A stretch of DNA of 12,361 nt from Patescibacteria group bacterium (GTDB taxonomy: Bacteria; Patescibacteriota; Minisyncoccia; Phycocordibacterales; UBA1550): positions 1 through 12,361 of the forward strand of contig JBBTZQ010000006.1 of assembly GCA_038061275.1 (NCBI GenBank), written 5' to 3'. The notes under the pieces were generated by a model that had not been told where the DNA came from, did not search any database, and worked only from the letters and a program-made list of their open reading frames with translations. A program made the position numbers and the translations under genes. How positions within the stretch are numbered: the stretch's first letter is position 1; every line of letters starts with the position of its first letter. Shown piece by piece: positions 1 through 12,361 of the stretch.

Positions 1-88
1 ATTGTTGACGGGACTATTGTGTACATTACGTACCTTAAGCGAAAAAATAAAAATCCCAATAATTAGAAAATTTGTGCAGACGATGTAA

Positions 89-514
89 CTAAGCGCATTT
101 TTTGCAAACCCCGAAAAACTCAAGGGAATGATCTTGTATAGAAGAAAACGAAACTGATTTTTTAAGAACGAGTTTTTCAAGTTCGTCGGAATCGCAGTTT
201 TTGATGTCCTCTATTTTTCCGCATTTCTTGCAGATAATATGATGATGGTGGGTCGTACCCATTGAAAGCTCATATCGCGAACCAGTTTCCCCAAGGTCGA
301 TTTTGCGTATAATTCCTGAAAGGGAGAGCGCTTCAATTGCGCGATAGATAGTCGTTTGATTCAATTTTACGGGAAGTTTTTCAGAAATCTGCTGTACACT
401 TACGGGGGAAGTGCTTTTTTTGAGGACATTTAAAATAGCGATTCTTCCGGGGGTGACTTTACTGTTTGCGCCACGGAGCGCGTCTTTGAAGTCTATTCTA
501 GGAGAAGTTTTCAT
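89..514 (-). CDS. Fur-family metal-responsive transcriptional regulator (Fur/Zur/PerR type; subtype not resolvable)
   Basis: The ORF 89..574 translation has a winged-helix N-terminus (KVTPGRIAILNVL...SVQQISEKL). It also has the HHHHIICKKCGKIEDI motif and a C-terminal CKKC, giving two CxxC pairs typical of the Fur family. I place the start at the internal ATG 514 (MKTSPRIDF...) because a good promoter (-35 544-549, -10 521-526) lies inside the 5' extension of the longer ORF. Confidence 0.85.
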   Translation of the reverse strand: MKTSPRIDFKDALRGANSKVTPGRIAILNVLKKSTSPVSVQQISEKLPVKLNQTTIYRAIEALSLSGIIRKIDLGETGSRYELSMGTTHHHHIICKKCGKIEDIKNCDSDELEKLVLKKSVSFSSIQDHSLEFFGVCKKCA

Positions 515-520
515 AAAAAA

Positions 521-549
521 ACTATACCATAAACGCAAAACACTTGCAA
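521..549 (-). promoter_or_regulatory. Putative sigma70-type promoter of the Fur-family gene (TTGCAA-17-TATAGT with TGn extension); the -10 ends 6 nt before ATG 514
   Basis: Read on the minus strand: TTGCAA (549-544), 17-nt spacer ending in TGG, TATAGT (526-521), TTTTTT, then ATG (514). No Shine-Dalgarno is present, which is consistent with a leaderless mRNA. Confidence 0.45.
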
Positions 550-573
550 TTACGCGCTCTTGTCTTTTTCCCA

Positions 574-601
574 TTGTTTTTGTATAAAAGTCTGGTATAG
601 T
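574..601 (+). promoter_or_regulatory. Putative promoter for the tRNA-Val transcription unit (TTGTTT-16-TGgTATAGT)
   Basis: -35 TTGTTT 574-579 and extended -10 TGG TATAGT 593-601. The predicted start near 608 is just upstream of the first 38-bp repeat (612). Confidence 0.4.
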
Positions 602-611
602 GTCAGGTACA

Positions 612-687
612 GGGCGATTAGCTGTCTTGGTAGGTAATAAAAGAAGGAAGGGCGATTAGCTGTCTTGGTAGGTAACAAAAGAAGGAA
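612..687 (+). repeat. Two tandem 38-bp repeats (612-649, 650-687; 37/38 identical), each beginning with the first 12 nt of tRNA-Val
   Basis: The unit is gggcgattagctgtcttggtaggtaa[t/c]aaaagaaggaa, repeated twice. It is followed directly by the genuine tRNA start gggcgattagctcagttggtagagc at 688. The first ~24 nt of each unit resemble the tRNA acceptor and D-arm with a disrupted D-stem. Confidence 0.9.
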
Positions 688-760
688 GGGCGATTAGCTC
701 AGTTGGTAGAGCAATTCATTTACACTGAAAAGGTCGGGGGTTCGAGCCCCTCATCGCCCA
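688..760 (+). tRNA. tRNA-Val (anticodon TAC), 73 nt, CCA not encoded
   Basis: Manual cloverleaf: acceptor GGGCGAT/ATCGCCC, D-arm GCTC-AGTTGGTA-GAGC, anticodon loop TTTACAC, T-arm GGGGG-TTCGAGC-CCCTC, discriminator A760, followed by CAA. Confidence 0.95.
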
Positions 761-809
761 CAATAAAAAAGAACGCACTAGGGCGTTCTTTTTTATTGTG
801 GGCGATGAG
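750..809 (+). terminator. Perfect 27-bp inverted repeat (750-776 / 783-809, loop actagg) whose left arm includes the last 11 nt of tRNA-Val; the inner part looks like a rho-independent terminator
   Basis: ctcatcgcccacaataaaaaagaacgc is exactly complementary to gcgttcttttttattgtgggcgatgag. The T-tract 789-794 lies inside the right arm. Confidence 0.7.
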
Positions 810-829
810 CAAGCAAACTGCTTTGCTTG
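810..829 (+). repeat. Small hairpin H1 (caagcaaa-ctgc-tttgcttg) inserted inside the inverted copy of the tRNA-Val 3' end
   Basis: 8-bp stem 810-817/822-829 with loop ctgc. It splits tgggcgatgag (799-809) from ggggctcgaa (834-843); together these are the reverse complement of tRNA positions 741-760. Homologous hairpins occur at 4457-4478 and 5918-5945. Confidence 0.75.
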
Positions 830-833
830 CGTA

Positions 834-956
834 GGGGCTCGAAAGGCGCAACTATATCGAGCGGAGCGAGATGGTGAGCTGGGGTCGAGAACACTTAGGC
901 TTTTGTGAACGAAGTGAAACAAAAGACTTAGTGATTCGTGACCGAGCCCGCCCACA
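834..956 (+). ncRNA. Copy V of the tRNA-linked structured module (candidate ncRNA or hairpin-type mobile element), bracketed by inverted and direct tRNA-Val T-loop/3'-end fragments
   Basis: Left bracket ggggctcgaa (834-843) is the reverse complement of tRNA 741-750. Right bracket cgagccc-gcccaca (943-956) is a copy of tRNA 743-762 lacking 6 nt. Internal helices are 845-847/878-880, 849-859/867-876 and 884-906/919-942. They match the architecture of the copies at 4296-4390 and 4658-4752, with compensatory changes. Confidence 0.45.
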
Positions 957-1085
957 AACATTAGACATGGATGCGAGAGCATCGGTGTCTTTTTGTTTGT
1001 GTGTGCGATGAGGGGCTCGAAGGACGGACGATTCCACAGAATCGCGTCGCGTACTGTCGATTAAAACGCGACGAGTATACAAGAT
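942..1085 (+). repeat. Second, partly truncated repeat unit downstream of tRNA-Val
   Basis: Components in order:
- direct tRNA-end fragment 942-956
- hairpin 963-990 (agaca/tgtct and gatgc/gcatc, loop gaga) followed by T-tract 990-994
- tgtgtgcgatgaggggctcgaa (1000-1021), matching the reverse complement of the tRNA-Val 3' end at 21/22 positions
- ggacgga (1022-1028) and gtatacaaga (1075-1084), which match the start of the Leu-locus module but are interrupted by hairpins 1029-1044 and 1045-1073. Confidence 0.6.
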
Positions 1086-1095
1086 TGTAGTTTCA

Positions 1096-1124
1096 TTGAA
1101 AAAAGTTATCGCGAATGATAGAAT
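1096..1124 (+). promoter_or_regulatory. Putative promoter of the orphan gene (TTGAAA-17-TGaTAGAAT)
   Basis: -35 TTGAAA 1096-1101, 17-nt spacer, extended -10 TGA TAGAAT 1116-1124. Confidence 0.55.
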
Positions 1125-1176
1125 AACGCCATAAACAAGAAGTTCTTTTTGATTTTATAAAAGAAGGAGGTGTCCA

Positions 1177-1590
1177 GTGCTTATTATTGAAAAAATAGAA
1201 GTTATTGTGGTGGTTTGGTTCTCCGCTCTCTTGATTTCCCTCGGGTCGTTTGGAGAATTGAAGGGTTGGCACGAACTGCGCAAGGCTGTATTTCCTTTTC
1301 GTTCACTGGAAACTTGGCGACGCAGGTTTAAAATCGTCATCTGTTACCCCATCGCTTTTTGGTTTGGGGGAGCGGAAGCTTTACGGTGGTCCAGTCCTCT
1401 CCACGAGCTATTCTTGTGGCGTGTGCGACTCCTGTGGAGGAAGCTCTGGGTTCGCGGAGATGAGTTTCATTCATCTCTCGATATGGATATTGTTGCGATG
1501 TACAACATGACGGAGTCAGAACGAGAGGTGTATGGCCGGGATCTTGTGAAAAGAAGGATTATCGCTCACGAACGGGATTTGAGTAGGTAG
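1177..1590 (+). CDS. Hypothetical protein, 137 aa, N-terminal hydrophobic helix, Trp/Arg-rich; no family recognised
   Basis: GTG start preceded by AAGGAGGT (1164-1171) at 5-6 nt spacing. It has its own promoter (1096-1124) and a clean terminator (1607-1632). Confidence 0.7.
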   Translation: MLIIEKIEVIVVVWFSALLISLGSFGELKGWHELRKAVFPFRSLETWRRRFKIVICYPIAFWFGGAEALRWSSPLHELFLWRVRLLWRKLWVRGDEFHSSLDMDIVAMYNMTESEREVYGRDLVKRRIIAHERDLSR

Positions 1591-1606
1591 GTTTCTTTAT
1601 TCAATT

Positions 1607-1632
1607 AAAAGGGGTCTACGGACCCCTTTTTT
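1607..1632 (+). terminator. Rho-independent terminator
   Basis: aaaa ggggtc tacg gacccc tttttt: 6-bp GC stem extended by A/T pairs, followed by T6. Confidence 0.85.
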
Positions 1633-1662
1633 CTTTAGTAAAAAAAGGATATTATTGCCTAT

Positions 1663-1938
1663 ATGCAAAAACGTCTCGAATGTGAGGTTGCGGGCCGAGT
1701 CCAACTAGTAATGTTCAGGGATTTTGTACAGCGAAAAGCGAGCAACCTCGGTGTTTTTGGGACTGTAAAAAATAATCCTGACGGTTCAGTATCTGTTGTT
1801 GCGGAAGGTGAAGAAGAAAAACTTAACACACTTCTCGACCTCATCCATAGAGGATCTATTTTGTCGCGCGTAGACCATGTGAAGGTTTTATGGGGGGAGC
1901 CCTTGGGGAAACATGATTCTTTTGTTATCCTATACTAA
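1663..1938 (+). CDS. acyP: Acylphosphatase
   Basis: 91 aa with the VAGRVQLVMFRDF motif (the V-x-G-x-V-Q-G-V-x-F-R signature region) and G-x-V-x-N...DGSV...EG in the typical length and order. Confidence 0.85.
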   Translation: MQKRLECEVAGRVQLVMFRDFVQRKASNLGVFGTVKNNPDGSVSVVAEGEEEKLNTLLDLIHRGSILSRVDHVKVLWGEPLGKHDSFVILY

Positions 1939-1941
1939 CTT

Positions 1942-2625
1942 ATGTCAAAGCAGTCTATTGAGTGTGTCGGTGTCATTATGGATGGCAATCGCAGGTGGGC
2001 CCGTGAAAAAGGGAAGCCCATTTTTGAGGGACACCGCGCGGGGTATGATACGCTTGCTCAGGTGGTAAAGTGGGCGCGTGAAGCGGACGTTAAAAATGTT
2101 ATTGCTTATACATTTTCTACCGAGAACTGGCAACGATCAGAAGACGAAGTCGGATATTTGCTGAAGCTCTTTAAGTTTGTTGTCGAATCGGAAGCAGACC
2201 GCATGGTTGCCGAACAAGTGCGCGTGAAGTTTGTCGGCGAGCGTGAGCGTTTCTCCAAGGATCTCCAAGAAGGAATGAATCGTATTGAAGCGATAACCGA
2301 AAAGTCTTACAAGATTACACTCTATCTCGCCGTGTCATATGGAGGACGCGCTGAGATTCTTCATGCAACAAACACACTTCTTGGAGAGGGCGCAAAGAGT
2401 GTGACTGCCGAAGAGTTTTCAAAAAAACTTTGGACATATCCTATGCCTGACCCTGACCTCATCATTCGCACTGGTGGCGTCATGCGACTTTCGGGGTTCC
2501 TCCCGTGGCAGGCTATTTACAGCGAACTCTTTTTTCTGGGGACAATGTGGCCGGATTTCTCTGAAACAGAGTTCCAAAATATACTTAAAGAATATGCTGA
2601 TCGCGAGCAGAGGCACGGTAAGTAG
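1942..2625 (+). CDS. uppS: Undecaprenyl-diphosphate synthase (cis-isoprenyl transferase)
   Basis: Motifs IMDGNRRWA, GH..G, FSTENW.R and RTGG..RLSGFLPWQ..YSE are characteristic of UppS. Confidence 0.93.
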   Translation: MSKQSIECVGVIMDGNRRWAREKGKPIFEGHRAGYDTLAQVVKWAREADVKNVIAYTFSTENWQRSEDEVGYLLKLFKFVVESEADRMVAEQVRVKFVGERERFSKDLQEGMNRIEAITEKSYKITLYLAVSYGGRAEILHATNTLLGEGAKSVTAEEFSKKLWTYPMPDPDLIIRTGGVMRLSGFLPWQAIYSELFFLGTMWPDFSETEFQNILKEYADREQRHGK

Positions 2626-2655
2626 TTTTGTTTTACATTCGCACATACTCCTATT

Positions 2656-3435
2656 ATGAATATTCCTGTTTTATATGAAGACGATGAAGTTGTCGTTATC
2701 AACAAACCCGCGGGACTCGTGGTGCATCCTGATGGGCGCACAAAAGAAGAAACGCTTGAGGATTGGATAAAGAGTGAGTACCCAAAGATAGCAGAAGCCC
2801 GTGTGGGGGAGCCAATCATTTTGACAGGAGGCGAAGAGATTCAAAAACCGGGTATCGTTCATCGTATCGACCGCGACACTTCAGGAGTCCTTATTATCAC
2901 AAAGACGCAAGAATCTTTTTTAAATCTGAAATCTCAATTTCAAGCGCGCACGATCAAGAAAAATTATAAAGCAATCGTGTATGGAGGTTTCAAAATTCCT
3001 CACGGCATAATCGACAAACCTATTGGTCGCTCAACAAGCGATTTTAGAAAATGGTCAGCTGAGTATGGAGCGCGCGGAGAGCTTCGTGAGGCAACGACGG
3101 AGTATTTTGTGAAGGGGGAAGGGAAGGCGATAGCGCAATATGAAGGGCCTTCAAAAAAGAAAAAGGGAGATGAGACGATAATACTTTCATATCTTGACGT
3201 TTTCCCACAAACAGGAAGAACTCACCAGATTAGGGTTCATTTGAAATCGATTGGGCATTCAATCTTGGGTGACAAGGTCTATGCTCCAAACTCACCTTTA
3301 GCGCTAGGTTTTACTCGCACTGCTCTTCATGCATCATCCGTGACCTTTAAAAGTTTAAAAGGCGAGGAAAAGACGATAGAAGCGCCTCTGCCAGAGGATT
3401 TTAAGCACGCTCTTGCAGAACTAGGGCTCGTGTGA
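2656..3435 (+). CDS. RluA-family 23S rRNA/tRNA pseudouridine synthase (no N-terminal S4 domain)
   Basis: Catalytic motif HRIDRDTSGVLIITK and the GRTHQIRVH motif. The N-terminus YEDDEVVVINKPAGLVVHP is typical of the RluA/RluD family. Confidence 0.9.
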   Translation: MNIPVLYEDDEVVVINKPAGLVVHPDGRTKEETLEDWIKSEYPKIAEARVGEPIILTGGEEIQKPGIVHRIDRDTSGVLIITKTQESFLNLKSQFQARTIKKNYKAIVYGGFKIPHGIIDKPIGRSTSDFRKWSAEYGARGELREATTEYFVKGEGKAIAQYEGPSKKKKGDETIILSYLDVFPQTGRTHQIRVHLKSIGHSILGDKVYAPNSPLALGFTRTALHASSVTFKSLKGEEKTIEAPLPEDFKHALAELGLV

Positions 3436-3463
3436 TAGAGTATCGGATATTTGCGAAGAACGC

Positions 3464-3898
3464 ATGAATAAAGAAATTATGGAAAATACAACGATACAAA
3501 TGAGCCCCGTAGCTACCGCAGAGCGTAAAAACCTACCTCTTCATGCAGGAGCAACCGTACGAGTTCACCTCAAGATTGAGGAAAAAGGAAAGATTCGCCT
3601 TCAGGTTTTTGAGGGTCTCGTTCTCGCAGTAAAGGGTGGCACTAGCAATGGCGCTATGTTTACTGTACGAAAGACCGCGAGCGGTATCGGTATGGAAAAG
3701 ATTTTCCCTCTCTATTCCCCAGTTATCGACAAGATTGAGATTGTGCGTCAGTCCGAGGTTCGTCGCGCAAAGCTCTATTTCATCCGCAGCAAGGTAACTC
3801 GCGAAGTGCGTCGCAAGATGCGCCACACAAAGACGGGTGTTACCGTCCCTATGCAGGAAGGAGAGATTGTCGAGGAGGTAGTTGCAAAGGCAGAGTAG
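3464..3898 (+). CDS. rplS: 50S ribosomal protein L19 (with N- and C-terminal extensions)
   Basis: The core GATVRVHLKIEEKGKIRLQVFEGLVLAVKG...FTVRK...GIGMEKIFPLYSPVIDKIEIVR...VRRAKLYFIR matches L19. Alternative in-frame starts exist at 3479 and 3500. Confidence 0.92.
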   Translation: MNKEIMENTTIQMSPVATAERKNLPLHAGATVRVHLKIEEKGKIRLQVFEGLVLAVKGGTSNGAMFTVRKTASGIGMEKIFPLYSPVIDKIEIVRQSEVRRAKLYFIRSKVTREVRRKMRHTKTGVTVPMQEGEIVEEVVAKAE

Positions 3899-3900
3899 TT

Positions 3901-4057
3901 ATACCATCCCCAACTAACCTCTTCGCATTGGCTCAAAAATATCGGCTGCGACTTTGAGAAAAATCTTTAGCGTATCTCGATATGCTTCATATTTTCCTCT
4001 TCGTCTCGCTCGAAATTTTTGAGCCAATTACGCGAAGGACTTAATTGGGGATGGTAT
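3901..4057 (+). repeat. 157-nt long imperfect inverted repeat (about 37 bp of stem) directly after the rplS stop and before its terminator; MITE-like or a structured 3' UTR
   Basis: Arms 3901-3940 and 4015-4057: ataccatccccaa...ggctcaaaaat versus atttttgagcc...ttggggatggtat. There are a few mismatches and a 3-nt bulge (4029-4031). A nested inner hairpin is at 3956-3964/3991-3999. Confidence 0.75.
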
Positions 4058-4062
4058 TAAAC

Positions 4063-4086
4063 AAAAGCGGGCGCAAGCCCGCTTTT
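4063..4086 (+). terminator. Rho-independent terminator (rplS unit)
   Basis: aaaa gcgggc gcaa gcccgc tttt. Confidence 0.8.
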
Positions 4087-4095
4087 CAGTTCCGC

Positions 4096-4124
4096 TTGAA
4101 CTTTTAGGGCTTTTAGCCTATGAT
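4096..4124 (+). promoter_or_regulatory. Putative promoter of tRNA-Leu (TTGAAC-17-TATGAT)
   Basis: -35 4096-4101, 17-nt spacer, -10 4119-4124. The tRNA starts 20 nt downstream of the -10. Confidence 0.5.
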
Positions 4125-4143
4125 GGTGAAGTTACATAAATAT

Positions 4144-4227
4144 GCCCAGGTGGCGAAATTGGTAGACGTACTACCTTGAGGTGGTAGCGCCCGCAAGGGC
4201 ATGGAGGTTCAAGTCCTCTCCTGGGCA
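4144..4227 (+). tRNA. tRNA-Leu (anticodon GAG), class II with long variable arm, 84 nt, CCA not encoded
   Basis: Acceptor GCCCAGG/CCTGGGC, anticodon arm CTACC-TTGAGGT-GGTAG, variable arm GCCC-GCAA-GGGC, T-arm GGAGG-TTCAAGT-CCTCT, discriminator A4227, followed by CAA. Confidence 0.95.
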
Positions 4228-4234
4228 CAAAATG

Positions 4235-4266
4235 AAAGGCGGAACGCGAAAAGCGTTCCGCCTTTT
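4235..4266 (+). terminator. Terminator-like hairpin T1; core of a longer imperfect hairpin (4208-4295) that pairs the tRNA-Leu T-loop/3' end with an inverted copy
   Basis: ggcggaacgc (4238-4247) / gcgttccgcc (4253-4262), loop gaaaa, flanked by aaa/tttt. Outer pairing runs 4208-4232 with 4270-4295, with two mismatches, one bulge and one G.U. Confidence 0.7.
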
Positions 4267-4276
4267 GAATTTTGTA

Positions 4277-4411
4277 GCACAGGGGAGGACTCGAAGGGCG
4301 CAGGCGGTATACAAGAAGAGCGAAGCGAGTGCTTGTCGCCGAGCCGGGGCCGAAAGTACTTAGGAGCGTAGCGACTTAGTAACTTGTGGCAAAGTCCTCT
4401 CCTGGGCACCA
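4277..4411 (+). ncRNA. Copy A1 of the tRNA-linked structured module, closed by a helix between an inverted (4277-4291) and a direct (4393-4407) copy of the tRNA-Leu 3' end, ending ACCA
   Basis: The core 4296-4390 is 83/95 identical to 4658-4752 with no gaps. Helices are 4297-4299/4343-4345, 4303-4306/4337-4340 plus 4311-4315/4332-4336, and 4349-4363/4375-4390. Segment 4393-4408 is 16/16 identical to tRNA 4212-4227. Confidence 0.5.
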
Positions 4412-4455
4412 TATAAAAAAGCTTCCGAAAGGGGGCTTTTTTATATGGTGCCCAG
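4402..4455 (+). terminator. Hairpin T2: 25-bp stem (two U.G pairs on the + strand), GAAA loop; the inner part is a canonical terminator with T6
   Basis: 4402-4426 pairs with 4431-4455. The inner stem gcttcc/gggggc is followed by tttttt (4437-4442). The outer arms are a tRNA-Leu 3' fragment plus CCA and its complement. Confidence 0.65.
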
Positions 4456-4493
4456 AGCGAATGAACTGCTTCATTCGCGCGAGAGGACTTGAA
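4446..4493 (+). repeat. Inverted copy of the tRNA-Leu 3' end split by small hairpin H2 (4457-4478)
   Basis: tgcccag (4449-4455) and gagaggacttgaa (4481-4493) together are the exact reverse complement of tRNA 4208-4227. They are interrupted by gcgaatgaa-ctgc-ttcattcgc. Confidence 0.8.
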
Positions 4494-4561
4494 GAGGTTG
4501 AGTATGTTTTTGAAAATGTAACCATTTGAAAAAATGCGAAACCTGTACCGAATCTGTAAGA

Positions 4562-4636
4562 TTCAAGATTCCTCTCCTGAGTTCAACACCAAAAACAAAG
4601 AAGCCGAACGCGAAAGCGTTCGGCTTCTTTGTTTTT
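4562..4636 (+). repeat. Degenerate direct tRNA-Leu 3'-end fragment (4562-4590) plus hairpin T3 (perfect 21-bp stem 4591-4611/4616-4636, GAAA loop)
   Basis: ttcaagattcctctcctgagttcaacacc resembles ttcaagtcctctcctgggcaca. aaaaacaaagaagccgaacgc is exactly complementary to gcgttcggcttctttgttttt. Confidence 0.75.
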
Positions 4637-4637
4637 G

Positions 4638-4770
4638 TGCCCAGGAGAGGACTTGAAAGACGGAGGCGGTATACAAGACGAGCAAAGCGAGTGCTTGTCG
4701 CCGAGTCGGGGTCGAGAGTACTTATGAGCGTAGCGAATTAGTAACTCGTGACCAAGTCCTTCGCATGCTC
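4638..4770 (+). ncRNA. Copy A2 of the tRNA-linked structured module, preceded by a perfect inverted copy of the tRNA-Leu T-loop-to-discriminator and followed by a degenerate direct copy
   Basis: 4638-4657 tgcccaggagaggacttgaa is the 20/20 reverse complement of tRNA 4208-4227. The core 4658-4752 aligns to A1. The right bracket ccaagtccttcgcatgctc (4752-4770) is decayed. Confidence 0.5.
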
Positions 4771-4815
4771 AACAAAAGTTGCCGAACGCAAAAGCGTTCG
4801 GCGACTTTTGTTTTT
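4771..4815 (+). terminator. Hairpin T4 (19-bp stem with one U.G, AAAA loop) followed by T-tract
   Basis: aacaaaagttgccgaacgc (4771-4789) / gcgttcggcgacttttgtt (4794-4812), then ttt. The core ccgaacgc/gcgttcgg is shared with T1 and T3. Confidence 0.7.
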
Positions 4816-4823
4816 GGGAGGAG

Positions 4824-4857
4824 AAAAAACTCCCCGAACGGCGTACCGTTCAGGGAG
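4824..4857 (-). terminator. Rho-independent terminator of the CDF gene (minus strand)
   Basis: On the minus strand: ctccctgaacgg-tacg-ccgttcggggag, then tttttt. The single irregular pair is G.U only on the minus strand (C x A on the plus strand). Confidence 0.75.
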
Positions 4858-4873
4858 TGAGTTTTTCAAACTG

Positions 4874-5575
4874 TTAATGATGGTGGTCGTGTCCGTGATA
4901 ATCGTGACCATGACCGAACCAAATTTTCTTCGCAGTATAGAGCATATACAGCGTGAGAATAAAGAGAAGTCCGAAGTCCATCCATTTGAGAGCCTGAGCG
5001 TAGAGCTCTTGGTCAAAAGGAAGCATTGTCCCAAGCAGAGCGAATCCTCCAATGATTGCGATGAGCCCACTATGGAACATATCGTATTTCGCGTGTGCGA
5101 TGATTGCTATTAAGCGCGGGTTAAGACCGAGGTGGTGTTTTGCCCGAGCCAGCATCTTCCAGCGGAGTGCATGAATTGCTGTTGCCAAAACGCAAACAGC
5201 GACAATCGCGAAGGGAACCACGCGGTACGTGCCTTCGGTCAAGCGCTCAACCGCATGCATACCGACCGCAACTGCTCCTATCGCAAAAACGGCGACAAGT
5301 ACTTTTATTCCGACCTTTTCGATGACATCTGAATTCCCCATCCTTCGAGCCATGATGACTGTAAAGAAGCCTAGGAAGTCCATTGATGCATCAAACAGAG
5401 CATGAAGTGCATCTGATGCTACCGCCATACTCGCGTAGTAGCCGACCGCCCATTGAACAAGTCCTGAAAAAAGAGCGAGTGTTCCCACTGCAAGATAGAG
5501 CGGAGCCTCACAGATACAAGGTGCGTTAGGTGTGGGACAATCATCGAGATGTCCCGTTCTGAGAAAGGACATCAT
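4874..5575 (-). CDS. Cation diffusion facilitator (CDF) family divalent-metal efflux transporter, membrane domain only, His-rich C-terminal tail
   Basis: Six predicted hydrophobic helices. HxxxD motifs occur in the helix-2 region (DALHALFDA) and the helix-5 region (HAKYDMFHS), which is typical of Zn-type CDF site A. The C-terminus is HGHDYHGHDHHH and the N-terminus is CPTPNAPCIC. GGAGGT (5586-5581) lies 5 nt upstream of ATG 5575. Confidence 0.85.
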   Translation of the reverse strand: MMSFLRTGHLDDCPTPNAPCICEAPLYLAVGTLALFSGLVQWAVGYYASMAVASDALHALFDASMDFLGFFTVIMARRMGNSDVIEKVGIKVLVAVFAIGAVAVGMHAVERLTEGTYRVVPFAIVAVCVLATAIHALRWKMLARAKHHLGLNPRLIAIIAHAKYDMFHSGLIAIIGGFALLGTMLPFDQELYAQALKWMDFGLLFILTLYMLYTAKKIWFGHGHDYHGHDHHH

Positions 5576-5619
5576 AGTAAACCTCCGATTGTGAAGTTAC
5601 AAAAAAGAAACCTGCCGTA

Positions 5620-5647
5620 ACTATAGCACAAAAATACCTATTGTCAA
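5620..5647 (-). promoter_or_regulatory. Putative promoter of the CDF gene (TTGACA-16-TGcTATAGT)
   Basis: Read on the minus strand: TTGACA (5647-5642), 16-nt spacer ending TGC, TATAGT (5625-5620). The predicted 5' UTR is about 38 nt and contains the SD. Confidence 0.55.
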
Positions 5648-5669
5648 TTGCTTCAAAACCTGTTACTAT
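5641..5669 (+). promoter_or_regulatory. Putative divergent promoter (TTGTCA-17-TACTAT) whose -35 overlaps the CDF -35; it would drive the leader plus tRNA-His
   Basis: -35 5641-5646, 17-nt spacer, -10 5664-5669. I could not find a better promoter closer to tRNA-His. Confidence 0.4.
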
Positions 5670-5786
5670 GGATTGATATTCAAGGAGGGCTCGACACATG
5701 CGACCCTTTTCTGATATAACAGATGAACCAGAATTTTTTGATTGACCAACAAAACTCTGGAATTTGTGTTTGTGGGTATATAACAT

Positions 5787-5859
5787 GGTGGCTATGGTGT
5801 AACGGTTAACACTAGAGCTTGTGGAGCTCTCAATCAGGGTTCGATTCCCTGTAGCCACC
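5787..5859 (+). tRNA. tRNA-His (anticodon GTG) with genome-encoded G-1 and C73, CCA not encoded
   Basis: G-1 (5787) pairs with C73 (5859). Acceptor GTGGCTA/TAGCCAC, anticodon arm AGAGC-TTGTGGA-GCTCT, T-arm CAGGG-TTCGATT-CCCTG. Confidence 0.95.
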
Positions 5860-5866
5860 CAAGAAC

Positions 5867-5900
5867 AAAAAAGACCAGCATTGGAATGCCGGTCTTTTTT
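5867..5900. terminator. Bidirectional rho-independent terminator between tRNA-His (+) and the small membrane protein gene (-)
   Basis: aaaaaagaccagcatt-gg-aatgccggtctttttt, with A6/T6 on both sides. The single A x C mismatch on the + strand becomes G.U on the - strand. Confidence 0.75.
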
Positions 5901-5917
5901 GTGCTCTCTTCGGGGGT

Positions 5918-5945
5918 GGAGCAAGCAAGCTATTTTGCTCGCTTC
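5918..5945 (+). repeat. Small hairpin H3, homologous to H1 downstream of tRNA-Val
   Basis: gagcaagcaa (5919-5928) is identical to 807-816. The stem is 5918-5928/5935-5945 with one mismatch. It is preceded by gggggtgg (5912-5919), which mirrors the tRNA-His acceptor end ccaccc. Confidence 0.6.
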
Positions 5946-5951
5946 GTATCA

Positions 5952-6101
5952 CTAAAGAATCTTTTTATCTTTTATAAATTTTGCCAACATAAGGCTAATT
6001 GCTATAGCGAGAAGAATATGGATGAATCCGCCGATGGTGTAAGATGTGATCAAGCCGAGGAGCCAGAGAATAATTAAGATGACTGCAATTCTGGTTAACA
6101 T
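5952..6101 (-). CDS. Small (49 aa) lmo0937-family-like two-helix membrane protein; below the ORF-track length cutoff
   Basis: Minus-strand translation is MLTRIAVILIILWLLGLITSYTIGGFIHILLAIAISLMLAKFIKDKKIL. The ILWLLG...GGFIHILL pattern matches my memory of the lmo0937 family. It is followed by the terminator 5867-5900. No obvious SD. Confidence 0.6.
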   Translation of the reverse strand: MLTRIAVILIILWLLGLITSYTIGGFIHILLAIAISLMLAKFIKDKKIL

Positions 6102-6183
6102 AAAATTAATTGGTTAAAGTAGTATGGCCACTTAATGCCATTAGCCAAATTCAGTATAGCACGCCTAAGATTTACAAATTATT

Positions 6184-6498
6184 ATGAAAAACATCACCCC
6201 TGCTGAAGCCGACAAAATTTTGAAGGAAGATAAGAATGCGATACTTGTTGATGTGCGAACGAAAGACGAGGTGTCTGAAATTTCTGTTCCTGACGCAAAG
6301 CACATTCCGCTTGATGAACTTGCTGGGCGCCTCGGAGAAATTAAAAATTTTTCACACGTCCTTTTTCTCTGTCGTTCGGGGGGACGAAGTGCTGAGGCTT
6401 GCTCAATCGCAGAATCAGCAGGCTTTTCAAACGTAATGAATGTGGCGGGCGGGATTATTGCATGGGAGAAGGCGGGACTCCTTGTGGCAAAGGGATAG
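6184..6498 (+). CDS. Single-domain rhodanese-like sulfurtransferase
   Basis: ILVDVRTKDE...IP, active-site loop CRSGGRS, and the C-terminal GGIIAWEKAG motif. Confidence 0.88.
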   Translation: MKNITPAEADKILKEDKNAILVDVRTKDEVSEISVPDAKHIPLDELAGRLGEIKNFSHVLFLCRSGGRSAEACSIAESAGFSNVMNVAGGIIAWEKAGLLVAKG

Positions 6499-6526
6499 TG
6501 TGGCATTATATAGACAGTGAGAAATT

Positions 6527-6556
6527 TTGTGAATAACGCATTATTCAGGTTATACT
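6527..6556 (+). promoter_or_regulatory. Putative promoter of uppP (TTGTGA-18-TATACT); the -10 ends 7 nt before the ATG
   Basis: -35 6527-6532, -10 6551-6556, then gaatttc and ATG 6564. No SD. Confidence 0.4.
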
Positions 6557-6563
6557 GAATTTC

Positions 6564-7352
6564 ATGGATACACACCTCATTTCTATATCGGTCATTGAGG
6601 GGCTGACAGAATTTTTGCCAATTTCTTCTACTGCGCACCTCATAATTGCAGCAAAACTGTATGCCGTAGATCTCACTGATGCATATATTAAATTCTACCT
6701 GCTGTTCATTCAGCTTGGAGCTCTTGCCGCGGGCGTTTTTATTTTTGCCAAAAGGATATTCACGGACAGAACACTTTTTGTAAATATTTGCATCAGCTTT
6801 ATCCCGAGCGCTGCTATCGGTTTTCTGTTCTATAAATTATTCAAAAAATTGCTCGAAGGCAACATGCTCGTGCTTGCGCTCGCACTTCTAATCGGCGGTA
6901 TCATATTCATTTATCTCGAAAAGGTGTTTATGCGAAAGGGGGGCATCGAAAACATACAGGATTTCGGCAAGAGTGAGATAACAAAGACAGATGCCTTCAT
7001 TGTGGGACTCGCACAAGCGGTAGCAATCATTCCTGGTGTTTCTCGCTCGGGTGCGACCATTGTTGCAGGTATCCTTCGGGGGATTAAGAGAGAGGTTATT
7101 TTCGAATATACGTTCATTTTGGCGCTTCCTACGCTAGGGGTGGCGGTTCTCTATGATGCGTACAAATCGAGGGACATGCTTTCAAGCATCAACTCATATG
7201 GAGATTTGCTCCTTGGTTTCGCGGTGGCATTTGTAGTCGCAAGTATAACTCTTTTCATTTTGAAAAAATATCTTTCAAGAATATCGCTTACATTCTTTGG
7301 TTGGTATCGCATTATCCTCGCTTTTTTCGTACTCGCTTTCTTTGTTATATAA
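6564..7352 (+). CDS. uppP: Undecaprenyl-diphosphate phosphatase (BacA/UppP)
   Basis: Motifs GLTEFLPISSTAHL and PGVSRSGATI in a polytopic membrane protein of typical length (262 aa). Confidence 0.93.
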   Translation: MDTHLISISVIEGLTEFLPISSTAHLIIAAKLYAVDLTDAYIKFYLLFIQLGALAAGVFIFAKRIFTDRTLFVNICISFIPSAAIGFLFYKLFKKLLEGNMLVLALALLIGGIIFIYLEKVFMRKGGIENIQDFGKSEITKTDAFIVGLAQAVAIIPGVSRSGATIVAGILRGIKREVIFEYTFILALPTLGVAVLYDAYKSRDMLSSINSYGDLLLGFAVAFVVASITLFILKKYLSRISLTFFGWYRIILAFFVLAFFVI

Positions 7353-7371
7353 TTGGTAGTACAATGAGAAT

Positions 7372-7773
7372 ATGAAACACGGATTTAAAGAAAATATTGA
7401 AAAGCTGACGCTCGAAAATTCAGACTTTCGGCACATTCTCTATACAGGAGAACATTCTCAGCTCGTACTCATGTCGCTTCTTCCGAGAGAGGAAATCGGA
7501 CTCGAAACGCACGAAGGGATTGATCAATTTTTTCGATTTGAGCAAGGGCAAGGAAGAGTAATCATTAACGACGTTACATACGATGCCGCTGATGGAGATG
7601 CAATAATCGTTCCATCTGGCTCACAACACAATGTTATCAATATGTCTGATACGACAGACCTCAAATTTTACACGATATATTCTCCTGCACATCACAAGGA
7701 CGGTATGGTTCGCAAGACAAAGACGGAAGCAGAAGCAAGCGACCCAGAGTTCGAAGGTAAAACGACAGAATAG
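7372..7773 (+). CDS. Cupin-domain protein (cupin_2 type), function unknown
   Basis: ETHEGIDQFFRFEQGQG...GDAIIVPSGSQHNVIN shows the two cupin motifs. The length is 133 aa. Confidence 0.85.
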   Translation: MKHGFKENIEKLTLENSDFRHILYTGEHSQLVLMSLLPREEIGLETHEGIDQFFRFEQGQGRVIINDVTYDAADGDAIIVPSGSQHNVINMSDTTDLKFYTIYSPAHHKDGMVRKTKTEAEASDPEFEGKTTE

Positions 7774-7830
7774 CGATGCTCACACTTAGCGAATGCCATA
7801 CAAGGACGACTGTGAACGCTTGAAATAAAT

Positions 7831-8922
7831 ATGTTTGAAAATGTTAAAAATTTTTTGACCGCGCACCAAAGAGTGGCGTCTTTTTCTGCTATTTTTTTAG
7901 GATTCATTGTGGACAGCCTTACGCTTCCGCGCGTTGATGTTCTGTGGGGAAATATTCTCCTCCTCTTCTATATTGTTGTTGCGGCAACGAGCATATACTT
8001 CATCAATTTAGGGTATTATGCGAGAACGAAAAGCGCGATACAGGAACGCATGATGCCGTTTCTTCCTTTTCTTATACAATTTTCATTTGGCGCTCTTTTT
8101 AGTGGTTACTTTATTTTTTATGCACGTAGCGCCTCTCTCGGAGCGAGCACAATATTCTTGCTCATGCTTGTAGTACTCCTTTTTGGTAATGAATTCTTTA
8201 AGAGTCGTTATCAGAGACTCGAATTTCAAACGAGCATATTGTTTTTGGCAATTTTCTTCTTCGCAATATTTTATACTCCTATCGTCATGAAAGAGATTGG
8301 CGCGAGTGTCTTTATCTTGAGCGGTGTCGTGAGCCTACTCATCATCGGCGTTTTTTTATTTTTTGTCTCGCGCGCTCTGGGCCAAGCGTTTTGGAGTATA
8401 GAGAAGGTAATATTCAGAAGCATACTCGGGGTATATTTATTCTTAAATATTCTGTATTTTACAAACATAATTCCTCCCATCCCGCTTTCGCTTAAAGAAT
8501 CAGGTGTTTATCATAATCTTGTAAAAACGACGGACGGGACGTACCTTGTATTGTCTCCGCATCACGCATGGTATGATCTCAAGGAAATATATTATCCGGT
8601 GTTCAAGCGATATCAAGGTGAGCCAGCTTACTTTTTCTCGGCGGTGTTTTCGCCTACAGACCTTAACACAAAAGTCTTGCACGAGTGGCAGTATTTTGAT
8701 GAAGAAAAAAGAGAATGGACAACGACTGACAGATTGCGTATGGAGATTATCGGTGGGCGCGAGGGTGGATATCGAGGATACTCGATGAAGCAAAGCTTGG
8801 TTCCCGGAAATTATCGAGTAAACGTAGTGACTTTACGCGGACAGATTCTCGGTCGCACGAACTTCAGTGTAATTAATGTCGCCGAGAAGCAAAATCTTGA
8901 GATGAGAACACTTGGGGAGTAG
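7831..8922 (+). CDS. Polytopic membrane protein with a C-terminal soluble domain resembling DUF2914
   Basis: About 7 hydrophobic helices in the N-terminal 210 aa. The C-terminal HEWQYFDEEKREW...IIGGREGGYRGYS...PGNYRVNVVTLRGQILGRTNFSV resembles the DUF2914 pattern from memory; this family assignment is unverified. Confidence 0.8.
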   Translation: MFENVKNFLTAHQRVASFSAIFLGFIVDSLTLPRVDVLWGNILLLFYIVVAATSIYFINLGYYARTKSAIQERMMPFLPFLIQFSFGALFSGYFIFYARSASLGASTIFLLMLVVLLFGNEFFKSRYQRLEFQTSILFLAIFFFAIFYTPIVMKEIGASVFILSGVVSLLIIGVFLFFVSRALGQAFWSIEKVIFRSILGVYLFLNILYFTNIIPPIPLSLKESGVYHNLVKTTDGTYLVLSPHHAWYDLKEIYYPVFKRYQGEPAYFFSAVFSPTDLNTKVLHEWQYFDEEKREWTTTDRLRMEIIGGREGGYRGYSMKQSLVPGNYRVNVVTLRGQILGRTNFSVINVAEKQNLEMRTLGE

Positions 8923-8970
8923 CATTTTTTCATCGTCTATATTTGGTTTTGGTGACAGCGTCTATATGAT

Positions 8971-9837
8971 ATGATTAGAATCATGAAGACATTTTTTGAA
9001 ACATTCACAAAGACGATATATGACCCAGCATTTTACAGGAGTGTTGCAGAAGCTCCACTAAAAGAAGCTTTGGTTTTTTATGTAAAGGTCGCGTTGTTCC
9101 TCGCAACAGTAATGACCATTATTTTCACGATCGTTCTCGTACCGCAGGGAATACGTTTTGTTAAGGAGCGCGCGCCAATCTTGGTAAAGCAGTATTACCC
9201 AGAACAGCTTGTGGTAAGGATAGACAAAGGCGAGGCCTCAGTGAATGTTTCCGAACCGTATATTGTATTAAATAAAGCAGAAGCGCCACAGGCGATGAGC
9301 GAAAAACCGGTAAAAAACCTAATCGTCATCGACACCCGAAGCGATTTTGAAACTAAAAAATTCAATGAGTACGACACTTTTGCGCTTCTTACAAAACATG
9401 AGTTTGCCACAAGGGATGATAATGGAAAGATAACAATACAGAACTTGAGCGGATTTCCTTCGGTTGTTATTGATCAAGCAAAACTTCTTTCGTGGGGTGA
9501 AAAGATTATGAACTCGCTCACCGTAGTTGTTCCTCTTGGAATCACCCTCACTCTGTTCCTGCTTTTTATGGGGTTTATAATATACATCATCCCGCTTCTC
9601 TTGTTTGCCCTAATTCCTTATTTTGTGGCGAAGCTAAAAAAGATGTCGCTCACCTACAGCGGTGCATACAAAATGAGTCTGTATGCAGTAGTTCCTGCGC
9701 TCGCGCTCAAAACACTTTTGAACATCAGTGGATTTATGTTTATTCCTGCATATTTCACTCTTCTCATCTTTATTCTTATCGTTACACTGAACATGCGCGA
9801 AACAGAGCCAGAGCAGTCAAAATTATTTGAGAATTAG
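8971..9837 (+). CDS. Polytopic membrane protein, DUF1189-like
   Basis: The N-terminus FFETFTKTIYDPAFYRSV followed by a TM helix, a central soluble segment and C-terminal TM helices resembles DUF1189 (YvdJ-like) from memory. An alternative start exists at 8983. Confidence 0.8.
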   Translation: MIRIMKTFFETFTKTIYDPAFYRSVAEAPLKEALVFYVKVALFLATVMTIIFTIVLVPQGIRFVKERAPILVKQYYPEQLVVRIDKGEASVNVSEPYIVLNKAEAPQAMSEKPVKNLIVIDTRSDFETKKFNEYDTFALLTKHEFATRDDNGKITIQNLSGFPSVVIDQAKLLSWGEKIMNSLTVVVPLGITLTLFLLFMGFIIYIIPLLLFALIPYFVAKLKKMSLTYSGAYKMSLYAVVPALALKTLLNISGFMFIPAYFTLLIFILIVTLNMRETEPEQSKLFEN

Positions 9838-9843
9838 AATATT

Positions 9844-9864
9844 TTCAAAACACCCGCTTTTGAA
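9844..9864. terminator. Weak AT-rich hairpin between convergent genes (possible bidirectional terminator)
   Basis: ttcaaaa-cacccgc-ttttgaa, a 7-bp A/T stem with no strong GC core. Confidence 0.3.
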
Positions 9865-9867
9865 TTA

Positions 9868-10308
9868 TTAAGAGGGTAGAGAGGTCTTTCGGTAAATCAT
9901 TACAGCGAGGATAAAAAGAAGAGCAGAGACCCCCGCAGAGACGAGACAGAAGATACAAAATGCTTTTATGACAAATGCTTGTAGATACACAAAGTATGCA
10001 GACGAAATGAATCCGAGCGTTGCGATGGGGAGAATAAGTCGCGCGAAAAGAACTCTTTTGGTATCGAGATAAAGAATTGCGAGAAATCCGATAATCAAAT
10101 AAAACGCCATGCCGTACGCTGAAAGAGGAATGCCAAGGAATGCCGAATATGGAGATTTGTCCACAGTGTCACACCCAGAGAAGCCCAAGGCGCAAGGGAT
10201 AGGCGCTCCAGATAGGCGTTTAGCGAGGAGGTAAGACGAGTCGGCAAAGCCGATGAATGAAAGGAGAATAATAGACCCGATCAAAAATGTCGAAAGTCGT
10301 TTATCCAT
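9868..10308 (-). CDS. Vitamin K epoxide reductase (VKOR) family membrane protein (DsbB-type function)
   Basis: Loop cysteines C..GFSGC and SPYS..GIP, plus the CIFC (CxxC) motif in the last helix region. About 4 hydrophobic helices. Confidence 0.88.
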   Translation of the reverse strand: MDKRLSTFLIGSIILLSFIGFADSSYLLAKRLSGAPIPCALGFSGCDTVDKSPYSAFLGIPLSAYGMAFYLIIGFLAILYLDTKRVLFARLILPIATLGFISSAYFVYLQAFVIKAFCIFCLVSAGVSALLFILAVMIYRKTSLPS

Positions 10309-10960
10309 TAGATTCGGCGACAGCAGACTTTATGAGCGCTTTAAATTCATCAGGGCTTTTTGGGTTCGCCATTTTTTTGCCATTCAAATAAAATGTAGGG
10401 GTTGAGCTGATGCCGGATTTTAGTCCTGTCTCTTTGTCATGCTCTACTGCATCTTTGGTTGCTTGGGAGTCGCGGTCTGATTTAAATTTCGCAATATCGA
10501 GCTTGAGTTCGGTTGCGTATCCTTCAAATATTGATTCTGCGGTCGTGGAGTCCGACCAATCGTTTTGGTGTTCAAAGATGAGTCGATGCATTTCCCAGAA
10601 TTTACCCTGGGTCCCTGCTGCTTCTGATGCATATGCTGCGGCGAGGGCATTTTTGTGCTGGGGAAGAGGAAAATGTCGGTACGTGAAAGTGAGATTACCC
10701 TCGTTTTCTTTCAAAACTTCTTCAACAACAGAATGATAATATCCACATGCAGGGCATTGGAAGTCGCTGTATTCAACGAGAGAAACTGTTGGCAGGGAAG
10801 CACCTTTTGTCCACTCATCCGAACCGACTTGTTCAGAAAGAGTTCCAGTGGTTACGCGAGCAGGCTTTTCTCCTGTGGCAATTTGCCATACGGCGACAAT
10901 CGTAATACCCACAATTAATAACGAAGAAACCCAAATAATGACCCTTTTTTGTGTATCCAT
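10301..10960 (-). CDS. DsbA-family thiol:disulfide oxidoreductase with N-terminal membrane anchor
   Basis: Thioredoxin-fold CPAC active site (YSDFQCPACGYYH) and an N-terminal TM helix. The stop overlaps the VKOR start by 8 nt (ATGGATAA). I prefer ATG 10960 (MDTQKR...) over the TTG at 10978 used by the ORF track. Confidence 0.88.
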   Translation of the reverse strand: MDTQKRVIIWVSSLLIVGITIVAVWQIATGEKPARVTTGTLSEQVGSDEWTKGASLPTVSLVEYSDFQCPACGYYHSVVEEVLKENEGNLTFTYRHFPLPQHKNALAAAYASEAAGTQGKFWEMHRLIFEHQNDWSDSTTAESIFEGYATELKLDIAKFKSDRDSQATKDAVEHDKETGLKSGISSTPTFYLNGKKMANPKSPDEFKALIKSAVAESNG

Positions 10961-11038
10961 AATAGAGCATGATAACAATGTTAATGGAGTAGAGCAAGCC
11001 TATTCGCCCACAAGGATGTTTTCGTGTACAATAATCCC

Positions 11039-12361
11039 ATGAAGTATAAAAGCTCGGGAGTTAATAATAAAGAAAAAATAGCAATAAGCAGGGCAGAGAC
11101 TTCTGTTCAAGAATACGTTGCAACGATGCGCCGTGCGATGAGCGACCGTAAATACACGCTTCCCGAAGCATCGCTTCGTTTGCCGTTTGATACAGCGCTC
11201 CTTGAGGAGTCCCGTGCTCTCGCGACGAAACTTGGTGGACAAAAACTCAACTACGTTATTGATATTGGCATTGGAGGTTCGAATCTTGGCACCAAGGCGA
11301 TATATGAGGCTATGTTCGGAACGCTTGACGGACACAGTCCATTTGCACCCAAAATGCTTTTTGCTGATACGTGCTCCCCAGAACTTCTTTCAGATATCGC
11401 AGAACTACTACTACAGGAAGTAGCCGCAAAAGAAGAAGTCGTTATTGTTGTCGCGAGCAAGTCAGGAACAACGACTGAGACGATGGTTAATGCTTCGGTC
11501 ATTATTTCTGTGCTAGAAAAGAAATTTGGGAGCATGAAAGAACAGATTGTTTGTATCACTGACGAAGGATCGCACTTATGGGAAACAGGAAAGCGAGAAG
11601 GGTATCATCTTTTGCCAATACCAAAAATGGTCGGGGGACGGTATTCGGTTTTTTCTCCTGTCGGAATGTTTCCACTTTTCGCGCTCGGGCTTGATGCGGA
11701 GAAACTTTTCATCGGGGCAAAAGATGTCATCGACGACACGGTCGCACGAGGGGAGGAGAGCGACACATACCGTGCCGCACTCGATGTCATAGCTTGGCAC
11801 GAAAAAGGCGCGCGTATTTTTGATATGTTTTTGTTTCATCCCGAACTTGAATCTCTTGGCAAGTGGTACCGACAGCTTTTTGCTGAAAGTATCGGAAAGG
11901 AAACAACAAAAACGGGCGAAAAGACAACGCACCGCATGGTGCCGACGGTTTCACTCGGATCGACCGACCTGCACTCCTTCGAACAAATGAATCTCGCGTT
12001 CCCAGAATTTTCTGCGAAGTTTCTTGTTCGCGCGCACGCTCCGCACTGGGAGCATGAGTTTATTGCTGATGACAAGGTGTTTGCCCCACTCGTTCCTGGT
12101 GTCTCTGGGCGAGCACCGTGTCAGGTTATGGACGCCATCTATGGTGGAGTGATTGAGGCGTACCGCGCACGCGGAGTTTCTTTCGCTGAGGTTGAACTCC
12201 AAGAGCTATCTCTTGAAGAACTCGGAGCATTTCTTCAATTTCACATGTGTATGGTTATGCACCTCGCGAACCTGCTCAATGTCGATGCGTTTAACCAACC
12301 AAATGTCGAAGAGTACAAAAAGGCAACCAGGAGAATTTTGGAGGGAGAAAAACGACAGTAG
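11039..12361 (+). CDS. pgi: Glucose-6-phosphate isomerase
   Basis: Motifs DIGIGGSNLGTKA, VASKSGTTTET and GGRYSVFSPVG. The stop TAG is at the last three bases of the window. The ORF track starts at GTG 11024; ATG 11039 is preferred because TACAAT (11027-11032) lies 6 nt upstream of it. Confidence 0.92.
   Translation: MKYKSSGVNNKEKIAISRAETSVQEYVATMRRAMSDRKYTLPEASLRLPFDTALLEESRALATKLGGQKLNYVIDIGIGGSNLGTKAIYEAMFGTLDGHSPFAPKMLFADTCSPELLSDIAELLLQEVAAKEEVVIVVASKSGTTTETMVNASVIISVLEKKFGSMKEQIVCITDEGSHLWETGKREGYHLLPIPKMVGGRYSVFSPVGMFPLFALGLDAEKLFIGAKDVIDDTVARGEESDTYRAALDVIAWHEKGARIFDMFLFHPELESLGKWYRQLFAESIGKETTKTGEKTTHRMVPTVSLGSTDLHSFEQMNLAFPEFSAKFLVRAHAPHWEHEFIADDKVFAPLVPGVSGRAPCQVMDAIYGGVIEAYRARGVSFAEVELQELSLEELGAFLQFHMCMVMHLANLLNVDAFNQPNVEEYKKATRRILEGEKRQ

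Follow-up and report, generated by a model that had tools for sequence, protein, structure and literature searches.

Positions 741-1085 of the window (the whole 12,361-nucleotide stretch of Patescibacteria DNA analyzed here) are best read as one of many docking sites for small non-coding cassettes, in a system that extends across the Patescibacteria. The order of elements at a site is the gene 3' end (X), a terminator (T1), an inverted arm (X') that is often split by an accessory hairpin with a CTGC loop (H), the cargo, a direct arm (X''), and the next terminator. The arms copy the 3' end of whichever gene adjoins upstream (tRNA, tmRNA, ftsZ or rpsI), and selection acts on the cargo, which in family 1 is read in the tRNA sense. 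The cassettes appear to represent a type of non-coding gene cassette not described before, and a literature search found no description of cassettes of this kind. Patescibacteria account for a sizeable part of bacterial diversity and have tiny genomes and almost no characterized non-coding RNA biology; at least four conserved folded modules that are not in Rfam are present on a large fraction of the tRNA genes in some of these genomes.

Cassettes at the tRNA-Val, tRNA-Leu and tRNA-His loci

All features described for the window lie on the + strand. tRNA-Val(TAC) was located at 688-761 by ARAGORN and with the Rfam tRNA model (68 bits). Its T54-to-3'-end segment including the trailer (X, 741-764) is the template for the arms. 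A terminator-like hairpin (T1, 762-797) follows, and its inverted repeat (750-779 / 780-809, 97% complementary) reaches back into the tRNA end and forward into X', the inverted Val arm being contiguous with the terminator palindrome. Sequence and three-way comparison placed the first part of that arm, X'a (acceptor 3' strand, discriminator and trailer, inverted), at 798-807. The accessory hairpin H (AG-stem-CTGC-stem-CG, 24 nt, 808-831) interrupts the arm at the acceptor/T-stem boundary, and X'b (832-843, T-stem 3' strand and T-loop, inverted) forms the 5' strand of P1. X'b includes ggggctcgaa (834-843), the exact reverse complement of tRNA-Val 741-750, as a sequence-only reading of the region had reported; indeed, every position given in that reading was recovered. 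Because 798-807 (gtgggcgatg) continues the inverted copy, the inverted Val arm spans T54 to the 3' end plus the trailer. The motif ggggctcgaa or its match occurs three times at the tRNA-Val locus against 0.03 expected, the third copy being at 1012-1021.

The cargo at 844-943 belongs to family 1 by covariation and by its match to the covariance model (CM) R1 at 831-953 (107 bits, E 2.6e-25). It is followed by X'' (943-956), the 3' strand of P1, in which the tRNA-Val tail is copied directly from C56 with a 6-nt deletion; the cgagccc/gcccaca that the earlier reading took for a direct copy is one, of 743-761. A second terminator-like hairpin (T2, 957-997, with a terminator-like site at 970-983) is homologous to the first hairpin of the relative L122. 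After it, the tRNA-Val tail recurs in inverted form (gtgtgtgcgatgaggggctcgaa, 999-1021), as detected by an inverted repeat and by the match-versus-expected count, ahead of a second-slot cargo (1022-1080) that is degenerate or unclassified and is not recognized by the covariance model.

tRNA-Leu(GAG) (4144-4228, with X at 4208-4228), likewise located by ARAGORN and the Rfam tRNA model, carries an array with two kinds of cargo. Its T1 (4229-4273) is intrinsic-terminator-like, with a stem of 15 pairs (4233-4267) and a T-run. It is followed by a slightly decayed inverted copy of the tRNA-Leu tail, X'(1) (4274-4295), by family-1 cargo copy 1 (4296-4390; CM R1 match 4283-4401, 74 bits), and by X''(1) (4391-4410), a direct copy of the tail without mismatch that was identified as a direct repeat and by the 17-mer count given below. 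The second unit comprises T2 (4411-4446), X'a (4447-4455), H with a CTGC loop (4456-4479) and X'b (4480-4493), with an inverted repeat of 21/21; its cargo (4494-4562) is of another family and is family-3-like (...AACCTGTACCGA-ATC-TGTAA-GAT) by comparison with the family-3 consensus. A decayed X''(2) (4563-4585) and T3 (4590-4637) come next, and then the inverted repeat X'(3) (4638-4657), which is perfect over 20 nt. Family-1 cargo copy 2 occupies 4658-4753 (CM R1 match 4645-4763, 85 bits) and is 87% identical to copy 1. Direct and inverted repeats place a strongly decayed X''(3) at 4754-4771 and, at 4772-4811, T4, which is a paralogue of T3. The 17-mer AAGTCCTCTCCTGGGCA occurs at 4211 in the tRNA, at 4392 as a direct copy, and at 4638-4654 inverted (three occurrences, 0.01 expected), and the match of the X'' copies to tRNA-Leu falls with distance from 100% to 70% and then lower. 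Together with the R1 match at tRNA-Val, the two R1 matches bear out the earlier claim that the Val and Leu loci share a core.

In the tRNA-His tail (5862-5946), a terminator is followed by 8 nt of the tRNA end in inverted form (5912-5919) and by an H-like hairpin (5920-5946), but cargo is absent. In the relative L129, this site is occupied by a complete cassette.

The family-1 module, its target genes and other cargo

The family-1 module common to the Val and Leu loci is about 100 nt long and folds as a three-way junction, with a P2/P3 arm, a GGGG junction and a long P4/P5 arm that has a bulged A and a U.U. The family-1 pairs are formed in 94.1% of cases, compared with 30-38% in slid controls, and the covariation score is 0.479, compared with at most 0.095 in slid controls; none of 500 shuffles reached the observed score. 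Double changes were found in 21 of the 30 pairs, and the differences between orthologous ftsZ-linked copies are compensatory stem changes. The Val cargo folds better on the + strand (-48.2 kcal/mol) than on the - strand (-38.2 kcal/mol), i.e., by about 10 kcal/mol in the tRNA sense. Thus, the module shows the generic properties of a structured non-coding RNA, covariation beyond controls and strand asymmetry.

When the window and the loci with other cargo were compared with Rfam 15 at gathering and permissive thresholds, tRNA and tmRNA alone passed. At E ≤ 1-10, the modules gave only hairpin-like chance matches in Rfam, and the Rfam ribozyme families were unmatched. Kink-turn, hammerhead, 5S loop-E and retron were tentatively rejected as identities of the module, as none fitted when compared by eye with the consensus sequences. 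By analogy, the module would resemble self-cleaving ribozymes only in its small junction-centered fold and heterogeneous arrays.

The family-1 core pattern was found at at least 118 loci, nearly all of them in Patescibacteria. For 91 of the 129 matches, a tRNA on the same strand was located no more than 250 nt upstream, and 13 further matches are in arrays. The tRNA-linked copies follow any isotype, with more than 20 tRNA types in use, and nearly every tRNA in L129 and L134 has a copy. There are no opposite-orientation cassettes among the matches; at a convergent Arg/Val pair, the cassette sits behind the tRNA that its arms match. The tRNAs at cassette sites are intact. The upstream gene is tmRNA in L015, L069 and L107, and the conserved C-terminal coding end of ftsZ (FtsZ being identified via Pfam) is the target in three lineages, as is rpsI elsewhere. 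The module at the ftsZ loci is placed between the stop codon and the terminator and is therefore a 3' UTR element. Chance or one local duplication as the origin of the pattern was rejected in view of the number of loci, the arms that track the locus, and match counts far above those expected; the sequence-only reading had named a single local segmental duplication as the finding that would undo it, and the occurrence of the pattern in more than 100 genomes excludes this.

At least three further folded modules, unrelated to family 1, use the same slot, and mixed arrays occur; L218 has a near-identical tandem unit. Within arrays, X''-T-X' palindromes separate the cassettes. A universal "palindrome-cargo-palindrome" formula was rejected, as the terminal inverted copy is present in just 17% of arrays. 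Among close relatives, L119 and L122 have an empty rplS-tRNA-Leu locus; L120, L214 and L217, like the window, have a filled one; and in L129, L134, L218 and L219 it is occupied by variant cargo. The comparison of orthologous tRNA loci suggested earlier thus did reveal a presence/absence polymorphism. The allele in L141 is empty and shares its downstream flank with L120.

Copying and decay of the arms

Among the tRNA-linked copies, an exact match of at least 10 nt to the tail of the local tRNA was found in 41 of 91 inverted arms and 41 of 91 direct arms, whereas the same test with the tails of other tRNAs gave 1.3% of inverted and 0.2% of direct arms. The proposal that the brackets track the neighboring tRNA from T54 to the discriminator therefore stands, but a tRNA-only rule does not: tmRNA, ftsZ and rpsI also serve, and in about half of the tRNA-linked copies the duplication is limited to the last 4-5 nt and the trailer. 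The direct repeats start at C56 in a first class and 4-5 nt before the tRNA end in a second. In young copies, the direct repeat ends 1-2 nt after the tRNA 3' end and is followed by a terminator T2 unrelated to T1. The terminator is included in the repeat in L004 (76 nt, perfect), L018 (47 nt, perfect), L120 and L121; in L018, X' has mismatches although the direct repeat is perfect. Among 93 upstream hairpins, the modal distance to the module is 14 nt and 33 have the CTGC loop; H is present in about a third of the copies.

The duplications are 19 to 93 nt long and have no short fixed length, and each locus has its own termini, which correspond to the local gene. An ordinary MITE is ruled out by these locus-specific termini, as the sequence-only reading had concluded. 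REP/BIME, Correia and other intergenic hairpin repeats, and MITEs, are likewise short hairpin-forming non-coding sequences that lie after genes and number many per genome; unlike these, which have constant terminal repeats of their own, the cassettes have target-templated termini, and their constant part is the internal module with its conserved junction.

The arms are perfect when young and later decay independently, save for 10-12 bp next to the cargo. We found 635 arm positions unchanged, 67 changed in X'' alone, 65 changed in X' alone, and 2 with compensatory changes; the majority of the 132 one-sided changes break pairs and lie in the acceptor part. This independent, uncompensated decay indicates that the arms are copies made at installation and not a maintained tRNA mimic, and a maintained tRNA minihelix was rejected on the same counts. 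The earlier idea of an RNA device in which the inverted segment pairs with either the real tRNA end or a downstream decoy is weakened by these counts for the acceptor part. In tRNA-like domains (the tmRNA TLD, bacterial YrlA and mascRNA) there is a likeness to the newborn P1, which is an acceptor/T-arm stack in which the module replaces the T-loop and H lies where the D/anticodon arms would emerge; however, the acceptor part of the cassettes is not maintained, and many arms are not tRNA-like.

Origin of the cassettes

We tentatively favor, at somewhat less than an even chance, small non-autonomous cassettes that are installed by att-like, hairpin-mediated recombination at gene 3' ends and yield RNA via terminator read-through. 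Installation would be site-specific and att-like, with either C56 in the T-loop or the very 3' end of a conserved gene (tRNA, tmRNA, the ftsZ tail) as the target. With each cassette would come a replacement 3' end (X) and a terminator of its own, and the displaced original end would remain as X''. X' would let the att segment fold into a duplex hairpin, as in integron attC and CTX-phage attP, arrays would grow by repeated docking at one site, and a putative recombinase would be supplied in trans. The cargo is probably expressed as a read-through RNA, with cassette propagation or RNA 3'-end processing as candidate roles. If mobile, the cassettes would show how terminal repeats can be built from target sequence and how RNA genes can travel in cassette form.

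Integrase att scars had been set aside earlier as no explanation of the pattern. This judgment needs correction, since the direct copy behaves as att-like, starting at the T-loop or 3' end and, in young copies, stopping at the tRNA end, which keeps an integrase-type logic in play. Integrative elements of tRNA and tmRNA genes and their integrase-less derivatives (CIMEs, accretion arrays) likewise target the 3' portions of genes for tRNA, tmRNA and conserved proteins, with a direct repeat from the T-loop or 3' end to the gene end, an intact gene and tandem stacking at one site. In contrast to these elements, the cassettes are just 150-250 bp, have no integrase nearby (≤3 kb), add an inverted copy of the att segment, and carry a folded non-coding module as payload; by the usual criteria, the direct repeat is present and an encoded or adjacent integrase is absent. 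Integron cassettes and attC sites also form arrays with imperfect palindromes between them, variable centers and extra-helical branches, and the prophage of CTX, an IMEX phage with a forked-hairpin attP, has an inverted att-like pair about 90 nt apart at one end and a direct copy at the other, which is the order X, X', X''. The cassettes differ from attC and CTX in that the palindrome arms are neighboring gene sequence and not conserved R'/R'' (GTTRRRY) or dif sites. The attC core sites (RYYYAAC / GTTRRRY) were not found, the outer palindrome ends being the T-loop TTCGA/TCGAA or other gene-specific sequence. The cassettes also differ from integrons in having no IntI gene nearby, no ORFs, and a terminal palindrome in 17% of arrays.

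Clustering of the 535 ORFs within 3 kb of 121 loci gave no recurrent recombinase, reverse transcriptase, transposase, TnpA, RAYT or TnpB, and the enzyme of the docking reading is therefore hypothetical. The recurring neighbor families that were identified are housekeeping: FtsZ by Pfam, and others, such as the CCA-adding enzyme and MiaA, by eye. Three LAGLIDADG-like ORFs among the neighbors appear unrelated. The family-1 cores have diverged (pairwise identity at most 0.91, median 0.70), and searches of IMG/VR viral contigs with three patterns gave zero matches, or chance matches without model match or tRNA context; there is thus no sign of recent mobility, and a recent transposition burst was rejected, as no core pair exceeds 91% identity. 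No excised form or junction was seen. Also against integration, a change of target would be difficult for an element with its own X, but the cassettes occur at more than 20 tRNA types, with an X' that agrees with the acceptor sequence at each locus. The repeats that include the terminator (L004, L018, L120, L121) are more readily explained by local duplication than by import of an att site.

A bolder version of the docking reading, which we regard as doubtful, is a programmable system, an "RNA-cassette integron" anchored on tRNA genes. The target-sequence hairpin would be the recombination substrate and the 12-14-nt arm between H and cargo a guide-like specificity segment, and the cargo families, at least four, would be new functional RNAs, possibly new classes of self-cleaving ribozyme, expressed from tRNA read-through and defining or processing RNA 3' ends in CPR bacteria.

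Rather unlikely, in our view, is a host RNA element, i.e., a functional extension of the upstream transcript at its 3' end (for example, a ribozyme for processing, a stabilizer of the end or an sRNA from read-through), with the arms as tRNA-like ends for RNase P, RNase Z or the CCA-adding enzyme, or as a switch pairing the real end or the decoy. No promoter-like site was found between T1 and cargo and a terminator is present after X'', which argues for such an element, as do the strict sense-strand orientation, the better fold of the sense strand, compensatory evolution over the long term, the 3' UTR position at ftsZ, the copies at nearly every tRNA in L129 and L134, and the absence of mobile-element genes within 3 kb. 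The heterogeneous tandem arrays of small folded RNAs also resemble clusters of self-cleaving ribozymes. However, the acceptor part of P1 decays uncompensated, with most changes breaking pairs, and a tRNA-like minihelix is thus not kept; the arms are not tRNA-like in half the copies and in the ftsZ and rpsI copies; a terminator intervenes between tRNA and cargo; presence is patchy in close relatives; and the exact copying of the local gene end is left unexplained. If the modules are host RNAs, they would imply that tRNA, tmRNA and mRNA undergo a hitherto unrecognized step in 3'-end metabolism. Under either reading, the modules are candidates for new ribozymes or RNA-protein systems.

It is also conceivable, though unlikely, that a replicative polymerase, or a reverse transcriptase with terminated transcripts as template, folds back at the terminator hairpin, copies the gene end to X', returns and re-copies X, with the cargo then spreading between slots via shared T-loop recombination. 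For the inverted arm this would be a more direct account than docking, since that arm runs on from the terminator palindrome, with arms of up to 30 nt at 97-100%. The empty alleles L119 and L141, in which the terminator palindrome already extends 6-11 nt into the tRNA end, the X'-X'' palindrome without cargo in L133, the terminator-containing repeats of L004, L018, L120 and window T3/T4, and the identical architecture at protein-gene ends point the same way. Against it, young direct repeats end at the tRNA 3' end with T2 unrelated to T1, X' is imperfect in L018 beside a perfect direct repeat, and the arrival of the cargo and its strict orientation are unaccounted for. Template switching at the terminator palindrome, as suggested earlier, survives as a partial explanation for the inverted arm. 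Group IIC introns and IS elements at terminator or palindrome hairpins (IS1397 in REP loops) likewise lie immediately 3' of a terminator hairpin, and their inverted flanks can derive from the palindromic target; the cassettes differ in that the module is about 100 nt without intron domains or ORF and the gene end is additionally copied over a long stretch in direct orientation.

The HUH/RAYT-like element proposed earlier, a REP/RAYT or IS200/IS605-type hairpin element with an HUH nuclease aimed at tRNA 3' ends, would suit the hairpin-rich, intergenic, post-gene position, and the conserved CTG-containing hairpin loop could conceivably serve as a nick or priming site, but we consider it highly improbable, as the arms are locus-specific with no conserved terminal hairpins or tetranucleotide guides of their own, TnpA, RAYT and TnpB genes do not recur near the 121 loci, and these families do not duplicate their target.

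The cassettes account for assembly breaks at tRNA genes in these genomes. The scaffold gap in a sister contig begins exactly at the second-slot cargo of the tRNA-Val locus (1022), and the strain-level contigs L210-L213 from the same population show no differences apart from a scaffold gap that begins where X' meets the cargo and contigs that end within the tRNA-Leu tail. L216 has an apparent chimeric tRNA on a 1.4-kb contig, which may be an assembly artefact.

Cassettes at the tRNA genes of the window

The window is a chromosome segment of Patescibacteria (CPR), and its L19 is 100% identical to a protein (a shorter called product) on contigs from Hainich groundwater metagenomes. tRNA-Val (688-761), tRNA-Leu (4144-4228) and tRNA-His (5788-5860) lie among housekeeping genes. 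tRNA-Val contains TTCGAGCCCC once, and two inverted copies follow at 834-843 and 1012-1021, giving 3 matches against 0.03 expected, while the 17-nt tail of tRNA-Leu has one additional direct copy and one inverted copy (0.01 expected). The sequence-only reading had claimed that a module shared by both loci is bracketed by inverted and direct copies of the adjacent tRNA end, and all of its repeat matches were confirmed, far beyond chance.

At tRNA-Val, the tail of the gene (X, from T54 to the 3' end plus trailer) is followed by a terminator-like hairpin (T1), and the palindrome of T1 runs straight on into the inverted copy X' (arms 750-779 / 780-809). A 24-nt hairpin with a CTGC loop (H) divides X' at the acceptor/T-stem boundary. 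Then follow the shared family-1 module (844-943), the direct copy X'' from C56 on, a second hairpin (T2), a further X' (999-1021) and a degenerate module. Three such units lie downstream of tRNA-Leu, the middle one (4494-4562) being family-3-like.

Three other features were observed nearby. Directly upstream of tRNA-Val, two tandem 38-nt repeats (611-686) each hold the first ~23 nt of tRNA-Val in diverged form (AGGGCGATTAGCTGTCTTGGTAG...), so the tRNA-Val 5' end and its upstream spacer have been triplicated; the region has small indels in the sister contig L212. The spacer that separates the stop codon of rplS from its terminator, which is much shorter in relatives such as L120 and L214, contains a 157-nt imperfect palindrome (3901-4057) that looks like a separate hairpin insertion; its outer arms are 26 nt long at 85% and its inner arms 50 nt long at 74%. 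The tRNA-His tail (5862-5946) carries no cargo, only a terminator, 8 nt copied in inverted orientation from the tRNA end and an H-like hairpin, and may represent either a remnant or a vacant slot; tRNA-His in the relative L129 has a complete cassette.

Structure and placement of the family-1 module

The family-1 module is conserved, structure-constrained and sense-strand. A 22-nt degenerate core pattern matched at least 118 stretches in one-genome-per-species contigs, and the matches listed were nearly all from Saccharibacteria, Paceibacteria/Parcubacteria lineages or unclassified CPR MAGs. The sole one listed without a CPR label, L014 (JBLHQB010000003.1, labelled Patiriisocius sp.), has three family-1 copies behind tRNA-Trp and is probably a mis-binned Patescibacteria contig. 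Alignment of 67 copies gave a three-way junction: the arms make helix P1, the P2/P3 arm has a conserved GGAG/CGA internal loop, and a GGGG junction separates it from the long P4/P5 arm, which has a bulged A and a U.U mismatch. Double (compensatory) changes occurred in 21 of 30 pairs, with one P2 pair being GC in 24 copies, CG in 23, AU in 17 and UA in 2. Paired cells reached 94.1%, as against 30-38% with the partners slid, and the covariation score 0.479, as against at most 0.095; none of 500 shuffles attained the observed values. A covariance model scored the window's three copies at 107, 85 and 74 bits and also picked up divergent variants with entire helices exchanged in relatives (L129, L134, L218 and L219).

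Folding favours the tRNA-sense strand over the antisense strand by about 10 kcal/mol in each of the window's three copies, and family 1 has one invariant G.U pair; both indicate that the tRNA-sense strand is the functional one. A search of Rfam 15 returned no matching family, and literature searches turned up no description of the module.

Modules are placed after the terminator of tRNA genes, tmRNA and a few protein genes. A same-strand tRNA ended at most 250 nt upstream of 91 of the 129 motif matches listed; another 13 lay 250-800 nt downstream of a tRNA, in arrays, and the remaining ones were mostly cut by locus edges. The tRNA targets include all isotypes. Three family-1 copies are behind tmRNA, one is behind rpsI, and three are behind ftsZ, with arms that copy its conserved C-terminal coding end. 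These ftsZ cases (L016, L070 and L112) belong to Saccharibacteria, a UBA3466 genome and Kaiserbacteria; the module lies downstream of the ftsZ stop codon and ahead of the terminator, and the copied codons are those of the conserved C-terminal peptide (…DDWGAVPAFLRRSKLK). The orientation is always that of the gene whose end is copied, and this rule holds at a convergent tRNA pair in which the partner carrying the cassette differs between genomes.

Origin of the arms and other cargo in the slot

The arms are copied from the local gene end. Of the 91 tRNA-linked copies, 41 had an inverted arm with an exact match of at least 10 nt to the local tRNA tail, and 41 had such a direct arm; with the tails of other tRNAs the rates were 1.3% and 0.2%, respectively. 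The proposal that the brackets track the neighbouring tRNA holds across loci. About half of the tRNA-linked copies have arms of a second type, limited to the last 4-5 nt of the tRNA and ~7 nt of trailer. X'' starts at C56 and, in perfect-arm copies, ends 1-2 nt past the tRNA 3' end, before an unrelated hairpin. An upstream hairpin is present in 93 of 104 family-1 copies (CTGC loop in 33), at a modal distance of 14 nt from P2.

Among 42 loci with X, X' and X'' all alignable, 635 arm positions were identical; X'' alone differed at 67 positions and X' alone at 65, and a further 2 were compensatory. The changes were mostly transversions or pair-breaking and clustered in the acceptor part, and the 8-10 positions adjoining the module were better preserved. 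These one-sided changes indicate that the arms faithfully reproduce the local gene end at first and decay later; they are not a maintained structure, and just a short P1 is preserved. The uncompensated decay speaks against any version of the earlier suggested RNA device that would depend on the whole anti-3'-end segment. On the same count (2 compensatory against 132 one-sided changes), a functional mimic of a tRNA minihelix was rejected.

Several cargo families occupy the same slot, with arrays, gain and loss. Of the tRNAs without a family-1 module, 31% have an inverted copy of at least 9 nt (3% of controls), mostly leading into a different folded module and then X''. Family 2 (GGGGTCGGGGAA…GTGGAGGAA…) was behind a tRNA in 6 of 6 cases and family 3 (…GTACTGR-nnn-TGTAA-nnn…) in 16 of 26; a fourth family occurred three times. 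None of these matched in the Rfam search. Mixed arrays are common. In L133 (~1150-1175, behind tRNA-Val), the inverted arm runs straight into the direct arm (CGGGATTCGAATCCCG) without cargo, leaving an empty hairpin slot whose centre is the palindromic TTCGAA of the T-loop.

The content of the syntenic rplS-tRNA-Leu locus varies among relatives with L19 85-90% identical: L119 and L122 lack a cassette there, the window, L120, L121, L214 and L217 carry cassettes, and variant cargo with tandem duplicates occupies the four loci with exchanged helices. In L141 the locus is empty, but the terminator palindrome extends into the tRNA end. At tRNA-Val, L122 and the window have the same two terminators in reversed order. 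No pair of family-1 cores exceeds 91% identity (median 70%), and no core was found on viral contigs. The cargo has no sigma-70-like promoter ahead of it.

Assemblies of the same population (the L211 and L212 contig ends) break within the tRNA-Leu tail (~ window 4214-4224), and an L212 scaffold gap begins precisely where X' meets the cargo behind tRNA-Val (~ window 1022); the cause is either repeats or real cargo heterogeneity. L214 and L216 are identical in rplS and the tRNA-Leu 5' part and differ in the T-arm and acceptor 3' strands, where the L216 acceptor stem would carry mismatches; either the assembly is chimeric or the tRNA 3' end is recombinant.

Proposed installation of the cassettes

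Integrases classically use the T-loop and 3' end as sublocations, and integrative elements classically target tmRNA and the ends of conserved genes. We tentatively propose that att-like recombination brings the cassettes in at conserved genes, either at the T-loop or at the 3' end. An incoming cassette would bring a replacement gene end and terminator, the displaced original end would stay behind as X'', and X' would allow the att segment to form a duplex hairpin like those of integron attC sites or CTX-phage attP. On the other hand, neither an enzyme nor an excised form was seen, with no recombinase, reverse transcriptase or transposase recurring near the cassettes; a change of target is hard under this model; and at some loci (L004, L018, L120/L121 and L111) the repeat takes in the terminator too, over 76 perfect nt in L004 and 47 in L018.

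It is less likely that the cargo is a 3'-extension RNA of the host, for instance a processing ribozyme, stabiliser or sRNA. A duplication arising at the terminator by fold-back or template switching, with the cargo spread by recombination through the common T-loop sequence, is doubtful. An HUH/RAYT element is very improbable. These readings do not exclude one another; a mobile origin and an RNA-level cargo function can both apply. The element was not assignable to Rfam families, MITEs, REP/RAYT or integron attC.

Like tRNA-targeting integrative elements, the cassette has att-like repeats, but it lacks an integrase. We class the cassettes with small integrative or repeated cassettes at tRNA genes; that they are something further from known kinds, a system by which RNA-gene cassettes with new ribozyme-like cargo are docked, seems unlikely.

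LAGLIDADG-type ORFs lie near cassette-bearing tRNA genes in L038 (2857-3528) and two other loci, with no evident link to the cassettes. In many copies the P3/P5 tips are GCGAAGC, GCGTAGC or GCGGAGC (GNA triloops; for example 866-872, 4343-4349 and 4374-4380). d(GCGAAGC) is a DNA mini-hairpin of unusual stability, and these tips could hint at a single-stranded DNA phase.

Follow-up and report, generated by a model that had tools for sequence, protein, structure and literature searches.

A folded, strand-specific repeat module with host-derived arms behind tRNA genes of Patescibacteria: a candidate cassette-like mobile element

The window analysed here, a 12,361-nt stretch (contig JBBTZQ010000006.1, assembly GCA_038061275.1) from a Patescibacteria group bacterium, carries repeated folded units behind its tRNA-Val and tRNA-Leu genes and a remnant behind tRNA-His. 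In the following, S denotes the 3′ part of the host gene, T a terminator-like hairpin, I an inverted and D a direct copy (arm) of the host 3′ end, H a hairpin splitting the inverted arm, and P0 to P3 the helices of the unit. All features below are on the plus strand.

688–761: tRNA-Val(TAC), host gene (ARAGORN; Rfam tRNA, 68.4 bits)
741–762: S, the tRNA-Val 3′ part from T loop to end, source of the arms
763–796: terminator-like hairpin T, tip of a long S/T/inverted-arm palindrome (inverted repeat I4, arms 750–779 and 780–809, 97% complementary)
797–843: inverted arm I, reverse complement of the tRNA-Val 3′ end (sequence inspection), split by H (810–830), with 13 nt (831–843) remaining before the core
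844–942: A-type core, copy V, Y-shaped with a 3-bp P1, P2 and a long P3 (model match 829–956, outside the seed)
943–956: direct arm D, tRNA-Val 3′-end copy with a 5-nt deletion, pairing with I (P0)
957–1000: terminator-like hairpin after the Val unit (stem 970–983, then a T run)
1000–1090: second inverted arm (1000–1021, a near-perfect reverse complement of the tRNA-Val end; inverted repeat I2) and a truncated module-like stretch (GGACGGA..., GTATACAAGA) with no P3, no D arm and no covariance-model match
4144–4228: tRNA-Leu(GAG), host gene, S at 4208–4228 (ARAGORN; Rfam)
4233–4267: terminator-like hairpin T1 (terminator scan); S, T1 and I1 together (4206–4295) form a very strong hairpin, −36.3 kcal/mol and z = −11.4 when folded as single-stranded DNA
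4273–4295: inverted arm I1, matching the reverse complement of the tRNA-Leu 3′ end imperfectly
4296–4390: A-type core, copy A1 (covariance-model match 4281–4404)
4391–4410: direct arm D1, tRNA-Leu 3′-end copy (direct-repeat family D4); a CCA within it (4408–4410) is an isolated case
4411–4446: terminator-like hairpin T2; D1, T2 and I2 form a palindrome with perfect 21-bp arms (inverted repeat I12, 4402–4422/4435–4455, 100% complementary)
4447–4493: inverted arm I2, split by H (4458–4477), whose loop AACTGCTT is common to the Val copy and whose stem covaries
4494–4560: B-type core, representing a second module family (...AACCTGTACCGAATCTGTAA) that is neither related to the A model nor matched by it
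4561–4587: direct arm D2, degenerate tRNA-Leu 3′-end copy (direct-repeat family D4)
4590–4637: terminator-like hairpin T3, related to T1 and T4 (inverted repeat I11, direct-repeat family D2)
4636–4657: inverted arm I3, matching the reverse complement of the tRNA-Leu 3′ end perfectly (inverted repeat I5, 31 nt at 94% complementarity)
4658–4752: A-type core, copy A2 (covariance-model match 4643–4766)
4753–4773: direct arm D3, most degenerate tRNA-Leu 3′-end copy
4771–4812: terminator-like hairpin T4, closing the array (inverted repeat I22)
5906–5960: remnant behind tRNA-His (5788–5860), a degenerate inverted arm and an H-like hairpin (5921–5943, linked to 808–830 by inverted repeat I23), with no core, no D arm and no covariance-model match

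The modules sit behind one to three terminator-like hairpins, each core being preceded by one, and no promoter-like site was found between units, the only one in the region lying before tRNA-Leu at 4096–4124. As originally predicted, no conserved ORF covers the module; the element gives rise to spurious ones, for example at 4209–4412 on the minus strand.

The original prediction was of a ~95-nt module, repeated behind tRNA genes, that keeps its helices through compensatory mutation. Its central comparison is borne out in detail: A1 and A2 are both 95 nt long and align without gaps at 83/95 identical positions, and eight of the 12 differences make up exactly the four compensatory pairs that had been named (from A1 to A2, C4350:G4389 to T4712:A4751, A4354:T4385 to G4716:C4747, G4363:C4375 to T4725:A4737 and G4298:C4344 to A4660:T4706). 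When 12 random substitutions were placed on the A1 fold, four or more such pairs arose in none of 20,000 simulations, and three in only 0.02%. The Val copy likewise shows the swaps described for it (G4356:C4383 to A891:T935 and T4357:A4381 to C892:G933) and shares the irregularities of A1 and A2, namely a G.T followed by an AxG, a bulged A and a TxT, while minimum-free-energy folds reproduce the helices. The single-sequence z-scores of such folds are weak (−0.4, −1.8 and −2.4), those of A1 and A2 being unconvincing with either RNA or DNA parameters, so that support for the fold comes from comparison and not from folding energy.

That comparison was made with a covariance model seeded on 34 copies, A1 and A2 among them and the Val copy excluded, which scores the Val copy at 108.6 bits, A2 at 88.0 and A1 at 76.9 and thereby recovers the third copy claimed behind tRNA-Val. 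The model matches the plus strand, its best minus-strand match reaching 7.9 bits, as expected of the strand-specific, conserved structured element that had been proposed. Across 150 homologues, 94.3% of cells are paired compared with 75.5% in shuffles and 30–39% in slid controls whose partner was moved by one to three columns; double-change cells number 729 against 198, 26 of the 27 pairs show double changes, and none of 500 shuffles reaches the observed value for any of five measures. The Y-shaped core, in the order P1 (3 bp), a P2 hairpin and a long P3 with an invariant G.T pair, an AxG mismatch and a bulged A, is thus strongly supported, and its sequence is near-invariant across distant Patescibacteria lineages, with the mismatches, the bulge and the G.T pair kept. 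Covariation this far above the controls denotes a conserved single-strand fold and is neutral as to whether that strand is RNA or DNA. The wobble pairs, which had been read as evidence for RNA, come down essentially to a single invariant G.T pair (140/150 copies); outside it G.T/T.G cells outnumber A.C/C.A cells by 102 to 56, only ~1.8-fold.

The core is embedded in a larger repeat unit. The ~95-nt module first described is real, yet the full unit exceeds it because host-derived arms and a terminator copy belong to the unit as well. In order, a unit comprises a terminator-like hairpin, in rare cases replaced by an ORF plus its terminator; arm I, which repeats the host gene's 3′ end in inverted form, lies 5′ of the core and is often split by H; the Y-shaped core of P1, P2 and P3; and arm D, a direct copy of the same 3′ end that often runs on into the trailer and a terminator copy. 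The stems of H covary, and its distance to the core is fixed at 13–14 nt in many loci. I pairs with D to form P0, within which the T-loop sequence is paired, and these terminal inverted repeats differ at every host gene around a conserved interior, giving the layout S - cargo - S′ - core - S. Among 93 tRNAs with a module, an inverted copy of the tRNA end was found downstream of 61 and a direct copy downstream of 58, against 4/93 for each in upstream control regions. Direct repeats around units measure 12–77 nt; compared over up to 45 nt, flanking repeats of at least 41 nt span host 3′ end, trailer and terminator. At locus L011, D runs past the trailer and stops where the T run of the terminator ends; at L089 the duplicate ends at the stop codon, and copies at protein-gene hosts include a 77-nt duplicate spanning one.

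The many further copies show the module to belong to a large family of folded non-coding elements in Patescibacteria (CPR bacteria). A 22-nt core motif occurs at no fewer than 119 loci, all taxon-named matches but one being Patescibacteria, and the covariance model finds 175 copies (154 + 21) in ~0.9 Mb. Placement behind tRNA genes proved to be the usual rather than the universal case. The hosts include tRNAs of 20 named isotypes (all amino acids but Met, with Ile in addition), and of 150 copies, 87 begin no more than 100 nt from a tRNA end; the same unit design also stands behind tmRNA genes in four loci and at the 3′ ends of ftsZ-, topA- and rpsI-like genes, with arms copied from those genes. 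Orientation is always that of the host. A module accompanies 102 of the 158 tRNAs in fetched loci and, in loci selected without regard to the module, 8 of 11. Several unrelated core families have the same unit design, among them the B-type family. This recurs in 25 places, 20 lying under 600 nt downstream of a tRNA on the same strand, and one of its units, absent from the original prediction, lies between A1 and A2. The inverted and direct arms, the non-tRNA hosts, copy-number turnover and cargo ORFs were likewise absent from it.

Unit number and core subtype vary among relatives. The orthologous rplS-tRNA-Leu locus holds 0, 1, 1, 2 or 3 units in relatives whose L19 is 85–89% identical, with differing core subtypes, while four contigs with identical L19 are the same sequence or broken inside the array and thus uninformative on presence or absence in the source population. 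For 62 of 71 cores the nearest core at another locus adjoins a different tRNA isotype, and cores 90% identical adjoin tRNA-Gly and tRNA-Tyr, respectively, in two different genomes. Cargo is rare (1–3 of 150 units) and is illustrated by L051, where tRNA-Ser is followed by a 162-aa ORF, I-core-D, a 267-aa ORF with an ART-PolyVal domain and a further I(H)-core-D, both D arms being copies of the tRNA-Ser end. Conversely, S-T-I palindromes occur without a core, at L126 and after tRNA-His in the window. Together, the host-derived arms, the non-tRNA hosts, the turnover and the cargo ORFs point to a mobile, cassette-like element.

The apical loops bear on the nature of the folded strand. Among 293 of them, 94 are GNA triloops, 80 in the form C(GNA)G, with three GNRA and no UNCG loops, whereas the first hairpin after the same tRNAs (85 loops) yields four GNA triloops, nine GNRA and two UNCG; neighbouring terminator hairpins thus show the opposite pattern. 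Mini-hairpins of the type d(GCGNAGC) have extraordinary stability in DNA form and far less in RNA form, and they mark initiation sites on single-stranded DNA (PMC13037366). The dominance of C(GNA)G triloops, a hallmark of single-stranded DNA, may therefore be taken as an indirect sign of a folded DNA strand.

No established family accounts for the module. In Rfam 15, a comparison the original prediction had called for, tRNA is the one family to reach its gathering score within the window, and relaxing the E-value to 10 adds, over the cores, nothing but generic, miRNA-type hairpin noise far below threshold; by eye we saw no hammerhead, twister, pistol or HDV-like core, and searches of Rfam and the full-text literature returned no prior description, so the family is apparently undescribed. 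A tRNA gene, pseudogene or tRNA-like RNA is excluded, as neither ARAGORN nor the Rfam tRNA model calls a cloverleaf in the units and the T-loop sequence is paired in P0; a tRNA pseudogene with a T-loop insertion is excluded since the 5′ arm is the reverse complement of T loop plus 3′ strand and non-tRNA hosts obey the same rule. The inverted arms run into the complement of the genomic trailer and not into TGG, the complement of CCA, which, with the trailer sequence in D copies, excludes a primer-binding site for mature tRNA. A MITE would need terminal inverted repeats shared across the family, plus a short target-site duplication, whereas here I and D differ per host gene and the interior is conserved. 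An element-encoded protein finds no support in the 853 neighbouring ORFs, whose clustering gave no recurrent family: the largest occurs at 8 of ~107 loci, and the examined families (PilM, T4SS-pilin, RuvX, HSP20, Ddl and L19 among the largest) are housekeeping or pilin genes by Pfam, with no recombinase, transposase or reverse-transcriptase gene recurring beside modules. Nor does a phage or plasmid origin: strict core-motif scans of 2.9 million viral contigs and BLAST of the Leu array against plasmid and phage collections gave no match.

Of the two possibilities first raised, a structured RNA or a hairpin-type element, the conserved fold itself is real, action as an RNA is the less likely reading, and the hairpin-type alternative is the direction we favour. 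We propose, tentatively and at somewhat less than an even chance, that the module is the A-type core of a non-autonomous, cassette-like mobile element whose single-strand core folds into a structure topologically like integron attC or CTXphi attP(+). The layout S - cargo - S′ - core - S is that left when a circular single strand with a folded-hairpin attachment site integrates at a matching chromosomal site, as is known for integron attC recombining with the core site and for CTXphi attP(+) with dif. From this we infer mobility by recombination, a single-stranded DNA state and an enzyme acting in trans. An enzyme encoded elsewhere would recognise the core in its folded single-stranded form, which is more probably DNA than RNA; the match to the target would come from the arms, such that insertion restores the 3′ end of the host gene, be it a tRNA, tmRNA or protein gene, and units would accumulate in tandem.

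Comparison with known systems shows how far this analogy reaches. Integron attC arrays have an identical topology (core site, cargo, inverse core, variable or structured centre, and core site in tandem), which the Leu array of the window and L051 reproduce as S, cargo or T, I, core and D in tandem with a model match on one strand; in both systems only one of the strands forms the hairpin, its mismatches and extrahelical bases are kept, and the unit stands at the cargo's 3′ end. In attC, however, the arms are conserved and the centre varies, while in the module the centre is conserved and the arms vary with the target, being locus-specific 10–25-nt copies of host 3′ ends in place of the RYYYAAC/GTTRRRY boxes (R''/R'). 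The module's anchoring site is internal to a tRNA, tmRNA or protein gene, no integrase gene (intI) adjoins the modules, and most units carry just a terminator hairpin as cargo. CTXphi attP(+), a folded single-stranded DNA site integrated at dif by XerCD, shares the hairpin, with two inverted target-like copies ~90 nt apart, and an integrated order (site, genome, inverted site, spacer, site) equal to the module's S, cargo, I, core, D. By eye, no dif-like XerC/XerD binding motif is evident in module arms or core, the arms being ends of tRNAs, tmRNA or coding sequences with no common motif apparent beyond the tRNA T loop. The two differ in that the module's targets are many different genes, its ~95-nt spacer is a conserved structured module and the element is ~180 nt long and not a phage.

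Further likenesses are looser. REP/BIME elements and the hairpin ends of IS200/IS605 (PATEs) are also short, non-coding, strand-specific DNA hairpins with conserved irregularities, numerous per genome and at gene 3′ ends, mobilised in trans by single-strand-specific HUH enzymes with base pairing helping to define cleavage and target sites; but they have fixed short target motifs (4–5 nt) and no target duplication, where the module is flanked by the long direct repeats described above, they have no counterpart of its 20-nt host-specific inverted and direct arms, and no RAYT or TnpA gene was seen near modules. Islands targeting tRNA or tmRNA genes (tycheposons, phage-like integrases) likewise insert at the 3′ end, regenerate the gene, leave the displaced end as a direct repeat and form tandem arrays with cargo, yet they are kilobases long, carry or rely on an integrase that has a single fixed target, and have no inverted arm beside a structured core. 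Finally, the I:D helix at tRNA hosts mimics acceptor plus T stems and, as in tRNA-like scaffolds (mascRNA type or engineered), could recruit RNase P or RNase Z; in the module, however, a continuous helix replaces the T loop, and copies at non-tRNA hosts have no tRNA likeness.

Several points count against the cassette reading. We know of no recombination system whose arms differ at every target, and several unrelated core families sharing one design would be odd for the recognition site of a single recombinase. Cargo is rare, and neither a recurrent enzyme gene beside the modules nor viral or plasmid matches were found. The constant host-like orientation and the terminator copy at the unit end are explained equally well by an RNA. 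A serious rival, possible though on balance unlikely, is a co-transcribed structured non-coding RNA produced by read-through from the tRNA, tmRNA or mRNA promoter, in which I pairs with D. At tRNA hosts I:D would mimic the stacked acceptor and T stems, with H placed where D and anticodon arms branch off, and the core could be excised and stabilised as a small RNA through RNase P, RNase Z and the CCA-adding enzyme. The arms would then be an evolutionary by-product of local duplication. The sense-strand position close behind the host suits this explanation, as do the invariant G.U pair, the strong covariation on the plus strand only, the location of H at the acceptor/T-stem boundary, the high fraction of module-bearing tRNAs and the several different cores in one scaffold, as expected of several payload RNAs. 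Against it, arms from ftsZ-, topA- and rpsI-like gene ends are not tRNA-like, and H keeps its fixed core distance also where arms cover the tRNA trailer, so that the tRNA mimicry may be incidental. The loops are GNA triloops and not GNRA or UNCG, G.U is barely commoner than A.C outside the one pair, the units stand behind one to three terminator-like hairpins without a promoter of their own, and a copy number of 0–3 at one orthologous tRNA means that the module is not required for tRNA expression.

A SINE-like retro-element appears improbable. Here, a reverse transcriptase would copy the core RNA and switch template to the 3′ ends of abundant transcripts, and the chimeric cDNA would recombine in via the copied host sequence, leaving a sense core between copies of the host 3′ end. 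Such a route agrees with the invariable sense orientation at 3′ ends of highly expressed genes and with D often reaching the end of the terminator's T run (L011); D copies also contain trailer, and therefore derive from precursor or genomic sequence and not from mature tRNA. No reverse-transcriptase gene was found near modules, however, the duplicate does not always end at the transcript end (L089), the inverted arm needs an extra snap-back step, and neither a poly(A) tail nor a CCA signature is present. It is equally hard to credit a passive by-product or regulatory structure, in which template switching extends tRNA-terminator palindromes that are kept as strong terminators or processing barriers around a stable hairpin spacer: core-less S-T-I palindromes do exist, they are extremely stable and every unit contributes one more terminator, but a near-invariant core with conserved mismatches, bulge and G.T pair, covarying at 26 of 27 pairs and near-identical at unrelated host genes, is far more than a spacer needs.

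A more specific and doubtful proposal is that the arms are functional guides: the folded ~100-nt core would recruit a trans-acting enzyme, and a 13–20-nt target-complementary arm, copied on the other side, would direct insertion to conserved genes at their 3′ ends, with arm sequence rewritten from the target at each event. If true, this would be a new class of nucleic-acid-programmed insertion element in Patescibacteria, natural and protein-light, and separate from integrons, from IS110 bridge RNAs and from TnpB- or CRISPR-associated transposition.

Patescibacteria account for a large part of bacterial diversity; their genomes are tiny and generally regarded as poor in repetitive and mobile DNA. 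The conserved structured element described here, with its sibling families, stands behind about two thirds of the sampled tRNA genes as well as behind tmRNA and some essential protein genes; it breaks assemblies at tRNA loci and merits annotation. Should it be an RNA, it would rank with the most widespread bacterial RNA families that lack an assignment. Should it be a mobile cassette, it would represent both a new build of attachment site, with a conserved centre and target-derived arms, and a new route of gene flow in Patescibacteria.

The copies of the ~95-nt module in the window lie behind two of its tRNA genes:

688-761, + strand, tRNA-Val
844-942, V core (the Val copy)
4144-4228, + strand, tRNA-Leu(GAG)
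4296-4390, A1 core, 95 nt
4658-4752, A2 core, 95 nt
5788-5860, + strand, tRNA-His

Aligned without gaps, A1 and A2 agree at 83 of 95 positions, and the 12 differences include all four double changes claimed in the original prediction; four or more compensatory pairs arose in none of 20,000 simulations that scattered 12 substitutions at random over the A1 fold. Every correspondence drawn to the V copy proved correct, and the proposed helices are recovered in minimum-free-energy folds. Because the single-sequence folding z-scores of these copies are modest, the case for structure rests on copy-to-copy comparison.

The family extends well beyond the window. Scanning one genome per species (185,579 species) with GAGYNGGGGYCGARARYACTTA, a degenerate 22-nt motif taken from the long helix on its 5' strand, gave at least 119 matching stretches. 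Among the matches listed, all taxon-named records but one are Patescibacteria (Saccharibacteria, Paceibacterota, Nomura-, Kaiser-, Yonath-, Wolfe-, Campbell-, Zambryski- and Lloydbacteria), the exception being a 'Patiriisocius' MAG whose neighbour genes cluster with those of Patescibacteria loci. The covariance-model search proposed earlier was run with R1, an A-type model built from 34 aligned copies and their consensus fold with V outside the seed, and it returned many more copies: exactly three in the window (non-seed V, 108.6 bits; A2, 88.0; A1, 76.9; top minus-strand score, 7.9) and 154 plus 21 over the fetched loci. Rfam 15, searched with the window at gathering score and at E-values up to 10, gave tRNAs only and no known family for the module, and full-text searching of the literature likewise yielded no description of it.

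The consensus fold is Y-shaped, with two unpaired G between P2 and P3:

P0, closing helix, made by the flanks
P1, 3 bp, RRC with GYY
P2, variable hairpin
P3, long hairpin, GGUCGAGAGUACUUAG ... CUUAGUAACUCGUGACC

P3 retains a G.U pair in 140 of 150 copies, with an AxG mismatch beside it, a bulged A and a UxU mismatch. Covariation across the 150-copy alignment is strong: 94.3% of cells are paired where shuffles give 75.5%, both sides have changed in 26 of 27 pairs, double-change cells number 729 vs. 198, and 0 of 500 shuffles attain any of five covariation measures, margins that are large even though an alignment fitted to the model somewhat favours structure. Pairing falls to only 30-39% once the 3' partner is shifted by 1-3 columns. 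Together, the pairing excess, double changes and shifted controls establish that the single + strand has a conserved fold.

Every core is enclosed by sequence from its upstream (host) gene, a feature that had escaped the first reading: arm I, on the 5' side, is the host 3' end (S) in reverse complement, arm D, on the 3' side, repeats S directly, and a terminator-like hairpin (T) separates the host gene from arm I. In order, the Leu locus comprises S (tRNA 3' end), T1, I1, A1, D1, T2, I2, B, D2, T3, I3, A2, D3, T4, and the Val locus S, T, I, V, D, T', I', truncated module. Inverted and direct copies of the tRNA end occur downstream of 61 and 58 of 93 module-bearing tRNAs, respectively, vs. 4 of 93 upstream control regions in each case. 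One class of arm extends to the T loop (..GGACTCGAA / CGAGTCC..), the other holds only the last few tRNA bases and the trailer start; in many copies arm I is split by a hairpin, H, whose stem covaries, whose loop is often AACTGCTT, and whose distance to P1 is fixed at 13-14 nt in both classes. S, T and I jointly form very strong hairpins (4206-4295 as single-stranded DNA: -36.3 kcal/mol, z = -11.4).

Several details of these arrays stand apart. At 4405-4410, D1 reads GCACCA, like a mature CCA-tailed tRNA, where the tRNA-Leu gene reads GCACAA; no other D arm seen has such a CCA when its host gene encodes none, and the CCA is probably chance. Behind tRNA-His, 5862-5960 holds a terminator hairpin and, after it, an inverted arm that is degenerate and contains an H-like hairpin, without core or direct arm, and L126 likewise has only S-T-I(H) behind tRNA-Leu; such sites may be remnants or 'empty' sites. 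Positions 1000-1021 form an inverted arm that fits tRNA-Val almost perfectly; behind it come an A-like 5' part, cut short, and then a 137-aa ORF (1177-1590) with no Pfam match; in the relatives L124, L126 and L127 tRNA-Val lies on the opposite strand and the ORF is missing, which suggests inversion or insertion at this array. Immediately upstream of tRNA-Val, two 38-nt tandem repeats (611-686) each begin with a diverged copy of its first ~27 nt, their spacers differing in the co-occurring strain L122.

Copies usually follow tRNA genes, as in the window, though other hosts exist: 112 of 150 aligned copies start no more than 400 nt behind a tRNA on the same strand, 87 of them within 100 nt, and twenty isotype names occur (all amino acids but Met, plus Ile). 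Among tRNAs in the fetched loci, 102 of 158 have a module within 400 nt (8 of 11 in loci picked independently of the module). Four copies have arms derived from the end of tmRNA, and at protein-gene hosts (an ftsZ-like C-terminus in four loci, a topA-like gene with a 77-nt duplicate across the stop codon, an rpsI-like gene) the arms derive from the coding-sequence end. The hosts are therefore to be defined as conserved, expressed genes, used at their 3' ends, rather than as tRNAs. Multiple paralogous T4SS-pilin-domain proteins, one fused to a Peptidase_M15 domain, adjoin module-bearing tRNA-Trp in seven loci (L019, L026, L010 and L036 among them).

D often runs on as an exact copy of S, trailer and terminator (47 nt in L011; 41-45 nt in L074, L076 and L089, compared over 45 nt at most), so that direct repeats flank I and core. 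At the orthologous rplS-tRNA-Leu locus of relatives with 85-89% identical L19 proteins, units number 0 (L126), 1 (L124, L128), 2 (L127) and 3 (window), and core subtypes vary. Contigs L121, L122 and L123, from the same population, end ~75-350 nt past rplS, inside or just before the tRNA-Leu array, which suggests that module repeats fragment metagenome assemblies at tRNA loci. In 62 of 71 cases, the closest full-length core of another locus has a different isotype as its neighbour; in one pair, 90% identical, the neighbours are tRNA-Gly and tRNA-Tyr, in two different genomes. The history of the cores is thus separate from that of the arms. Arm I tracks S more than D: against the reverse complement of I, D is the better match in only 4 of 45 loci and S in 22, and in L079 I agrees with the local ftsZ-like codons whereas D has synonymous differences, which fits S and I travelling together, with D the displaced resident end.

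The same I...D scaffold carries unrelated cores. A B-type core lies at 4494-4560, between A1 and A2 (tcgaa-AAGGTT...hairpin...AACCTGTACYGA-NNNN-TGTAA-NNNN-TCGA), with further examples in L051 (~660-745), L018, L079 and L095; of 25 copies found by regex, 20 follow a same-strand tRNA at <600 nt. Two or more additional core types occur (e.g., L070/L040 and L008/L097). Separately, a 157-nt imperfect palindrome with terminal inverted repeats ATACCATCCCCAACTAA... (3901-4057), between the rplS stop codon and terminator, is missing in relatives L124-L128, is matched only in contigs of the same population, and looks like a separate MITE-like hairpin insertion.

In L051, two ORFs (3062-4717) lie as cargo between units anchored on tRNA-Ser, in the order tRNA-Ser, 162-aa ORF, I-core-D, 267-aa ORF, I(H)-core-D, both D arms being the tRNA-Ser end. 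The 162-aa product has no Pfam match; the 267-aa one carries an ART-PolyVal ADP-ribosyltransferase domain, typical of mobile elements. The order of parts in these arrays, S, cargo, S' (the inverted copy), core, S, is precisely the one left when a single-stranded circle with a folded-hairpin attachment site integrates at a matching site, as with integron attC and CTXphi attP(+). By this likeness we tentatively favour a non-autonomous cassette: a circular single strand would integrate into a matching site; an enzyme encoded elsewhere would recognise the folded core, and the match to the target would come from the arms. Against the cassette reading, no recombinase gene was found among the genes neighbouring the modules, and no copies in viral contigs (core-motif scans) or in plasmid and phage collections (Leu array). 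Further weaknesses are that several unrelated core families share one design and that no way is known for arms to be rewritten at a new target.

A co-transcribed RNA, which we consider possible but rather less probable, would account for module orientation always being that of the host gene, for the one invariant G.U pair and for the resemblance of tRNA-host arms to stacked acceptor and T stems. The loops argue otherwise: of 293 apical loops, 135 are triloops (94 GNA, 80 of them C(GNA)G), with 3 GNRA and 0 UNCG, whereas the first hairpins after the same tRNAs, presumably RNA terminators, have 52 tetraloops (9 GNRA, 2 UNCG) and only 4 GNA triloops among 85 loops. GCGNAGC mini-hairpins, found at single-stranded-DNA priming sites and phage N4 promoters, are extraordinarily stable as DNA and considerably less so as RNA (PMC13037366). 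Moreover, once the invariant pair is excluded, G.T/T.G cells outnumber A.C/C.A cells only 1.8-fold (102 vs. 56), and no promoter-like site was found between units, the sole one being that of tRNA-Leu (4096-4124). Thus, of the RNA-level fold proposed for the tRNA strand, strand specificity stands, while the evidence on its nature leans, not decisively, toward single-stranded DNA. A retro-element spreading by template switching and a passive palindrome or terminator structure both strike us as improbable.

In kind, the element resembles attC, attP(+) and REP-type elements; what sets it apart is that the centre is conserved while the arms derive from the target, together with the choice of targets.
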